A stretch of 64,000 nucleotides of DNA from positions 64,001 to 128,000 of IMG/VR virus record IMGVR_UViG_3300021426_000063; one strand, written 5' to 3'. Both the position numbers and the translations under genes were made by a program. The notes beneath the pieces are model-generated. The model was not told the DNA's origin, did not search any database, and worked only from the letters and a program-made list of their open reading frames with translations. Positions 1 to 64,000 of the stretch are shown here, piece by piece. How positions within the stretch are numbered: position 1 is the first letter of the stretch; every line of letters begins with the position of its first letter. This DNA is from a virus (lineage: Duplodnaviria; Caudoviricetes).

Positions 1-459
1 GAGTTGCTGGAGTTTTACATGTCCAGACTCATCTACTGTACCTGCTGCTCTTGAAGAGATATTCAGAGGAATTCCATCTCTTACAAGTGCCTGTGCTTCC
101 TTACCAGCTGTGGTGTTAAGGAGTCTAATCTTACCAACAATTGCATTCTGCTGTGGATCAAATTCAAGACTTTCAACAACATGTGAAACATTACCAAGTG
201 AGATTTCAAATCCATGTGGATGATCCAACTCACCAAGAAGTCTCTTACTCTCAATCTGCTCTCTCAAAGCTTCAACATGTGGAAGGAAATCAGCAGACTC
301 ATAGATTCTACCATTACGGTTTTTTGTATTGAATGATGTGAAAAGTCCAGTTAATACAATAGAATCGCTGTGTTCATTGTTTTCATTCAATGTCTGTTCC
401 ACTGAATAATCAAGTGGGGCATTAGAGCGTTCTACTATCAATAGTTTCTTCTCTTTCAT
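1..459 (-). CDS. Prohead core protease (T4 gp21-like), runs off window start
   Basis: Manual translation (absent from ORF track): MKEKKLLIVERS...NTKNRNGRIYE...LLGELDHPH...IVGKIRLLNT.AG...NISSRAAG, containing the gp21 motifs NxNGRxY, GELxHP and SSRxxG; directly downstream of the portal. Confidence 0.93.
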   Translation of the reverse strand, partial: MKEKKLLIVERSNAPLDYSVEQTLNENNEHSDSIVLTGLFTSFNTKNRNGRIYESADFLPHVEALREQIESKRLLGELDHPHGFEISLGNVSHVVESLEFDPQQNAIVGKIRLLNTTAGKEAQALVRDGIPLNISSRAAGTVDESGHVKLQQL

Positions 460-494
460 TTTTAATGAATTTTCTTGTATATAATTTTATATGG

Positions 495-502
495 TATTTA
501 TG
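495..502 (-). promoter_or_regulatory. Late promoter CATAAATA (representative; other minus-strand copies at 2280, 5750, 8718, 14342, 19223, 28704, 32523, 36136, 45295)
   Basis: Identical 8-mer upstream of structural genes; one base from the T4 late promoter TATAAATA. Confidence 0.85.
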
Positions 503-523
503 AAAAATATTTTTTACTAATTT

Positions 524-2242
524 TTAAAGTCCTGCAAGAGGGTTTCTTCCACCACCACCATTGTCTTCTTCCTTCTCTTCATTCTCTTTCTTTTTCTTCT
601 TGTCAGGTTCAAAATCAGATTTTGGAGCACCATCAAGAATCTTAGCAATGTCCTCTTGCTTGTAACCTTCCTTCTTGAGTTTCTTCTCATCTTTATATCT
701 CTGGTTGAGTTGAAGTTTCTCATCACTCAATCCAAGATACTCACGGACCATAAAGTCAATATCAAAATAAGGGGTTTCATTACCTTCATCATCAGTAACA
801 ACAATAGAACCCATAATAGATGAGATGAAGTCGGCCTTCTTCTGGAGAAGTTCAATCTCTTTGTTCTCTTCAAAGACAGAATCCTTGTTGTATTCAAGAC
901 CAAGGTTCACACGGAAGTTCATATCTGTCATGATGTTCTTGTGTTTCAAGCACATCTGGAGATATGTAGGTTTGATAAGGATTTCAGAGAAGATTGCTCT
1001 CAATCTACCAATGAACTTACTGAATCTGATTTCCTCCCTGGCAATACCTTCAGCACTCATAGTGTACTGACCTTCACCCTGTTCCTTCTCAAACCTGGTG
1101 AAAGGAATCTTTGATGCCTGACGGAGTTTATCCCTGAAGTATCTCAATGCCTCTGTATCAGAAATCTCTGGACCATCATTACCAATGTTCTGAATCTGTG
1201 GAGTCTCACCACCCTCTGATGCCATAAAGATGTCCTTATAGAACTGCAACATTGGTCTACCATTGGTCTTAATCTCACCAGAATCCCAGTCAAAATCAAC
1301 CAACTCCTTATAGTTTGCCATTGCCTGAGCCAAGGTCTGACGACCTCTTGGTGATTGTACAGAACCAACAGGAATGATATACTGTGTCTTATATGAAGCA
1401 TTGGTAACAGCCCAGATGATACGGGTTGCCTCCATAGTCCTTAAAATATTGAATGACCTGATAAGTCTTTCAACATAAGATATCCTGGAAACAGTGTCTG
1501 CCTTTGCATAAGAAAGGTAAATAATCTGGGAATCATAAAGAATCCTGTCCTGTGTGGTCTGGCCATTGATACCAACTCTCTGGTTGACAAACCAGATTTT
1601 CTCATTGGTGTTAGGGTCAATACCAGGAGTAAGACAGGCAGGATCCAACTCAATGAAACCAATAATCTCTGTTTGGTCTTCATTGTAAACAATTTCAAAT
1701 GCAAGGAAACCATCAATCAACCATTTCCTGAAATAATCAGTTGCCTGGACAGTATCATAGAATCCAAAATAATTGTAAATCTTATTATACTCATCTGCAA
1801 ACTCATCAAGGATGGCCTGGTCTGCCTTGTAGTTGAGCTTTATATTTGCGAACTTGTTCGCACCGTCAAACACAATACTCTCCTCACAGATAATATCAAG
1901 TATTTCCTCAATTTCATCCTGTAAGGCAAACCTTCTCAACTGTTCCTTTTTCTTCTGATAGTTCTCCTCTGAAAGATTGAAATAACCCTTTGAGATAGTA
2001 GGGTCAGTTGCAGACATCCTTGCAAAAAGAACCTGTATATTCTCATCATTGATTGAACCAACCTGACCAGTCACAGGATTAGTCTGTAACTGGGCAGTCT
2101 GTAAATCAAGGTTCATGGAACGAACATTCTTGATGACATCATCCTTATAGTTCATTCCAAAACTTGACAAACTTCTCAACATCCTTGTTACAGGATTGGG
2201 ATTACTAGTATTATTTCTATTTGTATTTGTAAAACCAGCCAT
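524..2242 (-). CDS. Portal protein (T4 gp20-like)
   Basis: FRKWLIDG, SYVERLIRSFNILRTME, YFRDKLRQASKIPFTRF and REEIRFSKFIGRLR match the gp20 pattern; next to the protease. Confidence 0.93.
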   Translation of the reverse strand: MAGFTNTNRNNTSNPNPVTRMLRSLSSFGMNYKDDVIKNVRSMNLDLQTAQLQTNPVTGQVGSINDENIQVLFARMSATDPTISKGYFNLSEENYQKKKEQLRRFALQDEIEEILDIICEESIVFDGANKFANIKLNYKADQAILDEFADEYNKIYNYFGFYDTVQATDYFRKWLIDGFLAFEIVYNEDQTEIIGFIELDPACLTPGIDPNTNEKIWFVNQRVGINGQTTQDRILYDSQIIYLSYAKADTVSRISYVERLIRSFNILRTMEATRIIWAVTNASYKTQYIIPVGSVQSPRGRQTLAQAMANYKELVDFDWDSGEIKTNGRPMLQFYKDIFMASEGGETPQIQNIGNDGPEISDTEALRYFRDKLRQASKIPFTRFEKEQGEGQYTMSAEGIAREEIRFSKFIGRLRAIFSEILIKPTYLQMCLKHKNIMTDMNFRVNLGLEYNKDSVFEENKEIELLQKKADFISSIMGSIVVTDDEGNETPYFDIDFMVREYLGLSDEKLQLNQRYKDEKKLKKEGYKQEDIAKILDGAPKSDFEPDKKKKKENEEKEEDNGGGGRNPLAGL

Positions 2243-2299
2243 AAAAAGTCTGTATTTAAATAAATTACACTATTCTATATATTTATGTTTATCTTGTAA

Positions 2300-5077
2300 T
2301 TAAACAGAACCAATTGTATAAGTTAAAGTAGAGGCATCACTAAAACGTAAAATAATCTCTAAATCAGCAACGATATCTCCCAAAAGAGAAACACTACCAG
2401 GATTACCCTCAAAAACACCATTTCCAGAAAACATTTTAACATTACTATTTCTTATAAAATCTGTCACAGATGATGTTATATCAGATGAATGTGTGGCAAA
2501 TTTTACATGTGCACTTATTTGTGATAATTTTCCATATTTTGAACCACCAATCCAAATATCTTCTTGCAGTTGAGAAATTGTTATATGAACATCATCTATG
2601 ACATATCTTTCAGCAGATGATGAAGATAATGTACCAGAAGAATATGTTTCAGGTGATATTACATAAATTGATTCAATACAATTTGCATTACTATAATTGG
2701 TACTTGAAAATGAATTGGTTTGTACACCTTGTTTATTTCCAGGATACCAAGATACTGAACTATCAGTTACTATATTATATATCAACTTATAAATATTATC
2801 ATTTAAAGTTAAAGAATTTACATTAGCATCACTAATTGTTGATGTCATATAATATACTGTTCCTGAATATAACAATGCTTTAAATACAGAAGCATTAAAT
2901 TCTGTAATATTGATTTTAGAAGAACTGTTTTGAATATATCTGCTATTTGGGTCAAAACCATATAATGTTTTTACATTTCCACTTGAATCAGCAAGACCTT
3001 CATTAATCAATATTGGTTTCATCTTATTGATACTTGTTATATCAGTTGTTCCATAATCAAATCCAAACTTGTATCTTGCACTTGATGATGAAGATGATAT
3101 TTGTGATGACATAAACACCTGGAATGCCTTTGAATTATAGGTTCCATTGATCACGGGAGCACCGGTGTTTATGCCATACTGTTTGTAATAGCCGGTGTTC
3201 CTGTTAGAAAAAAAAAGGTTTGAAGATGTAGTGTTAATTGTTCCTGTTACCCAAGTTGCAGGAGTTAAATAATATGTTTCAATTTCATTACCTCCTGGAG
3301 ATTTATAGTCAAAACATAAAGCTGGAACATTTTTAAGATATTTCTTTCCATCTTCTTCTTCGGCCTTTTCATACAATTCAGAATTGGTATCTGTAATTTC
3401 AAATTTATCAATTATTTTAATATAAATTTTAGAATTATGTTCAGATGATTCTATAGAAAAATCTGTAGAATTTATTGTTGTTGTTCTTTTAATGTTAGAT
3501 ACACTATCTGTATTTTCTGCTCTAAATGAATTTGCTGTTATTGTACCAGATATTTCAGCATCTGTAGCAATAAGTTTTCCACTCTTATAAACTCTAAATT
3601 TTGCATTTTCTCTATCATTAAAATTATCACATCCAGCAAAAAATCTCAAATTATCAGCAGAATTATCTGCCCCCATCATACCAGCAGTAGTATTTCCCTT
3701 TGAAGAACCAACAAAAATATTACCAGCAAGCAATAAACCATTTTCACCTTCAATTTTACTAAATGCATCTGTTAACCATTTATCATCATATGGTTCTTGG
3801 TCAGAATCTCCTCCACCACCATTTTCATCCCAACCTTCATCATGTCCAACACCTTTAATGAAGTCCTTTAAAGATTTATTTCCTCCTGTTCCTTCAATTG
3901 TCAATGAAGTTGCAGTAATCTTACCCCTAACTTCAACTCCACCCTCACCATCTGTATTAACTTTGAAATTAGGAGAATCTATTGTAATATTATCTGTTGC
4001 TGATATCTCACAGTTTTCAGAATTCAATCTTAATTTATGATTGGCATCAAGTATAATCTGGTCGGCATTCAAATGAATACCAGAACCATACTGATTTGCC
4101 CAGGATGTGATAGATGCTTTAATCTCTTCACCATGCTCACCAAATGCCTTATTAATAATTTCAGTTTCAGAATATCCATCACCAACAGATACAACAATTG
4201 TTGCAACCTCTGTTGCAATAGTCTTGAATACTTTTTTACAAACAGTCATAAAAACCTTATATGCCTTATCATATGCCATAAGTTTAAGACAGTTTTTCTC
4301 ATAGTATTGATCATCTTCTGGCCAATGAATAAATGGTTCTTCATCTTCACCACAAGGGAAATATTCTTTAAGTTCTTCTTGATCTGTTATATTCTCAAAT
4401 GTTTCAAGTATATCATCCTGTTCTTTTGATGTTAAACCACTATACAAAAAATCTTCAAGTGATTTAAATAATGAATGTGCTTCAACCTCTGGATCACTTG
4501 AAACTGTATTTTCTCTTGAAGTTGAATTGTTATAATCACCAAGTTCACCAGTATTGTAAACAAGATACTCCTGATTCTCATTTTTTTCATATACTGTATA
4601 GAACTTATTATTTGCAGCAGCAATAGTAACACTACCAAATTTATCACCAGATTGCTGATAAATCATAGTTTGGTTTATTCTTGAATCAAGATCTTCAAAT
4701 TTATCATTAACTTCTGATGTATAACCATCCAAATATTCATCAACATATACATTAGATAACTTCTGAATGGTATTAGACAAAATACCTTCAGTATTCCTTA
4801 ATGCATTATCAACCATAGCCTGAATATCACTCTGTGTAGGCATACGGTTAACCTTATCAGACAATCCATTAATGATTCTTGAAACATCAATGTTCCTCAA
4901 ATCAACAACCTGCTTTAATCCTTCTATTTCTTCCTTAATACTCTTGATATAACTGTCCCATTTATATCTGTCTTGTTCATCCTGTTCTGCAAGAATCCTG
5001 AAATTATCATTGATTTTATGCATTGACTCAGATATAATGTCAGAGCCTTCAAGTTCTATGATTGTATTATTCTTCAT
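2300..5077 (-). CDS. Large putative virion protein (tail fibre/baseplate-associated-like)
   Basis: 925 aa; coiled-coil N-terminus, Gly-rich beta segments (FRVYKSGKLIATDAEISGTITA) typical of tail proteins, Ser/Thr/Asn-rich C-terminus. Confidence 0.5.
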   Translation of the reverse strand: MKNNTIIELEGSDIISESMHKINDNFRILAEQDEQDRYKWDSYIKSIKEEIEGLKQVVDLRNIDVSRIINGLSDKVNRMPTQSDIQAMVDNALRNTEGILSNTIQKLSNVYVDEYLDGYTSEVNDKFEDLDSRINQTMIYQQSGDKFGSVTIAAANNKFYTVYEKNENQEYLVYNTGELGDYNNSTSRENTVSSDPEVEAHSLFKSLEDFLYSGLTSKEQDDILETFENITDQEELKEYFPCGEDEEPFIHWPEDDQYYEKNCLKLMAYDKAYKVFMTVCKKVFKTIATEVATIVVSVGDGYSETEIINKAFGEHGEEIKASITSWANQYGSGIHLNADQIILDANHKLRLNSENCEISATDNITIDSPNFKVNTDGEGGVEVRGKITATSLTIEGTGGNKSLKDFIKGVGHDEGWDENGGGGDSDQEPYDDKWLTDAFSKIEGENGLLLAGNIFVGSSKGNTTAGMMGADNSADNLRFFAGCDNFNDRENAKFRVYKSGKLIATDAEISGTITANSFRAENTDSVSNIKRTTTINSTDFSIESSEHNSKIYIKIIDKFEITDTNSELYEKAEEEDGKKYLKNVPALCFDYKSPGGNEIETYYLTPATWVTGTINTTSSNLFFSNRNTGYYKQYGINTGAPVINGTYNSKAFQVFMSSQISSSSSSARYKFGFDYGTTDITSINKMKPILINEGLADSSGNVKTLYGFDPNSRYIQNSSSKINITEFNASVFKALLYSGTVYYMTSTISDANVNSLTLNDNIYKLIYNIVTDSSVSWYPGNKQGVQTNSFSSTNYSNANCIESIYVISPETYSSGTLSSSSAERYVIDDVHITISQLQEDIWIGGSKYGKLSQISAHVKFATHSSDITSSVTDFIRNSNVKMFSGNGVFEGNPGSVSLLGDIVADLEIILRFSDASTLTYTIGSV

Positions 5078-5118
5078 AATTATTGATTATCTTCTTTATT
5101 ACAAATTTATTAAAGTTA

Positions 5119-5421
5119 TTAAGCACTTCGTACCCAACTATACTCAACTGTATTTCCAGTTTTTCTTGCTTTTAAGATATAATTTCCATCTTCATTTGGC
5201 ATATCTGCACCAAGCATGGCAATATATTCAGACCTCAATTTATTGAGTGCTGAATTGAATGATACTTTCATATCATTAATTTCTTTATTTTTCTGATCAA
5301 TAGCATCTTCTAACTCATTAATTTTATTAACAAGTGCCCCTATATCTTGATTATAATATCCTGGAAATTCTTTAATTGGTGTTCCAGGTGTAATTTCTTC
5401 AAATGGATTACGTTCTGCCAT
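5119..5421 (-). CDS. Hypothetical coiled-coil protein
   Basis: 100-aa ORF co-oriented within the late operon. Confidence 0.7.
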   Translation of the reverse strand: MAERNPFEEITPGTPIKEFPGYYNQDIGALVNKINELEDAIDQKNKEINDMKVSFNSALNKLRSEYIAMLGADMPNEDGNYILKARKTGNTVEYSWVRSA

Positions 5422-5432
5422 AATATCTAAAT

Positions 5433-5726
5433 TTAACTCTTATATCCAATATATGCTGCAACAGCAGATGTGAATGCTCTACTGTTCAATAAATCATAAA
5501 GAATGCCTGTTGTTATACCAAGTGCTTTACAGATTGCCCTACCAATCATAGGTCCAATGGATGCGCCGGCAACACCACCAACAAGAGAACCAAAAAGTCC
5601 CTCATCAACCTCTTCACCATTCTTAATCTTTTCAGCAATAACCTCTGCTGCTTCATTTATCATCTTTTCCTGTGATTCATCCAACTGAATATCCTCACTG
5701 AAAAACTCTTCATATTTCTGTATCAT
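5433..5726 (-). CDS. Small glycine-zipper protein with capsid-targeting-like leader
   Basis: Start moved to MIQKYEEFF, downstream of the late promoter at 5750-5757; C-half GLFGSLVGGVAGASIGPMIG. Confidence 0.7.
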   Translation of the reverse strand: MIQKYEEFFSEDIQLDESQEKMINEAAEVIAEKIKNGEEVDEGLFGSLVGGVAGASIGPMIGRAICKALGITTGILYDLLNSRAFTSAVAAYIGYKS

Positions 5727-5764
5727 ACTCTTATAGATATAGTATATAGTATTTATGAGAAACA

Positions 5765-5797
5765 AAAAAGAGAGGGTAGTTTCCTACTCTCTCTTTT
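5765..5797 (-). terminator. Intrinsic terminator after tail sheath
   Basis: AAAAAGAGAGGGTAG-TTTC-CTACTCTCTCTTTT. Confidence 0.8.
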
Positions 5798-5815
5798 ATT
5801 ATTGTTTGTGATTGA

Positions 5816-8689
5816 TTATTCATCAAATCCACCTGCTGCAATAGCACCAGTCTTGAGGATTGTGAGTCTCTGAGCAATGATTTCAAGACCACGAACAATC
5901 TCAACATAGATATCAATAACACCCATATTGTGGTCAATAACCTCTGCTGTGTTATTGGTTGTATCCATTACTGTTCTGAAATCATAAAGGCCACCATTGT
6001 GCTTCATATTATTAAGGAACTCATCAACAAGAGTCTTGATTTCAAGTCTTGTCTGTGGAGTATTGAACTCAAAGACATACTTTCTCAAGATTTCCTCAAC
6101 GCCATCCTGGATGTAGATAGCAGCCTCACGGACATGTGCAGAAGAAAGTGCTGAAACAGGAGTCTGTTTTGCAGTCTTGTTAGCATATACCTCAACACCA
6201 ACACCAGGTTCCCAGATAATAGAGTTGATACCCATTGGTTCAAGCCAGTCTCTGTTGTCAGATACAAGTGTTGCTTCAACACCAACAACCTGGTTACCAG
6301 AGATGACACCCCTCTTCTGACCAGCAACAATTGACCAAGCAAATCCTCTACTGTACTTCTGGATATAAAGGTTAGATACATATGCTGCTGGTGGTACTGA
6401 CTTAGGAGCACTCAAATCAGTAATCCTCAAGTATGGATAGTAGTAAGCACCCCAAGATGCACCATTCTCAATCTTTGGAAGTGAGAACAAGAATGAAGGA
6501 TTCTTTGAAAGGTCACCACCCTTTGCAATAAACTCAACCTCTACACCACCACTCTTATTTACAAATGAAGGATCCAAACTCTTCTTGAAGTCAAGCTGTG
6601 AAGGACAGTTAACAATTGCGAATGCACTCTTCCTACCCTTACACAACTGGGTGTAAACCTTCTTACATTCCTCTTCAAGACCAAGACCGAAGGTATCAAC
6701 AACATATCTGAATCTGATATAATCCCTGTCAATAAGGGCTTTGTAAAGATTAGATACAGTTGAAGTGAATTCAGGATTCTCTCTAATCATATCAAGAATC
6801 ATATTCTGACGCTCATTTGTACCATCAGGTGTTGCTTCCTTTCTTACCTGGAAACCATTGAGACATACCCACTGGAGTCTGTCAGCAATCTTATCCATAG
6901 GTGTAACCTTGATGATGGTGTTATCCATTGTACTGTGAGCAGTCTTATAAACCTTATCTGCACATACAACAAGGATACCTGCCTTTGTAGCAGTCTTTGT
7001 ACACTTACCTGTTACAGGATCCTTTACTGCATCACCATTGTATACATTCTTTACCTCAACAACTCTTGTAAGTCTTGAATGTCTTTCACCCTGTTCATCC
7101 TTATAGGTATCTGAAAGGAGATAATCACCAACAACTACATTTGAAAGTCTGTCAAGAATAACCTCATTGTCTCTTTCAACATAAGGTTTGTTGTTATTTG
7201 CATCCAAATACAAATCATCTGGTGTATTAAATACAAACTCTGTCACCAAAGGTTTTACATCCTTTACAATCTCACTTACTGTACCAATCTCATCAAGTTC
7301 ACTGCCGGCATCAGAATTTGCATAAAGTTTGGCACCAACTGTGAGATATGAAGAATCAGAGTAAACTATCTCTTCTGGATTTGAATCACCTTCTGTAACC
7401 TTCACCCAAGCGAATGGATGTGTAGAAGTATTATCAGCATCAGCATCAAGCTTCTTTTCATATTCATCCGCACCAACCTTTACAACCTGTGCTTCATTCT
7501 TATACTTGAAGTTATAACCCAAGAAGTCAAAAGTAAGTTCATTAGGAATAACAGTTGAATCATCTGAACCAATAACCATATCACAGATACTGTGACCAAT
7601 AAGGTCAATATTCTCATCAATGAAATCTGTATCAAGATTTACATCTTCAAGAAGATTTACATTCTCTGTACATATAAGACCAATTGTATCAACATCATCA
7701 TTAACCAACTTCTGAATCCAGATGTTCCTACCAAGTTTGTCAACAAAGTTAGGAATCAATGAACCAACATACTTTGCACGGAGGTCAACTGATGGAAGGT
7801 TCAAGAACTTTGTAAGATTTGCATCATCAGTACCTCTGATGAAACCATTCTCATCAAAGAATGACTGATAGATGATGTCTGAAGAGAATCTCTTGTAAGG
7901 TTCAGAAGTAACAGTGTACTTGGTGAGTGCATCACCATTCTGTTCCTGGTTGTCATCATCAAAATCAATACCAGAATAAATTGTACTCTTTGTAAGTGCT
8001 GGACCAAAGTCACCACCTACAACATAAACCTCTACAAGATAATCACTTACATATGAACTACCATTGAGATATTCAGGGACATTACCTTCACCATACCATT
8101 CATTAAGTGTAAGTTGATAACCCTTTGAAGAATAATCACTAGCCTTCTTTACCAAGATAGAAACTGGTTTCTTACCTACATTTGAGAAGTGAAGAATACT
8201 CTCATTCCACTTTGAGTCATCACTTGCTGAACCAAGACAGGTATCAATAGCATCAAGGAATGCCTCATCACTTGCATACCAGAACTTATCTGTATTATAC
8301 AATGACTGTAATGGGAGAGTAACAGATGGTTTGTTCTTATCACCTGAATTGATTGAGAATGACTTCTCAACAACCTGGTCAAGATCAGGGTCAAGATTCA
8401 AGAGATTCAAACAAAGGATTGGACCTGCACTCAATGCAACCAATGCACTTCTATGGAAGAATGAACCCTTCTTCTCCAAAGAACGGTCAATGTTTCCATA
8501 CAACTTGATAAACTGGGCAGGAGATGTAACCAATTTGACTGTATTGAATGGACCAGTCTTACTAAAACCTACAACCAATCTAACATTAGACAAAGTTGTA
8601 ATACTATCATTTGAAATTTCAGACTTATCTCTCTCAAAACGATAAGTACCAGCTGATTTCAAATTAATCAATTCTGCATCTAAAGCCAT
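5816..8689 (-). CDS. Tail sheath protein (T4 gp18-like)
   Basis: AGTYRFERD N-terminus, VGFSKTGPFN, YYPYL...VPPAAYV, AGQKRG, FEFNTPQTR, NTAEVIDHN. Confidence 0.95.
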   Translation of the reverse strand: MALDAELINLKSAGTYRFERDKSEISNDSITTLSNVRLVVGFSKTGPFNTVKLVTSPAQFIKLYGNIDRSLEKKGSFFHRSALVALSAGPILCLNLLNLDPDLDQVVEKSFSINSGDKNKPSVTLPLQSLYNTDKFWYASDEAFLDAIDTCLGSASDDSKWNESILHFSNVGKKPVSILVKKASDYSSKGYQLTLNEWYGEGNVPEYLNGSSYVSDYLVEVYVVGGDFGPALTKSTIYSGIDFDDDNQEQNGDALTKYTVTSEPYKRFSSDIIYQSFFDENGFIRGTDDANLTKFLNLPSVDLRAKYVGSLIPNFVDKLGRNIWIQKLVNDDVDTIGLICTENVNLLEDVNLDTDFIDENIDLIGHSICDMVIGSDDSTVIPNELTFDFLGYNFKYKNEAQVVKVGADEYEKKLDADADNTSTHPFAWVKVTEGDSNPEEIVYSDSSYLTVGAKLYANSDAGSELDEIGTVSEIVKDVKPLVTEFVFNTPDDLYLDANNNKPYVERDNEVILDRLSNVVVGDYLLSDTYKDEQGERHSRLTRVVEVKNVYNGDAVKDPVTGKCTKTATKAGILVVCADKVYKTAHSTMDNTIIKVTPMDKIADRLQWVCLNGFQVRKEATPDGTNERQNMILDMIRENPEFTSTVSNLYKALIDRDYIRFRYVVDTFGLGLEEECKKVYTQLCKGRKSAFAIVNCPSQLDFKKSLDPSFVNKSGGVEVEFIAKGGDLSKNPSFLFSLPKIENGASWGAYYYPYLRITDLSAPKSVPPAAYVSNLYIQKYSRGFAWSIVAGQKRGVISGNQVVGVEATLVSDNRDWLEPMGINSIIWEPGVGVEVYANKTAKQTPVSALSSAHVREAAIYIQDGVEEILRKYVFEFNTPQTRLEIKTLVDEFLNNMKHNGGLYDFRTVMDTTNNTAEVIDHNMGVIDIYVEIVRGLEIIAQRLTILKTGAIAAGGFDE

Positions 8690-8774
8690 AATTTTCTTTT
8701 TTTATTGTATTATATGGTATTTATGAAAAAAGTTTTTTAATGTGAGGGGTCATCATACCATCATATTTGAATTT

Positions 8775-8782
8775 CATAAATA
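8775..8782 (+). promoter_or_regulatory. Late promoter CATAAATA (representative; other plus-strand copies at 23820, 39548, 50685, 52115, 53840, 56520, 58229, 63120)
   Basis: Same 8-mer, always oriented toward the downstream gene. Confidence 0.85.
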
Positions 8783-8841
8783 ATGTATGAATGAAGGCGG
8801 AGTCTTCATTTAGATATAAAAAATAAAATAACAACAAAGAT

Positions 8842-9426
8842 ATGGCACTTAGTCACTTTAAAAATTCACATGCCGCTGTTAATAAGTGGGAAGTTGTGAA
8901 TCCTGCCTTGTTTGAGGTTACTATTCTTCCTCCAACACTTGATGGTGAACAGGATGACCTTACAACACAGCTTCTCCTTGAGCATGTTAGATCAGTTTCT
9001 GGTCTTGATGGACTTAATCCAGCAATGGGTACAGTTATCCAGAAATACAAGCAAGCTGAAAGGGTTTACCTTGGTGTTCCTGAAACCACTCACCTTGAGT
9101 TGGCAATGACCTTCTCCTTGAACCTCAATGATTCAAATGAGAACTACATCTACACCACTCTCCGTAAATGGTACAACAGGGCATTCAACCCAGCAACCGG
9201 TGCATATGGTCTCAAAAAAGATTACTGTGGTTCAATGGTAATTGTTGAGTACAACCGTGATGGTTCAATCTGGAGAAAGACTACTTGTATCAATGTAATA
9301 CCTGGACAGCCAACTGGTATGAATGACAGGAACTATGATTCTGGTAATGAGGCCAATGAAATTACTATGACCTTCCAAGCAGACTGCTGGGATGATCAAA
9401 CTGTTGGACTTCCTGTCTATGAATAA
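8842..9426 (+). CDS. Tail tube protein (T4 gp19-like)
   Basis: 194 aa, divergent from the sheath gene; LRKWYN...TG..GLKKDY and ITMTFQADCW pattern. Confidence 0.8.
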   Translation: MALSHFKNSHAAVNKWEVVNPALFEVTILPPTLDGEQDDLTTQLLLEHVRSVSGLDGLNPAMGTVIQKYKQAERVYLGVPETTHLELAMTFSLNLNDSNENYIYTTLRKWYNRAFNPATGAYGLKKDYCGSMVIVEYNRDGSIWRKTTCINVIPGQPTGMNDRNYDSGNEANEITMTFQADCWDDQTVGLPVYE

Positions 9427-9461
9427 AAAAATGAGTGGGACAACTGTCTCACTCATTTTTT
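9425..9461 (+). terminator. Intrinsic terminator after tail tube
   Basis: ATGAGTGGGACA-AC-TGTCTCACTCAT followed by a T run. Confidence 0.8.
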
Positions 9462-9485
9462 ATATATCTAAAATAGTTATTTTAT

Positions 9486-10211
9486 ATGCCCAAAAAGAAA
9501 AAATCTGATGATCAACTAATACCTGAATTGATGGTAGATAAAAATCCAATCACTCTTCTACCACTTAAATGCAGGAATCCAAAACAAAAACATTTTTTGA
9601 GTGAAATTAGAAATCATGATATTACAATATGTGATGGAATAGCAGGGTCTGGAAAAACTTACATAGCACTTTATGAAGGACTATTAGGTGTACTTGCAAA
9701 AAGATTTGACAAATTAGTCTTATGTAAATCAGTAATATCAACCCCAAATGAAGACATCGGATTCATCCCTGGAACAATAGAAGAAAAAATGGAACCACAC
9801 ATAATGTCCTACAAAGGAAATATGAAAAAGATGGTTAAGAATGAGGGAGATGTCGAGAGGTTGTTCAAGGAAAAGAAAGTAGAAGTTCTACCACTTGCAT
9901 ATATAAGAGGTGTTACACTTGACAAAGCTTACATCATTATTGATGAATCACAGAACATCACAATGAATCTTTTTAAATCAATAATTACAAGAATTGGTGA
10001 TGACAGTAAGATGATATTCCTTGGTGATATTGAACAGGTTGATTTTGACCAGGAAAAGAAAAGGAAACTATCAGCATTACAACATATCATAGATATCTTC
10101 AAAGAAGAAGATTATATTGGATACTGTCATTTCAATGATGATGAGGTAGTAAGAAACCCAATTATACCAAAAGTAATTAAGAAGTTAAGAGATTGGAATG
10201 ATAAAAAATAA
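9486..10211 (+). CDS. phoH: PhoH-family ATPase
   Basis: GIAGSGKT, GFIPGTIEEK, LAYIRG, IIDESQN, TRIG, GDIEQ. Confidence 0.95.
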   Translation: MPKKKKSDDQLIPELMVDKNPITLLPLKCRNPKQKHFLSEIRNHDITICDGIAGSGKTYIALYEGLLGVLAKRFDKLVLCKSVISTPNEDIGFIPGTIEEKMEPHIMSYKGNMKKMVKNEGDVERLFKEKKVEVLPLAYIRGVTLDKAYIIIDESQNITMNLFKSIITRIGDDSKMIFLGDIEQVDFDQEKKRKLSALQHIIDIFKEEDYIGYCHFNDDEVVRNPIIPKVIKKLRDWNDKK

Positions 10212-10212
10212 G

Positions 10213-10243
10213 AAAAGAGGAAGGTTTGATACCTTCCTCTTTT
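10213..10243. terminator. Bidirectional terminator between phoH and the vWA gene
   Basis: AAAAGAGGAAGGT-TTGAT-ACCTTCCTCTTTT. Confidence 0.85.
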
Positions 10244-10245
10244 GT

Positions 10246-12048
10246 TTATTCTCTGATACTTGTTGCTTTTGTTGTGATGACATTCTTCAATCCAACCAGT
10301 TCCTTCAAATATGCAATCTCTCCAGCATATGTACTATCTGGATATATATAATATGTCAATGCACATATATCATCAAGAACCTTTACACCACAAATAATTT
10401 TAAGATACATAGGTGGTTTCTCATTACCATAACAACTCCAAAGAGCATCACCAAAGATAAGGAATACAGAATTCTTATCTTTTCTCCTAATCTCATTTAT
10501 CTCATGTGCAACATCCTCAAAGTTTTCAATTGCACCACCAGGATTCTGACTATCAATATAATCCCAAGTCTGTGAAAGTACTACTTCTTTACCTTTTGAT
10601 CTTAACATCTTACCATTTATCTTTCTTGGAAGAACAAGTCTTTCACCAAAACCATACACAACAACATCTGTATATGACAACTCCTGACACAAATCTATAA
10701 CCCTACCCAAGAAAGTATATACCAAATCCTTGTTTACAGAACCAGAAAAGTCAACAAAACAATAAATCTTCTGAATCTCACCATGACCATAAGTCCTGGT
10801 TGGAAGAACAGCACCTCTCCACAAATGGTTCTTGTGACCATATACAGTCTTGTTCTTGGCCTTTGTTGTATCTCCCTTCATTACAGATTTACCTTTAAGG
10901 AAGAGTTTCAAGAGTTCTTTCCATTCATCATTCTCTATCTTTGACTTCATTGCACTCTTCACAATGGTTTTAGACAATGCTGAACCACCTCTCTTCTCAC
11001 ATTTCTTTTCAAGACCATCAACAATATCCTTTTTGAGTTTATTCAACTCATCTTCAGACATATCTTCTGTTGTATCTGTATTCTTTGTATCTGTCATTTC
11101 TTTGATGTCTTCTTCTGATATACCTGCTCTCTCCATATCACTCTTGAGGTCTTCATCAGATATATCTCCTCTATGTTCACCAGCAAGTTTACCAGTACCA
11201 TCTTCACCCTCTTTGAGTTTATCCATTGCACTACCAAAACCACCTTCATCACCACTTTCAAGAGCATCCTTCAAATCAGACAACTTCTTATCTTTTTCAG
11301 ACATTGGTTTTCCTGGTGTTCCTGAACCAGAACTTCTTTCTGTTCCACCAGATTCAGAGCCAGATGATCCTGATGAACTACCAGATTCAGAACCAGATTC
11401 ACTACCAGGTTTTGATTCACCAGATGATGAACTCTCACCACTTGAACCTTTACTTGAATCACCACCAGTTTCTTTATCCTGTCTTAATTTATCAATTGCT
11501 TTCTCAATTGTATCTTTAAGTTTATCTTTTTCAGATTTATCTGAATCATCAGATGAACTACCACTACCACCAGATGGATCCATATCAGAAGTATCAAGGT
11601 CTGATGTATCTGCATCATCATCACCAAATTCATTATCCTGATAATCAAAATCATCAAAATCATCAGAATCACCAGACATATTGAGTTCAATTTCTTTCTT
11701 CAATTTCTCCAACTCATCATTGTCATCCCAAAGAACCTTGTTCTTCTTGAACTCCTTATCCTGCATCTTTCCTGATAATTTACCTTTCAAAACAGGATCC
11801 AGAAAATCATCTGGAAGATCCATATCATCAGTTGAAGATATTGAATCACCTCCACCACCTGCTGCTTGTAACTTATAGAAATACTTGGCAAACTTCTCCC
11901 ATGCCTTTTCAAGACCCTGTTTTTCTGTCTTCATTTCAGGATTGATAGGTATAGATTTGACAATCTCTTCTGCCTTTGATTCAGCAGATTCCTCTGATTC
12001 ATTGACAGACTTTAATATAGTATCCAATTGTTCAAATATGCTTATCAT
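10246..12048 (-). CDS. vWA-domain protein (DUF2201 C-terminal-like) with acidic Ser/Gly linker
   Basis: MIDAS motif VDFSGS and distal IFGD; long low-complexity region. Confidence 0.8.
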   Translation of the reverse strand: MISIFEQLDTILKSVNESEESAESKAEEIVKSIPINPEMKTEKQGLEKAWEKFAKYFYKLQAAGGGGDSISSTDDMDLPDDFLDPVLKGKLSGKMQDKEFKKNKVLWDDNDELEKLKKEIELNMSGDSDDFDDFDYQDNEFGDDDADTSDLDTSDMDPSGGSGSSSDDSDKSEKDKLKDTIEKAIDKLRQDKETGGDSSKGSSGESSSSGESKPGSESGSESGSSSGSSGSESGGTERSSGSGTPGKPMSEKDKKLSDLKDALESGDEGGFGSAMDKLKEGEDGTGKLAGEHRGDISDEDLKSDMERAGISEEDIKEMTDTKNTDTTEDMSEDELNKLKKDIVDGLEKKCEKRGGSALSKTIVKSAMKSKIENDEWKELLKLFLKGKSVMKGDTTKAKNKTVYGHKNHLWRGAVLPTRTYGHGEIQKIYCFVDFSGSVNKDLVYTFLGRVIDLCQELSYTDVVVYGFGERLVLPRKINGKMLRSKGKEVVLSQTWDYIDSQNPGGAIENFEDVAHEINEIRRKDKNSVFLIFGDALWSCYGNEKPPMYLKIICGVKVLDDICALTYYIYPDSTYAGEIAYLKELVGLKNVITTKATSIRE

Positions 12049-12069
12049 AATATATATTCAAATTTATTT

Positions 12070-14316
12070 TTATTCTACTGATTCCCATTCACCCATTTCA
12101 TAATCTGGATGTGCTTCAAGTTTCTCATTTAATTCATCAATATCCACATAATCATATGTGTCTTTATAGCAAACTTCAAAAACAGACTCTTGAAGTTCTT
12201 CAACTCTATATTCTGGGAAATCTTTTTCAAATCTCAAACCAAACTGTTCATAATTACTATCCTCTAATCCATCTGATATATCTGAAAGTTCAAGTATTGT
12301 TTCTGAATCCTCATTAATCCAAGCACTGTAATAGAGTTTACCTTCATATGGTTCTATTTTTCCTTCATCAAAATCTGAATCAGAACCATTAATAATATCT
12401 GTATAACTCATAGGTTTATCTTCATCAGTTGGAATATCTGTTATTCTTGTGTCACTTCCTTCTTCTTCACCGGTTATTTTAGAGAATAATTTCATACTCT
12501 CTTCATCAAGTGCCAATGGATTAATAACACCTTTATCTAACAAATATTTCAATACTACTTCTGGACCATCCTTTTTAAGGATTTCTGTGAGTTTCTTCAT
12601 CTCACTTATGTATGCTTCCTTGAATTCATCACCAACCTTCCATACCTTCTGTGTCTTCAATACCTTACCAATGATCCTCAATCTTTCTGCTGCCATCTTT
12701 ACAACAGAACCCTTCTCATCTTCATTGAGTTCTGGATTAAGAATATTTTCAAATGCTTTAAATACTGTTTCAAAGACACCATCAAGAAGTCTTTGCATAT
12801 CTTCCTCTGTCTTGTTGAGAATTGTTTCATTATCAATCAATGTAACCAAATCAGGAAGGAATGATTCTTTCAATTTCTTCAATGTCTCAACAACACCATC
12901 AATATCTTCTTTCTTCATATCCTTGAAGTAAAGTTCTGTCAATGGTTCAAGTTTATCAGCACATTCTCCCAATATTTCAACAGTCTCTGTTGAAATCAAA
13001 TCAATCTTATAAAGGTCAATGAAATTCTTGAATACAACAATCATTCTCCTGAGAGGATGTGCTTTTTTGAATTTCTCCTTTCTTTCTTCTGCTTTCTTTG
13101 CATCCCTTTCTTCTCTCTTCTTCTTCAACCTTTCCTTTTCAACATCATCTGAAATGATATCTTCAAGGTCATCCTTGGCCTTATCTATCAAGTCTTCTTT
13201 TTCCTCTTTTGTAAGACCTCCTTCCTTCATCTTCTCCATTGCTTTCTTCAATGACTCCCTTGCCTTTTCAGTATCACTTGTGACATCATCACTTGTTTTT
13301 CCAAACTTACTGGCAACTTCATCTGCATTTTCAGATATGTTATCCATCATCTTATCAATATCTCTCAATGTCTTATCCATTTCTTCTTCTGACATACCAG
13401 CAGGATTCTTATACAAATCTTCAACAACATCTTCAATATCCATCTTCAAACTACCAATATCTCCAAGTTTTGATTCAGCAAGTTCTTCAAGTTCATCCTG
13501 GATGGTCTTGTCACCTCTATTTTCCTTACCAAGAAGTTCATCAAGAGTCTTCTGGAGTTCCTTTCTTGCATATCTCTTTTCTTCATCTTCTGCATCTGGA
13601 TCCATCAATACTTTTGATGCCTTTTCAACAGCTTCAAGAATCTTCAATTCAATATCATCAAGAGAAAAACCATTTCTATCCAACCATTCCTTGTATTCTT
13701 TGTCACCAACCTTATCCATAATCTCCTCCCAGGTCATACCTGTATATTCTTTCTTATAGAGAAGATTCATCCTCTTGAAGAAACCAGCATCAACAATACC
13801 ATCTTCAACCATTGAAGCATTTACCTCATAGTCCATACAGATATTAGCTTTCATATTGGCTTTCTTTCTTGCACCTTCCAATCCACCAGTGAACATATCT
13901 TTTGGATACATCTCATTGAATCTCAATAAGTGATTGAAGAACACATGAAACATCTCATGGAACAGAATACCAAATACCCTGTTACTGTCCATCTTACAAT
14001 CATTATAAACATAATTGAGATTTATCCAGAGATTGTTCCTGTCATCAACACACATAGTGTCTGTAATGTCACTTGGCCAGACAGGAAGATACATAGGTTT
14101 GCACTTTGCCATAAACTGATAAAGATATGGATAATCTCTCATCATTTTATATATACCATCTGAACAAACCTTAAGAAGATCTGCTGATTTAACTTTTACA
14201 TATTCTTTTTTATTAAGATCATATATATCAATTTCACCCATTTTTTCAATGATATCTTCATTACCAACTTCTGGACTATAAGATTCATTCAAACGATTAT
14301 ACATCTGATTATACAT
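12070..14316 (-). CDS. Zincin-like metallopeptidase (DUF2201 N-terminal-like)
   Basis: TMCVD, LFHEMFH (HExxH), ANICMDYEVN; start moved to MYNQMY, downstream of the promoter. Confidence 0.85.
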   Translation of the reverse strand: MYNQMYNRLNESYSPEVGNEDIIEKMGEIDIYDLNKKEYVKVKSADLLKVCSDGIYKMMRDYPYLYQFMAKCKPMYLPVWPSDITDTMCVDDRNNLWINLNYVYNDCKMDSNRVFGILFHEMFHVFFNHLLRFNEMYPKDMFTGGLEGARKKANMKANICMDYEVNASMVEDGIVDAGFFKRMNLLYKKEYTGMTWEEIMDKVGDKEYKEWLDRNGFSLDDIELKILEAVEKASKVLMDPDAEDEEKRYARKELQKTLDELLGKENRGDKTIQDELEELAESKLGDIGSLKMDIEDVVEDLYKNPAGMSEEEMDKTLRDIDKMMDNISENADEVASKFGKTSDDVTSDTEKARESLKKAMEKMKEGGLTKEEKEDLIDKAKDDLEDIISDDVEKERLKKKREERDAKKAEERKEKFKKAHPLRRMIVVFKNFIDLYKIDLISTETVEILGECADKLEPLTELYFKDMKKEDIDGVVETLKKLKESFLPDLVTLIDNETILNKTEEDMQRLLDGVFETVFKAFENILNPELNEDEKGSVVKMAAERLRIIGKVLKTQKVWKVGDEFKEAYISEMKKLTEILKKDGPEVVLKYLLDKGVINPLALDEESMKLFSKITGEEEGSDTRITDIPTDEDKPMSYTDIINGSDSDFDEGKIEPYEGKLYYSAWINEDSETILELSDISDGLEDSNYEQFGLRFEKDFPEYRVEELQESVFEVCYKDTYDYVDIDELNEKLEAHPDYEMGEWESVE

Positions 14317-14401
14317 AAAACTGTAAATAAATAATATATTGTATTTATGAAACAAAAAGGAAGTGGATAACCACTTCCTTTCAATTTATATTTAAATTCT
14401 A

Positions 14402-17188
14402 TTAAGCAAAATCTGCTCTTTCAAAATGGAATCTTGCATCAGTTGCATCAAGATATTTCTTCAAAGATGTAAGTGCTTCTTTGTTCTTCATAACATCAAG
14501 GAACTTGATGATATTGATATGCATAATCTTAACAAAGTTATCCTTTGATTTTGAATAAGTTCTATCAAGATTATTGAACATATTCATAAGAACATCAACA
14601 CTTGGGATATTATCAGGTGAGTAAACAACCTTTACATAATTCTCAATTCTCTTACATACCTCTGAACATTTTGCATCAGAAGGAATTACATAATCTGGAT
14701 CCTCCAAAATCTTTTCTACATTCACAGATGTCTTTGCATGTGTTTCAAGGAACTTTACATACTTCTTTGACATTTCTGTACCAATGATAGCATCTGCTTT
14801 CAAACGGACTTCATCAGATGGAATATCTGTAACCTCTACATATCCATGGTTCTTCTTATAAAGATAGAGTTCATGCATAAGTGCTGACCAGGTACGAGGT
14901 GTTGGCCAACCAGATTTACCCTTTTCATATTCCTCTGGTCTTATGGTATGCCAGTTGGTGTATTCACCATTCTCATCCTTTTCAAACATAAGGAACTCAA
15001 GAGTTACATCATCAAAGTGACCCTTTGTTACAGCCCACTTCTTCCAATCATCAAATGAAGGGATGAAGTTATACTGACCACCAAGGAAACGAGTACCAAC
15101 CACAGCACCAGTTGCACTATAACCTCTTTCAACTTCAGCATCATCCTGTGGACGGTTAGAACAGCATATGATTGCCCACTTATCACCAAGAACAAACTCA
15201 TCATTGTAAGTTCTGTTAAGGAGAATCTGCATCAAAATCTTAAATATCATCTCATCTGCACGGAAGAACTCATCAAAGAGAAGGATACCTCCTTCTGTTG
15301 TTTCAGTAACAACCAAGCGACCCTTCTTCATACTCTTATCAACATGACCATTTGCAATATCATTAAGAATATCATTCTCTTCCTGACTTGCAGATACACG
15401 GTAACAAGGTAACCAGGTCTTTGGTGCTTCTGTTGAAACCTTATGGATATTACCTTTAATCTTTTCAACAATATCTGTTGATACACCAGACTTCATAATG
15501 ATTTCTTTTACTCTTGGTCTGTCATTAAGATAATCTTCAACAGTTTTATCAATAGGAATAGGAAGTGTAAAACCATCAACAGTAAGGTCACCACATTCAA
15601 CAACCATCAAAGCCTTCTGATGGAAAGCATCCTGATTACTGTTCCATTCTTTTATAACACTCTTTGGAATACTTGATTTACCAATACCAGGAGCACCCCA
15701 AATGAGAACTGATCCACCACCTTCATCTTCACCTTCCATATATGCAGGTACATTCTTGATGGCATCATTAAGAATCATTCCAAGTTGCTTTGAATTGATA
15801 TTTGGAATATCCCTCAATCCACCAGCTTCTCCACTGAAACCAACTCTCTTGAAGTTCTCTTCATTAACCATCTGAAGATAACCAGTGTTACCATACTTTT
15901 CATAGTGTTCATTAATCATACCCTTGAAGGTCTCATAGTTCCTGTATTCAAGACTATCTTTATCTATGATTCCATAATATTCAGGACTTTCAACAATGTT
16001 GGCATGCTTTTCAACACCATCAAGAAGTTCATTCTCAATGCCACAGAAAGCAGTTACACCAGGAACACTACCAGCCGCTGCTACATTCAATGCTGTATAA
16101 GAACTTACAGCAGGATACATTTCACCATTATCCTTGAAGAATGCAATTACATTACCAAACTTCAAAGCAATTGATTTGAAAAATCCTTTTATTTTATCAA
16201 GACCCTTATCAATGAAGTCTTTTACCTTTCCTTCATTAACAAAGGAATCAAAATCAAGTACATGATTCATATTATCCATATCTGTTGTATTTTTATTTTC
16301 TGAAACAGCCTCATCATCCTCTTCTGCCATAGACTTAAAGAGATCTCTTCTGTATTTTTTATTCATTGTCCTAGTCTCATCTTCTGTACCACCAATGATA
16401 GGGAGATCTGCCCTTACAGTCTTGGTTTCAAGAGTTCCATCTGGATTTCTGAACTTCTTTTCAATCCACTTTGGAGTCCATTTCTTCAATGACTGTGAGA
16501 ATGAACCAAACAAGAACATATTCTTGAAATCAGCACAAGATGATACATCCCAGTTACAAATGGAATCATTATTGAATGTTGATTTGTAAAACATTCCTTC
16601 CATTGTCTTTACTCTACCTGTATCCCAAGTACTCAAATCAATATTTGGTAAATCAGTAAATGCAAACAATGCTGCCATATTTGTAACAGAAGAAACATCC
16701 AATTTTCTCAAAATACCCTTATGAGTCATTTCATTGGTGTGCTCTTCCTCTACCATATCATAGAAATCATTGATGAATCCAAAGATATTGTACTTTGATA
16801 CCTTATTATCTGTGAGTTTAACAGCACCTGTGATTGTTCTCTTCTCTTCTGGTTCATCAGGATCAGTCTTTTCACCTTCCACATCATCATCTTCAACTTC
16901 ACCAGTAAGAGGTTCATCTTCAACATCTACTTCCTTTGCAAAATCTTCATCCCAGAAACCCTCATTGATTGCTTGAACCTTCAATCTGTTTCTTTCAATG
17001 GTTTCATTGATATGCTCAATGTTGTCATCTACGGATTTATTGATAAGTTCTTCATTCTCAACAAGCCACTTATCAAACTCATCTGCAATTTCATCATCAG
17101 ACATTGTAATATTACTCTCATTTAGAAGCTTTCTAAACTCTGCTTCCCACCTAATAACAGCAGGACATAGTAATTGTTCTATTGTCAT
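14402..17188 (-). CDS. MoxR-like AAA+ ATPase with DUF285/BspA-like repeats
   Basis: GAPGIGKS, LLFDEFFRA, SNR, PTPRTW; repeats LDVSSVTNM, WDTGRVKTM, WDVSSCADF. Confidence 0.85.
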   Translation of the reverse strand: MTIEQLLCPAVIRWEAEFRKLLNESNITMSDDEIADEFDKWLVENEELINKSVDDNIEHINETIERNRLKVQAINEGFWDEDFAKEVDVEDEPLTGEVEDDDVEGEKTDPDEPEEKRTITGAVKLTDNKVSKYNIFGFINDFYDMVEEEHTNEMTHKGILRKLDVSSVTNMAALFAFTDLPNIDLSTWDTGRVKTMEGMFYKSTFNNDSICNWDVSSCADFKNMFLFGSFSQSLKKWTPKWIEKKFRNPDGTLETKTVRADLPIIGGTEDETRTMNKKYRRDLFKSMAEEDDEAVSENKNTTDMDNMNHVLDFDSFVNEGKVKDFIDKGLDKIKGFFKSIALKFGNVIAFFKDNGEMYPAVSSYTALNVAAAGSVPGVTAFCGIENELLDGVEKHANIVESPEYYGIIDKDSLEYRNYETFKGMINEHYEKYGNTGYLQMVNEENFKRVGFSGEAGGLRDIPNINSKQLGMILNDAIKNVPAYMEGEDEGGGSVLIWGAPGIGKSSIPKSVIKEWNSNQDAFHQKALMVVECGDLTVDGFTLPIPIDKTVEDYLNDRPRVKEIIMKSGVSTDIVEKIKGNIHKVSTEAPKTWLPCYRVSASQEENDILNDIANGHVDKSMKKGRLVVTETTEGGILLFDEFFRADEMIFKILMQILLNRTYNDEFVLGDKWAIICCSNRPQDDAEVERGYSATGAVVGTRFLGGQYNFIPSFDDWKKWAVTKGHFDDVTLEFLMFEKDENGEYTNWHTIRPEEYEKGKSGWPTPRTWSALMHELYLYKKNHGYVEVTDIPSDEVRLKADAIIGTEMSKKYVKFLETHAKTSVNVEKILEDPDYVIPSDAKCSEVCKRIENYVKVVYSPDNIPSVDVLMNMFNNLDRTYSKSKDNFVKIMHINIIKFLDVMKNKEALTSLKKYLDATDARFHFERADFA

Positions 17189-17200
17189 AATCTATATAAT

Positions 17201-19192
17201 TTATTTTCTTGATAATTCTCTTCTAAGTTTCTTCTTCCAGAATTCACGACCTTCTGCACCATTCAATACATCATGGAACATACTCAATGTACGCCAGTTG
17301 ATTGACTGGTAGTTTGGATCAGCCAAGAGTTTTTCAACTTCCTCAATGAACTCTTCAACCATATCCCTTGGAATAGCACACTTATCATCTGGAATTGACT
17401 TATCTGCATATTCAGACAAAATCTTCTTCTTCATAACAGTCCAGATAGATTCTGCAAGAGGTGCAATATCATAGTTCTCAAAACGAGATGAAATAGCATC
17501 CCAGTTACCCTTACCCACTTCATTAACAAATACATCTCTTTCAGAATTGGAAATGATAATTACAACACCTCTGAATATGAACTCATTAGGCATTGCAGGT
17601 TGAGTATTTTCCTCTTCATCCTTCCAAGAGTCATCAATCTTTTGCATCCACAAATCAATCATCTCCTGGTCAGCATCCTCCTTACTTGCTACACCACCAG
17701 GTGCAGTTGGACTATAATAAAGACTATATTTCTTCATCTCTTTCTTATAGAAATCAGTCTTATCATCAGCAGACTTACGACCAATCTCTGTGAAGTACTG
17801 TTTCTGTCTGTCACCTTTAAGTCTTCTTACATTGTAAACCTTCAACTTTGACTCCTTACCAGGGAAACCAATCAAACAGTCTTCAATATCAGTCTGGAGA
17901 GCATTCTTCCACATAGAGATACGGTAATCACCATCAAAGAGGTTAGGTGAATCATCAAACACCAACATCTTACCATTATACTCATACATCAACTGATATA
18001 CAGAATCAGCGGTTGAACAACCAGAACCAGCCCAAACATAGTCCCTATTCAACACCATATTTTTCTCTTTAAGGATTTTCTTAAGTGTATGGGTCTTACC
18101 AATACCACCCTTACCAGTGAGGAGAACACCACGCCTTGACATAATTGATGTATCATTCTTATCAAGGACACCATTCTGATGAACATAATTACACATAGCA
18201 CTTATAACCAACTCCAATTCAGTAATAGTTGATTCATAGTTCTCTGTATCCTCCTCAATCTTGGCCTTCATTGCATCCTCTCTGGCCTTCATTCTCTTCT
18301 CGAGTTCTGCCTCTGCATCTGATACCTCATATGCAACACCAGCAGATGTTGAAATAGCTGGGCCTTCACCACTATAAGATTTAACAAGATTATCAAATAC
18401 ACCAGCATCAACAGCTTTCTGTACAGAACCTGGTACTCTACCACCAGATGCCAATGTCATAACACTATTGGCACAATCCATCATATATCTTGTCTGACCA
18501 TCTCTGGTTGCCAATGGACCACCAACAAATGCTTTAAGAATCCTTGTAGCCATAGGATCATTATCCTGTATTAACAAGAAATACTGTTCAACAGCATTCT
18601 TTAAACCATAATCACGGATAAATCCATATACATACTGTCTGTCATCATCTGACATCTTTTCAAAATTCCTTACATTCTTCTCAACATAACCAGCGCCAAT
18701 TCTACCAGCAAATGCCTCATCAATAGGTTCTGTGTTCTGTAAATCATAAACCAACTGATCAAGCATATCCTTGAAACCAAGTTTCTTTGTTGAATAGGTA
18801 ACTATTGCAACATTTTCCTTACCAACCTCAAAATCATCAAATATTGAAATTGATTTCTCATTTGTATCACGACAACATACAATATTTTTATGTCCACCCT
18901 TTTCAAAGAATCTTACACCTGGGACACCATTCAAATAAACAATATTATATCCAATACCAAAATCACCAATATTCTTCAATCTCTTTGAAACAATATTGGA
19001 AATTTTCAAAAGATATTTGTCTTCATAAACAGGTGTACCTATGATAACTTCTTCCTCAGGAAAATTTGGATCAATCTCTGGAATCTCCATTGTTTGCTTT
19101 TCAGGTTCCAATGCTACTTCAGTTGATTCTTTCAATGCCTTTTTCTTTTCAATAAATTCTTTGGCATCAAAATTTTTGAACTTATTTATCAT
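17201..19192 (-). CDS. AAA+ ATPase
   Basis: GKGGIGKT, LVFDD, IIISN, AISSR. Confidence 0.8.
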   Translation of the reverse strand: MINKFKNFDAKEFIEKKKALKESTEVALEPEKQTMEIPEIDPNFPEEEVIIGTPVYEDKYLLKISNIVSKRLKNIGDFGIGYNIVYLNGVPGVRFFEKGGHKNIVCCRDTNEKSISIFDDFEVGKENVAIVTYSTKKLGFKDMLDQLVYDLQNTEPIDEAFAGRIGAGYVEKNVRNFEKMSDDDRQYVYGFIRDYGLKNAVEQYFLLIQDNDPMATRILKAFVGGPLATRDGQTRYMMDCANSVMTLASGGRVPGSVQKAVDAGVFDNLVKSYSGEGPAISTSAGVAYEVSDAEAELEKRMKAREDAMKAKIEEDTENYESTITELELVISAMCNYVHQNGVLDKNDTSIMSRRGVLLTGKGGIGKTHTLKKILKEKNMVLNRDYVWAGSGCSTADSVYQLMYEYNGKMLVFDDSPNLFDGDYRISMWKNALQTDIEDCLIGFPGKESKLKVYNVRRLKGDRQKQYFTEIGRKSADDKTDFYKKEMKKYSLYYSPTAPGGVASKEDADQEMIDLWMQKIDDSWKDEEENTQPAMPNEFIFRGVVIIISNSERDVFVNEVGKGNWDAISSRFENYDIAPLAESIWTVMKKKILSEYADKSIPDDKCAIPRDMVEEFIEEVEKLLADPNYQSINWRTLSMFHDVLNGAEGREFWKKKLRRELSRK

Positions 19193-19236
19193 ATCTTATT
19201 TTTATACTTATATAATATATGTTATTTATGAAAGTG

Positions 19237-20079
19237 TCAATTTATGTACAATTTTTCATATACATTATCATTATCCATCTTCTGCTTAATCTGCCTGTAT
19301 CCCCAGTTTCTTGTATTGATATCAACACAGTTCTCATAACAATCACCCGGGACAATCAACATATCATCAACAGAATCAAAACTCAATGCATACTTTATAC
19401 CCCTTTCATTCATAAGTGCCAGTTTACCAAACAACTCATAATAATCAACCTTTCCAAAGTACTTTCCAGTACTCCTGGTCATCTCATAAGGAGGATCCAG
19501 GTAAGTAAAATCATCAAGGTTCATTGCATCCAACATCATCCTGTAATCACACCTCTTGAAAAGAACATTATGTTCATTGAGTAGTCTGCTCCATTCATCC
19601 AGAACTTTCTTTAATCTCTTTGGTTTGATGCCCTCTCTGGTGAGATGAAAAGTATTATTGAAGTTACCATACTTATTGTATCTTGGAATTCCATTAGTAC
19701 AAGTCCTCATCAAGAAGAAGAAACAATAAGGACTCCTGGTCTGGTTGAACTCTTCCCTGATCATCTCAAAGTATTTCCTCCTATCCTGAATATTTTCAAG
19801 TGCATGCATCTCTTCCCACATCCTGGTGTACTCATTAAAAAGACCTTCCGGGTCTCTCTTGACTGTATTCCATAAATCAATCAAGTCACCATTTATATCT
19901 GAACAGACACACCTGTTCACATAATGCTCTGATGACTTGAGTAGTTGGAAAAGAACTGAACATCCACCACAAAATGGTTCATAATATGTATCAATGAAAT
20001 TTGGGAAGTATTGAACAATATCCCCACTCTGAATCCTCTTGGATCCAATCCATTTTATTATTGGTTGAACATCTACCAT
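19237..20079 (-). CDS. dam: Dam-family DNA adenine methyltransferase
   Basis: KWIGSK, YYEPFCGG, SDIN, YLDPPY. Confidence 0.93.
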   Translation of the reverse strand: MVDVQPIIKWIGSKRIQSGDIVQYFPNFIDTYYEPFCGGCSVLFQLLKSSEHYVNRCVCSDINGDLIDLWNTVKRDPEGLFNEYTRMWEEMHALENIQDRRKYFEMIREEFNQTRSPYCFFFLMRTCTNGIPRYNKYGNFNNTFHLTREGIKPKRLKKVLDEWSRLLNEHNVLFKRCDYRMMLDAMNLDDFTYLDPPYEMTRSTGKYFGKVDYYELFGKLALMNERGIKYALSFDSVDDMLIVPGDCYENCVDINTRNWGYRQIKQKMDNDNVYEKLYIN

Positions 20080-20158
20080 ATACTAAAAAATAACAAAAAA
20101 AACCTCCCACCTACTTATTTATAGGTGGGAGGAAAAACAATAAGAATATGAACAACAA

Positions 20159-20950
20159 TTACTTCACATTACGAAATGAAGTCTTTTTATCAAAACCATG
20201 GGATTCCAGATGTTGTACATCAGTCCTGTTATCCACAATCACAGGTTCTTTGATGGAAAGAAGATAATCTGTGATGTTGTTCCAGACCTCTTCTGCCGGA
20301 ATCAATGAAGGAATCCAGGTACCTTCCATAATAGGATTCTCATCATAGTCACCATTCTTGTCTGGTGAAACATAGCCAACCTGTGCAATTGTCTCATAAT
20401 ATTCATCAGAACCTTGTTTGAATCGAAGATTACAAGGAACATCTAAGTAATTATAGGTCAGTTGACCAATAAGAATAGGTGCTTTGGATTTAGTCTTTGA
20501 CCTATCAAAAGTAAACTTCCTCATCAGTTCAGGAACAATCTTCACCTCTTTATCATTCTCATTCTGGAGTACCCTGTAAACCAGGAAAACATAAGCAACA
20601 GAACCAATGACAAGACCAAACCAACTATAAGTCACATTATAGGCATCTGGGAACTTTCCTGACTTTATAGGTTGATAACCTTTACCCCATTTCCTATATG
20701 CCCATCCCCCATTCTCATATCCATTATCCCAGTTTTGACCAGCATAAACACTGTTACTATTAGGATCTTTTCCATTTTTCCAAGTACAGAAGCATGGAGC
20801 ATAACCCATAGGATACCTATCTGTAAGGAGCATTGATGTCTTATTGACCAACCTGGTTGAGTTCCTACGGTCATAGGTGATGTAACCATCTATTCCAAGG
20901 ACACCTGCCAGGTAATCATAATAATCTTTCTTATTATCTATTATTCTCAT
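20159..20950 (-). CDS. Hypothetical phage protein (early)
   Basis: 263 aa; N-terminal KDYYD and C-terminal HGFDKKTSFR resemble a widespread phage family; host-type promoter upstream. Confidence 0.75.
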   Translation of the reverse strand: MRIIDNKKDYYDYLAGVLGIDGYITYDRRNSTRLVNKTSMLLTDRYPMGYAPCFCTWKNGKDPNSNSVYAGQNWDNGYENGGWAYRKWGKGYQPIKSGKFPDAYNVTYSWFGLVIGSVAYVFLVYRVLQNENDKEVKIVPELMRKFTFDRSKTKSKAPILIGQLTYNYLDVPCNLRFKQGSDEYYETIAQVGYVSPDKNGDYDENPIMEGTWIPSLIPAEEVWNNITDYLLSIKEPVIVDNRTDVQHLESHGFDKKTSFRNVK

Positions 20951-20969
20951 ATCTCAAAGTTTTACAATA

Positions 20970-21000
20970 CAAAGATAATAGATTTTTCTGACATTCCAAA
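20970..21000 (-). promoter_or_regulatory. Bacteroidota-type housekeeping promoter (early)
   Basis: TTTG-N19-TATCTTTG. Confidence 0.8.
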
Positions 21001-21003
21001 ATT

Positions 21004-22149
21004 TTAATTTACATTAAATCCAATTTTCTTCTTCTTTTTGGATTCAGATGTATATTCAATCTCTGGATTGAAGAGTTCTGCCAAAGAAACATCCTTGTTT
21101 ACCTTTTGTAGTCCAAGTTTCTCTGCCACCTTGTTTGCCTTGTCCTTGTCAAGAAGTTCAAACTCATACTTACACTTACATCTACCAGGCCTCAACAGAG
21201 CCTCATCAATCTTATGGTAATCTGTATTGAAGGTACAGATAATCTTGATATTGAGAGCATCTGCAAGAATACCATCTGTCATATTAAGCAAATCAGAAAT
21301 ACCATCACTCCTTTCACCATCATCAACAGTTATAAGGTCTTCACAGTCTTCAATCACAAACACACAACCTCTGTTCCTCAAAAGGAATGGAAGGATGGCA
21401 GGGTCTGTGAAATCCTCAAACAACTTACTTGGTACATAGATGAACTTCCTCTTGTCAGTTTCACATTCAGAAATGAGATATCTGATATAAGTACTCTTAC
21501 CAGTACCAGGTTTACCATAAAGAAGATAAAGACCATTCTTGTCTTTCAAGATTGAATTGACAATAGATTTATGTGCTTCCTCAAACCCATCATTATAGAG
21601 GTCAAAATCAAGTTTACCTTCAATATCAACATTGAAGTTATCAAGATATAAATCAGGATCTTTCACAATGACATAACACTTAACCCTGTCATCATCCTGA
21701 TCATACTTCTTCAAATACTTATTGACAACCTCTTCAATCTTATCTGTACCAAGATGAGAAACAACATTTATCATCTCAAAATCCAGATAAATCATAACTG
21801 GTTCTTTGTTTGACACAAGGATGAACCGGTTAGTCTCAATCTTTTCAGTGTTTGATTCTTCAATACTCTCCTCACATCTTGGTTTTGTCTTACAATAATT
21901 GAGTTTACCATAATCATATAAAAGAGGTACAAAATCACCAGATGCAACAAGGTCATTGAAGATGACATTGTAAATATCAAAATCCTCATCCTCATCAATC
22001 CTGTTAATATCCATTGAATACCTATACACAGGAAGTGCATCAAAAATCTCCATATACCAATGGTCCTGATCAACAGCCTTCATCTGTGACATTGCATACA
22101 GATTGTTTCCAACCTCCTTCACAGTATTTCCAATATTTACTTTTACCAT
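21004..22149 (-). CDS. AAA ATPase (classical clade)
   Basis: GKPGTGKS, VIEDCE, LLNMTDG, DEALLRPGR. Confidence 0.9.
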   Translation of the reverse strand: MVKVNIGNTVKEVGNNLYAMSQMKAVDQDHWYMEIFDALPVYRYSMDINRIDEDEDFDIYNVIFNDLVASGDFVPLLYDYGKLNYCKTKPRCEESIEESNTEKIETNRFILVSNKEPVMIYLDFEMINVVSHLGTDKIEEVVNKYLKKYDQDDDRVKCYVIVKDPDLYLDNFNVDIEGKLDFDLYNDGFEEAHKSIVNSILKDKNGLYLLYGKPGTGKSTYIRYLISECETDKRKFIYVPSKLFEDFTDPAILPFLLRNRGCVFVIEDCEDLITVDDGERSDGISDLLNMTDGILADALNIKIICTFNTDYHKIDEALLRPGRCKCKYEFELLDKDKANKVAEKLGLQKVNKDVSLAELFNPEIEYTSESKKKKKIGFNVN

Positions 22150-22154
22150 ACTTT

Positions 22155-23492
22155 TTATCCTAAATGTTCATTTGTATCTATACAATCAGTCCTCTCAATG
22201 AGTTTCATCTTTCCATAGTTGATGTCAACCCTGAACTTGTGTCCCTTACCTTCACCTTCCCTGATTTTCAGAATCTTCATCCAGTAATAAGGTGTGGCAA
22301 CACCATTGATGAGTTCACCTATCCTCATCTCTTCTGTCTGGATGATACCAATACCATTATCAACAGTGTGCATAAGACCCATTGATTCTGATACATCAGT
22401 AAGGTTGATGTCTGAACTGTCAAGAGCACCCCTACCAATCTGTGATGCAGTAATCATCAGTACATCATACTTCACAGCAAGACCTCTCAAATCCTCTGCC
22501 AGTGTCTTAATCTTCAGATAAGTGTTCTCTGAATTAGGCTGACGGTAGTTGCACATAATGTTGATATAGTCAATAATGACAACATCAACCTTATATTTCA
22601 TTGTCTCCTCAACCTCCTTGATGTATCTCTCCACATCAATGACAGTACCCTGACCTGTCGGTAGTTCCTTCACACGGAGTTTACCTGGTTCAAAGAAACT
22701 GGAGTTCCTGAACTGTTTGATCTTCTTCTTTACATTGGCAGGATTCTCAACCAGTTTGTCATAATCCTCCAATGTCATATCAAACATGTTGGCAGAAATT
22801 CTCCTTGTCACCTTCTCTTTCGCCATTTCGCAGGTGATGAACAGGACATTCTTACCCTGTCTCACATAACTGGCTGCATCATTACAAAGGACAATTGATT
22901 TACCAACATTAGTACCACCAATATAACAAGTAAGTGTCTTCCTATCCAGACCACCATGGGAAACCTTGTTCCAATATTCCCAGGTTGATGGTACCTTGTC
23001 ACTCTTAATATTGTGGTGACTGTCAGGATCCCAGAAATCATCACCCAAATCCCTGTCAAAAGAGATGAGATTAGTGTCACCAACCATTGATGCTGCCTTT
23101 TGTACAATGTCTCCAACATTATCTAAAGTGATGTCTGATGTCTTTACCAGTGCAGCAGCCTCAAAAAGATTGTGGTTTAGTGCCCTGAACTTAATCCAGT
23201 TCTCTGTAATATCTCCCAGCCAATCACTGTCATATGCTGCAATCTCAACATTATACAGTGTATCAACAATTTCAGGAGACAATTCCTTCTTGTCTCCCTT
23301 GATGATAGCCTTCATCTGTTCACAAGATGGAGATTCCTTATATTCTTCAAAGAACAGTTTAGCATTATTGGCCAGATACTGTATCTCTGGATTTGAAAAG
23401 AAATCACCACCCATACTCAGGAGATACTGTGGTTTCTTCAATGCATATGCAAAGATGATCTTCTCCTGATCTATTGTAGTCTTCATTCCCAT
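22155..23492 (-). CDS. Replicative DnaB-like helicase (T4 gp41-like)
   Basis: GGTNVGKS, FITCEM, IIDYINIM, AEDLRGLA, TASQ, SESMG. Confidence 0.95.
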   Translation of the reverse strand: MGMKTTIDQEKIIFAYALKKPQYLLSMGGDFFSNPEIQYLANNAKLFFEEYKESPSCEQMKAIIKGDKKELSPEIVDTLYNVEIAAYDSDWLGDITENWIKFRALNHNLFEAAALVKTSDITLDNVGDIVQKAASMVGDTNLISFDRDLGDDFWDPDSHHNIKSDKVPSTWEYWNKVSHGGLDRKTLTCYIGGTNVGKSIVLCNDAASYVRQGKNVLFITCEMAKEKVTRRISANMFDMTLEDYDKLVENPANVKKKIKQFRNSSFFEPGKLRVKELPTGQGTVIDVERYIKEVEETMKYKVDVVIIDYINIMCNYRQPNSENTYLKIKTLAEDLRGLAVKYDVLMITASQIGRGALDSSDINLTDVSESMGLMHTVDNGIGIIQTEEMRIGELINGVATPYYWMKILKIREGEGKGHKFRVDINYGKMKLIERTDCIDTNEHLG

Positions 23493-23503
23493 AATCTAAC
23501 AAT

Positions 23504-23794
23504 TTAATCCCAGGGTGTTTTAACTATTTTATATCTTGTATTGTTTTTCTTGATATATTCCAGGTTAGTTAGTACATCAATGATTTTTGCCACACCTTCC
23601 TCATCCAAATTATACTTGTTCTGTAACTTTGCATCAGAGAACAAATTAGAATCTGGACTCTCTATACAACTATCATATAATACATCCAATGGTGTTGGAT
23701 AATCAGGTAAACACTTATTAATACCTGTTATATATCTAACTTGTACTTTTTCCTTATCTATACTTACCATTTCATTAATAGTTCTTATCAGCAT
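23504..23794 (-). CDS. Hypothetical protein (possible winged helix)
   Basis: 96-aa ORF heading the helicase operon; true start may be the internal Met. Confidence 0.6.
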   Translation of the reverse strand: MLIRTINEMVSIDKEKVQVRYITGINKCLPDYPTPLDVLYDSCIESPDSNLFSDAKLQNKYNLDEEGVAKIIDVLTNLEYIKKNNTRYKIVKTPWD

Positions 23795-23855
23795 AAAAAT
23801 AACAAAAAATCAATAATATCATAAATAATTTATACTGTATATAAAAGAAAAAACT

Positions 23856-26800
23856 ATGCTTTTAGGATTTAAAGATTATCAATCTTATAGTATTGATTTT
23901 AATGAATTAGGACAGATTAATGAATCACATCAGTATTCTGATGCAATCAGTTCTGTTATGGATAAACTCACTTTCTATGTAAAAAGGAGTGTTGCTCTTG
24001 AAAACAGCAGTCTCAATGAGTCTGCAAAGAGAGCATATAGTAAGGACATCAGGTTCAACAGGGATGAGAGAATTGCTGCTGCTTGCATCTTCAATGAGAT
24101 GCTTAAACAGTATGAAGAGAATATGAAAGAAGAATTATCTTTGTGTGAAACAATCCTCAATCAGGAATCAGTTCTTGAAGAAGGTGTTGAGTATGATGAA
24201 AAGACTCTTTCAGAAATTCTTTCTCTCAATGAAGAAATCAAGATTTTCCACAAGTTGAAGAATGTAACAAAAACTGTCATTGATGGTGCAAAGGAACTCA
24301 CAGTAAAAGGTGTTGAGGTTGTAAAGGCAAAGAAAGAAGATCTTGTTGCATGGGCAAAAGAAGCAAAGAAAGATTTTGAAGAAAAGTATGAAACTCTTAA
24401 AAAACTCATCAAAGAGATTGTTGATAAGGGTGTTGATACAATTGAAAAATTCATCAATAAGATTCTTGAAGTGTTCACATCAATTGGTGATGACCTTGTT
24501 GATGCTGTTAAGAAACTTGGCGGTCTCAAAATGGAAGATGGTGAGAAACCAGCAACCATTGATCTTGAAGATACAGATGAATTATACAAAGATAAAAATG
24601 ATGAAGAAAAATCTTTCATCAACAATATTATATTAAGAGTTCAGGCAATCCTTTCAGAAGATAAGGAGAATGCAGTAAAATTGATGACAGAATCATATGT
24701 TGCTGAATCTATTGTTGATAACAAATTCATTGCCTGGTTGTCAGGTTACAAGTCTGACGGTACAAAGATGAGTTGGTGGAAATGTATTCTCATCGGTCTT
24801 TGTGCATCACTCATTGTATGGTTACTTCCAAAGGTACTTGTAGTTGCTGGTCTTGGTGGTGCTCTTGCAGCATTCATTGCTGCTCTTGTAGGTGTTACCT
24901 GGAATGGTATTGGTATGCTTAAACTCATATACAGGAGAAACAAAGAAAGAAAACCTGGTGAGAAATTCTTCAACAGAAAGACTTCTATCTTCTTTGCACT
25001 CTCATTGTTCTCAATGATATTCAGTGTTGCTACATTCATCAAGACTATTGGTCCTCTTTTGAGAGAAATCTGCAACACTATGGAATGGACTGGTGGTGAT
25101 GATATGAACAAGTTTGGTGAATTTATTTATGGTATCACAAAGAAAGTAAGTCCAAAGGATGCTTTTGTTGATGGTGGATACAAAGAGATTTCAGAAGAGA
25201 TTCAGAACTTTGGAGGTGATTTCAGAGGAAATGATCTTCTTAAATCAAAAGAAGATGTTCTTAATGCAGTAAAGGAAATGCCTGGTGCAACAGAAGCAAA
25301 TGTAAATGCTCTTGACAAGTTCCTTTCTGCACCTATTGATGCAAAGGGTACATCTGCTGTATATGATGCATTGTCACAGTTTAAAGATAATGCAGACCTT
25401 CCATTTGTTGCAGTATTTGATACATCAAAATGGGGTGGTACTGGTCCTATCAGAGATGCTATCAAGGCATTGAAAGACCAACTTCCTGATTCTGCAATCC
25501 TTGGTACTGTTGGATCAGAAGCAACAAAGAAAGCATCAAAGGGATTGTATGGTTTTGCAACCTATCTTACTGGTGTAAACCAGGAACAAGCAAATATGAT
25601 TTTTCAGAAAGCTGCTGAACTTGCCGGTAAAGATGTAGCATCTCTTCAACTCCATACTTATGGTACTGGTTCAATTGCTGATGTAATCACAACAGTTGAA
25701 CCAATCAAGGGTATGTTTGATGTACTTACTCCTAATGTTCCTTTCCTTCCTATGGTTATGCCATTCTTTGATGAGAAGAAATGGGGTGAATACAAAATTA
25801 GGTTTGCATCTGCAACAAGAGGTGCCGCTGCTTATGTGGTTGACAGAGTTGAGATGCTTCCTTCTGACAAGATTGAGGGTTCAAGTAAAGCATTTGATAC
25901 ATTAAAAACTATTCATAATGGTGCCTGGAAAGAATTCCAGTCATTAGAAATTGAAGACAAAAAGGATATTGAAGAACCTCAATATATTGTATTCTTCATA
26001 AAACCAGATGAAGAAACTGGTAATGAAAATGATAAACCCAAAGAAGGTAACAATGAAGAAAACAAGAAAGATGTTGTTGGTGTTGTAATTGATACACTCA
26101 CAATGATGTGTGCTGATGTATGTAACTTCAATGAATCAGTAAAGGTGAGAAGAAGACCACAACCATACTTTATGAAGGGTCTCCTTTCAAGACTTTCATT
26201 CAGACCATTGAAGGACAATGATAATGATACAAAGGATTACATCAGAACAACACTTGGTCAGACAATGAAGACTCTTGCTACACAGAATGTACTTTATGGT
26301 GTTGGCAAGAAATACATTGACTCAAAAGTTGAAGATAAGAAAGCATCCTATTCTATAAGAGCAACTGTTCTTGGTGATGATAAGAAAAAGGTATCTCCAA
26401 AGAAGACAATGTTTGAACTTGGTAACTTCTCTCCAGAAGAACTTATTAACATCCTTTCAGATGAAAGTAAGAACAATAAAATCGCTTATGACTTCCTTGA
26501 TGGTTCATTTGCTTCAAAGGTATCTATCAAGACAGATGGTAATGGTGACATCACTTCAAAAACAGTCTTGAAAGATGAATCTACTATTGAGAATGTAAAG
26601 TATTATAGAGTATCAAAAGATAAATATCAGGAGATAATGGATGAATATGAGAAAGAATTGAAGAAGTTTAAAGATGGTAAGTTAGATAAGAAACCTAATA
26701 AACCTTCATTTATAAAAGGTGAAGACAAAGAATACTATAAAAGAGCATCAAAGAAATTTATGCAGGAGAATAAAAGAAAAAGAACTTATGACTTTGTTGA

Positions 26801-27332
26801 CATCAGAATTGTTCCACTCTTGAAGAAAGGTGAACTCTATAAGAAACTTATTGAGAATGATAAATTCAAGAAACTCATTTATAAAGAGGATGAGGAAAAC
26901 AATGTAAAACTCAATAAGGAAGTAATCAAGGTTCTCAAACCATTCCTCTTCAGACCTGAAAAGACATTTGCAAAGGATGATGAATATCAACTTACACAAC
27001 TCTTGAAAGAACAGGGTGTAGAAGGTGAACATCTTGGATGGTTCAAGAATCTCTTCAAAGATGAAGAACAACTCAATGATACTTTCAAGGATCTCGTAGA
27101 GGTAATCTGGGATTACTTATCAGAAAACAGAAGAAAGGTATTCAAGGGTAGAGACCTTACACCAAATCATAAAACAAATGAAGATGTTGAATACACTTTA
27201 TTTGATGAGTTAATTGAAGAGTTCTTCAATGATGAATATGATGAGGAAACTGAATATGAGTATGATATGGAAATACTCAATGAAGAACAGGATGTTCTTT
27301 CATTCGAAGACTTCTTAATTGAAAGATATTAA
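23856..27332 (+). CDS. Large late protein with transmembrane segments (putative internal head/ejection protein)
   Basis: 1158 aa; hydrophobic stretches ILIGLCASLIVWLL, LVVAGLGGALAAFIAALVGV, IFFALSLFSMIF; late promoter. Confidence 0.6.
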   Translation: MLLGFKDYQSYSIDFNELGQINESHQYSDAISSVMDKLTFYVKRSVALENSSLNESAKRAYSKDIRFNRDERIAAACIFNEMLKQYEENMKEELSLCETILNQESVLEEGVEYDEKTLSEILSLNEEIKIFHKLKNVTKTVIDGAKELTVKGVEVVKAKKEDLVAWAKEAKKDFEEKYETLKKLIKEIVDKGVDTIEKFINKILEVFTSIGDDLVDAVKKLGGLKMEDGEKPATIDLEDTDELYKDKNDEEKSFINNIILRVQAILSEDKENAVKLMTESYVAESIVDNKFIAWLSGYKSDGTKMSWWKCILIGLCASLIVWLLPKVLVVAGLGGALAAFIAALVGVTWNGIGMLKLIYRRNKERKPGEKFFNRKTSIFFALSLFSMIFSVATFIKTIGPLLREICNTMEWTGGDDMNKFGEFIYGITKKVSPKDAFVDGGYKEISEEIQNFGGDFRGNDLLKSKEDVLNAVKEMPGATEANVNALDKFLSAPIDAKGTSAVYDALSQFKDNADLPFVAVFDTSKWGGTGPIRDAIKALKDQLPDSAILGTVGSEATKKASKGLYGFATYLTGVNQEQANMIFQKAAELAGKDVASLQLHTYGTGSIADVITTVEPIKGMFDVLTPNVPFLPMVMPFFDEKKWGEYKIRFASATRGAAAYVVDRVEMLPSDKIEGSSKAFDTLKTIHNGAWKEFQSLEIEDKKDIEEPQYIVFFIKPDEETGNENDKPKEGNNEENKKDVVGVVIDTLTMMCADVCNFNESVKVRRRPQPYFMKGLLSRLSFRPLKDNDNDTKDYIRTTLGQTMKTLATQNVLYGVGKKYIDSKVEDKKASYSIRATVLGDDKKKVSPKKTMFELGNFSPEELINILSDESKNNKIAYDFLDGSFASKVSIKTDGNGDITSKTVLKDESTIENVKYYRVSKDKYQEIMDEYEKELKKFKDGKLDKKPNKPSFIKGEDKEYYKRASKKFMQENKRKRTYDFVDIRIVPLLKKGELYKKLIENDKFKKLIYKEDEENNVKLNKEVIKVLKPFLFRPEKTFAKDDEYQLTQLLKEQGVEGEHLGWFKNLFKDEEQLNDTFKDLVEVIWDYLSENRRKVFKGRDLTPNHKTNEDVEYTLFDELIEEFFNDEYDEETEYEYDMEILNEEQDVLSFEDFLIERY

Positions 27333-27488
27333 AAACAAAGGGTGAGATTTAATTCTCACCCTTTCATTTTCAAGTAGATATTTCTTTTTAGTTCCCCAGT
27401 ATTGTTTCCATCTCTTTACACAAGCAAGATATATCAAATCCCACTGTTGATACTTATTGAGTTTATTCCATTGTCCTTTAAGATTCAT
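27315..27488 (-). CDS. Possible 57-aa ORF
   Basis: Manual translation MNLKGQWNKLNKYQQWDLIY...; start overlaps the upstream gene end, but the ORF runs through a terminator. Confidence 0.25.
   Translation of the reverse strand: MNLKGQWNKLNKYQQWDLIYLACVKRWKQYWGTKKKYLLENERVRIKSHPLFLISFN
27337..27364. terminator. Bidirectional terminator
   Basis: AAAGGGTGAGA-TTTAAT-TCTCACCCTTT between convergent genes. Confidence 0.8.
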
Positions 27489-27942
27489 CGTCAGGATATT
27501 GGAAATTAAGAGTCAGACAACCCTCTTCAATACCAGAGGTGAACTTATATCCAACATGCTCCAGGAAGGAAGGAATGGAACTCTTCAAATCCTCATAAGT
27601 GGTCTTATCAAAAGTCAACTTATTATAAGATTTGTTATTCAGAGCAGCAACAATATTGACACTCTTCTCATAATCATTGAAATAAAGACAATACATCTTG
27701 GTCTTGTCATTCTTCAACATGATCCACTTATAAGGGAACATCTTCTTGATGAACTTGGGAAGCTTAGACCAGTAGGTAATAGGTTTGCGGATAGCAAAGT
27801 ATCCATATCCACCATCACCATGAGCATTTACAATAACACCATTATACTGCTTACGGAATTCAGTATCAATACCTCCCTCAAAATAAACAGAGTGTGAACT
27901 GGTGAAACAGTCAAACATAATCTTATTGTTGGAATTTCTCAT
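27478..27942 (-). CDS. Hypothetical protein (early)
   Basis: 154 aa; host-type promoter upstream. Confidence 0.7.
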   Translation of the reverse strand: MRNSNNKIMFDCFTSSHSVYFEGGIDTEFRKQYNGVIVNAHGDGGYGYFAIRKPITYWSKLPKFIKKMFPYKWIMLKNDKTKMYCLYFNDYEKSVNIVAALNNKSYNKLTFDKTTYEDLKSSIPSFLEHVGYKFTSGIEEGCLTLNFQYPDDES

Positions 27943-27964
27943 ATCTCATTTCTTTTTCTCATTA

Positions 27965-27996
27965 CAAAGATAATGGATTTTTTTGAAATATCCAAA
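27965..27996 (-). promoter_or_regulatory. Bacteroidota-type housekeeping promoter (early)
   Basis: TTTG-N20-TATCTTTG. Confidence 0.8.
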
Positions 27997-28002
27997 TATT
28001 TT

Positions 28003-28698
28003 TTAACTTTTTTGTATAGATTCTATAATATAATCCACTTTAAATGTATCCCCTAGAGTTCCATCTTCTTTTATTTCATACAGATAAGTACCCCAATTAT
28101 CTACATCATCTTCATTATCATACTCATATCCAAGACATAACTTACCATTTAATGGTGGAGTTTTAGCATATTGGCATAATGGATACCATCTGTCAAGAAG
28201 TGGTGTTTTATCTTGTTCTGATTTACAAAGATTATACTCACCATCTTCATTCTTTATCAACCAAACATTCTTAAACAACTGTTTCTCAACAGTAATCTTA
28301 TTCAACTTTTCAAGTTCTGATTTCTTCAAACCAGTTTCCCTATCATAATCTTTCAATACAGACTTGAATGGATCCTTGATAGCACTGCACCAACGTTCCC
28401 AAGGAATATTATTAATCATTTTTGGGTCACCATTCTTATAGAAATCATCAATAGCAATTTCCCTTATCCTGTCAAGTACTTCCGGGTCAACTTTCTTGTT
28501 CCAATCATCACTATGACCATGTTTAAGATGACCATTGGCACTTCTGTCTTTATATATAAATGTGACATTATCACCACCATTACTATGGCGATATGTCCAT
28601 CCAAATTGTTTTAATGTTTTCCATACATCACCAAATGAAGCAGAACTATATACTTCATTTATCTGTACATATTCTTCAAATTTTAACACTTTACTCAT
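28003..28698 (-). CDS. Late protein with capsid-targeting-like leader and HicA-like N-terminal region
   Basis: MSKVLKFEEYVQINE leader, then KTLKQFGW...GG...TF...H...LDRI. Confidence 0.5.
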   Translation of the reverse strand: MSKVLKFEEYVQINEVYSSASFGDVWKTLKQFGWTYRHSNGGDNVTFIYKDRSANGHLKHGHSDDWNKKVDPEVLDRIREIAIDDFYKNGDPKMINNIPWERWCSAIKDPFKSVLKDYDRETGLKKSELEKLNKITVEKQLFKNVWLIKNEDGEYNLCKSEQDKTPLLDRWYPLCQYAKTPPLNGKLCLGYEYDNEDDVDNWGTYLYEIKEDGTLGDTFKVDYIIESIQKS

Positions 28699-28711
28699 AT
28701 GAATATTTATG

Positions 28712-28740
28712 AAAAAATCCAGGATTAATCCTGGATTTTT
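28712..28740 (-). terminator. Terminator after uvsX, abutting a late promoter
   Basis: AAAAATCCAGGATTAATCCTGGATTTTT palindrome. Confidence 0.8.
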
Positions 28741-28743
28741 CTT

Positions 28744-29955
28744 TTAACCTAACTGGTTTGCAATCAAATCTGTCTCATCTGGTTCATCATCTTCCTCAAA
28801 GACTTCTTCCACATTAGCACCACTGTCAGCATACTTAAACTCTGATTTGATGTACTCATCCAATCTTTCAAGTCTCTCCTTGGTGAATGCCTTTGCAGTA
28901 AACAACTGGTTGAGAGGAATGGTTGTACCATCATCAAGGCAGAATCCCCTGGCAGTCTCTGATGGAACAAAGTACTGGACTGTACCATTGGCATCACACT
29001 TGATATACTCTGGTTTGGGGTCTTTCTGATATTCTTTCTCTGTGATGAACTTACCTCTTTGGATACCACACCTCTCAAAAGAGATGTATTCTTCCAAACC
29101 AACATAAGGATTCATACCATTCACATAAGAAATGTAGAACTTCACCTTCACAGGCTTACAGAACCTATTCTTCTCTGGTTGTGCAGTAACAATGATACCT
29201 GTCTGTGTATTGTCAGATCCTTCCTTCAACTTGGCCTTTGAAAGGTTCAAGATGATACTTGCACCATAAACAAGACCCTTACCACCAGATTGAATATTGG
29301 TAGGAACATAAGCATCAGTAGCAGCATACACATGGTTAGAGAAAGCAAATGTGCCTCCAATGATACCCATCTTCTGCATCAGAATCCTGAAAATTGACCT
29401 AATCTGCTTTGCCCTTGTCATATCTGACTTGTCATTACCAGACTTGGCATCATCAATCTCCTTCTGTGTTGCAAGATTACCAACTGAATCCAGGATGAAC
29501 AACACCTTTGGGATGTTCATTCCCTGTTCCTTCTTTTCAATAAGAAGGTCAACAGTCTGTGTGATATTGGTCTTGAACTCCTGAACAGTACCAACTGGTT
29601 CATAACGGAACTTGGATGGATCCACACCAAACTGTTTCAACTGTGCCTGTTCAATAGCATTCTCTGAATCATACCAGATGACAAAGATGTCTTTCTTCTG
29701 TGCTTCCCTGGCAATGTTCAAAAGAAGATAAGTCTTACCAACACCAGACTCACCACTGATACAGATAGACCTGTTGTTAGGAATACCTCCAAAGAGACTA
29801 CCAGTAAGGCAGGCATTACAGATGTAGTTACCAACTGGGATGTAATCTGTGATAGCAGAGACTCCATGTCCTTCTGACATAAGACCTCCCCATCGTGAGT
29901 TTTTTGACATTTCCTTATTTAAATCACTAAAACTAAAATCTCCACCTTTTGCCAT
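28744..29955 (-). CDS. uvsX: RecA/UvsX-like recombinase
   Basis: GESGVGKT, YDSE, LDSVGNL, DMTRAK, SGGKG, KNRF. Confidence 0.93.
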   Translation of the reverse strand: MAKGGDFSFSDLNKEMSKNSRWGGLMSEGHGVSAITDYIPVGNYICNACLTGSLFGGIPNNRSICISGESGVGKTYLLLNIAREAQKKDIFVIWYDSENAIEQAQLKQFGVDPSKFRYEPVGTVQEFKTNITQTVDLLIEKKEQGMNIPKVLFILDSVGNLATQKEIDDAKSGNDKSDMTRAKQIRSIFRILMQKMGIIGGTFAFSNHVYAATDAYVPTNIQSGGKGLVYGASIILNLSKAKLKEGSDNTQTGIIVTAQPEKNRFCKPVKVKFYISYVNGMNPYVGLEEYISFERCGIQRGKFITEKEYQKDPKPEYIKCDANGTVQYFVPSETARGFCLDDGTTIPLNQLFTAKAFTKERLERLDEYIKSEFKYADSGANVEEVFEEDDEPDETDLIANQLG

Positions 29956-29982
29956 AAACTAAAACTATAAAATGTTATATAC

Positions 29983-29996
29983 TAAATATAACAAAA
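29983..29996 (-). promoter_or_regulatory. Putative middle promoter TTGTTATWTTT (others at about 20084, 23795, 38363, 39531, 44055, 46107, 49104 minus; 49133, 55770 plus)
   Basis: Motif precedes dam, the helicase operon, uvsX, gp47, metK, clamp, M-subunit, polymerase and late sigma. Confidence 0.75.
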
Positions 29997-30007
29997 AAGA
30001 GAGTGAA

Positions 30008-30556
30008 TTACTCACTCTCCTTCTTTGCTTTCTTTTTCTTTTTAATCTCTTTCTTATCAGTAAGTTTGAATTCCTTACTTGGGTCAACCACAACCTTAGC
30101 TCTGGACATAAAATCCTTACAGAGTAACATCCTACTCCTGTAAGTCTTTGTACCAGACAAATCAGAAATCTTCAAGTCAACAAGTTCATCCTTGTATTCC
30201 TTACCATTGAATTTGATGTCAACCTTGATAACAGGTCTTTCAGTTGCCTTTCCATGATGCCAGATTTTGATATGTTTTACAATATCATATTCTTTCTTCT
30301 CACCATTGAACTCAAATGAGACCTTGCCATCTTTCTCTTCAAAATCCTGAACAATAATGGCATTGTATGCTGTGTTACCAGTATCAAGTTTTGCTTTCAT
30401 CTTTCCAAGACCAATGACCTCAATCATTTCCTTGAATCCAGATACTTCCTTACCATCATGTGTTTCCTTTGTTTCTGAATGGACAGGAGTCTCTGGTATG
30501 AAAGCTTCTTCCTTCATACCTCTGTTCTTTATGAATTCTTCAAATTTCTGTAACAT
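30008..30556 (-). CDS. RimK-associated retropepsin-like aspartyl protease (RimB/DUF785-like)
   Basis: KAKLDTGN, ERPVI, MLLCKDFM...VDPS. Confidence 0.85.
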   Translation of the reverse strand: MLQKFEEFIKNRGMKEEAFIPETPVHSETKETHDGKEVSGFKEMIEVIGLGKMKAKLDTGNTAYNAIIVQDFEEKDGKVSFEFNGEKKEYDIVKHIKIWHHGKATERPVIKVDIKFNGKEYKDELVDLKISDLSGTKTYRSRMLLCKDFMSRAKVVVDPSKEFKLTDKKEIKKKKKAKKESE

Positions 30557-30557
30557 A

Positions 30558-30722
30558 TTAGTTAATTTCTTTAAATCCTAATTCATCTTTTGTTGATGTA
30601 ATCTTTCCATCAGCACTTTCCTCCCAGAGTTTTTTTACCTCTGCAACTTTCTGTTTAAACTCCCTTCTTAATTTCTGTTTCACTGTCAAGGTAGTTTTAT
30701 CATGTGAACAATTACATCCCAT
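30558..30722 (-). CDS. 54-aa ORF between RimK and the protease
   Basis: Manual translation MGCNCSHDKTTLTVKQKLRREFKQKVAEVKKLWEESADGKITSTKDELGFKEIN; fills the gap almost exactly. Confidence 0.7.
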   Translation of the reverse strand: MGCNCSHDKTTLTVKQKLRREFKQKVAEVKKLWEESADGKITSTKDELGFKEIN

Positions 30723-30730
30723 AATTTATA

Positions 30731-32500
30731 TTAGTCAACATTCTTATACTTTGATAAGTCAACCTCATGTCCATAGAATGCCTCAATCACACCAGCAACC
30801 TTACAAGCATCCTCAAATGGGATAACATCATTGCTGAAATAAGCATAATTCTCTTTACATTCTATGAGTTCATTACCATTGTAACTCAATGTCCAGGTAT
30901 CCTTACCTTCATCAAGACCTTCAATCTTCCAGTTGTCATTCTCATATACTGACTGTTTACCCTGGATGTATCTTGTGATGAGTTTCTTCAAACCACAAAG
31001 TCTGATGTTCTCACCTTCTTCAATAGTATTACTCTCATTAATCATAACACTCTCATCAACCTTCTCTACAGGAACATCAAAATTTGTTGTATTATCTGTA
31101 AGGATGAATGATCCTTCAACAACAACTGCCTTATCAGAAATCCTGTGAAGGAATTTACTACCACCAATTGCAATGTTGATATTAATATTGTCATTGACAG
31201 TCTTCAAAACAACAAGTTCATTCTTGTAGATTGTACCATTGAACCTGATGTTCATCTCTATCATAGGATCTCCCTTTCTCATACCAGAGAGTTCCATCTT
31301 ATAAGTAACACCATTGAATACAAATGATACATCATCATCCTTTGCATTGACTGAACTACACTGGAGTTCTGTGAATGTCTTATTGTCATCAAACTTCATA
31401 GCAGCATCAACACCATCACCCAAATCCTTGAAAGTGACTGTCTCATACTTACCAATCTGGTCTGAATCATACTTGGTGTACTTGAAGTCCTTGAACATAT
31501 CCATCAATGTACCAACTACATCATCGCCGGCAGCAGTGGTGATACCCTTTGTACCTGGTGATGAGTTAACCTCAATAACATAAGACTGCTTGGTCCTGGA
31601 ATCCATAATGAGGTCAACACCAGCCCATCTACAACCTGTGGCCTTTGCTGCCATCTTTGCAATCTTCTCCTGTTCAGATGTAAGGTGACCCTTCTCTGCT
31701 GTTGAACCAAGTGAATAATTACTTCTGAAATCACCAGCAAGCTGATTCCTCTGCATACAACCAATAATCTCAAAGTTCTCAATACCTGGAGTCATTCTTT
31801 CAAATCCCTTATAGAGAACATGTACACGGAGGTCATAATCTGAATTGATCTTCTCTTGAAGAAGAATATCTGCCTTTGGTACAAGAGCAAAAATGGCCTG
31901 AAGAACAGATTTCAATGAAATCATCGAATCAATCTGAGCAACACCAATACCCTGTGTACCCTTTGTAATCTTAATGATAAGAGGGAAACCACCACCAACA
32001 GCAGAAACCTTGTCTTCAAGTTTGTTCATTGAAGAGTTGGTAACAACAGAAGTCTTTGGTGTAGGAACACCTGCTGCTTTGAGCTTCTTATAAGTGATGA
32101 ACTTATCTTCACAGTTGTCAATTGCTTCAAGGGTGTTCAATACAAAGAATCCATCATTCTGGAGTTCTGTAAGGAAATCCCTTGACTCAATGTTCTTCAA
32201 AACTGTTCTTCTTGGAACAATGATAGTGTTATTTGGGTTGAGGGTGAAGGTCTTTTTAGTTTCACCATTCTCAACCACATTATAATTATCATCAGCACCC
32301 TTTGAGATAGTTGAAGAAGAAGGATCAATAGTAACCATATTCAATCCTGCTTTCCTTGCAGCATCCTCAAAGAAAAACATTGAATTAGAACTCTTTGTAG
32401 TCTTTTCTGCCCTTGATGACAAGAAAACAACCTGGATGTTCTTTGCCTTCTTACTCTCATTAAGAGGTGCATATCCTTTACTTGAATATTTCATAATCAT
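30731..32500 (-). CDS. rimK: RimK-family ATP-grasp ligase with degenerate C-terminal protease-like domain
   Basis: DKF, VPTPKT, GTQGIGV, LLQEKI, DLRVHV, FRSNYSLG, AGVDL, EVNSSPG. Confidence 0.9.
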   Translation of the reverse strand: MIMKYSSKGYAPLNESKKAKNIQVVFLSSRAEKTTKSSNSMFFFEDAARKAGLNMVTIDPSSSTISKGADDNYNVVENGETKKTFTLNPNNTIIVPRRTVLKNIESRDFLTELQNDGFFVLNTLEAIDNCEDKFITYKKLKAAGVPTPKTSVVTNSSMNKLEDKVSAVGGGFPLIIKITKGTQGIGVAQIDSMISLKSVLQAIFALVPKADILLQEKINSDYDLRVHVLYKGFERMTPGIENFEIIGCMQRNQLAGDFRSNYSLGSTAEKGHLTSEQEKIAKMAAKATGCRWAGVDLIMDSRTKQSYVIEVNSSPGTKGITTAAGDDVVGTLMDMFKDFKYTKYDSDQIGKYETVTFKDLGDGVDAAMKFDDNKTFTELQCSSVNAKDDDVSFVFNGVTYKMELSGMRKGDPMIEMNIRFNGTIYKNELVVLKTVNDNININIAIGGSKFLHRISDKAVVVEGSFILTDNTTNFDVPVEKVDESVMINESNTIEEGENIRLCGLKKLITRYIQGKQSVYENDNWKIEGLDEGKDTWTLSYNGNELIECKENYAYFSNDVIPFEDACKVAGVIEAFYGHEVDLSKYKNVD

Positions 32501-32558
32501 TATCTATATGTTTTCAATATAGTATTTATGAAAAAAGAGTGAGACTGAATCCCACTCT

Positions 32559-32858
32559 TTATTGAAGTAAATTGTTTTCTTTACAATATTCTAAAAACTG
32601 TTCCTTATCCATAATTTGTGTCTCAAGTTCAGGTCCATAATCAAACTCATCCAACACTTCCTGTTCTGAATTCATTATCCCCCTCACATCAAGATACTTA
32701 CCATTCCTGATAAGACCACAATGAACAAGAGCATAATCTTCAATATCATAATCATAATCAGTCATCACAAATATCTTATCACCAGGTCTATAGTTATCAA
32801 GAACCCACTGATGACACTGACCATGAAGGTATTCATCATATGACAGTATATTATTCAT
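32559..32858 (-). CDS. Small putative papain/transglutaminase-fold protein
   Basis: GQCH...VHC...YLDVRG gives Cys-His-Asp order. Confidence 0.5.
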   Translation of the reverse strand: MNNILSYDEYLHGQCHQWVLDNYRPGDKIFVMTDYDYDIEDYALVHCGLIRNGKYLDVRGIMNSEQEVLDEFDYGPELETQIMDKEQFLEYCKENNLLQ

Positions 32859-33703
32859 TAAAAGAAATCTCCTCTACTTACTCCATAGTAGTTATAATAA
32901 TCTTTTATCTCTCCTTCAATGTCTTCCTTTTCATATTCATTATACAATCCCTCCCAAAACTCTTTTCCAAAATCAGGATCTTCAATGAACTCCTTTACAT
33001 CAAAACAATCATCATCATTACATACTACAATCTCAGTAGGTGTGAATATAGCATCAAAAAGTTCAACACCATATTTTACAATAGGTTCATATGATGAAAC
33101 CTTATAATCTATGACAATAGTATAATTTTGATCATTGAAATCAACATCAAACTCATAAGTTAATGTCTTATTACTATCTGGTTCTATTTCACCAGCATTC
33201 TCATCAATATTACTTTCAAAATATGACCTGATTAGTTTTGTAAATTCTTCAACATCACCAAGATTGCTCTTGAATTCTGTAAGACATCTACTGTGTATAA
33301 GTTCATCCTCCTTATCTCTCAAATGCTTTACAGCACTATCCTCTGCATACTTTGGACTATCATTGAATTCATTACCAGGGTGTCTTTCATCCCTTCTTTT
33401 CTTGAATTCCTTTTGGAAGTCATCATCCTTTGCATAATAACTCAATGTCTCTATATTACCAAGGACAAGATAAGAACCATCTTCAAGTTTTATATGATAA
33501 TGTGGTGTATCATTATCCTTGAAATTATCCAATTCATTATAATCTAATGCAACACCAAGGATTTCAGAATCATCCAAGTCATATAAAAACACATTATCAG
33601 CAGAATATTCTGGCATACCATGCTGTTGAAGTATGTCTTTCAATTTACTACTTTTAAAACTCTCATTCAAAAGTGTATATTCTTCAAATTTAAATACTTT
33701 CAT
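32858..33703 (-). CDS. Acidic hypothetical late protein with capsid-targeting-like leader
   Basis: MKVFKFEEYTLLNES; 281 aa. Confidence 0.75.
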   Translation of the reverse strand: MKVFKFEEYTLLNESFKSSKLKDILQQHGMPEYSADNVFLYDLDDSEILGVALDYNELDNFKDNDTPHYHIKLEDGSYLVLGNIETLSYYAKDDDFQKEFKKRRDERHPGNEFNDSPKYAEDSAVKHLRDKEDELIHSRCLTEFKSNLGDVEEFTKLIRSYFESNIDENAGEIEPDSNKTLTYEFDVDFNDQNYTIVIDYKVSSYEPIVKYGVELFDAIFTPTEIVVCNDDDCFDVKEFIEDPDFGKEFWEGLYNEYEKEDIEGEIKDYYNYYGVSRGDFF

Positions 33704-33718
33704 ATCTATATTAAGTTA

Positions 33719-36130
33719 TTATATTCTATTTATATTATTATATGTCCTGTCAACATAATCTCTGAAATCATCTACATAATCATAAACCTTTGCATTTGGA
33801 GAATGTACACAAGGTTCATCTTCCTTTCTGAACTTCTTGGCCTTCTTCTTTTTCTTCTTAATCTGTTTCAGGAATGTTGTATAAGGGGCAACCTGATGAT
33901 AGACTATTCCAGTTGGAGATGGAAGGTCACCAGATCCAGGTTCACCATTGGGACCTGGGAAATAAGCAGCACCCATTCCACCAACATTGGCAGGGGTTGC
34001 TCCACCTGGGACACCATCACATTCAACAATCTTCTTACCATCCATAACACCAGGTGAAAAGATTCTTTTCTTTATATATGTATCCATATCTAATCTATCC
34101 CAATTTTTCTTGATGTATTCAATTATCTTATCATAATCTCCAACATTTGTGAACAAATTCTCATCCCTTCTTTTTTCAATATACTTTATAAGACCTTCAC
34201 AATCATTCTCCTTTCTACAAGATGGTGGTGGAGGAACAATATGATTTTGTATATAATGTGCTCTTTCTCTCCTACAATACATCAATGTAAATTGATTTAA
34301 TGAATTAATCTCCTTATCAGAAAGAATTTCATCTTCAATTCTGTTATCTTCACCAGAACCCCTTCTCATCATATCTCCCCAGGCAGATTCATTCATACCA
34401 TTTTCCTTTTCTTTTTCTTCTTCTTTAATAAATCCCTCAATATCTTTCTCAATATCATCAGTCCAATGACTGTCTATGTATTTGATGATATTCACAATAT
34501 TTATATCCTCATTGAATTTGAGATGTTCCCTAACACATTTACAAAACTTCTCCCTGCTGAACTTCTCATTATCCCAAACAACCCTTATTGCAAATTCATT
34601 CATAGAATCTACAATAGCATCCATATCTGTTTGAGTTATCTCATCCTCTTTCCTTATCTGTTCACCAGAACCCCTTCTCATCATATCTCCCCAGGCAGAT
34701 TCATTGACACCTTTCTCCTTAAGATATGTTTCTATCTGTGTTTCAAAATCACTATCATTCCACATATCATCAGGATCATAATACTTCTCTTCATCAGTAA
34801 GAACCTGATTTATTTCATACATCAAATCATCCTTATATGGGTATGAATCCCACCAATCATTAAGTGTTTTTTCTATTGATTTTCCGGGTTCTTTTACAAA
34901 TCCAAGTTTTTTAATTTTTTCTTCCTCTTTGTTTATTTCTTCATTGACTTGTGATTCATAATTCTTACCTTTATTCCAATTTGCCTCAACATATATTACA
35001 ATATCTTTAACCATTTTCTTACCAACATTCTCATGAGTTTTTGAATCATACATATTATTCTTATAACTCTTACTCATAAACTCTTTGAAGTCATCAATAG
35101 AATTCTTATACAAATCCTCATATACAATTTTTTTGGCAAAACATCTAATATCAGCTTTAACACTATTAAGAAAACCTGTATCTTCTCCCCTAACTTCCTC
35201 ACCAGAACCTCTCCTCATCATATCACCCCAGGCAGATTCATTCATATTATTTTTCCTTTTGATTTGTTTTTCTAATGGTTTCTCTACCCTATCCAAAATA
35301 AAATCAAGAACTTCAATGAAGAAACTATTTGACATAGAGACTTCTGCTTGATTTTTTGGATATATGTTTACATTCTCAACCCCAAATCTATTGGTTTTTA
35401 ATTGTATCAAATATTTTTGTTTTAATTCCCTCTCACAATCAAGTAACTCAAAGACATTCTTTTGTGTTGTAATATGAGATTCATCATAGTACAAATAACT
35501 TAAATATCCAGCAGTATCTTCAAAAAGACAAATAGTCAAATAACCTTCATCAACATATATAGTAGCATCATATGGTGCTATACTTTCATAATTTGACCTC
35601 AAATAATCACATAGTTCTTCAAGTCCAAAGTTATTTATATCATCTTCTTCCCTGATTTCTTCACCAGAACCTCTTCTCATCATATCACCCCAGGCTGATT
35701 CAGTCACAAGTATATTATCAATATTATCTAAAAAGAAATCAATGACATCTATATATGTCTGATTTGTACAAGTACCATCTTTTTCTTTTATAATCCTTCT
35801 ATTTACACTAGGATTTTCTACTTTAAACCTTTCTGATAATTTATCAAAGAAAGACATACTTATTTTTTCTTTTGACCAGGATAATAAAACATGAAGTAAT
35901 CCACCATTACCATCAGGTTTTAAGATTAATGATATATTAGTTAATACATCAACATAAATTTCATTATACCAAGTCTTGTCTAAATAAAATACTTTCTTAT
36001 CATACCTGGATTTAATATAATCATAAAGACCATCCAAATCAAGAAGATTCACACCATCCTCTGTTCTGATGTTTTCACCAGAACCTCTTCTCATCATATC
36101 ACCCCAGGCTGATTCACTAATCTTTCTCAT
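33719..36130 (-). CDS. Modular polyprotein with five ESAWGDMMRRGSGE tags
   Basis: 803 aa; five tag copies separate modules of about 100-180 aa. Confidence 0.85.
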   Translation of the reverse strand: MRKISESAWGDMMRRGSGENIRTEDGVNLLDLDGLYDYIKSRYDKKVFYLDKTWYNEIYVDVLTNISLILKPDGNGGLLHVLLSWSKEKISMSFFDKLSERFKVENPSVNRRIIKEKDGTCTNQTYIDVIDFFLDNIDNILVTESAWGDMMRRGSGEEIREEDDINNFGLEELCDYLRSNYESIAPYDATIYVDEGYLTICLFEDTAGYLSYLYYDESHITTQKNVFELLDCERELKQKYLIQLKTNRFGVENVNIYPKNQAEVSMSNSFFIEVLDFILDRVEKPLEKQIKRKNNMNESAWGDMMRRGSGEEVRGEDTGFLNSVKADIRCFAKKIVYEDLYKNSIDDFKEFMSKSYKNNMYDSKTHENVGKKMVKDIVIYVEANWNKGKNYESQVNEEINKEEEKIKKLGFVKEPGKSIEKTLNDWWDSYPYKDDLMYEINQVLTDEEKYYDPDDMWNDSDFETQIETYLKEKGVNESAWGDMMRRGSGEQIRKEDEITQTDMDAIVDSMNEFAIRVVWDNEKFSREKFCKCVREHLKFNEDINIVNIIKYIDSHWTDDIEKDIEGFIKEEEKEKENGMNESAWGDMMRRGSGEDNRIEDEILSDKEINSLNQFTLMYCRRERAHYIQNHIVPPPPSCRKENDCEGLIKYIEKRRDENLFTNVGDYDKIIEYIKKNWDRLDMDTYIKKRIFSPGVMDGKKIVECDGVPGGATPANVGGMGAAYFPGPNGEPGSGDLPSPTGIVYHQVAPYTTFLKQIKKKKKKAKKFRKEDEPCVHSPNAKVYDYVDDFRDYVDRTYNNINRI
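34349..36115 (-). repeat. Five 42-bp tag repeats (34349-34390, 34661-34702, 35198-35239, 35660-35701, 36074-36115)
   Basis: GAATCWGCCTGGGGWGATATGATGAGRAGRGGTTCTGGTGAR on the minus strand, in frame. Confidence 0.95.
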
Positions 36131-36159
36131 ACTAGTATTTATGAAAAAAGGTGGGGAAA

Positions 36160-37026
36160 TTACTCCTCACCTTTCAGGATTTTATCCAATGTATTGTCTG
36201 GGATTTTGTCTATATAAATCTTCTCATAAGTACCATCATCCTTCAACCAGACAAGAACTCTATCTATAATCTTTATACCTATTGATTCAAGCATCCTCTG
36301 GTAGATATTGAACTGTAATGTATAGTGCGAAAGCGGTTCATCAATAAACTTTGACATACATCCTGTCATCATAACACCATTGGTTCTTGAAAATTCCTTT
36401 ATCAAAGACTTGTTTGTTTTCCAGTCTCCAATGACATATCCATCCTTATCGCTGTCATAGAAAAGAAGGTCACAGGTACCACAAATCTTTTCTGCCCATT
36501 CCAAATACTGTGTTGACAACTTGAACTCTGCTCCAACAGGATGGAGGTTCTTCTCCAGTTCATCATAGAACTTCTTCACAGCATCCTCCTTTGGATAGGT
36601 AGAAACCATTGTGTTATACTCCTCAATGTACTGTGGTTTGTTCTGCTCACAGATAAGTTCAGGATGACCACACAACAGATTGGTATAAGATTCTCCAAAC
36701 TCATGTGTCCTGGTACCAGAGATTGTTGCTTTCAGGTTATTGAGTTTCCAATCCCTCTGTACATCCTCTTTCCTCTTACCCCATTTGAGTGCATAATCTG
36801 TGGCCTTCTGTTCCCAGTCAACAACTGGTTCATACCTTTTTATAACATTACTTACAGGAATATATTCATCTTCACCAATGAAATACTGATGCCCTTCTTC
36901 AAGAAACTTGATATTACCAAACTTGTTTCCTATCAAATCCCTACATTCATTGACCTTATTATTCACAAGGTTCTTATCTATCACCTTCTTTTCAAAGGAG
37001 TTATTGAAAATATCATCAAAATCCAT
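36160..37026 (-). CDS. PD-(D/E)xK exonuclease
   Basis: GTRTH, GTCDLL, GDWKT, LQFNIY; start moved to MDFDD. Confidence 0.85.
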   Translation of the reverse strand: MDFDDIFNNSFEKKVIDKNLVNNKVNECRDLIGNKFGNIKFLEEGHQYFIGEDEYIPVSNVIKRYEPVVDWEQKATDYALKWGKRKEDVQRDWKLNNLKATISGTRTHEFGESYTNLLCGHPELICEQNKPQYIEEYNTMVSTYPKEDAVKKFYDELEKNLHPVGAEFKLSTQYLEWAEKICGTCDLLFYDSDKDGYVIGDWKTNKSLIKEFSRTNGVMMTGCMSKFIDEPLSHYTLQFNIYQRMLESIGIKIIDRVLVWLKDDGTYEKIYIDKIPDNTLDKILKGEE

Positions 37027-37030
37027 ATCC

Positions 37031-37300
37031 CTACAATTTACCAATTATCATTTCAGGAGTAATAACAACATACTCCACATCTTCAACCTTCATATAGATA
37101 CCTCCCATATCAGCAAAGGCAATGTGGTCTCCTTTCTTCCATTCATTTTCAAGGCCAACACTGTCGATCACACCAGTATATGGTTCTGGTATCTCATATA
37201 CATTCTTTGATTGCTGTTCAGGAAGAATCAAAGGAGAATTCTTCTCATCCTTATCCTTCACCAAAATAACAACATCATTTACTGCCTGGAACTTTATCAT
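37031..37300 (-). CDS. groES: GroES-like co-chaperonin
   Basis: AVNDVVIL, LILP, GVIDSVG, KGDHI, IIG; 89 aa. Confidence 0.8.
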   Translation of the reverse strand: MIKFQAVNDVVILVKDKDEKNSPLILPEQQSKNVYEIPEPYTGVIDSVGLENEWKKGDHIAFADMGGIYMKVEDVEYVVITPEMIIGKL

Positions 37301-38358
37301 AATCTGTCTCTATATTCAATCATTTTCTCCTGTACACTCTTCAACATCTCTTCTGTCAAATCCTGCTTTTGAAGAAAATCTTCCATATATTCATCACTAC
37401 TCTTGGCATCATTAAAATTAAATTCCCCGGTTGTATCCAGTTCCTGCATCACATTATCACCAATGGGTTGAAAACTTCTGTAACTACCCTTCAATATGGA
37501 ACATAAATCATCAAAATTACACTTTGTGATGTCACTGTTCTTCATATGAAGTTCAATCCTGTTGTTCTTCCACCTTTCTTTCAGTTCACCAACAGTCATA
37601 TTAAGAATATCATAAATGTTCTCCTTCATATATTTTGGTGTTACTGTGTTCTCAATGAACCTTGTTTCACCAGTCTTGATGTCAAGTACAGTTATACCCT
37701 TTGGATTATCCCTATCACCCCTATCCTTATGATAAGGATTTCCAATATAATGAATGTTCTTATTATCCTGTCTGATGTGGATGTGACCAGCATAAACCTG
37801 TGCAGTCTTAAAGTCTCCACCCTGAACACCACCAGAAACATTGATTTTTACACCAGACCTGTTAGATACCTGTGAACCATTGATTTCAAGATGACCAAAG
37901 ATATAATCCACATTCACCCCAGCAAGTATCTGCTTCTCCTTTTCTGGATCCTCCACCCAGGGGTTGAAAAGACAGGATTTTCCATCAATCACATCTACTT
38001 CCGGTGTATAATACACCTTCACATGTGGGATATACTTCAACATATTGATGGAAGTGATGTCATTGATAGACTTCTTCATAATATCATGGTTACCAACAGT
38101 TATCCTGATGTCATTGAAGATTGCAGAAAATTCTTCAAAAAGTTTGATTGTTCTGTATATGGTATTCAATCCAATAGTAGAACGGTTGTCAAACACATCA
38201 CCACAATGAATGAGAATATCTTCCTTCCCTGCTTCCTTCTTCATAAGAGGTATGACAACATCTTCAAAGTAACCTATATAATCATTAAGCCACTCTTCCT
38301 CATCACCCTTATATCCAAAGTGAGTATCTGCTATAAGCCAAATCTTTCTATTTCCCAT
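37297..38358 (-). CDS. Mre11/SbcD-like nuclease (T4 gp47-like)
   Basis: ADTHFG, GDVFD, GNHD, GHLE, GHIH, YIGNPY. Confidence 0.92.
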   Translation of the reverse strand: MGNRKIWLIADTHFGYKGDEEEWLNDYIGYFEDVVIPLMKKEAGKEDILIHCGDVFDNRSTIGLNTIYRTIKLFEEFSAIFNDIRITVGNHDIMKKSINDITSINMLKYIPHVKVYYTPEVDVIDGKSCLFNPWVEDPEKEKQILAGVNVDYIFGHLEINGSQVSNRSGVKINVSGGVQGGDFKTAQVYAGHIHIRQDNKNIHYIGNPYHKDRGDRDNPKGITVLDIKTGETRFIENTVTPKYMKENIYDILNMTVGELKERWKNNRIELHMKNSDITKCNFDDLCSILKGSYRSFQPIGDNVMQELDTTGEFNFNDAKSSDEYMEDFLQKQDLTEEMLKSVQEKMIEYRDRL

Positions 38359-38406
38359 ACAATAAATATAACAACAAAGGTGGTAAATTAATCACCACCT
38401 TTGTAA

Positions 38407-38676
38407 TTATTCATTGTTTAACTGTAATCTATCAAGTTCAGCTGCAATAAATGCTCCAACTTTCTTGAGGTTTTCAACATCTCCATCATTATGAAAATAC
38501 TTCAAATCAAATGGCCAATCAGATGTTGATTCACAACCCATTGCAGCCTTTAAATAAGTAAGTGCTGCCCTGAGTAATTCATTGTTCTGATATCCACAAT
38601 CATGTTGAGGAGTATATCCATGCTTGGAAATCTGCTTCTCCCTCTCCTCTGCAATAAGTTCAATACCTGTCTTCAT
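38407..38676 (-). CDS. Conserved hypothetical phage protein
   Basis: IAEEREKQ...WPF...LKKVGAFIAAELDRL. Confidence 0.75.
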   Translation of the reverse strand: MKTGIELIAEEREKQISKHGYTPQHDCGYQNNELLRAALTYLKAAMGCESTSDWPFDLKYFHNDGDVENLKKVGAFIAAELDRLQLNNE

Positions 38677-38682
38677 AATAAA

Positions 38683-39492
38683 TTAAATTAAACCCCATTC
38701 TGCAAAGGCCTCAAAGCCACCAATAGAGTCAATATATCCCTTGGCGACATTCACAATTTCAGAATATGGAATACCATTCACTTCAGTATCTCCAATAGCA
38801 CAGCAATAAGTCTGGGTCTTTCCAGTCCTCTGTGCCTCAAGGAAAGCATAGATGTTCACTGATACATCAGCCTTGGAGATGTCCTTACCATGGAGACCAC
38901 CACCAGTGACAGACCTACCCATATCAGAACCAAGTTTCCTGTTGGTTGCACCAGAATCTACATTAGGACCACCAGTCCAGTCACCAAGAGGATTCACAAT
39001 GACTGTATAATGAGGATAACTTGTCTCTAACCACTCTTTCAACATAGTAGAATCAGCATTACTCTGACAAATAATAATCTTATTGTTCTTCTCATCCAGG
39101 ATGTATTTACCATCAGTAGGATATGCATTATAGATGTCCTGTGCAATCTGACTGAGTTCCATTTCCTCACCATCAAGAGGTTCACCCTTAAAGATACCAT
39201 TGTCACCACAACGGATTGCACCATCCTGGTTTTCAGCAAGATGAACATCCTGTGGAACAGCAAGAAGGTTTACTTTCAAACCATCACCAGCAATCCTCTT
39301 GACAATAGGTTCAACATTCTCATTAGTGAATTCAAAACTTGACTCTGTAATGATAGTACAGAGACCATGTCCAATAAGCACTTCAACAGCAACCTTTGGA
39401 GTTTCCTGATTGGCATATGCAAGGTCAACAAGAGCACCAGCAATCCTGTCCGCTACTTTATCAGGATGATTAGGATTAACTTTTTCAAACAT
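38683..39492 (-). CDS. metK: S-adenosylmethionine synthetase (short phage type)
   Basis: HPDKVADRI, GDNG, DGK, GGPNVDSGATNRK, GGGLHGKDISKAD. Confidence 0.9.
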   Translation of the reverse strand: MFEKVNPNHPDKVADRIAGALVDLAYANQETPKVAVEVLIGHGLCTIITESSFEFTNENVEPIVKRIAGDGLKVNLLAVPQDVHLAENQDGAIRCGDNGIFKGEPLDGEEMELSQIAQDIYNAYPTDGKYILDEKNNKIIICQSNADSTMLKEWLETSYPHYTVIVNPLGDWTGGPNVDSGATNRKLGSDMGRSVTGGGLHGKDISKADVSVNIYAFLEAQRTGKTQTYCCAIGDTEVNGIPYSEIVNVAKGYIDSIGGFEAFAEWGLI

Positions 39493-39577
39493 ACTATATA
39501 AGATTAAAAATTAACATTCTTTTACAATCTTAAATATAACAAAACCTCATAAATATTATATCACAATTTTTTAACAA

Positions 39578-40879
39578 ATGAAGAAATTAAGTAAAATAGA
39601 TGAATCCGCCTGGGGTGATATGATGAGAAGAGGTGCAGGAGAAACCAGAAGAAGAGAAGATGGTGTCAAGGTTCACACTTGTATTGATGTAGATATCTAT
39701 CTAATAAATGTTTCTGATTCTTATTATGAAGAACTCATAAAAGAAATCCTTGATTATAATAACAGTTCTGTTGAACATAAAGTTGCAATCTTGAATACTA
39801 TAGACAAGGCATATTCTACAGAAGAAATGAAAAATATCAGGGCATTTGAAGCTCCTTATACTTATCTAATCTATGATGGAGAACATGGTACAGACCTGAT
39901 TGCTGAATTCTGGACATATGATGAGATGAAAGACTTTGACTTGGATGACTTTGAAGACAGAGTACCTGAAGAAGATTATATATCAATCTGTAAAGGTATT
40001 GCAACCAAGTTGAAAGAAGTTGGTGGAGACATTGAATACCTACCAAGATTTAAAGGTAGTTTTATTGCAACAAAATCTAATAATATATCTGATTATGATA
40101 GTGATTATGTCTTACAGTTAATTGATGAATCAGATGTATATGATTGGGAAATACAATATACTGACAAATATGGTGAAGGAAGTACTGCCACCTGCTTGGA
40201 TGATTATAAAGAAAGTATGATTGACACATTCCCTGAATTAAATGATGTTGTTTTCATCACCTGGTCATTCAACAATTATGCTTGTAACATTGGTATCCCT
40301 ATCACAGCAACAACAGTGAAGAACTTCAAGAAATATAAAGAATATACTAAAAACTGGTTTACAGTAGATGAAATTGATGAATCTGCCTGGGGTAATATGA
40401 TGAGAAGAGGTTCTGGTGAAAAAGAAAGAAGAGAGGATATCATAAACTCCAATGTGAAAGATATAAAACCTGTTGACTTGGGATTATCTGTTCTCTGGGC
40501 AGACAAGGATCTTGAAATTAATGATGAGTATGAATTTACCATTGATGAGATTGCTGATTATACACCAGATGGATGGAGAAGACCAACACAAAAAGAGGCA
40601 GATGAATTATTACATAATACTAAAAAATCAGTAGACCAAGATTTATCTCCAAAAACATTTAAGAGAATCTTCAAATTATCAAACAATGGTGTTGATCTTT
40701 ATTTCAGTTGTAAAAATCTTAAAGAAAAAGCTGAATATTGGGAACTCGATAAAGGTAATATGGATAAATATTGGAATACATTTGTTCTTGAAGAATCTGG
40801 ATCATTTGTTGCACATTCAGCATATCAAATAGCAAAACCAGATGAAAAACATAGAGTGAGATTTGTTAGAGAAAAATAA
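39578..40879 (+). CDS. Two-module SAWG-tag protein; second module DUF1566/Fib_succ_major-like
   Basis: Tags at 39602 and 40379; VDLGLSVLWAD, GWRRPT..E, VRFVRE. Confidence 0.8.
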   Translation: MKKLSKIDESAWGDMMRRGAGETRRREDGVKVHTCIDVDIYLINVSDSYYEELIKEILDYNNSSVEHKVAILNTIDKAYSTEEMKNIRAFEAPYTYLIYDGEHGTDLIAEFWTYDEMKDFDLDDFEDRVPEEDYISICKGIATKLKEVGGDIEYLPRFKGSFIATKSNNISDYDSDYVLQLIDESDVYDWEIQYTDKYGEGSTATCLDDYKESMIDTFPELNDVVFITWSFNNYACNIGIPITATTVKNFKKYKEYTKNWFTVDEIDESAWGNMMRRGSGEKERREDIINSNVKDIKPVDLGLSVLWADKDLEINDEYEFTIDEIADYTPDGWRRPTQKEADELLHNTKKSVDQDLSPKTFKRIFKLSNNGVDLYFSCKNLKEKAEYWELDKGNMDKYWNTFVLEESGSFVAHSAYQIAKPDEKHRVRFVREK

Positions 40880-40881
40880 GT

Positions 40882-41514
40882 ATGATTAAGATAGGAATAG
40901 ATTACAGTCTCATATCCCCGGCGATATGTGTTTATAAAGATGGAGAGTATTCTTTCATCTCCTTCTTTGATGATTATGGTAAGAACTGGAAGGCTGGTAA
41001 GATAAAAGCATTCAACTATCATAAGGAACTCTCTGAATTTATGGAGATGAATCCTTATACAAGACATATTGAAAAGAAAGATTACAGGGAAGAGCAGAAG
41101 ACAAAGATGGCTGCTGCGAAGATGATCGCACATAAAATCTCCAACAGATTGGTTGAAATTGTTGGTGATGAAGAGGTCATCATTGGACTTGAAGGATTCT
41201 CTTATGGAAGTATCTCTTCATCTACACTGGACTTGGCACTGTTCAACTCATTCCTCAGAATTAAACTTCTGGAGGACTTTGGTGAGGATTGTCTTGTCAT
41301 CATCTCTCCAACTGAAGGTAAGAAAAACCTTTCTGGTAAGGGTAATGCCAAGAAGGAAGATATGATCCAGGCTTTCATTGAGAACAGAACCAATGACCCT
41401 GACATTGAAAGATGTCCTTTCTGGAAGTACTGTAAAGAAAATGAATTAGATTATAAAAACATAAAACCTATTGATGACCTTGTGGATTCATATGGTATAT
41501 TGAGAAGCATATGA
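40882..41514 (+). CDS. RuvC-like Holliday junction resolvase
   Basis: IGIDYS, LEGFSYG, GKGNAKKEDM, DDLVDS. Confidence 0.8.
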   Translation: MIKIGIDYSLISPAICVYKDGEYSFISFFDDYGKNWKAGKIKAFNYHKELSEFMEMNPYTRHIEKKDYREEQKTKMAAAKMIAHKISNRLVEIVGDEEVIIGLEGFSYGSISSSTLDLALFNSFLRIKLLEDFGEDCLVIISPTEGKKNLSGKGNAKKEDMIQAFIENRTNDPDIERCPFWKYCKENELDYKNIKPIDDLVDSYGILRSI

Positions 41515-42005
41515 AAAAGTTAAGTAAAATAGATGAATCTGCCTGGGGTGATATGATGAGAAGAGGCTCAGGTGAAACTGTAAGGGAGGAAGATAAGTTC
41601 AATCCTGATTATGTTGACTTTGGTGAAAACACAACAGTCTATTGGGCAATTGATAATCTTGAGATTGATGGTGAGGTGAAATTTTATTTTAATGATGTAA
41701 AGGATTACAACAACAATGGTTGGAGACTTCCTACTGTTGATGAAGTGAATCAATTGAAATGGAATATAAGGATTTCTTGGTATGATGGTTGTAAACATCT
41801 GAGATTTAATGATGGAAATGAATTAAGACTCAATATCAATGGGAGTGGGGGATTCCATATGTGGACAAAAGAAATTAATCCTAAATTTCCAACAGGAGCA
41901 TTTTCATATGGATTTGATAATATGGATAATTTCAATATCAGTAGTTTCAACATATCCATCAACAAACTCTTTGTTTTCCTTGTAAAAGATAAAAAACTTA
42001 TTTAA
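41511..42005 (+). CDS. SAWG-tag protein, DUF1566-like payload
   Basis: Tag; YVDFG, YWA, GWRLPT..E, MWT, VFLVKD. Confidence 0.8.
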   Translation: MKKLSKIDESAWGDMMRRGSGETVREEDKFNPDYVDFGENTTVYWAIDNLEIDGEVKFYFNDVKDYNNNGWRLPTVDEVNQLKWNIRISWYDGCKHLRFNDGNELRLNINGSGGFHMWTKEINPKFPTGAFSYGFDNMDNFNISSFNISINKLFVFLVKDKKLI

Positions 42006-42008
42006 GAA

Positions 42009-42584
42009 ATGAAAAAGTTAAGTAAAATAGATGAATCCGCCTGGGGTGATATGATGAAAAGAGGTTCTGGTGAGATTGTAAGGAAGGAAGATGATCTCAC
42101 AAACATAAAATCCCTGAAACCACTTGATATGGGAGGATCTGTTTTGTGGGCAGATGATGACCTTTCATTAAAAGATGAAGATGACTGTTATTTTACATTT
42201 GATGAAGCATTTGAACTTATTAAAAACAGTGATTGGAGACTCCCAACACTTGAAGAAGTTGCAGAACTTGATGATATTTATATAAAAGGTTCATTCTGGG
42301 AAAATGATGATAGATTTGTATTTGATGGATTTCCACATCAATTAGTATTCTTCAAGAAAGGTTTAATATATACATCTGCAAGTGATAAACCTATAGATGA
42401 AGATTATTATTATTGTTGGACATCATCTCTTTCTCCAAATAATAGTAAATATGCAAATATATTTACTTTTAATAATGGTATACCTTGTCACACACCATTA
42501 AATGATCAACATAATGTCAATAATAGTGTAACACAAGATACAACTAATGGTAAACTCTGTGTAAGATTAGTAAAAGATAAATGA
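42009..42584 (+). CDS. SAWG-tag protein, DUF1566-like payload
   Basis: Tag; DMGGSVLWAD, WRLPTLEE, CWTSS, VRLVKD. Confidence 0.8.
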   Translation: MKKLSKIDESAWGDMMKRGSGEIVRKEDDLTNIKSLKPLDMGGSVLWADDDLSLKDEDDCYFTFDEAFELIKNSDWRLPTLEEVAELDDIYIKGSFWENDDRFVFDGFPHQLVFFKKGLIYTSASDKPIDEDYYYCWTSSLSPNNSKYANIFTFNNGIPCHTPLNDQHNVNNSVTQDTTNGKLCVRLVKDK

Positions 42585-42585
42585 T

Positions 42586-43134
42586 ATGAAGAAGTTAAGT
42601 AAAATAGATGAATCCGCCTGGGGTGATATGATGAGGCGAGGTTCCGGTGAAGACATCAGAAAGGAAGATGATTTAACAAATCTTAAAGAAATTGTTCCAA
42701 TTGATATGGGTGTGTCTGTCCTTTGGGCAGATAGAGACCTGGAGTACAAAATTGATGATACCTGTTATTTAACATATGAAGATGCTGAAAGTATTTTCAA
42801 AAATACAGGATGGAGATTTCCAACAAAGGAAGAGACATTAGAACTTTTTAAGTATACCAGAATTATGAAAAACACAGATAATGTGTGTATTCTCGAAGGA
42901 GACTTTGATGGAGGACCACAACTTATATTTAATAAAAATGGTTATAAACTTGGAAATTCTGACCAATTATTTAAAGAATATTGTTATTGTTGTTGGACAT
43001 CTACAGAATACAAACCTTCTCCAGAAGCATATTATATGATGAACATCCAACAATATCAAAGTCATATTCCTATGCATAAAGAAAATAGAGTACCTGCCAG
43101 ACTGGTTAAAGACAAAGAAAAAAGAGAGGATTAA
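42586..43134 (+). CDS. SAWG-tag protein, DUF1566-like payload
   Basis: Tag; DMGVSVLWAD, GWRFPTKEE, CWTST, ARLVKD. Confidence 0.8.
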   Translation: MKKLSKIDESAWGDMMRRGSGEDIRKEDDLTNLKEIVPIDMGVSVLWADRDLEYKIDDTCYLTYEDAESIFKNTGWRFPTKEETLELFKYTRIMKNTDNVCILEGDFDGGPQLIFNKNGYKLGNSDQLFKEYCYCCWTSTEYKPSPEAYYMMNIQQYQSHIPMHKENRVPARLVKDKEKRED

Positions 43135-43146
43135 ATCCTCTCTTTT
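43119..43146. terminator. Bidirectional terminator
   Basis: AAAAGAGAGGAT-TAA-ATCCTCTCTTTT. Confidence 0.8.
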
Positions 43147-43166
43147 GTTTAATGTGATGTCCAGGT

Positions 43167-44024
43167 TTATGCAAAGCGGACAGGAGTAAGAACCACATAG
43201 GTCTTGGTACCCTTTGCATCCACAGAGATGAACTTAATCTTGTTGCTGTGGAACTCAATGTCATAGTGTTCATCTGAATCAATCCAGACAAAGTATGACT
43301 TGTTGAAGCAGCGGAGGTAAGGTTCCTCACTCTGACTTTCAAGATTCTCATAAGTGAGTTTCTTGGTATAAAGCTTGTCAAAAGCATCAAACTCAAGAAT
43401 CTTACAATCATCAAGGAAACCATTAACAGTCTCACGGACATTCTCATCAGTACTCTCAATTTCAGAGACAAGTACCACATCACCACTGATGGAGAAGAAT
43501 ACTCTACAAGACTCCTTATTAAGAGCAAAGAGCTGTGAGAGATACTTGAACTCATTCTCTGAAATACCAACCTTATATTCAAGGGTAGAATTATCCTCAA
43601 AGATGGTATGACGGGCATGTTCAGGAATCTCCAGGAATGCAAGTGCCTCCTTGTCAGCAGCTGGAACAGTAAGGTTAACCTCTACATTGGCAACAACCAC
43701 CTTCTTTGCATAACCATTATCCTCAATGTAGAATGTTACATCCACACCCTCTGTACCAACAAGACCAAGTACAGAAATGAGTTTGCCTGCATTGGTGAAC
43801 TGAATCTTGACAAGTTCATCTTCAAGTTCATTCACAAAACTCTCACAATACTGATTAAGGTCAGCAGTGATGGACTTCAATGCAGATTTGTTCTTATTGT
43901 AGGCAGTTGATTCAAACTGACTACCTCTCACATTGATAAAAATGAAGTTATCCAGTGAACTAGATTTCTTAAACAGTGATATCACCTCACGAGTATCACA
44001 ATTCTTTAAAATGATTTTCTTCAT
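43167..44024 (-). CDS. Putative sliding clamp (T4 gp45-like)
   Basis: 285 aa, acidic alpha/beta pattern, near the polymerase, middle-type promoter; no diagnostic motif. Confidence 0.5.
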   Translation of the reverse strand: MKKIILKNCDTREVISLFKKSSSLDNFIFINVRGSQFESTAYNKNKSALKSITADLNQYCESFVNELEDELVKIQFTNAGKLISVLGLVGTEGVDVTFYIEDNGYAKKVVVANVEVNLTVPAADKEALAFLEIPEHARHTIFEDNSTLEYKVGISENEFKYLSQLFALNKESCRVFFSISGDVVLVSEIESTDENVRETVNGFLDDCKILEFDAFDKLYTKKLTYENLESQSEEPYLRCFNKSYFVWIDSDEHYDIEFHSNKIKFISVDAKGTKTYVVLTPVRFA

Positions 44025-44074
44025 ACTATTTAACTATTAGAATTTTCTATACACTAAATATAACAAATAAATTC

Positions 44075-45274
44075 TTATTTTTTATTCCAATCTATATCTT
44101 TTAACCATTTATTTTTCCTTGCTATTTCATATAAATATGAATAATTATCTCTGAATTCTTTTATTGAATCATACTGTTTAACAATTTCTAAAACATTTTC
44201 TTTATTCCATTTCTTACCAGTTTTTGATTCTTCTAACCAAGGCATCTGATTAAAAAGATTATTTCTTCTTACATATGCATATCCACAAGGACATTTTAAT
44301 CTAAACTCATTTCTTGTTTTATATTGTTTAGATTCATTAATTACCATATCATCTGTCCACATAATATGTTTTGGTTTTAACCAGGTCATCTCATCTAACC
44401 AACCATTTTTCAATGAAATATCATATGCAGTTCCATTGCCAAGATAAAATTCTCTTCTACTATTATATTTTTTAGATTCATTAATAACCATATCCTTATT
44501 CCAATATTTAAGTTTTGGTTTTAACCAGGTCATCTCATCTAATAATTTATATTTCAGAGCACAAGTATATGCTGTTGATGAATTCTTTTTGAAATCATTT
44601 TTATTATCATATTTTTTAGATTCATTTATCACAGCATCTTTTGTCCATTTATTAGATTTACCTCCAATAGAACTAGAGAATTCACCAGTCTTTGCAACAT
44701 TTAACAAATGATATCCCATATTCTCATATGTTTTACTCCATTCATTTTCTTTTATCTTTGCATCATTAACTGATAAATTTTCTTCAAGATAAATTGGTTC
44801 TGGAACATTTTTACACATATTTGTAAAATATTTAAAAACACTTGTTTGACAAATATGATTTTTATATATACCTGTCTTATGTGTATTATGTCTTGTTATT
44901 TTATCTCTTGTTAATCCAACATATGCAACTTTATTATCATCATCAATATAAACATATATTGAATATGGATACTTCATATCTTTTTCTTTTAACCAGGTTA
45001 ATTCTTTCAACCAACCATTTTTTCTTGCTGATTCATATGCACAAAAAGAATGTTTTCTGAAATCACTTATATATTCATATTTTTTAGATTCATTAAAAAC
45101 ATTTTCCTTGTTCCATTTATGTAGTTTATATTTTAACCAAGTAAATTCTTTCAACCAACCATTATCCTTTGATATTTTATAAAGACCTCCATAGTCTTTT
45201 CTCAAATCATTAAAATACTCATATTTTTGAGCAATTTCAATTACCTTTTCTTTTGTCCATTTATTGTATTTCAT
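44075..45274 (-). CDS. Free-standing GIY-YIG endonuclease with six repeats of about 48 aa
   Basis: SIYVY...AYVGLT...R...H; repeats KW(T/N)K..V..ESKKY...F...AY..A...WL.E.TWL; markedly AT-rich. Confidence 0.8.
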   Translation of the reverse strand: MKYNKWTKEKVIEIAQKYEYFNDLRKDYGGLYKISKDNGWLKEFTWLKYKLHKWNKENVFNESKKYEYISDFRKHSFCAYESARKNGWLKELTWLKEKDMKYPYSIYVYIDDDNKVAYVGLTRDKITRHNTHKTGIYKNHICQTSVFKYFTNMCKNVPEPIYLEENLSVNDAKIKENEWSKTYENMGYHLLNVAKTGEFSSSIGGKSNKWTKDAVINESKKYDNKNDFKKNSSTAYTCALKYKLLDEMTWLKPKLKYWNKDMVINESKKYNSRREFYLGNGTAYDISLKNGWLDEMTWLKPKHIMWTDDMVINESKQYKTRNEFRLKCPCGYAYVRRNNLFNQMPWLEESKTGKKWNKENVLEIVKQYDSIKEFRDNYSYLYEIARKNKWLKDIDWNKK

Positions 45275-45337
45275 AAATTCAACTCATTATATAATATTTA
45301 TGAAAATTGTTTTGACAAAATAATCTTTATTGACTTT

Positions 45338-46102
45338 TTAAAATAGAGACAATTCTTCTGGTTTACCATCAAATCTCTCCATTTCATCCAATAACCAATC
45401 CATCACCTTTGCTGGTGTATCAGAATAAGGAATACACATTGTTACACCATCCATCTGGAATAGATTATATGAAATGATATTTGCAAATTCTTCCATCATC
45501 TGGGTTGGTATTGATTTCTTGAATCTGTCTTCAAACCAGTCAATCACATCATATAAGACATTCTCCCTGGCAAGAAGAAGTGAATCACCCTGCCACTCAT
45601 AACCATAGACTGCCTGTAATGCATAAATGGTACACACTCTCCAAGTCTCTAAATCAGTTGTGGTAGGAATACTGTTTATTCTTCTCATCTTCCTATCCAG
45701 AAGTCCCTGTCTTTCTGACAATGGAATCATCTTCCCGGTTGATACATCATACCTTGAAACAAGATAAGGTGCTTCTCCACAGGTGACTTCAAGAACCTTC
45801 CTCCTGATATATGTCTCATTAAGTGGTTCATCTGTATCAACAGAATCATTCATCTTCTTGATGATTTCAATAGGAGTATAAACCTCAGCCTTGGAATCAG
45901 TCCTGGATTTCTGGTCTTCCTGGGATTTCAGTACTCTTGGTTTAATCACATCACCTGAAAGAATCTGATTAATCTCAATATGAGACTTGGGATCAAAACC
46001 ATACTGGTCAGTTCCCCAAAGGATATTCTGACCAGTGGTTCTGTCTTTCAAGAGAATTTCCAAGATATTTCTTGGTATACTGAATTCTTTAATGTCTATC
46101 AT
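45338..46102 (-). CDS. Restriction-modification M-subunit-like protein (SAM-binding half)
   Basis: LLKDRTT, AEVYTP, LEVTCGEAPY, YGYEWQGD, ARENV; no NPPY/DPPY motif. Confidence 0.7.
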   Translation of the reverse strand: MIDIKEFSIPRNILEILLKDRTTGQNILWGTDQYGFDPKSHIEINQILSGDVIKPRVLKSQEDQKSRTDSKAEVYTPIEIIKKMNDSVDTDEPLNETYIRRKVLEVTCGEAPYLVSRYDVSTGKMIPLSERQGLLDRKMRRINSIPTTTDLETWRVCTIYALQAVYGYEWQGDSLLLARENVLYDVIDWFEDRFKKSIPTQMMEEFANIISYNLFQMDGVTMCIPYSDTPAKVMDWLLDEMERFDGKPEELSLF

Positions 46103-46122
46103 ACTTCAAATATAACAAATAA

Positions 46123-49053
46123 TTACCACAATCCAGCCTCTGTTGTCATAGAAATATCAATAGCAGGATAACCCATTGCCTCAACAATTCTATTGACAGG
46201 ACTCAATATGAGAAGGTCAAACATCTTGTTCTTGTCAATCTCCAAGTTAGATGCCATATCCATAGGGAACATACCAGCAGGATAACTGAATGCTTCACAC
46301 TTCTGAAGACTCATAATGTCTGTGTAGACATCAATATTACCCTTTCTTGTTTCTTTTGCATCACTGATAAGTTTATACATATCAGGATTCTTGATATATT
46401 CACTCACAGGAATCTGTGCTTCCTTCTTCCAGTACTTATACCTTTCAGTAGGTTTCACATAAAGTACACAGAGTTTATCTGCATCAAAGAGTACTGAATA
46501 TCTCTTCTTGAACTTCTCATTATTATTGAGGATGTAGTTATAGAGTGCAGCCCCCTGAACTGTAATCATCGCCTTTTGATTCATCTCAATGGTGTCAGTA
46601 TCACTCAACACATACTCACTGTACTTGTTCATACCCTTGTTGACACTGATGGTCTCTGGACTCTGCAACATAAACTGTTTCTTAATACCTGCAAGTTTCT
46701 TCACAAAACTGTCAAGTACAAATTCCTCCTGCTGGAAAATCCACTTCACCAGATCAATCAACTGGTTCTTCACCCATTGTGATGAACTTGTTTGCGCAAT
46801 CTCAACACCAGTGGCCTTGATTTTACTGCAAGGTTCATAGTACACATTAGGTTCTGCCCAGGTCATATTCTTGATGTACTTCTTCTTGGCCAACCAGATA
46901 CCTGCTTCATTGTATGCCTCCAACTCAAAGTCAAGGAGAGCAGGTGTACCATTCTTGGCAGCATAGTCCTCATGAATCTTCTTCAGATAATCAGACATAA
47001 ACACCCTGTTGATGGTAAGACAGAACTCTCTACCAGATGGTTCAATGGTGTCTATATGCCATTCATACTTTGAAGTATCAATAGAATCTACATCAAAATA
47101 CTTCCTTGCATCATCCTCTGTCGGATATCCACCAGTTGATACATACACAAACTCCTTCTGGTCATTCTGCTTGTTTATCTTTGTCAATCTCCATACATCA
47201 TGCTGGAACCAGTCAGTCACCTTGATGATGTCCTCATAAGAGGTGTAGATGGAATCAGTATCAATGTACCTGGTGATTGGCTTGATTTCCTTGTTGGGGT
47301 CAGTGATTTTAATACCCATAGCAAGGTGTGTCTTAGTATCCCTCTGCCAGATTTTTGCAGCCCACAGATTGATAAGTCTTTCTGCATTAAGGATGGCATT
47401 CTTACCCTGCTTGGTAACAGCCTCTGCAATGGTAGGATTATAGAAGTAGAATCCAGAGAATCCGAATGCACCATAGATACCATTAATAACCACCTTTGTA
47501 CCAAGCTGGAAGTTGTTGTAGATGTCTGCCTGTACCTGGCAGTAAGACATAATCTCATCCACCTCACTTGCCTTTCTGCCGGCAAAGTCATTCTTATTCA
47601 GATAATCCTCAATCTCCTCTGGTGCAGCATTATCATGCTTGAGGTCTTTCAGGTCATAGTAAATCTGTGTGAACTTAAATGAGGTTTTCTTATATGCCTT
47701 TCTCTTGAAGTAAAGGTCTGTGATAATCTTCTTCAAGTGACCATCCTCCTTCTGGAAGACTGCACCAGATGCACAAACTATGTAACCCTTTTCTCTCCAC
47801 TCCTGTTTGAGTGCCTCATCATTTTCAGGAAGAAGTGTAACCAGTGTTTCAGGACCAATATTGAACTGTCTCATCAATGTAGGATACAGTGATGCATAGT
47901 CATTACAAGTACAATACTTATGAAGTCCTGGGATAGGTTGCTTTACGAATGCACCCTCATACTTCTCACCCTCTTTCTTCTTTGCAAATGGGTCAATACC
48001 CAATACCTTACCATCACCCTTGAAGGAAGACCTCAACAGGTTCTCTGGAATATAAGTTGTAGAGAAGCAATCCATTGCCTTAATCCTACCCAACCAGGCA
48101 GTAGTCAGTCCACAGGTCAGTGCATTACAGGCCTCATGGATAAGTTTTACCAAGCAACAGTCAATGGCATTATAATAGACATACTTCTCAAAGTTATTGT
48201 GAAGCATATCATCAAGGGATTCAGAATGCTGAACCTTCTTAATCTTACACAACTTCTCACCAATGGTATCCAGTCTGTAATTCTCATTGGAGTTCCAGGT
48301 CCACTTCTTGTATGCTTTGAGATAGTCAATGATACCAACATGGGCCGGTCTATCAATCTGACCAGTGAGAATCCTGGAAGGTGATGCCAATGAAGGGTCA
48401 ATACCCAACATCTTTGCCCTGTTATAGAGATACCTCCAGTCATAATCCTCAAAGTTCCAACCTGTCATCATTGCCATCTTTGGAATGAAGGTGGAGAAGA
48501 AGAAATACAACAAGTCATATTCAGAAGGGAAATATCTGAACACAAACTTGAAGTGTCTGTTCACCTGCTTGAAGTGTTCATCAATCCTTTCCTGGATACT
48601 GTTCTTCTGTTTCTCTGTGAGGTCATAACCACCAGACATCACCATCACAGTGTCATTAGGACAACATACACCTATGACTGTGACAGGCTTATCAGGTTTT
48701 TCTGGGTTTGGTTTACCCTCCTGAGTCTCATTTTCAATATCAATAAAGAATAAATCTGGAAGATTATAAGAAAAAATCTGTTCTTTCAACACATCAGGTA
48801 ATGCATCAAGGAGTTCATACTGCCTGTACCTGTTCAGTTTCTCCCTTTGTGGGTCAACCCTGTGTTTGTAAACTGGTCTTCCATTCCAGTTGTGTGCATT
48901 CTTGACCTTCAGATCGGTCTTGTCTTTTGGATTAGTAACCCAGATATACTGTTCATCATCTGGGATTTTGATGACCTCGATGTGGGTCTTTCCATCAGGT
49001 CCCCAATAGGATACCTGTAGATTGTTTTTGTCTTGAATAATATCTAATAACAT
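46123..49053 (-). CDS. Family B DNA polymerase (T4 gp43-like)
   Basis: DIE and GWNFEDYD exonuclease motifs, YNAID, DYASLYP, KVVINGIYG, YIDTDS, KKKY. Confidence 0.96.
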   Translation of the reverse strand: MLLDIIQDKNNLQVSYWGPDGKTHIEVIKIPDDEQYIWVTNPKDKTDLKVKNAHNWNGRPVYKHRVDPQREKLNRYRQYELLDALPDVLKEQIFSYNLPDLFFIDIENETQEGKPNPEKPDKPVTVIGVCCPNDTVMVMSGGYDLTEKQKNSIQERIDEHFKQVNRHFKFVFRYFPSEYDLLYFFFSTFIPKMAMMTGWNFEDYDWRYLYNRAKMLGIDPSLASPSRILTGQIDRPAHVGIIDYLKAYKKWTWNSNENYRLDTIGEKLCKIKKVQHSESLDDMLHNNFEKYVYYNAIDCCLVKLIHEACNALTCGLTTAWLGRIKAMDCFSTTYIPENLLRSSFKGDGKVLGIDPFAKKKEGEKYEGAFVKQPIPGLHKYCTCNDYASLYPTLMRQFNIGPETLVTLLPENDEALKQEWREKGYIVCASGAVFQKEDGHLKKIITDLYFKRKAYKKTSFKFTQIYYDLKDLKHDNAAPEEIEDYLNKNDFAGRKASEVDEIMSYCQVQADIYNNFQLGTKVVINGIYGAFGFSGFYFYNPTIAEAVTKQGKNAILNAERLINLWAAKIWQRDTKTHLAMGIKITDPNKEIKPITRYIDTDSIYTSYEDIIKVTDWFQHDVWRLTKINKQNDQKEFVYVSTGGYPTEDDARKYFDVDSIDTSKYEWHIDTIEPSGREFCLTINRVFMSDYLKKIHEDYAAKNGTPALLDFELEAYNEAGIWLAKKKYIKNMTWAEPNVYYEPCSKIKATGVEIAQTSSSQWVKNQLIDLVKWIFQQEEFVLDSFVKKLAGIKKQFMLQSPETISVNKGMNKYSEYVLSDTDTIEMNQKAMITVQGAALYNYILNNNEKFKKRYSVLFDADKLCVLYVKPTERYKYWKKEAQIPVSEYIKNPDMYKLISDAKETRKGNIDVYTDIMSLQKCEAFSYPAGMFPMDMASNLEIDKNKMFDLLILSPVNRIVEAMGYPAIDISMTTEAGLW

Positions 49054-49171
49054 AACTAAAAAATTTAATATATCCAGTTTAGAAGCTGGACTTCATTCAA
49101 TAAAAAATATAACAAAAAGAGTTTATAAATATTTTGTTATTTTTAGTATATAAAATGAAGTCTAATTAAAG

Positions 49172-49756
49172 ATGTTAGGAAAGAATGATGTTGTAGATTT
49201 TGACAATTCTCCAATTGACGATGATGAAGACATAGCAGTTGATAAAAGAGACTTCCTTGATGATAATGGTGTCAATATATTCTCCAAGAAATCTGGTGAA
49301 AAGACTGTTGAAGAGAGAATCAAGACTTCCAGGTCTTTGAAAATCAAAAACAACAAATGGAACCAGGTTGATTACACAGAAGATTTTTCAAATGAGAAAA
49401 TCACCATTGACCCACACAGTTACCAGTACAAATCTTCTTATGAGGATGTTGAGTTTGAAAAGACCTTCCAGAAGATTATTGAGAACTCAAAGTATAAGGA
49501 ACTTCTTCTTGGTGAGGATAGAGTATCAATAACTTACCAGACTGTGAATGACATTATCATTTATTGTTATCCAAAGATGAAGCAGGATTATACAATGGCA
49601 CAACTCTTTGTCCTTGTATGTGAGTACTGCGGAGTTGGTCTTCAAGCGATGTGGAAGAGATTAAGTACATATCTTCAAATTCAAATACTGGAAGATTTGA
49701 AAGAAGTAAGTAAGTTACCTAATGAAATACTTAATAACAATGTAAAATTATTTTAA
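49172..49756 (+). CDS. Hypothetical protein
   Basis: 194-aa ORF behind a middle-type motif. Confidence 0.7.
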   Translation: MLGKNDVVDFDNSPIDDDEDIAVDKRDFLDDNGVNIFSKKSGEKTVEERIKTSRSLKIKNNKWNQVDYTEDFSNEKITIDPHSYQYKSSYEDVEFEKTFQKIIENSKYKELLLGEDRVSITYQTVNDIIIYCYPKMKQDYTMAQLFVLVCEYCGVGLQAMWKRLSTYLQIQILEDLKEVSKLPNEILNNNVKLF

Positions 49757-49758
49757 TT

Positions 49759-50370
49759 ATGTTGTATATACCAAAAGGAAAAAGAAAACAAATTGCAACC
49801 AAAGACATTATCAGTTATAGGTTGTTCATACTTGATAATCATTCAAATCTCATAACCATTCCTGGTTGTAAAGAAGAGAACTGTGAGATTATGAACACAT
49901 TCACAGATTATATATATGAACCCAAATGGAAAAGTGAAAAAACATCAACACATACATATCATTTGGATAATGATATGTTAGTTGACCACTACTTTTATGG
50001 GAGAAATATTACAGGCGGTTACTATTCTTTTGAAACAATTGAAAATATTGAAAGATTCTGGTATCATATTCTTCCATCTGAATTTGGAGATGAACCAGGA
50101 CACAAAGGTTTAGTCATTGTAAAATGTATAATTCCAAGAGGAACAGAATATTATAAAGGTTCTATTAATTCATCATCTGAAGGTGACTCCTATTTTTCTG
50201 GATATATCTCTAAAAAATTGAGAATAGATGGAATTGTTAAAGTATTAAACAAAGAAGAAAAAGAAAGAATAGATAATAAAATTAAACCATTACAAGATGC
50301 TTGGTTGGAAAAATACAATAATGAAATTGTACCAAAGTTAAAAGAAAAAATAATCAATAAATGTAATTAA
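49759..50370 (+). CDS. Hypothetical protein
   Basis: 203 aa; VKCIIPRGTEYYKG; AT-rich. Confidence 0.7.
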   Translation: MLYIPKGKRKQIATKDIISYRLFILDNHSNLITIPGCKEENCEIMNTFTDYIYEPKWKSEKTSTHTYHLDNDMLVDHYFYGRNITGGYYSFETIENIERFWYHILPSEFGDEPGHKGLVIVKCIIPRGTEYYKGSINSSSEGDSYFSGYISKKLRIDGIVKVLNKEEKERIDNKIKPLQDAWLEKYNNEIVPKLKEKIINKCN

Positions 50371-50373
50371 ATT

Positions 50374-50613
50374 ATGGCAAAAGAAGTAGAAATCAACTAT
50401 TTTGAAGTGACAGTTAAACTTCAGGAAGAGACAGATCAAGAAGACCGTGCCGGGAATCCTAAAATCAAGAAGTGGCAGGAAAAGTGGTTAGTCCATGCAA
50501 AGACTACAGAAGAGGCCAACACAATCGTACAGAAAGAGTATGACGGTACAATGGCTGACTGGAGAATTGCCAATGTGAAGGAAACCCAGATTCTTGGTGT
50601 ACTTGATAATTAA
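50374..50613 (+). CDS. DUF4494-like protein
   Basis: YFEVTVK...E.WLV.A.T.EEA...I..VKETQI..V pattern of a Bacteroidota family. Confidence 0.65.
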   Translation: MAKEVEINYFEVTVKLQEETDQEDRAGNPKIKKWQEKWLVHAKTTEEANTIVQKEYDGTMADWRIANVKETQILGVLDN

Positions 50614-50719
50614 CCCATATCTTTATTGTTCATATTTGTTTTGTTGTTTTTAGAGTGGAGTTGTAACAAACCCCACTCTTTTTTCATAAATACCTTATAC
50701 TATGTACATATATTAAAAT

Positions 50720-51205
50720 ATGAACAATATAAAGAATTATACTGAATTTCTCCTTGAAGTGAAATCAGACAAGGACATTGTTAAGGACTTGGCAAGACAC
50801 CTGGCATTTGACAAGGACATAATCAAGTATCTTAACACATCCAGGGCAAAGCGTGAAATAGGTTGGAGAGAGATGCTGGATACAAAACTGCATGGTAAGA
50901 ACAAATTCTACATCAACTATATCACAAAGAATATGGTTGCTGATTATAACCCACAGATTACAGGTTATATCCATATCAATGATAATGAAGATGAGGAAGA
51001 TTTTGATCAGCAGGACAAGGACAGGGGATTTGATGATATGAGTCCTGAAGAACAAATTGCTGACCTCAATGACAGGGTTGGTGATGTTGAGGATCTTCTT
51101 GGTATCGACCCTGATAAGGATTCTTCACTTGACAAGGTTGCAAAGGCACTTGACAAGGCTGGTTATGAAAGACCTGAAATCAAAGATGATGAAGAGGAAG
51201 AATAA
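50720..51205 (+). CDS. Acidic late protein with capsid-targeting-like leader
   Basis: MNNIKNYTEFLLE; late promoter. Confidence 0.7.
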   Translation: MNNIKNYTEFLLEVKSDKDIVKDLARHLAFDKDIIKYLNTSRAKREIGWREMLDTKLHGKNKFYINYITKNMVADYNPQITGYIHINDNEDEEDFDQQDKDRGFDDMSPEEQIADLNDRVGDVEDLLGIDPDKDSSLDKVAKALDKAGYERPEIKDDEEEE

Positions 51206-52113
51206 TGAGTGATTACAACCAGAAATATAACAAGGATGATGTTTTCATAAGGAGTATGATAGTGTGTCTTCTTGCAGAAATGAACAAGAAGATGTACATC
51301 TATAACCGTCTTGATGATGGATCTATACAGAAGGTTGACATTCCTTGTCTTTATTCCATAACTGGAGGGGAAAGATTCTTAAAAGATGAGTTTTACTATG
51401 ATGCGCTCCAGCAAGGTAAGGCATTCGGTGACTATGAGCATGTCCCAAGATGTATGGTGAACCTTACCAGTTTCAGTGTCAACCAGGCAGAACAAACCAA
51501 CAAATACAACAGGACAAAGATCGTAAGAGAGAGTCAGGGTGTTTTGAGGACATTGTATCTTAATGTTGAATGGATCCCTGTCACTCTTTCCTTTGATTGT
51601 AGGGTCATCTGTGCAAACAACATTGAACTCTTCAAGGCAACAGAGATGATAGTCTCCAAAATCTACAAGAACCCAAACTACTTCAAGGTTGATTTTGGTA
51701 TGTTCAATGTTGATGCTTGTCTTTCTGTACCTGCTGATTATAATCATACACTTCCACAGGAGTTTGGATTGAATGATAAAAAAGAGTTTTCAACAGAGTT
51801 CAGTATTGAAATGAAGTGTTTCATACCTGCATTTGAGCATGGTCTTCTTCTTTGTGAGATTGATGAACTCTTACTCCAGGTTCCAAAGGATGTTAAAGGC
51901 ATCATTGAATACAGACCTGATGAATTTGGTGTATATGGTATGAGGGCTGGTGGTGTAATGGAAACAATTATTGAATCTGAATATGCTCATCATATTGAAG
52001 AACCAACATTAAAATCAAACACACATACTGTTCCTATGAAAGTCAGGTCATTGGATGATTTGAAGAAAAAGGATTTGAATGAAGATTTAATCCAAAGGAA
52101 GATTGTAAAATAA
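51205..52113 (+). CDS. Tail terminator/sheath stabiliser (T4 gp15-like)
   Basis: IPCLYS...ERFL...VPR...IPVTLSFD pattern. Confidence 0.6.
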   Translation: MSDYNQKYNKDDVFIRSMIVCLLAEMNKKMYIYNRLDDGSIQKVDIPCLYSITGGERFLKDEFYYDALQQGKAFGDYEHVPRCMVNLTSFSVNQAEQTNKYNRTKIVRESQGVLRTLYLNVEWIPVTLSFDCRVICANNIELFKATEMIVSKIYKNPNYFKVDFGMFNVDACLSVPADYNHTLPQEFGLNDKKEFSTEFSIEMKCFIPAFEHGLLLCEIDELLLQVPKDVKGIIEYRPDEFGVYGMRAGGVMETIIESEYAHHIEEPTLKSNTHTVPMKVRSLDDLKKKDLNEDLIQRKIVK

Positions 52114-52153
52114 TCATAAATATAGAGTATTATAATCCTAATTTTTAAACAGA

Positions 52154-53833
52154 ATGATAGCATTACAAAACATACTTAACTCAGAAGGCCAAGAATTCTT
52201 GGATAATCTTTTGAATAAAGAGGTTGTAGTAAATGAGAAACTCAATGCAGCAACACTCTCATTTCAGAAGAAGGTCAAGTCTGAAACAGACCTCAACAGG
52301 AAGTTGACTTTCTATAAGGGTTCAGGTGTTAATAAGAGAGAGATTACTGTTGCTGATAGAGTTATGACTAATTTCTATGCCAATGGTATGACCTATTTGA
52401 GTAACTTAAGTAAAATCATTATAGACAAGATTCCAAACAACTGGACTTTTGTCTGTAAGTATTTCCCTAACCACCAGCCAAGTTTCATCAATTATTCTGT
52501 TCTCCCAAAGAACAACTTGGTTCTTTCTTGTATCATCACATCTGGTGGTACAAAGATTGAGGATGTGGAGGATTTGAGATCTTGGGCAGAGATGTTTGAC
52601 ATTGCTTACCAGGAACCAGTGTTCAGAGGATACCTCACACAGTATCAGAAAGAGAGATTGAATGATTATTTGAAGAATGGATCCACCAAGGATTCATTTG
52701 CAAGATTCATTATCACCTTATTGAACCCTAACCTCACACACTCATTATATCAAAATGATGGTTTTGATTCACCTATTGATGGTTTCATCTTCAAGTTTAT
52801 ATCAGATGACGGAGTAACCAAACCTGTATCTGCCAAACTCATTGACCCTTATATGACCAATATCATATTGAAGAACAAGTCAAACAAGGGATTCAAGGAC
52901 AATACAGATGTTCTGTTGTCTGATTTTGCTGTCTTTATGACAGGACAGGATATGGACTCTATTCTTCTTCATAGTGATGATGAGAGTCAGAGGTATCTTG
53001 AACTCTTCTATAAATTGTTCAACAGATACATCAAATATAAGAAGTCACAGTTGGAAGACTTTGATGTTGACACAAATGACATTGTAAAGGAATCCATCAA
53101 TGTAGAGTTTGATGTTGATATGGATGCCATCACCAATGAGACCACAAAGAAACTCTTGAAGGATAATCCGGAATACAAATCTATCTTCAAGACTCTCCTT
53201 GGTTCATTCAAAGCAAAGAAACCAGAGGATTACAAGTCTCTTGTTATGTCTCCTGGTGTAGTAAGAATCTTCAATGAAATCATTGATAAGATAAATGATA
53301 AGATTAAGACACAGGATCAGAATAATGATTTATCATTCACATCCTATCTTGATAGTATTCATCATAAGGACATCAATGACCTTGACATCAAGAATGCTCC
53401 ACAGGAAGTACAGGATGCCAACCTGGAAGTAAAGCCAGAGGAGAAGAAGAGTATTGCTGCCCTTTCATTTGCAGACTTCAAGAAGAAGGATGAGCAGGAA
53501 AAGGATGACAAGCAGGAGAAGAAACAAATCAAATCCATTGAGGATATGATCAAAGACCTTCAGAAGGATGTAAGTGGTATCAAGGACAACATTAAGGATG
53601 TTGAACAGAGTATAAAGGATTCTGCTGAAAAGAAGGAAGAGGAAGAAAAGAAAGAGGATAAGAAGGAGGAGAAAGAACCTGAAAAGGAAGAAAAGAAAGA
53701 CACTCCAAAAGACACAGGTGATTCAGATTCAGATGTAGAAGAAAATGATGATGAATCAGCAGACAACAATGATGATGAGAAAAAGGATAAGAAAGAAGAA
53801 AAGGAAAATGACAATCCTCTTTTGAACCTTTAA
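52154..53833 (+). CDS. Divergent RNA-ligase-fold protein with charged tail
   Basis: VNEKLNA (motif I-like), PVFRG, IDGFIFK (motif IV-like), SAKL. Confidence 0.45.
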   Translation: MIALQNILNSEGQEFLDNLLNKEVVVNEKLNAATLSFQKKVKSETDLNRKLTFYKGSGVNKREITVADRVMTNFYANGMTYLSNLSKIIIDKIPNNWTFVCKYFPNHQPSFINYSVLPKNNLVLSCIITSGGTKIEDVEDLRSWAEMFDIAYQEPVFRGYLTQYQKERLNDYLKNGSTKDSFARFIITLLNPNLTHSLYQNDGFDSPIDGFIFKFISDDGVTKPVSAKLIDPYMTNIILKNKSNKGFKDNTDVLLSDFAVFMTGQDMDSILLHSDDESQRYLELFYKLFNRYIKYKKSQLEDFDVDTNDIVKESINVEFDVDMDAITNETTKKLLKDNPEYKSIFKTLLGSFKAKKPEDYKSLVMSPGVVRIFNEIIDKINDKIKTQDQNNDLSFTSYLDSIHHKDINDLDIKNAPQEVQDANLEVKPEEKKSIAALSFADFKKKDEQEKDDKQEKKQIKSIEDMIKDLQKDVSGIKDNIKDVEQSIKDSAEKKEEEEKKEDKKEEKEPEKEEKKDTPKDTGDSDSDVEENDDESADNNDDEKKDKKEEKENDNPLLNL

Positions 53834-53871
53834 GATTTTCATAAATAATAATATATAAACAATATCTAATC

Positions 53872-55452
53872 ATGGATAATTTGAATACAAACTTAATCAA
53901 CTTGATCGCTTCATTCAAGAAGACTGGTCAGTCTGATGAGGTTATCAAGCAGTCATTGTGGCAATTGGGTATGATTCCAGAGATGGTGGAATCACACCTT
54001 GACTATTATAACAAGCACACTGCACAGATTAACAAGGACATAAACATAGTAAAAGAAACTAAAGATATGAAACTAACACTTGAAAAATTGCACACTCAGT
54101 CTGAAAAGACTATTGCAGCACTTGAAGAAATGAAGTCTGACAACAGTCTCGGTTTCTCTGCATCAAGCGCACAGAAAATCATTGAGAATGCTTTGGCACA
54201 GCTTCAAATCACAAAGGATGACAAGACTGTGATGGAAGAGAAAATCAAGGCTGGTTATAAGATTGATGATACACTTGTAAATCCAGTTTTGAAGTACACT
54301 GTAACCGAAAGTCTCTACTCTGCTCTTACACAGTATGACTGGTTACAGCCTGTTGCTGATTTCAGAGGTATGATTGCTGAATCATTCGTGGCAGACAAAT
54401 GGAGTTATGTTGCAGCTAATTTTGCAAACAGTCTTGCTGGTCAGTCTTCAAATCCTTCATATGCTCATCTCTATGAAGGCCTTGTAGATGTTCTCATTGA
54501 TGAGGAAAATGTAAGACTTGCACTTAAAGATGTTCTTCTTGAGAACTCTTGGCATGCTGATTGTAAATCTCTCCTTTCATCTATTGTTGCTGAAGAAAAG
54601 GCAGAACAGGGTGAGATTAACACCAGTATCTATGAGAACTCTAATTGTTCTGTAAGAAAGACCATCTCACCACTTATTATTGATGGTGATAAGAAAGTAT
54701 TCTTCCTTAATGGTAAGAATTACATCTTTGATGGTCAGACTCTTGAAGAAGCAACAGTTACTGACAGAAAATATCTCAATGTACTTGAAGGTCTTTCAAT
54801 ATTGAAGTATGAAGCAGACAAAGACAGACTTGTTTATTATGGTAAGAACAATATGGTTCTTGAATACAACTGCCAGACAGATGAAATTGCTCTCACTGGT
54901 GCAGAGAACATCAATGAAATGTCAATCATTGATCTCAATGAGACATTGAAGAGATGTGGCATCTTTGACAGAGAGACTATTGGTAACTGTGAGAAACTTG
55001 TTAAGTTCTTTGAAGCAAAGGATATCCTTGTTGAACTTGACACTCCTATCACCACTGTACAGAATGACAAGATGGCAGGTGTATTTGTAACTGTTATCAA
55101 TGTTCAGGAAGGTGTATATGTAAACAAGGTAAATGCTGTTCTTGGTATCAATGAGATGACTTATTACAAGACTGCAAAGGAAGCATGTGATGCTATCAGA
55201 GATTTTATGAAGTATGATGCAACTCCAATCCTTTCAGAGAAACTCCAGGCAGAAGGTATCAAGAATGCTGTCATTGAGTCAAAGAGAAATGAAATCAAGG
55301 AAACCCTTTCATTCCTTTCAGAGAAGAGAGCTCAGCTCATTGCTGGTCTCCAGGAAACCAACAACAATGAACAGGTAAAGGCTGCTCTTGAACTTGTTGA
55401 AGGTGAAATTAGAAAGTTTGAGAAGGAACTCCAGGAAACATATGTAGAGTAA
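53872..55452 (+). CDS. Hypothetical late protein
   Basis: 526 aa; late promoter; coiled-coil C-terminus. Confidence 0.75.
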   Translation: MDNLNTNLINLIASFKKTGQSDEVIKQSLWQLGMIPEMVESHLDYYNKHTAQINKDINIVKETKDMKLTLEKLHTQSEKTIAALEEMKSDNSLGFSASSAQKIIENALAQLQITKDDKTVMEEKIKAGYKIDDTLVNPVLKYTVTESLYSALTQYDWLQPVADFRGMIAESFVADKWSYVAANFANSLAGQSSNPSYAHLYEGLVDVLIDEENVRLALKDVLLENSWHADCKSLLSSIVAEEKAEQGEINTSIYENSNCSVRKTISPLIIDGDKKVFFLNGKNYIFDGQTLEEATVTDRKYLNVLEGLSILKYEADKDRLVYYGKNNMVLEYNCQTDEIALTGAENINEMSIIDLNETLKRCGIFDRETIGNCEKLVKFFEAKDILVELDTPITTVQNDKMAGVFVTVINVQEGVYVNKVNAVLGINEMTYYKTAKEACDAIRDFMKYDATPILSEKLQAEGIKNAVIESKRNEIKETLSFLSEKRAQLIAGLQETNNNEQVKAALELVEGEIRKFEKELQETYVE

Positions 55453-55458
55453 TTGGTT

Positions 55459-55734
55459 ATGGAAAGGGTAAAGAGTTTCAATGAGTTTATCAATGAAACC
55501 TTCCTTGAAAAACCTGCTGATGTTGACATTCTTGACCACAGTAAGAAAAAGATGGAAAAGAATGGTTATGCAGAAGTAACAGTCATTGAAACTGTAGATG
55601 GTCTTGAAAAAGGTGACAAGGTATTGGTTTCAGCAACAGAGTATGGTCAGTTGGATGACGAATCATTTGTTACCTGTTACAAGGATGATGAAGAATACTT
55701 CATTCAGAAAAAGAATTTACAGGCAAATTCATAA
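55459..55734 (+). CDS. Small late protein with capsid-targeting-like leader
   Basis: MERVKSFNEFINE. Confidence 0.75.
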   Translation: MERVKSFNEFINETFLEKPADVDILDHSKKKMEKNGYAEVTVIETVDGLEKGDKVLVSATEYGQLDDESFVTCYKDDEEYFIQKKNLQANS

Positions 55735-55812
55735 CATAGAAAATGTGGGAAAACAACCCCACATTTTCTTTTGTTATATTTAATATATACAATATATCCT
55801 TTGTATTGAAAA

Positions 55813-56484
55813 ATGGCCAAAAAGAAAAACTATTTAAGTAATGCTGAATTAAGGGATGAGATTCTTAAATGTATAACAGATGGATATGAAAAGGCCATAT
55901 CTTATGGATTTGATCCAACACTTCCACCTTATGACAATGGTAGTTCAGAATCAGAACAAGATGACATTGTAGAAGATAAGACAATAAAGATTGGTTATCT
56001 TTTTGACAGTGATGATGAAGAACTTATAGAGAAGTATGAGATGGCTATCAAGAATGGTTATATGCCAGAGAGATCATACTGGATAAGGAAGGTCAGGGAA
56101 TATGAAAAAGAGGATACTGATGATATGGTTAGTTCAGATGACAGACTCAATCTTCAAATGGCAAAACCAGTAGTCAGTGACAAACTAGCCAAGATGTTCC
56201 AACTAATAGTAGAAAATATTGCAAGAAGTTTCTACTGGTCAAATCCTGATGATGGTGAGGATTGTAAGGCCAATGCAATCCTGGATTTATGTTCTTGCTT
56301 CTGGAAGTATGAACCGGTTGATGTGAATGGAAGACCATACAGTGCATTTGCCTTCTGTTCACAGATTGCCTATTTTGGAATTGCCGGCGCACACAGGATA
56401 CTTCATCCAAAGAAGTACAATGGTACAATATCTATTTCTTGCTTGGATGAAAATGGAAGACCATTTGATTTATACAATCTTTAA
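55813..56484 (+). CDS. Late-transcription sigma factor (T4 gp55-like)
   Basis: NYLSNAEL, KMFQLIVENIA, AFAFCSQIAY (compare gp55 YVNNKE and FAYxTQ). Confidence 0.75.
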   Translation: MAKKKNYLSNAELRDEILKCITDGYEKAISYGFDPTLPPYDNGSSESEQDDIVEDKTIKIGYLFDSDDEELIEKYEMAIKNGYMPERSYWIRKVREYEKEDTDDMVSSDDRLNLQMAKPVVSDKLAKMFQLIVENIARSFYWSNPDDGEDCKANAILDLCSCFWKYEPVDVNGRPYSAFAFCSQIAYFGIAGAHRILHPKKYNGTISISCLDENGRPFDLYNL

Positions 56485-56489
56485 TTCAC

Positions 56490-56519
56490 AAAGGAGTAAC
56501 CACAAGTTACTCCTTTTTT
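56490..56519 (+). terminator. Terminator after the sigma gene, abutting a late promoter
   Basis: AAGGAGTAAC-CACAA-GTTACTCCTTTTTT. Confidence 0.8.
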
Positions 56520-56547
56520 CATAAATACATTATAATAGTATATACTT

Positions 56548-57834
56548 ATGAATAAAGATTTATTTCAGAATGACCATATAACTGGTAACTCATTGATTGG
56601 ATTTGAGTTCAAAGGTCAGTTCAAGGATGATGAGAATGTATTACTCACCAAGTTAAAGGATATACTCAACAGGGAAGTATCATTCTCAAACATCAGTTAT
56701 AAGCTCCTTGAACCAACAGACCACCAGGCAGTTATGACTCTTGATGGAAAATACTGTGAAGTAAAGACTCCTCAATACAGTTACTTTGAAGCACTCTTCA
56801 TTCTCCCAAAGATTCTTGAACTTCTCAAATCTTTGAAAGATGACAAGGGATCATATCTGTATTTCAGGATTGGATTCAACAAGGATTTCTGTGATATAAC
56901 ACAGATCAATGTGATGAAGTTCATCCTCGAATTCAATGAAGATTATGTATTGAAGCATCTCACTGACCTCACTCTTGATGGTAATTTTGAGAAACTCACA
57001 GACATAAAACCATCAGATATTGAATCTTGTATTGATACCATCAAGAAAAGAATGGATGGTTTGAAGTACACTGATTATGAAGACATCTATGGTATTGATT
57101 TCAGTACTGTCAAACTTGGATACATCACATTCACATATGCCAGGGAAATCAACTTCAGGAACAAATGGGAAGAACTTCTCAAATGCCTGAACCATACCAT
57201 CATCACTCTTTACAACACCAGTACAGTATTTGAGTTTTCAGATGATGAGAAAAAGAAGATTGAAGACCTTGATACTACATACAAGTCAACCTCCCAGGCC
57301 TTTGGATGTTATGAACTCTTCAAGGAGAAATATAAGGGTATCAAACTCACCAAAGACCTAAATGCTGATGGTATGGATATTGAAATCATCTTCCCAGCAA
57401 TCAAGGACAAACTCTTTGATATTGTAGTGAAGTGTGGCATCAAGGAGGCTCAGATTAATTATGATTCTGATATTTCCAGGATCCAGTTAAAGAATATTGA
57501 GACAAAGAAGTGTTATCACCTCAATGGTGTTGATATTGTTGACAGTGAACTCACCAACTGTACCATAAGAGACTGTGATGTCTATGATACCAATATTGAG
57601 AAATCATCCATCATCAAGAGTAATCTATTTGGATATGCTGATTGCAAGGATTGTAGGATTAAAGATTCCTTTGTCAGTAGAAATATCAAGTTGAAGGATT
57701 GCAGAGTATCTGGCAATCTTGGTAAGATGGGTGGTATAATGAAAGGTGGTATGTTGAAGGACACCACTGTCATTGCATCAATGGCAGATATTGCTGATGA
57801 TGTAGAAAAGAACAATGTAAATGAAATTCAGTAA
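56548..57834 (+). CDS. Degenerate amidoligase-like protein with C-terminal beta-helix repeats
   Basis: IGFEF, EVKTP, YFRIGF; C-terminal 5-residue periodicity (LTNCTIRDCDVYDTNIEKSSIIKS). Confidence 0.45.
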   Translation: MNKDLFQNDHITGNSLIGFEFKGQFKDDENVLLTKLKDILNREVSFSNISYKLLEPTDHQAVMTLDGKYCEVKTPQYSYFEALFILPKILELLKSLKDDKGSYLYFRIGFNKDFCDITQINVMKFILEFNEDYVLKHLTDLTLDGNFEKLTDIKPSDIESCIDTIKKRMDGLKYTDYEDIYGIDFSTVKLGYITFTYAREINFRNKWEELLKCLNHTIITLYNTSTVFEFSDDEKKKIEDLDTTYKSTSQAFGCYELFKEKYKGIKLTKDLNADGMDIEIIFPAIKDKLFDIVVKCGIKEAQINYDSDISRIQLKNIETKKCYHLNGVDIVDSELTNCTIRDCDVYDTNIEKSSIIKSNLFGYADCKDCRIKDSFVSRNIKLKDCRVSGNLGKMGGIMKGGMLKDTTVIASMADIADDVEKNNVNEIQ

Positions 57835-58193
57835 TGTTAAGAGACATATATGCAATTCCTGAAGAGGAACCAAGATATAAGGACAATGTACTTGAAATCA
57901 CTGGTGAATTGGATGAAATCATACAACAGGTAGATATGATTCTCTTCACAAACAAAGGTGATGTCTTGTGTATGCCTGATTTTGGATGTAACCTTGGAAG
58001 ATACTTGTTTGATACTACCTATAATGAACAACTAATCAAACAGATTATAATGGATCAGATTAATAATTTCATTTATTTAGATGGTTCTTACAAAGTTGAT
58101 GTTGATGTGAATTTCATAAAATGGGATTATAATGTTGCAATGGTTGTAGACCTCAATATAAACAATCGCCGTGTGGCATCTTATTTAGTTTAA
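57834..58193 (+). CDS. Baseplate gp25-like protein
   Basis: ILFTNKGD...PDFGCNL..YLF. Confidence 0.88.
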   Translation: MLRDIYAIPEEEPRYKDNVLEITGELDEIIQQVDMILFTNKGDVLCMPDFGCNLGRYLFDTTYNEQLIKQIIMDQINNFIYLDGSYKVDVDVNFIKWDYNVAMVVDLNINNRRVASYLV

Positions 58194-58197
58194 AAAG

Positions 58198-58228
58198 AAA
58201 AGAGATGATACCAAATCATCTCTTTTTT
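58198..58228 (+). terminator. Terminator after gp25, abutting a late promoter
   Basis: AAAAGAGATGAT-ACCAA-ATCATCTCTTTTTT. Confidence 0.8.
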
Positions 58229-58260
58229 CATAAATAAATATATAATGTTAATTATCAGAT

Positions 58261-60036
58261 ATGTCTTTTTTATCCAAGACTAGATTGAAGGCAAGTGAAT
58301 TGATGGAACAATCTGTCAATTTCTTACATGAAAAGTATAACCAGGCTGCAAATGTATTCACAGCAGCATCCCCATTTGGACAATTATTGACAGTCATAGC
58401 AAATATGGCTGAACTTATCTTCACATATATCTCCCATACAGCAGAAGAACTCAATATAAAGACTGCACAGAATGTGGAGACTATATATGGTCTTGCTCAA
58501 ATGACAGGACATGATGCTTATAGAGGTGGAAGTGCATATGGTATGATGGCATTGAAATTAAATACATATTCTGATTTGATTGAAGGAAATTATATAACTA
58601 TAAACAACTTCACAAAATTCTCAATAACTGAAACTGGATGTACATACTTCTTAAATCTTCCAAGTGATTATATTAAGCTTGATGTTGGAGCAAATGATTT
58701 TGTGAATGTTAATTTCATCCAAGGTATCGCAGAAAGTCAAAAATTCACATCTGATGGTTCACCACTTCAATCATTCAATCCTATTGTAAAATCAATGACA
58801 GACAATGATAATGTTGCTGTCAGTGTGAATGGTAAACAATGGAAGAGGGTGAACAGTCTTTATGATATGCCGGCAGATGATGACACCAATGAGAATTCAG
58901 AATGCTTTATTGTAAAATCATCAGTCAATGTTGGTCTTTCAATCTTCTTTGGTAATGGTGAATTTGGTAAGATTCCACCAGCAGGTTCTGTCATTGAGAT
59001 AACATATATCAAGACAGATGGTGCTGCCGGTAATGCAGATACATCAAATCTCACATATATCTTCCAGGATTCTGCTGTTGATGAGTATGGTAATGAAATC
59101 AACCTCAATGATGTACTCACAGTCGAGACAGTAGTACCCCCAACACTTGGTAGTAATTTTGAAGACCCAGAGTTCACAAAACTCATTGCTCCAAAGGCAA
59201 GTAAGTCATTTGTATTGGCAACTCCAGAGAACTATGTGAGTTATCTTTCAAAGTATAATCAGTACTCATTCATCTATGCATACAATACAAAGGATGACCC
59301 TAATGTATATGATGACAATGTGATCTACTTAAAGATAATTCCTAACATTAAGAAAAAACTTTCAAACAGTCAGGATTTCTTTGAACTCCCAACAAGTGAG
59401 TTCACATTGAGTGAGTATGAAAAACAATCCATCATTGATGCACTTGACAACTCTGGCAGAATGCTTGTCAATGCAGAGGTAAAGATTGTTGATCCAACTG
59501 TAAAGAAATATGTAATCAATATCATTGTAAGATACTTTGAGGATATTGACAGAACCCAGATAAGGGCAAGTATCAGGTCTCTTCTCGATAAATACTATCT
59601 CAATATAAACAGAAATGACATCGTCCCGCTTTCAGATATTATATCTCTTGTTGAGAGTGTTGATGGTGTTGATACATGTGATGTATTCTTTGTAAGTGAA
59701 GAAAATGAGAAAGCAATTGAGAATGGTTATTACTACACCAATGAGATGACCTGGGATGGTCTTGAATATGTAGAGAACCAGAAGAAGGTATATGTTAATT
59801 ATGATGAGGATCCAAGGATTGGATTTGATGATTTTGGTAACCTCAAAGTTAATGAATATGAAATCTTCATTCCAAAGGGTGGATGGAAAGACAGGGATGG
59901 TAATTACTACACAGAAACCCCGGAAGATGGTAAACTTGGTCCACTCAACATCTTCTTCATAGATAAGGTTGACAGTTCTTCTTATAACCTTGCTATGCAG
60001 AGGAAACTCAATACATTATTGAAAAACAACTATTAA
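58261..60036 (+). CDS. Baseplate wedge protein (T4 gp6-like)
   Basis: TAQ..ETIYGLA, IFFGNGEFGKIP, ITYIKTDGAAGN, ATPENY. Confidence 0.88.
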   Translation: MSFLSKTRLKASELMEQSVNFLHEKYNQAANVFTAASPFGQLLTVIANMAELIFTYISHTAEELNIKTAQNVETIYGLAQMTGHDAYRGGSAYGMMALKLNTYSDLIEGNYITINNFTKFSITETGCTYFLNLPSDYIKLDVGANDFVNVNFIQGIAESQKFTSDGSPLQSFNPIVKSMTDNDNVAVSVNGKQWKRVNSLYDMPADDDTNENSECFIVKSSVNVGLSIFFGNGEFGKIPPAGSVIEITYIKTDGAAGNADTSNLTYIFQDSAVDEYGNEINLNDVLTVETVVPPTLGSNFEDPEFTKLIAPKASKSFVLATPENYVSYLSKYNQYSFIYAYNTKDDPNVYDDNVIYLKIIPNIKKKLSNSQDFFELPTSEFTLSEYEKQSIIDALDNSGRMLVNAEVKIVDPTVKKYVINIIVRYFEDIDRTQIRASIRSLLDKYYLNINRNDIVPLSDIISLVESVDGVDTCDVFFVSEENEKAIENGYYYTNEMTWDGLEYVENQKKVYVNYDEDPRIGFDDFGNLKVNEYEIFIPKGGWKDRDGNYYTETPEDGKLGPLNIFFIDKVDSSSYNLAMQRKLNTLLKNNY

Positions 60037-60039
60037 TAG

Positions 60040-60324
60040 ATGGATACATCAAAGAATAATGACATAAACATTGTCAAATACAAAGGATTTGACTCCATCT
60101 ATGATAAGATTAATGAGAGTAGATGGGAGACAAAGAATGAAGGATACAAGTATGAAGATACATTGATGGAAGACAACACAAGTAAGTACCTTCAAAAGAA
60201 TCCTATGATGAGACAGTTCTTCCCTTATCTGAACAAACTGATGTCTCATCTCATCAATAGTGTGAAGTATTTGAGAAACTTCAACAACTATGCAGTCAGA
60301 AAAGATTACAAAAGAATTGACTAA
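60040..60324 (+). CDS. Hypothetical baseplate-operon protein
   Basis: 94 aa; stop overlaps the next start. Confidence 0.7.
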   Translation: MDTSKNNDINIVKYKGFDSIYDKINESRWETKNEGYKYEDTLMEDNTSKYLQKNPMMRQFFPYLNKLMSHLINSVKYLRNFNNYAVRKDYKRID

Positions 60325-63113
60325 TGGAGATTAGGAACTTACAATTTTTTGATAGTAATGGTTACAATCTAAATTTTGATTGGAATGAAAATGGATACTG
60401 GGAAGGTAATATCTATCTTCCCAAGGTAAGTGTTGGTATCTATGCAAACACATCCATTTATATACTTGAAAAACTTGATTCTTCTTCTGTTGAAACTTAT
60501 CAGAATCAATATTTTGATGTAAGAGTAGACAGTAGTCTCTTTGATAATAAGTATTTCTTCCCTACTGGTTCTGGTAAGATAGAGTTCCATTGGGATAAGG
60601 TTAACAAATTTGTTGATGAGTTCTTTATGTTTGATTTTGATGAATCTTATGTAATGCAAGAAACATCAGCACTTGTATATACTCCTAATGATGGTCCTGA
60701 ATGTAATACTCTTATCATTAACAGGTTTGACACCTATGATATTACTCTTGATAATACTTTATCATCAAAGGCACTTCCTGTTCATATTGCCTTTATGGCA
60801 AATGAGAAGTATGATGCAACAACCTATAATAGGACTCTCATAATGTCCCATAATGGTAAAACCATTGCCAGGATAAAGTTCTATGCTGAAACAATTGAGG
60901 AAGATGAGAGATTGAAGGTCTGGAATGCCAACCTTGGTTACAATATCACTCCTGAAGATGAGATGATTTTCTATAAGAGTGACATCAAGGAGTATATGCC
61001 AAACTATGAAACCCTTAATGAGAAAAGAAAAGAATTGATGATGGAAGGTAGTAACATCTATCCTTACATTGGTTCATACAAGGCCATCATCAATGCCATA
61101 AAGTTCTTTGGTTATGACAATCTCAATATCATTGAGTATTGGAGGAATGTCAATCCAGATGATGTTAATTTTGGTAAGATTTATCACAGTTCAAAATACA
61201 GTCTCACAAAGAAGGAAACATTGACCATTGGATCCAGGAACATTACTCTTCCTAACAAGGATTATAAGAAGATTAATGCTCTTGCACTGGTGTACTCCAT
61301 CAATAAACCAACAGGTCAGATTGATGAGTTTGAACTTCCTCTTATGAAGGAACAGTTCACCTATACCATTGAAGAGGCACTCATCAAACTCTTTGCATTG
61401 AGAAAGAAACTCAATAAGGAGTTTATGCCTGGTTCAAGTAGAATCATTGACATCATTGGTGAGGGAAATTACTTTGGTCTCCAAGGTATCACAAAGGTAA
61501 AAGATGAACAACATATTGATTTCTTTGAGAAACAGAGGTATGTAGATTTCAGTGTTGAACCAAGTAAATATGCTCACATCACAGATAATGAGTATTTCAA
61601 CAGGTACATCAATACAATCAAAAACTACACTGATGGTACACCCATACCTTTGAGAGACCAGTTGTTGTCAGATATGATGGACACAAATCTTAATTCAATT
61701 AGGAATGACAGAGGATACTATGATGAAAATAATCATAGAATCCCTGAAATGATTGAACTTAAAGAGTTAAACAACAATACCAAATGTGAACTTTTCAGAA
61801 ATTATCATCAAGATGCTTTTGTTGATTACACTCTATATAAAGATATAGAAGATAATGATGACTATCCTTTTGATAATCCCGAATATCAATATACATCTGT
61901 TTATGACAGGTTCTCTGCAAAAGTCATTCTTAATAATATCTCATTTGAAGAGGTAACCTTTGATAATTGCGATTTAAAATTTGATTGTTCATATAATGTA
62001 TATGAACTTGATGATGATGGTCATATATTAAATTATGAACTTGATGATAATGGTCATGTATTAAATCGTACAACAAAAGAACATTATATAGATGGTAATA
62101 ATAATCCTATTACATTTAATAATGTTGATTTACTTCACCGTCCTGATTTAATTACTTGGAAGATAAAAATGTCTGACAACCAGGTTGATGATGATTTAAA
62201 GAAAGCTGGAATAGATAAAGAGTATACAAAATACAATCTTGATGCTTTAGAAAATCCATATAATATGAAATATACAAAGACAAGAGAATTTGTATATGGT
62301 GATTATTCTTACAACCAGTTCTTTGTTGAACTTCCTTATGTTGGATATTATGATGTTACTATGACACTCAGTTACAGTAATAAACCAGATACATATAATA
62401 TCACAAAGACAAAGACAAGATGTATCAAGGTTGAACCATATCAGATTGAACTGAAAGGATTCTACTATGATGCAAGAAAGCTTCCTACTGATTTACAGTA
62501 TGAAAACGAAGAAGGAAGTGAAATGTATAATTTCATCCATAAGAGTTTAACAAATATGATTGGTTGGGCAGTTGCAGAAAAAACAGCAGTTGACAATCCA
62601 ATAGAATACTCAATGCCAACATATTCTACTGATGGTTCTGTTATCAATCCAGGTCCATACTTTAATAACAATATCATCAATGAATGGTATCTTTCTGATA
62701 ACATCACATATGATATAGCAGAATTAAAACCTATTGTAAAATATGCAAGATATATAAAGAGTGGTGTTGATGTAAAACCTTACACTTGGTTCCTTCTTGG
62801 ATTTGATTACACAAAGATTGCAGGTAAGATAAATCCAGTATGGACTATTAAAAATAATTCAACTGGTGAAGAATCAGACTATGAAGGTTTATATTTCACA
62901 TTCTTATTAACAAGAGAAGGTAACTATACAATAACCTTAAGACTTGAAGATAAACTCGGTAACAAATATGAAGTTGTGAGGAACATAATTGTAGTTGGTA
63001 AGTCTGCCAATTATAAATTATACCAGACATTCAAGAAAGATTATGATTATGTTCAAGAACAGAATATGTTAATTGAACTCAATAAACTCAATGAATTTTA
63101 CATTAGAGATTAA
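60324..63113 (+). CDS. Large putative baseplate protein
   Basis: 929 aa following gp6; IGSYKAIINAIKFFGY; PKD-like C-terminal segments. Confidence 0.6.
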   Translation: MEIRNLQFFDSNGYNLNFDWNENGYWEGNIYLPKVSVGIYANTSIYILEKLDSSSVETYQNQYFDVRVDSSLFDNKYFFPTGSGKIEFHWDKVNKFVDEFFMFDFDESYVMQETSALVYTPNDGPECNTLIINRFDTYDITLDNTLSSKALPVHIAFMANEKYDATTYNRTLIMSHNGKTIARIKFYAETIEEDERLKVWNANLGYNITPEDEMIFYKSDIKEYMPNYETLNEKRKELMMEGSNIYPYIGSYKAIINAIKFFGYDNLNIIEYWRNVNPDDVNFGKIYHSSKYSLTKKETLTIGSRNITLPNKDYKKINALALVYSINKPTGQIDEFELPLMKEQFTYTIEEALIKLFALRKKLNKEFMPGSSRIIDIIGEGNYFGLQGITKVKDEQHIDFFEKQRYVDFSVEPSKYAHITDNEYFNRYINTIKNYTDGTPIPLRDQLLSDMMDTNLNSIRNDRGYYDENNHRIPEMIELKELNNNTKCELFRNYHQDAFVDYTLYKDIEDNDDYPFDNPEYQYTSVYDRFSAKVILNNISFEEVTFDNCDLKFDCSYNVYELDDDGHILNYELDDNGHVLNRTTKEHYIDGNNNPITFNNVDLLHRPDLITWKIKMSDNQVDDDLKKAGIDKEYTKYNLDALENPYNMKYTKTREFVYGDYSYNQFFVELPYVGYYDVTMTLSYSNKPDTYNITKTKTRCIKVEPYQIELKGFYYDARKLPTDLQYENEEGSEMYNFIHKSLTNMIGWAVAEKTAVDNPIEYSMPTYSTDGSVINPGPYFNNNIINEWYLSDNITYDIAELKPIVKYARYIKSGVDVKPYTWFLLGFDYTKIAGKINPVWTIKNNSTGEESDYEGLYFTFLLTREGNYTITLRLEDKLGNKYEVVRNIIVVGKSANYKLYQTFKKDYDYVQEQNMLIELNKLNEFYIRD
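62001..62066 (+). repeat. 33-bp in-frame tandem duplication (YELDDDGHILN / YELDDNGHVLN)
   Basis: Two units differing at 2 positions. Confidence 0.85.
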
Positions 63114-63155
63114 AAACTTCATAAATATATTTATACATTTGTAAAACATTTAATT

Positions 63156-64000
63156 ATGAAAAAAGATGAAAAGACTGTCATTGATCCTGTTGTAGATACT
63201 ACAATAGATAACAATGATAATGTTGTTGTTGATTCAACACAAGATGAAAATCCTGACTCTGTAGTAGTTGATAATAACACAGAACCTGATCCAGAGTCTG
63301 TAACTGAACCAGTGGTAGAACCAGAACCAGCAGTTGACCCTGTGGTTGATACACCTGTTGAAGAACCAACACTTGCACCTACTGATGATATTATCCCTGC
63401 ACCTGTTGATGTTACTGGTGAAAAACCCGTGGTTGACCCAGTAGTTGCTGATGAACCTGTGGTTGACCCTGTCATTCCAGAAGACCCAGCAGCATTGGCA
63501 CCAGCAGAACCTGTTGTTGATGCACCTGTTGAAGAACCAATTGTTGGTCCTGGTCCAGAAGCAGTACCTTGTGATGGATGTGCTGGTGTAGAACCATCTC
63601 CTTGTGAATCACCTGTAACTGTTGCCAACTTCTTTGGTACACTCCAAGAGTGTGTAACCATTGTTTGGAGATATCATCTCAAAACAAGAAAGCATCATGT
63701 ACATGTTGACCTAAATGATTTCTATCAGGGTGCTCTTTACAGGGTTGATAATATCATTGAACAATACCAGGGTATTGTTGGTATCATTGAAGATCCATTC
63801 ACCAACTGTATTGTAGGTGAAGGTAAAGATGAGATTACTTATCTCCAGGAACTCAAGAACTTTATTGAAACCAATAAGTGTGTTCTTGGTGAGCACAGTG
63901 AAATCAATTCATCAATTGATGACTTCCTTGGTCTCATTGATTCAACACTCTACAAACTCACTTCATTCTGTGAGCATGCAGTAAAATCATTTGATGAATT
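63156..64000 (+). CDS. Ferritin/Dps-like (DUF5856-like) protein with Pro/Val/Asp/Glu-rich N-terminus; runs off window end
   Basis: Manual translation (absent from ORF track): MKKDEKTVIDPVVD...WRYHLKTRKHHVHVDLNDFY...VDNIIEQYQG...TLYKL. Confidence 0.7.
   Translation, partial: MKKDEKTVIDPVVDTTIDNNDNVVVDSTQDENPDSVVVDNNTEPDPESVTEPVVEPEPAVDPVVDTPVEEPTLAPTDDIIPAPVDVTGEKPVVDPVVADEPVVDPVIPEDPAALAPAEPVVDAPVEEPIVGPGPEAVPCDGCAGVEPSPCESPVTVANFFGTLQECVTIVWRYHLKTRKHHVHVDLNDFYQGALYRVDNIIEQYQGIVGIIEDPFTNCIVGEGKDEITYLQELKNFIETNKCVLGEHSEINSSIDDFLGLIDSTLYKLTSFCEHAVKSFDE

Follow-up and report, generated by a model that had tools for sequence, protein, structure and literature searches.

The window analysed here is a stretch of 64,000 nucleotides from a 233-kb phage genome, and five of its genes share a short repeated peptide, the tag. 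On the minus strand, the gene at 33719..36130 encodes an 803-aa polyprotein in which tag and payload alternate five times, the payloads being of type A, type A, family 2, family 6 and family 3 in that order. Its tags occupy 36053..36112 (tag 1, after MRKISE), 35639..35698 (tag 2, after VTE), 35177..35236 (tag 3, after MNE), 34640..34699 (tag 4, after VNE) and 34328..34387 (tag 5, after MNE), each reading from the S of SAWG at the higher coordinate; orthologues of this polyprotein carry 3–7 tags each. On the plus strand, the gene at 39578..40879 encodes a 433-aa protein in which MKKLSKIDE, a tag (39605-39664), a 258-aa family 7 payload, IDE, a second tag (40382-40441) and a lectin-like domain follow one another. 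Then come an untagged RuvC-like resolvase gene within the tagged array (40882..41514, plus strand; phrog_159, E 5e-14) and three further plus-strand genes, each encoding MKKLSKIDE, a tag and a lectin-like domain: 41511..42005 (164 aa; tag 41538-41597), 42009..42584 (191 aa; tag 42036-42095) and 42586..43134 (182 aa; tag 42613-42672). Plus-strand tags start with the S of SAWG at the lower coordinate.

The ten near-identical copies of E-SAWG(D/N)MM(R/K)RG(S/A)GE-xx-R-x-ED reported by the first-pass annotation, in five genes on both strands, are all found where it placed them, and each does follow hydrophobic-x-Glu: ISE, VTE, MNE, VNE, MNE and IDE (five times). An 11th copy, preceded by IGE, is encoded beyond the window, on the minus strand at position 158822 of the genome; a six-frame HMM scan of the whole genome at maximum sensitivity finds none past these 11. 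In an alignment of the genome's copies, 14 of 33 columns are invariant, which excludes a chance origin. The tag had not been recognised as a described motif, and it indeed has no match in Pfam, PHROG or the literature. Extending the profile search to relatives, as had been proposed, recovers 207 representative proteins from metagenomes (family membership at E<=1e-3); a single protein can have as many as 7 tags, spaced at a median of 153 aa from tag to tag. The tag was found in phage-like metagenomic proteins only; a single bacterial-genome match was rejected as a chance 11-residue match on a high-GC contig.

Across 426 tags, the 19-residue consensus is S-x-W-x-D-phi-x-x-R-x-x-G-x-x-phi-(R/K)-K-E-D. 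At least 8 positions are 93–99% conserved although the DNA has diverged. The residue ahead of the tag is Glu in 98–99% and the first residue of the tag is Ser in 95–97%; the third residue before the predicted cut is I/L in 93% of the copies that stand at an N-terminus, and internal copies have V/I/T/L/M there. N-terminal copies follow short leaders, namely MKKLSKIDE, MKKLSE and MRKISE, and in relatives also the T4-like MIPDFKTYIKE; among the relatives' N-terminal leaders, 36/173 read MIPDFKTYIxE, with spacing as in T4. The T4 capsid targeting sequence (CTS) belongs to a class of leaders of ~10 residues that end in (I/L)-x-E and carry targeting residues at positions 4 and 7 (PMC9026906). MKKLSKIDE has L4, I7 and E9. 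At six residues, MRKISE and MKKLSE fall short of the 10 in T4, a point against reading these leaders as T4-type.

Departures from the majority codon, counted over 13 core codons in the 11 copies, are synonymous in 18 cases vs 3 non-synonymous; the same codon is shared among copies at 0.72, vs 0.50 expected from genome codon usage, and Ala in the tag is written with the rare GCC codon in 11/11 copies. Codon departures and codon sharing together indicate that selection on the peptide maintains the copies, which are more than fresh DNA duplicates. Gene conversion could be a partial source of tag sameness inside one genome, given the codon sharing and the invariant GCC.

Tags evolve in concert. 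Their identity is 79–85% within a protein vs 54% between proteins, a genome-specific “dialect”, and payloads that are 80–100% identical carry tags only 71% alike. P0019 and P0044, for instance, have payloads ~92% identical and the tags SAWGDMMRRGSGE and SLWADLQDRSSGD. The same arrays exist either as separate genes or as in-frame polyproteins, with 83 pairs in which a payload stands alone in one protein and is internal in another. The array that consists of separate cistrons here is fused in frame in P0044 and P0091: at their joints, VNE↓S or VFE↓S (the arrow marks the predicted cut) replaces a stop followed by MKKLSKIDE↓S. The payload of the 164-aa protein is an internal module in P0091, and a relative of the 433-aa protein, P0038, terminates ahead of the second tag.

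Against the syntenic relative L001, 3 of 5 internal homology breakpoints lie at tag edges. Homology breaks at the 3′ edge of tag 2 and the 5′ edge of tag 3 in the polyprotein, and at the tag of 42009..42584, where L001 has an additional tagged gene inserted exactly between two leader+tag copies. Such a pattern might mean that the conserved 60–85 nt of leader+tag act mainly at the DNA level, as a portable block of recombination homology that shuffles cassettes, the peptide being a tolerated linker with no binding role. The RuvC-like resolvase gene inside the array, the codon sharing above expectation and the invariant GCC fit this idea, as do contigs from other ruminant-gut samples that join cassettes at tag edges, one of them inverted, though these are de Bruijn contigs, which are prone to break or mis-join at repeats. 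The synonymous excess within the genome and the tag positions conserved despite diverged DNA indicate instead that selection acts on the peptide; across dialects, DNA similarity is too low to serve as homology, yet the peptide pattern persists. A mainly DNA-level role is very improbable.

The payloads are diverse. The first-pass annotation counted at least four unrelated types; BLAST clustering places the window's modules in six families, and more than 15 families are seen overall. Several paralogous payloads occur per genome and diverge fast (37–48% identity). Among 51 payload representatives, Pfam names only GNAT (3 modules) and DUF285/LRR (4) and finds no peptidase; type A modules have no Pfam match, and relatives' payloads include DUF285/BspA-type LRR. 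The four small lectin-like payloads score 15.6–23.5 bits against PF07603 (Lcl_C/DUF1566, C-type-lectin-like), below the cut-off of 34.9, and their relatives have precomputed PF07603 matches. For the 42586..43134 protein, the best Foldseek match of the model is 8q4e, the C-terminal domain of Legionella Lcl (probability 0.99, TM 0.53 by target, E 0.17); the fibre tip of Bdellovibrio Bd2740 is another best fold match. The AlphaFold model of this protein has a pLDDT of 87 overall and <50 for most of residues 1–24. In models of two unrelated payloads, the tag has pLDDT <50 vs >90 for the domains; the tag is therefore unstructured and outside the fold in both, and is not an integral element of one domain.

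Nameable payloads of this kind (lectin-like, BspA-type LRR) would suit external adhesins too, which counts against reading the tag as a label for head cargo. Leader and tag might plug interchangeable adhesin modules onto a common outer acceptor of the virion (fibre, whisker or capsid decoration site), the polyprotein forming, uncleaved, a Hoc-like decoration chain that is anchored through its capsid-like C-terminus. The nameable domains are binding domains of adhesin type, several fast-diverging paralogues per genome are as in receptor-binding proteins, and a genome-specific dialect fits a genome-specific acceptor. The capsid-like segment itself (NVGGMGAAYFPG...GSGD; 33860..33988, minus strand) lies in the polyprotein's last module: the polyprotein C-terminus and the N-arm of the major capsid protein are identical at 24/49 positions (BLASTP, E 2e-7), and the motif is conserved in 21 polyproteins and in capsid proteins, so this end could bind the capsid. 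The likeness to the capsid protein counts in favour of the head-cargo reading as well. An external anchor nevertheless leaves the Glu and the hydrophobic third residue before the cut unexplained, gives no account of the T4-like targeting leaders on some tagged proteins or of arrays that are polyproteins or separate genes alike, and requires a chain with 5–7 anchors, which is hard to picture. We consider it unlikely.

The residues that this alternative leaves unexplained match the capsid and scaffold junctions of the same genome. In T4, gp21 recognises a short motif and cuts after its Glu, with processing governed by residues 8 and 10 of the targeting sequence (PMC9026906). A gp21 homologue had been assigned to positions 1–459, and the assignment holds: the segment (1..459, minus strand) represents the N-terminal 153 aa of a prohead protease–scaffold fusion of the T4 gp21 family, the remainder lying upstream of the window, and the full 645-aa protein matches Pfam Peptidase_S77 at 35.1 bits vs a cut-off of 27. 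All 120 homologues keep VNE↓SYGFGD at the junction that follows the protease domain, and the scaffold part contains eight 14-aa repeats with one Y-L-A-E site apiece. The shell is a T4 Gp23-family capsid, and its major capsid protein has an LNE↓S junction at the predicted maturation site; (L/I/M)NE↓SA(L/M)GY is kept in all but one of 120 homologues (the exception has N in place of S), and between E52 and the conserved core, which aligns with mature T4 gp23*, there is no other Glu. A phi-N-E↓S junction is thus common to the tags, the predicted capsid maturation site and the protease/scaffold boundary. [LIVM]NES occurs 24 times in the proteome vs 5.3 in shuffles, and nine proteins have it near the N-terminus, within residues 1–45; late promoters precede six of the nine, and in several the motif follows a T4-like leader.

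These comparisons support a predicted gp21-type cleavage site ahead of the tag. Other late proteins of this phage carry T4-like targeting leaders ending in LNE↓S and have no tag, so cleavage and head entry are probably independent of the tag.

Both window loci had been placed behind late promoters, and the motif CATAAATA is confirmed 5 nt upstream of the polyprotein ATG (36136..36143, minus strand) and 22 nt upstream of ATG 39578 (39548..39555, plus strand), where it is the sole one for the plus-strand array. The unit with the 11th tag has CATAAATA ~22 nt upstream, so all three tagged units are covered. Genome-wide, 50/62 occurrences are no more than 40 nt ahead of a called gene start, and the genes for the protease, portal, sheath and tube are among those with the motif; by promoter motif alone, the tagged units are judged to be of late type. 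The tagged genes are surrounded by genes for replication and recombination, outside the structural block, which counts against the cargo-label reading; a Cpn10 homologue adjoins them and a RimK-like ATP-grasp gene is nearby.

This setting leaves room for tagged proteins that never enter the virion, the tag being a short linear motif through which late cytoplasmic proteins bind one factor in common, of phage or host origin; it might be a chaperone, an adaptor for degradation or export, or a modifying enzyme such as the ATP-grasp ligase encoded nearby. In favour of this, the tag is portable and unstructured, and the small lectin-like proteins have no direct tie to the head. Set against this are the match of the junction to the capsid maturation site, a late-type promoter common to structural genes, the capsid N-arm motif in the polyprotein and the detection of the tag in phage-like metagenomic proteins only; together they make a role outside the virion distinctly unlikely.

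The explanation that best fits these observations, with about an even chance of being correct, is a variant of the T4 capsid-targeting-sequence/internal-protein system, serving as a cargo-labelling module in a large clade of uncultivated T4-like jumbo phages of the ruminant gut. Each candidate cargo domain is headed by a leader or an inter-domain junction ending in hydrophobic-x-Glu, followed by the 19-residue unstructured tag. Tagged proteins would be made late and enter the prohead core, where the gp21-family protease would cut after Glu, as predicted for the capsid protein and for its own scaffold. Separate genes and polyproteins would then yield the same set of free domains, each starting with the tag. 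The tag would not be required for cutting; it would be read by a phage-specific partner, most likely a component of the prohead core or shell, or the tags of other cargo, and this partner would keep all tags of a genome in one dialect. The coding sequence of the tag would also be the place where cargo cassettes are exchanged, gained or lost.

A stronger version is possible and more doubtful: the tag might be a lineage-specific address code for a T4-type capsid, in which a co-evolving prohead receptor reads the 19-residue peptide left on cargo after polyprotein cleavage. Any domain recombined behind the tag would then become a packaged, injected effector, and phages of different dialects could not load each other's cargo.

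If the cargo-label reading is right, a T4-type phage makes cargo loading a plug-in system: one label, one protease rule and recombination at the label would allow effectors to be gained, lost or fused, with up to 7 per precursor. It would provide a ready catalogue of candidate injected proteins, mostly of unassigned fold and function, from an abundant group of ruminant-gut phages, and dialects would offer a natural test of co-evolution between cargo label and receptor. For the engineering of T4-like capsids, the tag might offer a portable means of loading in addition to the classic 10-residue leader. Even with the proteins located elsewhere than in the head, a 19-residue linear motif that is uniform per genome across unrelated domains points to a shared partner.

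Peptides that address cargo into protein shells are known from encapsulins and microcompartments: they are short, unstructured or helical, and fused to unrelated cargo, and encapsulin shells share the HK97 fold with phage capsids. The likeness to the tag, a short peptide on unrelated cargo, is one of analogy only and not of homology. Encapsulin peptides are C-terminal, on cargo whose gene neighbours that of the encapsulin shell, and involve neither a protease step nor polyproteins; an encapsulin cargo-loading peptide was rejected here, the tags being N-terminal or internal and the shell a T4 Gp23-family capsid.

Injected polyvalent phage proteins are a second point of reference, and GNAT and ART domains are known in them (Iyer et al. 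2017, cited in PMC7824862). They are multi-domain proteins, presumed to undergo packaging, processing and delivery along with the DNA, as the tagged proteins would; GNAT occurs in both, a point in favour of the cargo-label reading. By comparison, the tagged polyproteins have no embedded peptidase and almost no recognisable effector domains, and the same tag heads every domain; membership of this class, which calls for one giant protein with many recognisable enzymatic domains related to conflict and a processing peptidase, was rejected, with only GNAT and DUF285/LRR modules and no peptidase in the 51 representatives.

Another parallel comes from giant phages. In phiKZ, 201phi2-1 and SPN3US, many head proteins are processed by a diverged gp21 homologue, which cuts after the Glu of a short motif, and many paralogous proteins are packaged (PMC9026906; see also PMC7411985 and PMC10052503). 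Their propeptides are removed with no common conserved tag downstream of the site, unlike here, and the site motif is (S/A/G)-x-E or A-x-E vs phi-(N)-E↓S in this phage.

The nearest relative in design is T4 itself, where the CTS MKTYQEFIAE on internal proteins IPI–III and the Alt propeptide are both cut by gp21 (PMC9026906). In both systems, a short common N-terminal element heads unrelated payloads and ends in (I/L)-x-E before a gp21-family site (a predicted one here), expression is late (here as judged from the promoter motif), and the payload set varies among related phages (PMC9026906); the relatives' MIPDFKTYI(G/K)E even shows the aromatic, aromatic+3, Ile+4 and Glu+6 arrangement. The present system, known from sequence alone, differs from T4 in its genome-specific dialects, in leaders down to 6 residues, in repetition of the tag in polyproteins of up to 7 modules, and in a conserved 19-residue peptide beyond the predicted cut that would stay on the cargo.

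The tag, a 19-residue peptide that follows a glutamate, occurs in 11 copies on this single contig (233,103 bp, 35% G+C; window at 64001-128000). Ten copies fit E-SAWG(D/N)MM(R/K)RG(S/A)GE-xx-R-x-ED and lie where the first-pass annotation had placed them: five in the gene of an 803-residue polyprotein (33719-36130, minus strand), two in that of a 433-residue protein (39578-40879, plus strand), and one in each of the genes at 41511-42005, 42009-42584 and 42586-43134. The eleventh lies in a sixth tagged gene (genome 157854-159230, minus strand); an unfiltered HMM scan of the whole genome, a search that the annotation had proposed, found no further copies. Where one of the 11 copies departs from the majority at one of the 13 core codons, the change is synonymous in 18 cases and non-synonymous in 3, and copies share the same codon at a rate of 0.72, against 0.50 expected from codon usage. 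The tag peptide is thus under purifying selection, with some residual sameness at the DNA level. The Ala codon GCC, second after the predicted cut, is used in 11/11 tags and accounts for 11% of the genome's Ala codons. The string GCCTGGGG is DNA-invariant across the 11 tags; synonymous sites nearby vary.

Scored against 1.84 billion representative proteins, a profile of the ten copies detects 207 tagged proteins at E<=1e-3, with up to seven tags each at a median spacing of 153 residues. The consensus of 426 tags is phi-(N)-E | S-(V/I/A)-W-(G/S)-D-(M/I)-x-x-R-(S/G)-x-G-(E/D)-x-(V/I)-(R/K)-K-E-D, where phi is a hydrophobic residue and the bar the predicted cut; the residue before the tag is Glu in 98-99% and the first tag residue Ser in 95-97%. 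Three residues before the cut, N-terminal copies have I or L in 93% of cases, and internal copies have V, I, T, L or M. The first tag stands no more than 14 residues from the start in 173 of 196 proteins, behind MKKLSKIDE-like or MKKLSE-like leaders or MIPDFKTYI(G/K)E (36 cases). This last leader has the same pattern (aromatic, aromatic at +3, Ile at +4, Glu at +6) as the T4 capsid targeting sequence, MKTYQEFIAE (PMC9026906).

Pfam contains nothing resembling the tag, PHROGs has no family for the five tagged proteins or the gene with the eleventh copy, and a literature search with the motif string gave unrelated matches only; in these three sources the tag is, as first thought, no described motif. 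A 2A-like ribosome-skipping peptide was dropped because the first tag lies too near the N-terminus (6-9 residues) for skipping to be of use, and a signal peptide because a hydrophobic stretch is absent. Goat and bovine gut runs, contributed by several studies, contain the DNA itself. Megablast of the region and tblastn of the 182-residue protein (42586-43134) gave 0 matches in the phage GenBank collection, and no cultured phage matches; IMG/VR, scanned with both the protein and the tag alignment, gave no confirmed relative. A scan of genome contigs yielded no host clue; its sole match was a chance 11 residues in a high-GC bacterial contig without a tagged ORF.

The payloads, that is, the domains behind the tag, fall into about 40 groups by BLAST clustering once the tag is removed. 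Type A (~130 residues, 228 modules) is the largest group and a lectin-like domain (69 modules) the second; smaller families include DUF285/BspA-type LRR and a GNAT acetyltransferase, the latter preceding the first tag in some proteins. The window alone holds six families by the same clustering, where at least four unrelated types had been claimed. The polyprotein runs type A, type A, family 2, family 6, family 3; the 433-residue protein combines family 7 with a lectin-like domain, and the three small proteins are lectin-like. Two Pfam matches on the polyprotein were taken as spurious: EnY2 (29.8 bits against a cut-off of 27, no single stretch passing alone) and Bac_chlorC (17.8 bits against 25).

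AlphaFold with alignments models the lectin-like and type A domains at pLDDT >90. In both models the tag has pLDDT <50 and is unpacked, and it is therefore not an integral element of one domain, the alternative that the first-pass annotation had set against its own reading. The best fold matches of the lectin-like model are the Legionella Lcl C-terminal domain and a fibre-tip domain of Bdellovibrio. Payloads of the lectin-like and LRR kinds would fit the main rival explanation, in which the tag is an external anchor for adhesin modules; we consider this explanation unlikely. A linear motif on proteins that are not virion-borne is weaker than the external anchor and, in our judgement, distinctly improbable. 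For type A, Foldseek gave no PDB match at E<=0.001. VIA-align reached a best Z of 5.9, on mixed alpha/beta structures, among them type III secretion chaperones, immunity proteins and the MotA C-terminal domain; no score was high enough to signify anything beyond a shared general arrangement. The ESM Atlas returned nothing usable; as modelled, type A is without a convincing structural relative in these resources. Type A was also set aside as a tag receptor on weak evidence, AlphaFold having left the module's own tag undocked.

Expression of the tagged genes appears to be late. The promoter motif CATAAATA occurs 62 times in the genome, 50 of them no more than 40 nt ahead of a called start, and precedes the protease, portal, sheath and tube gene starts. 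Both tagged loci do lie behind it, as had been noted: 5 nt upstream of the polyprotein ATG and 22 nt upstream of the plus-strand array's first gene. It also stands ~22 nt before the gene with the eleventh copy. None of the three small tagged genes has its own promoter; each abuts or overlaps the gene upstream of it. Only 4-5 nt separate the end of CATAAATA from the ATG in six genes (window 36136-36143, minus strand; genome 92711, 148783, 159192, 187754 and 192243); with a start site placed as at T4 late promoters, their mRNAs would have no leader or almost none. Upstream of the tagged genes, nothing resembling a Shine-Dalgarno sequence is evident. Parts of the tagged genes are touched by source-sample RNA contigs; DNA carry-over is possible, the contigs can show neither level nor ends, and stretches they leave uncovered carry no meaning.

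A candidate protease is encoded in the same genome. The gp21 homologue recognised at 1-459 is the N-terminus of a 645-residue protease-scaffold fusion (L003:6523-8460, minus strand; genome 62522-64459), whose first 180 residues match Peptidase_S77, the T4 gp21 family, above the curated Pfam cut-off. Its gene adjoins those of a Gp23-family capsid protein, portal, sheath and tube, and the capsid protein and the protease-scaffold have thousands of close metagenomic relatives on contigs of 230-420 kb. Of 120 homologues, all except one keep the capsid junction, here ...LNE|SALGYAH..., as (L/I/M)NE|SA(L/M)GY; no further Glu lies between E52 and the core aligning with mature T4 gp23*, and the capsid peptide expected from such a cut would be SALGYAHLNPNMNVGGMGAAYFPGANPNNGYDGVR. 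In the fusion, an invariant VNE|SYGFGD stands between the protease domain and the scaffold part. The latter comprises eight tandem 14-residue repeats (x-x-D-Y-L-A-E-x-M-N-x-M-I-x), each with a predicted Y-L-A-E cleavage site, then a variable acidic spacer and a conserved C-terminal domain; such sites in every repeat would be expected of a scaffold that is chopped up.

The motif [LIVM]NES occurs 24 times in the proteome against 5.3 +/- 2.4 in shuffles, a 4.5-fold enrichment. It lies within the first 45 residues of nine proteins, six of them behind late promoters, and several sites end T4-like leaders, e.g. MLNLKSFEDFLNE|S on a 1927-residue enzyme. Untagged candidate substrates share with the tag only the Ser after the cut, which argues that the rest of the tag is probably dispensable for the predicted cutting and would have to act otherwise. 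Within this context the tag junction is coherent as a predicted prohead-protease site. A complex prediction of the full protease-scaffold with residues 1-45 of the 182-residue protein scored 0.00, which carries no weight either way. Directly downstream of the polyprotein gene, a 281-residue protein of no known family (32858-33703, minus strand) starts with MKVFKFEEYTLLNE|S: its leader is of the T4-like targeting type, the junction is the same, and the tag is absent. A 589-residue RimK-like ATP-grasp ligase with a long C-terminal extension (30731-32500, minus strand; Pfam RimK, E 1.7e-28) lies behind a late promoter and carries the junction ...APLNE|S near its N-terminus, which makes it a candidate packaged enzyme; it might conceivably modify the Glu/Asp-rich tags.

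The polyprotein itself carries a capsid-like segment. Its last module contains NVGGMGAAYFPG...GSGD, which is identical to the capsid N-arm just after the predicted cut at 24/49 positions (E 2e-7) and is kept in 21 polyproteins. No other hint points as directly to the polyprotein being part of the head.

Fused and separate layouts of the same domains coexist: 83 payload pairs connect a standalone tagged protein with an internal module elsewhere. The metagenomic proteins P0044 and P0091 are in-frame fusions of the array that here forms separate cistrons, with ...LVKDKKPVNE|S... in place of ...LVKDKKLI-stop, Met-KKLSKIDE|S...; the predicted cut after Glu would yield identical products from both. 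Tag identity is 79-85% within one protein, even where payloads are unrelated or only 20-40% identical, and 54% between different proteins; payloads that are 80-100% identical have tags only 71% identical. P0019, another tagged metagenomic protein, and the third module of P0044 have payloads ~92% identical and the tags SAWGDMMRRGSGE and SLWADLQDRSSGD, respectively, and the switch falls some five residues past RKED. One dialect, a tag version kept uniform within a genome, is common to all 11 tags here, at three loci; SIWSDIQDRSSGE exemplifies a foreign one. We take the dialects as the signature of a label read by a putative genome-specific partner, helped or mimicked by recombination.

Tag edges also coincide with cassette joints. 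The syntenic 229,756-bp relative L001 aligns in blocks at 33881-35242 (89.5%), 35639-42073 (97.7%), 42009-42824 (89.8%) and 43114-44077 (93.9%). Two of the breaks, 35242 and 35639, coincide with polyprotein tag edges (tag 3 and tag 2, respectively), and between them lie one payload here and two in L001; the overlap 42009-42073 is leader plus tag, where L001 has an extra 276-residue tagged gene. Other ruminant-gut contigs join across cassettes at tag edges, and these are de Bruijn assemblies, which may mis-join at repeats. That the tag is mainly a DNA-level recombination device, a reading that these joints would favour and that selection on the peptide speaks against, is weaker than the external anchor and seems to us very improbable. 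In one bovine-gut contig the end of tag 2 of the minus-strand polyprotein (35643) is joined to the start of the plus-strand gene of the 164-residue protein (41509) in opposite orientation, as recombination between inverted tag copies, or an assembly artefact at a repeat, would produce. The gene of an untagged RuvC-like Holliday junction resolvase (40882-41514, plus strand; phrog_159, E 5e-14) lies inside the tagged array under its late promoter, and L001 keeps it in the same position; it might have a part in cassette exchange. The stretch between the two tagged loci carries genes for a short S-adenosylmethionine synthetase-like protein (269 residues; 38683-39492, minus strand) and a GroES-like Cpn10 (37031-37300, minus strand), both assigned to Pfam families via L001.

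On the best-supported reading, to which we give an even chance, the tagged proteins would be a variant of the T4 internal-protein system; what the rivals named above leave over goes to explanations beyond these. Cargo would be made late, with a leader or junction ending in phi-x-E; the gp21-family protease would cut it inside the prohead into free domains; every freed domain would begin with the tag, and a phage-specific partner would recognise it. The docking or ejection signal first proposed for the new N-terminus is one possible role among several, which include retention, mutual cargo association, ejection order and a function in the host. The case is wholly computational, and the system bears on research into phage assembly and phage-host conflict. 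The concept is familiar from T4 and giant phages, with their common targeting leader, prohead protease specific for Glu and varying set of packaged proteins. What is new relative to them is a conserved peptide downstream of the predicted cut, its repetition in polyproteins, its genome-specific dialects and its place as a cassette joint.
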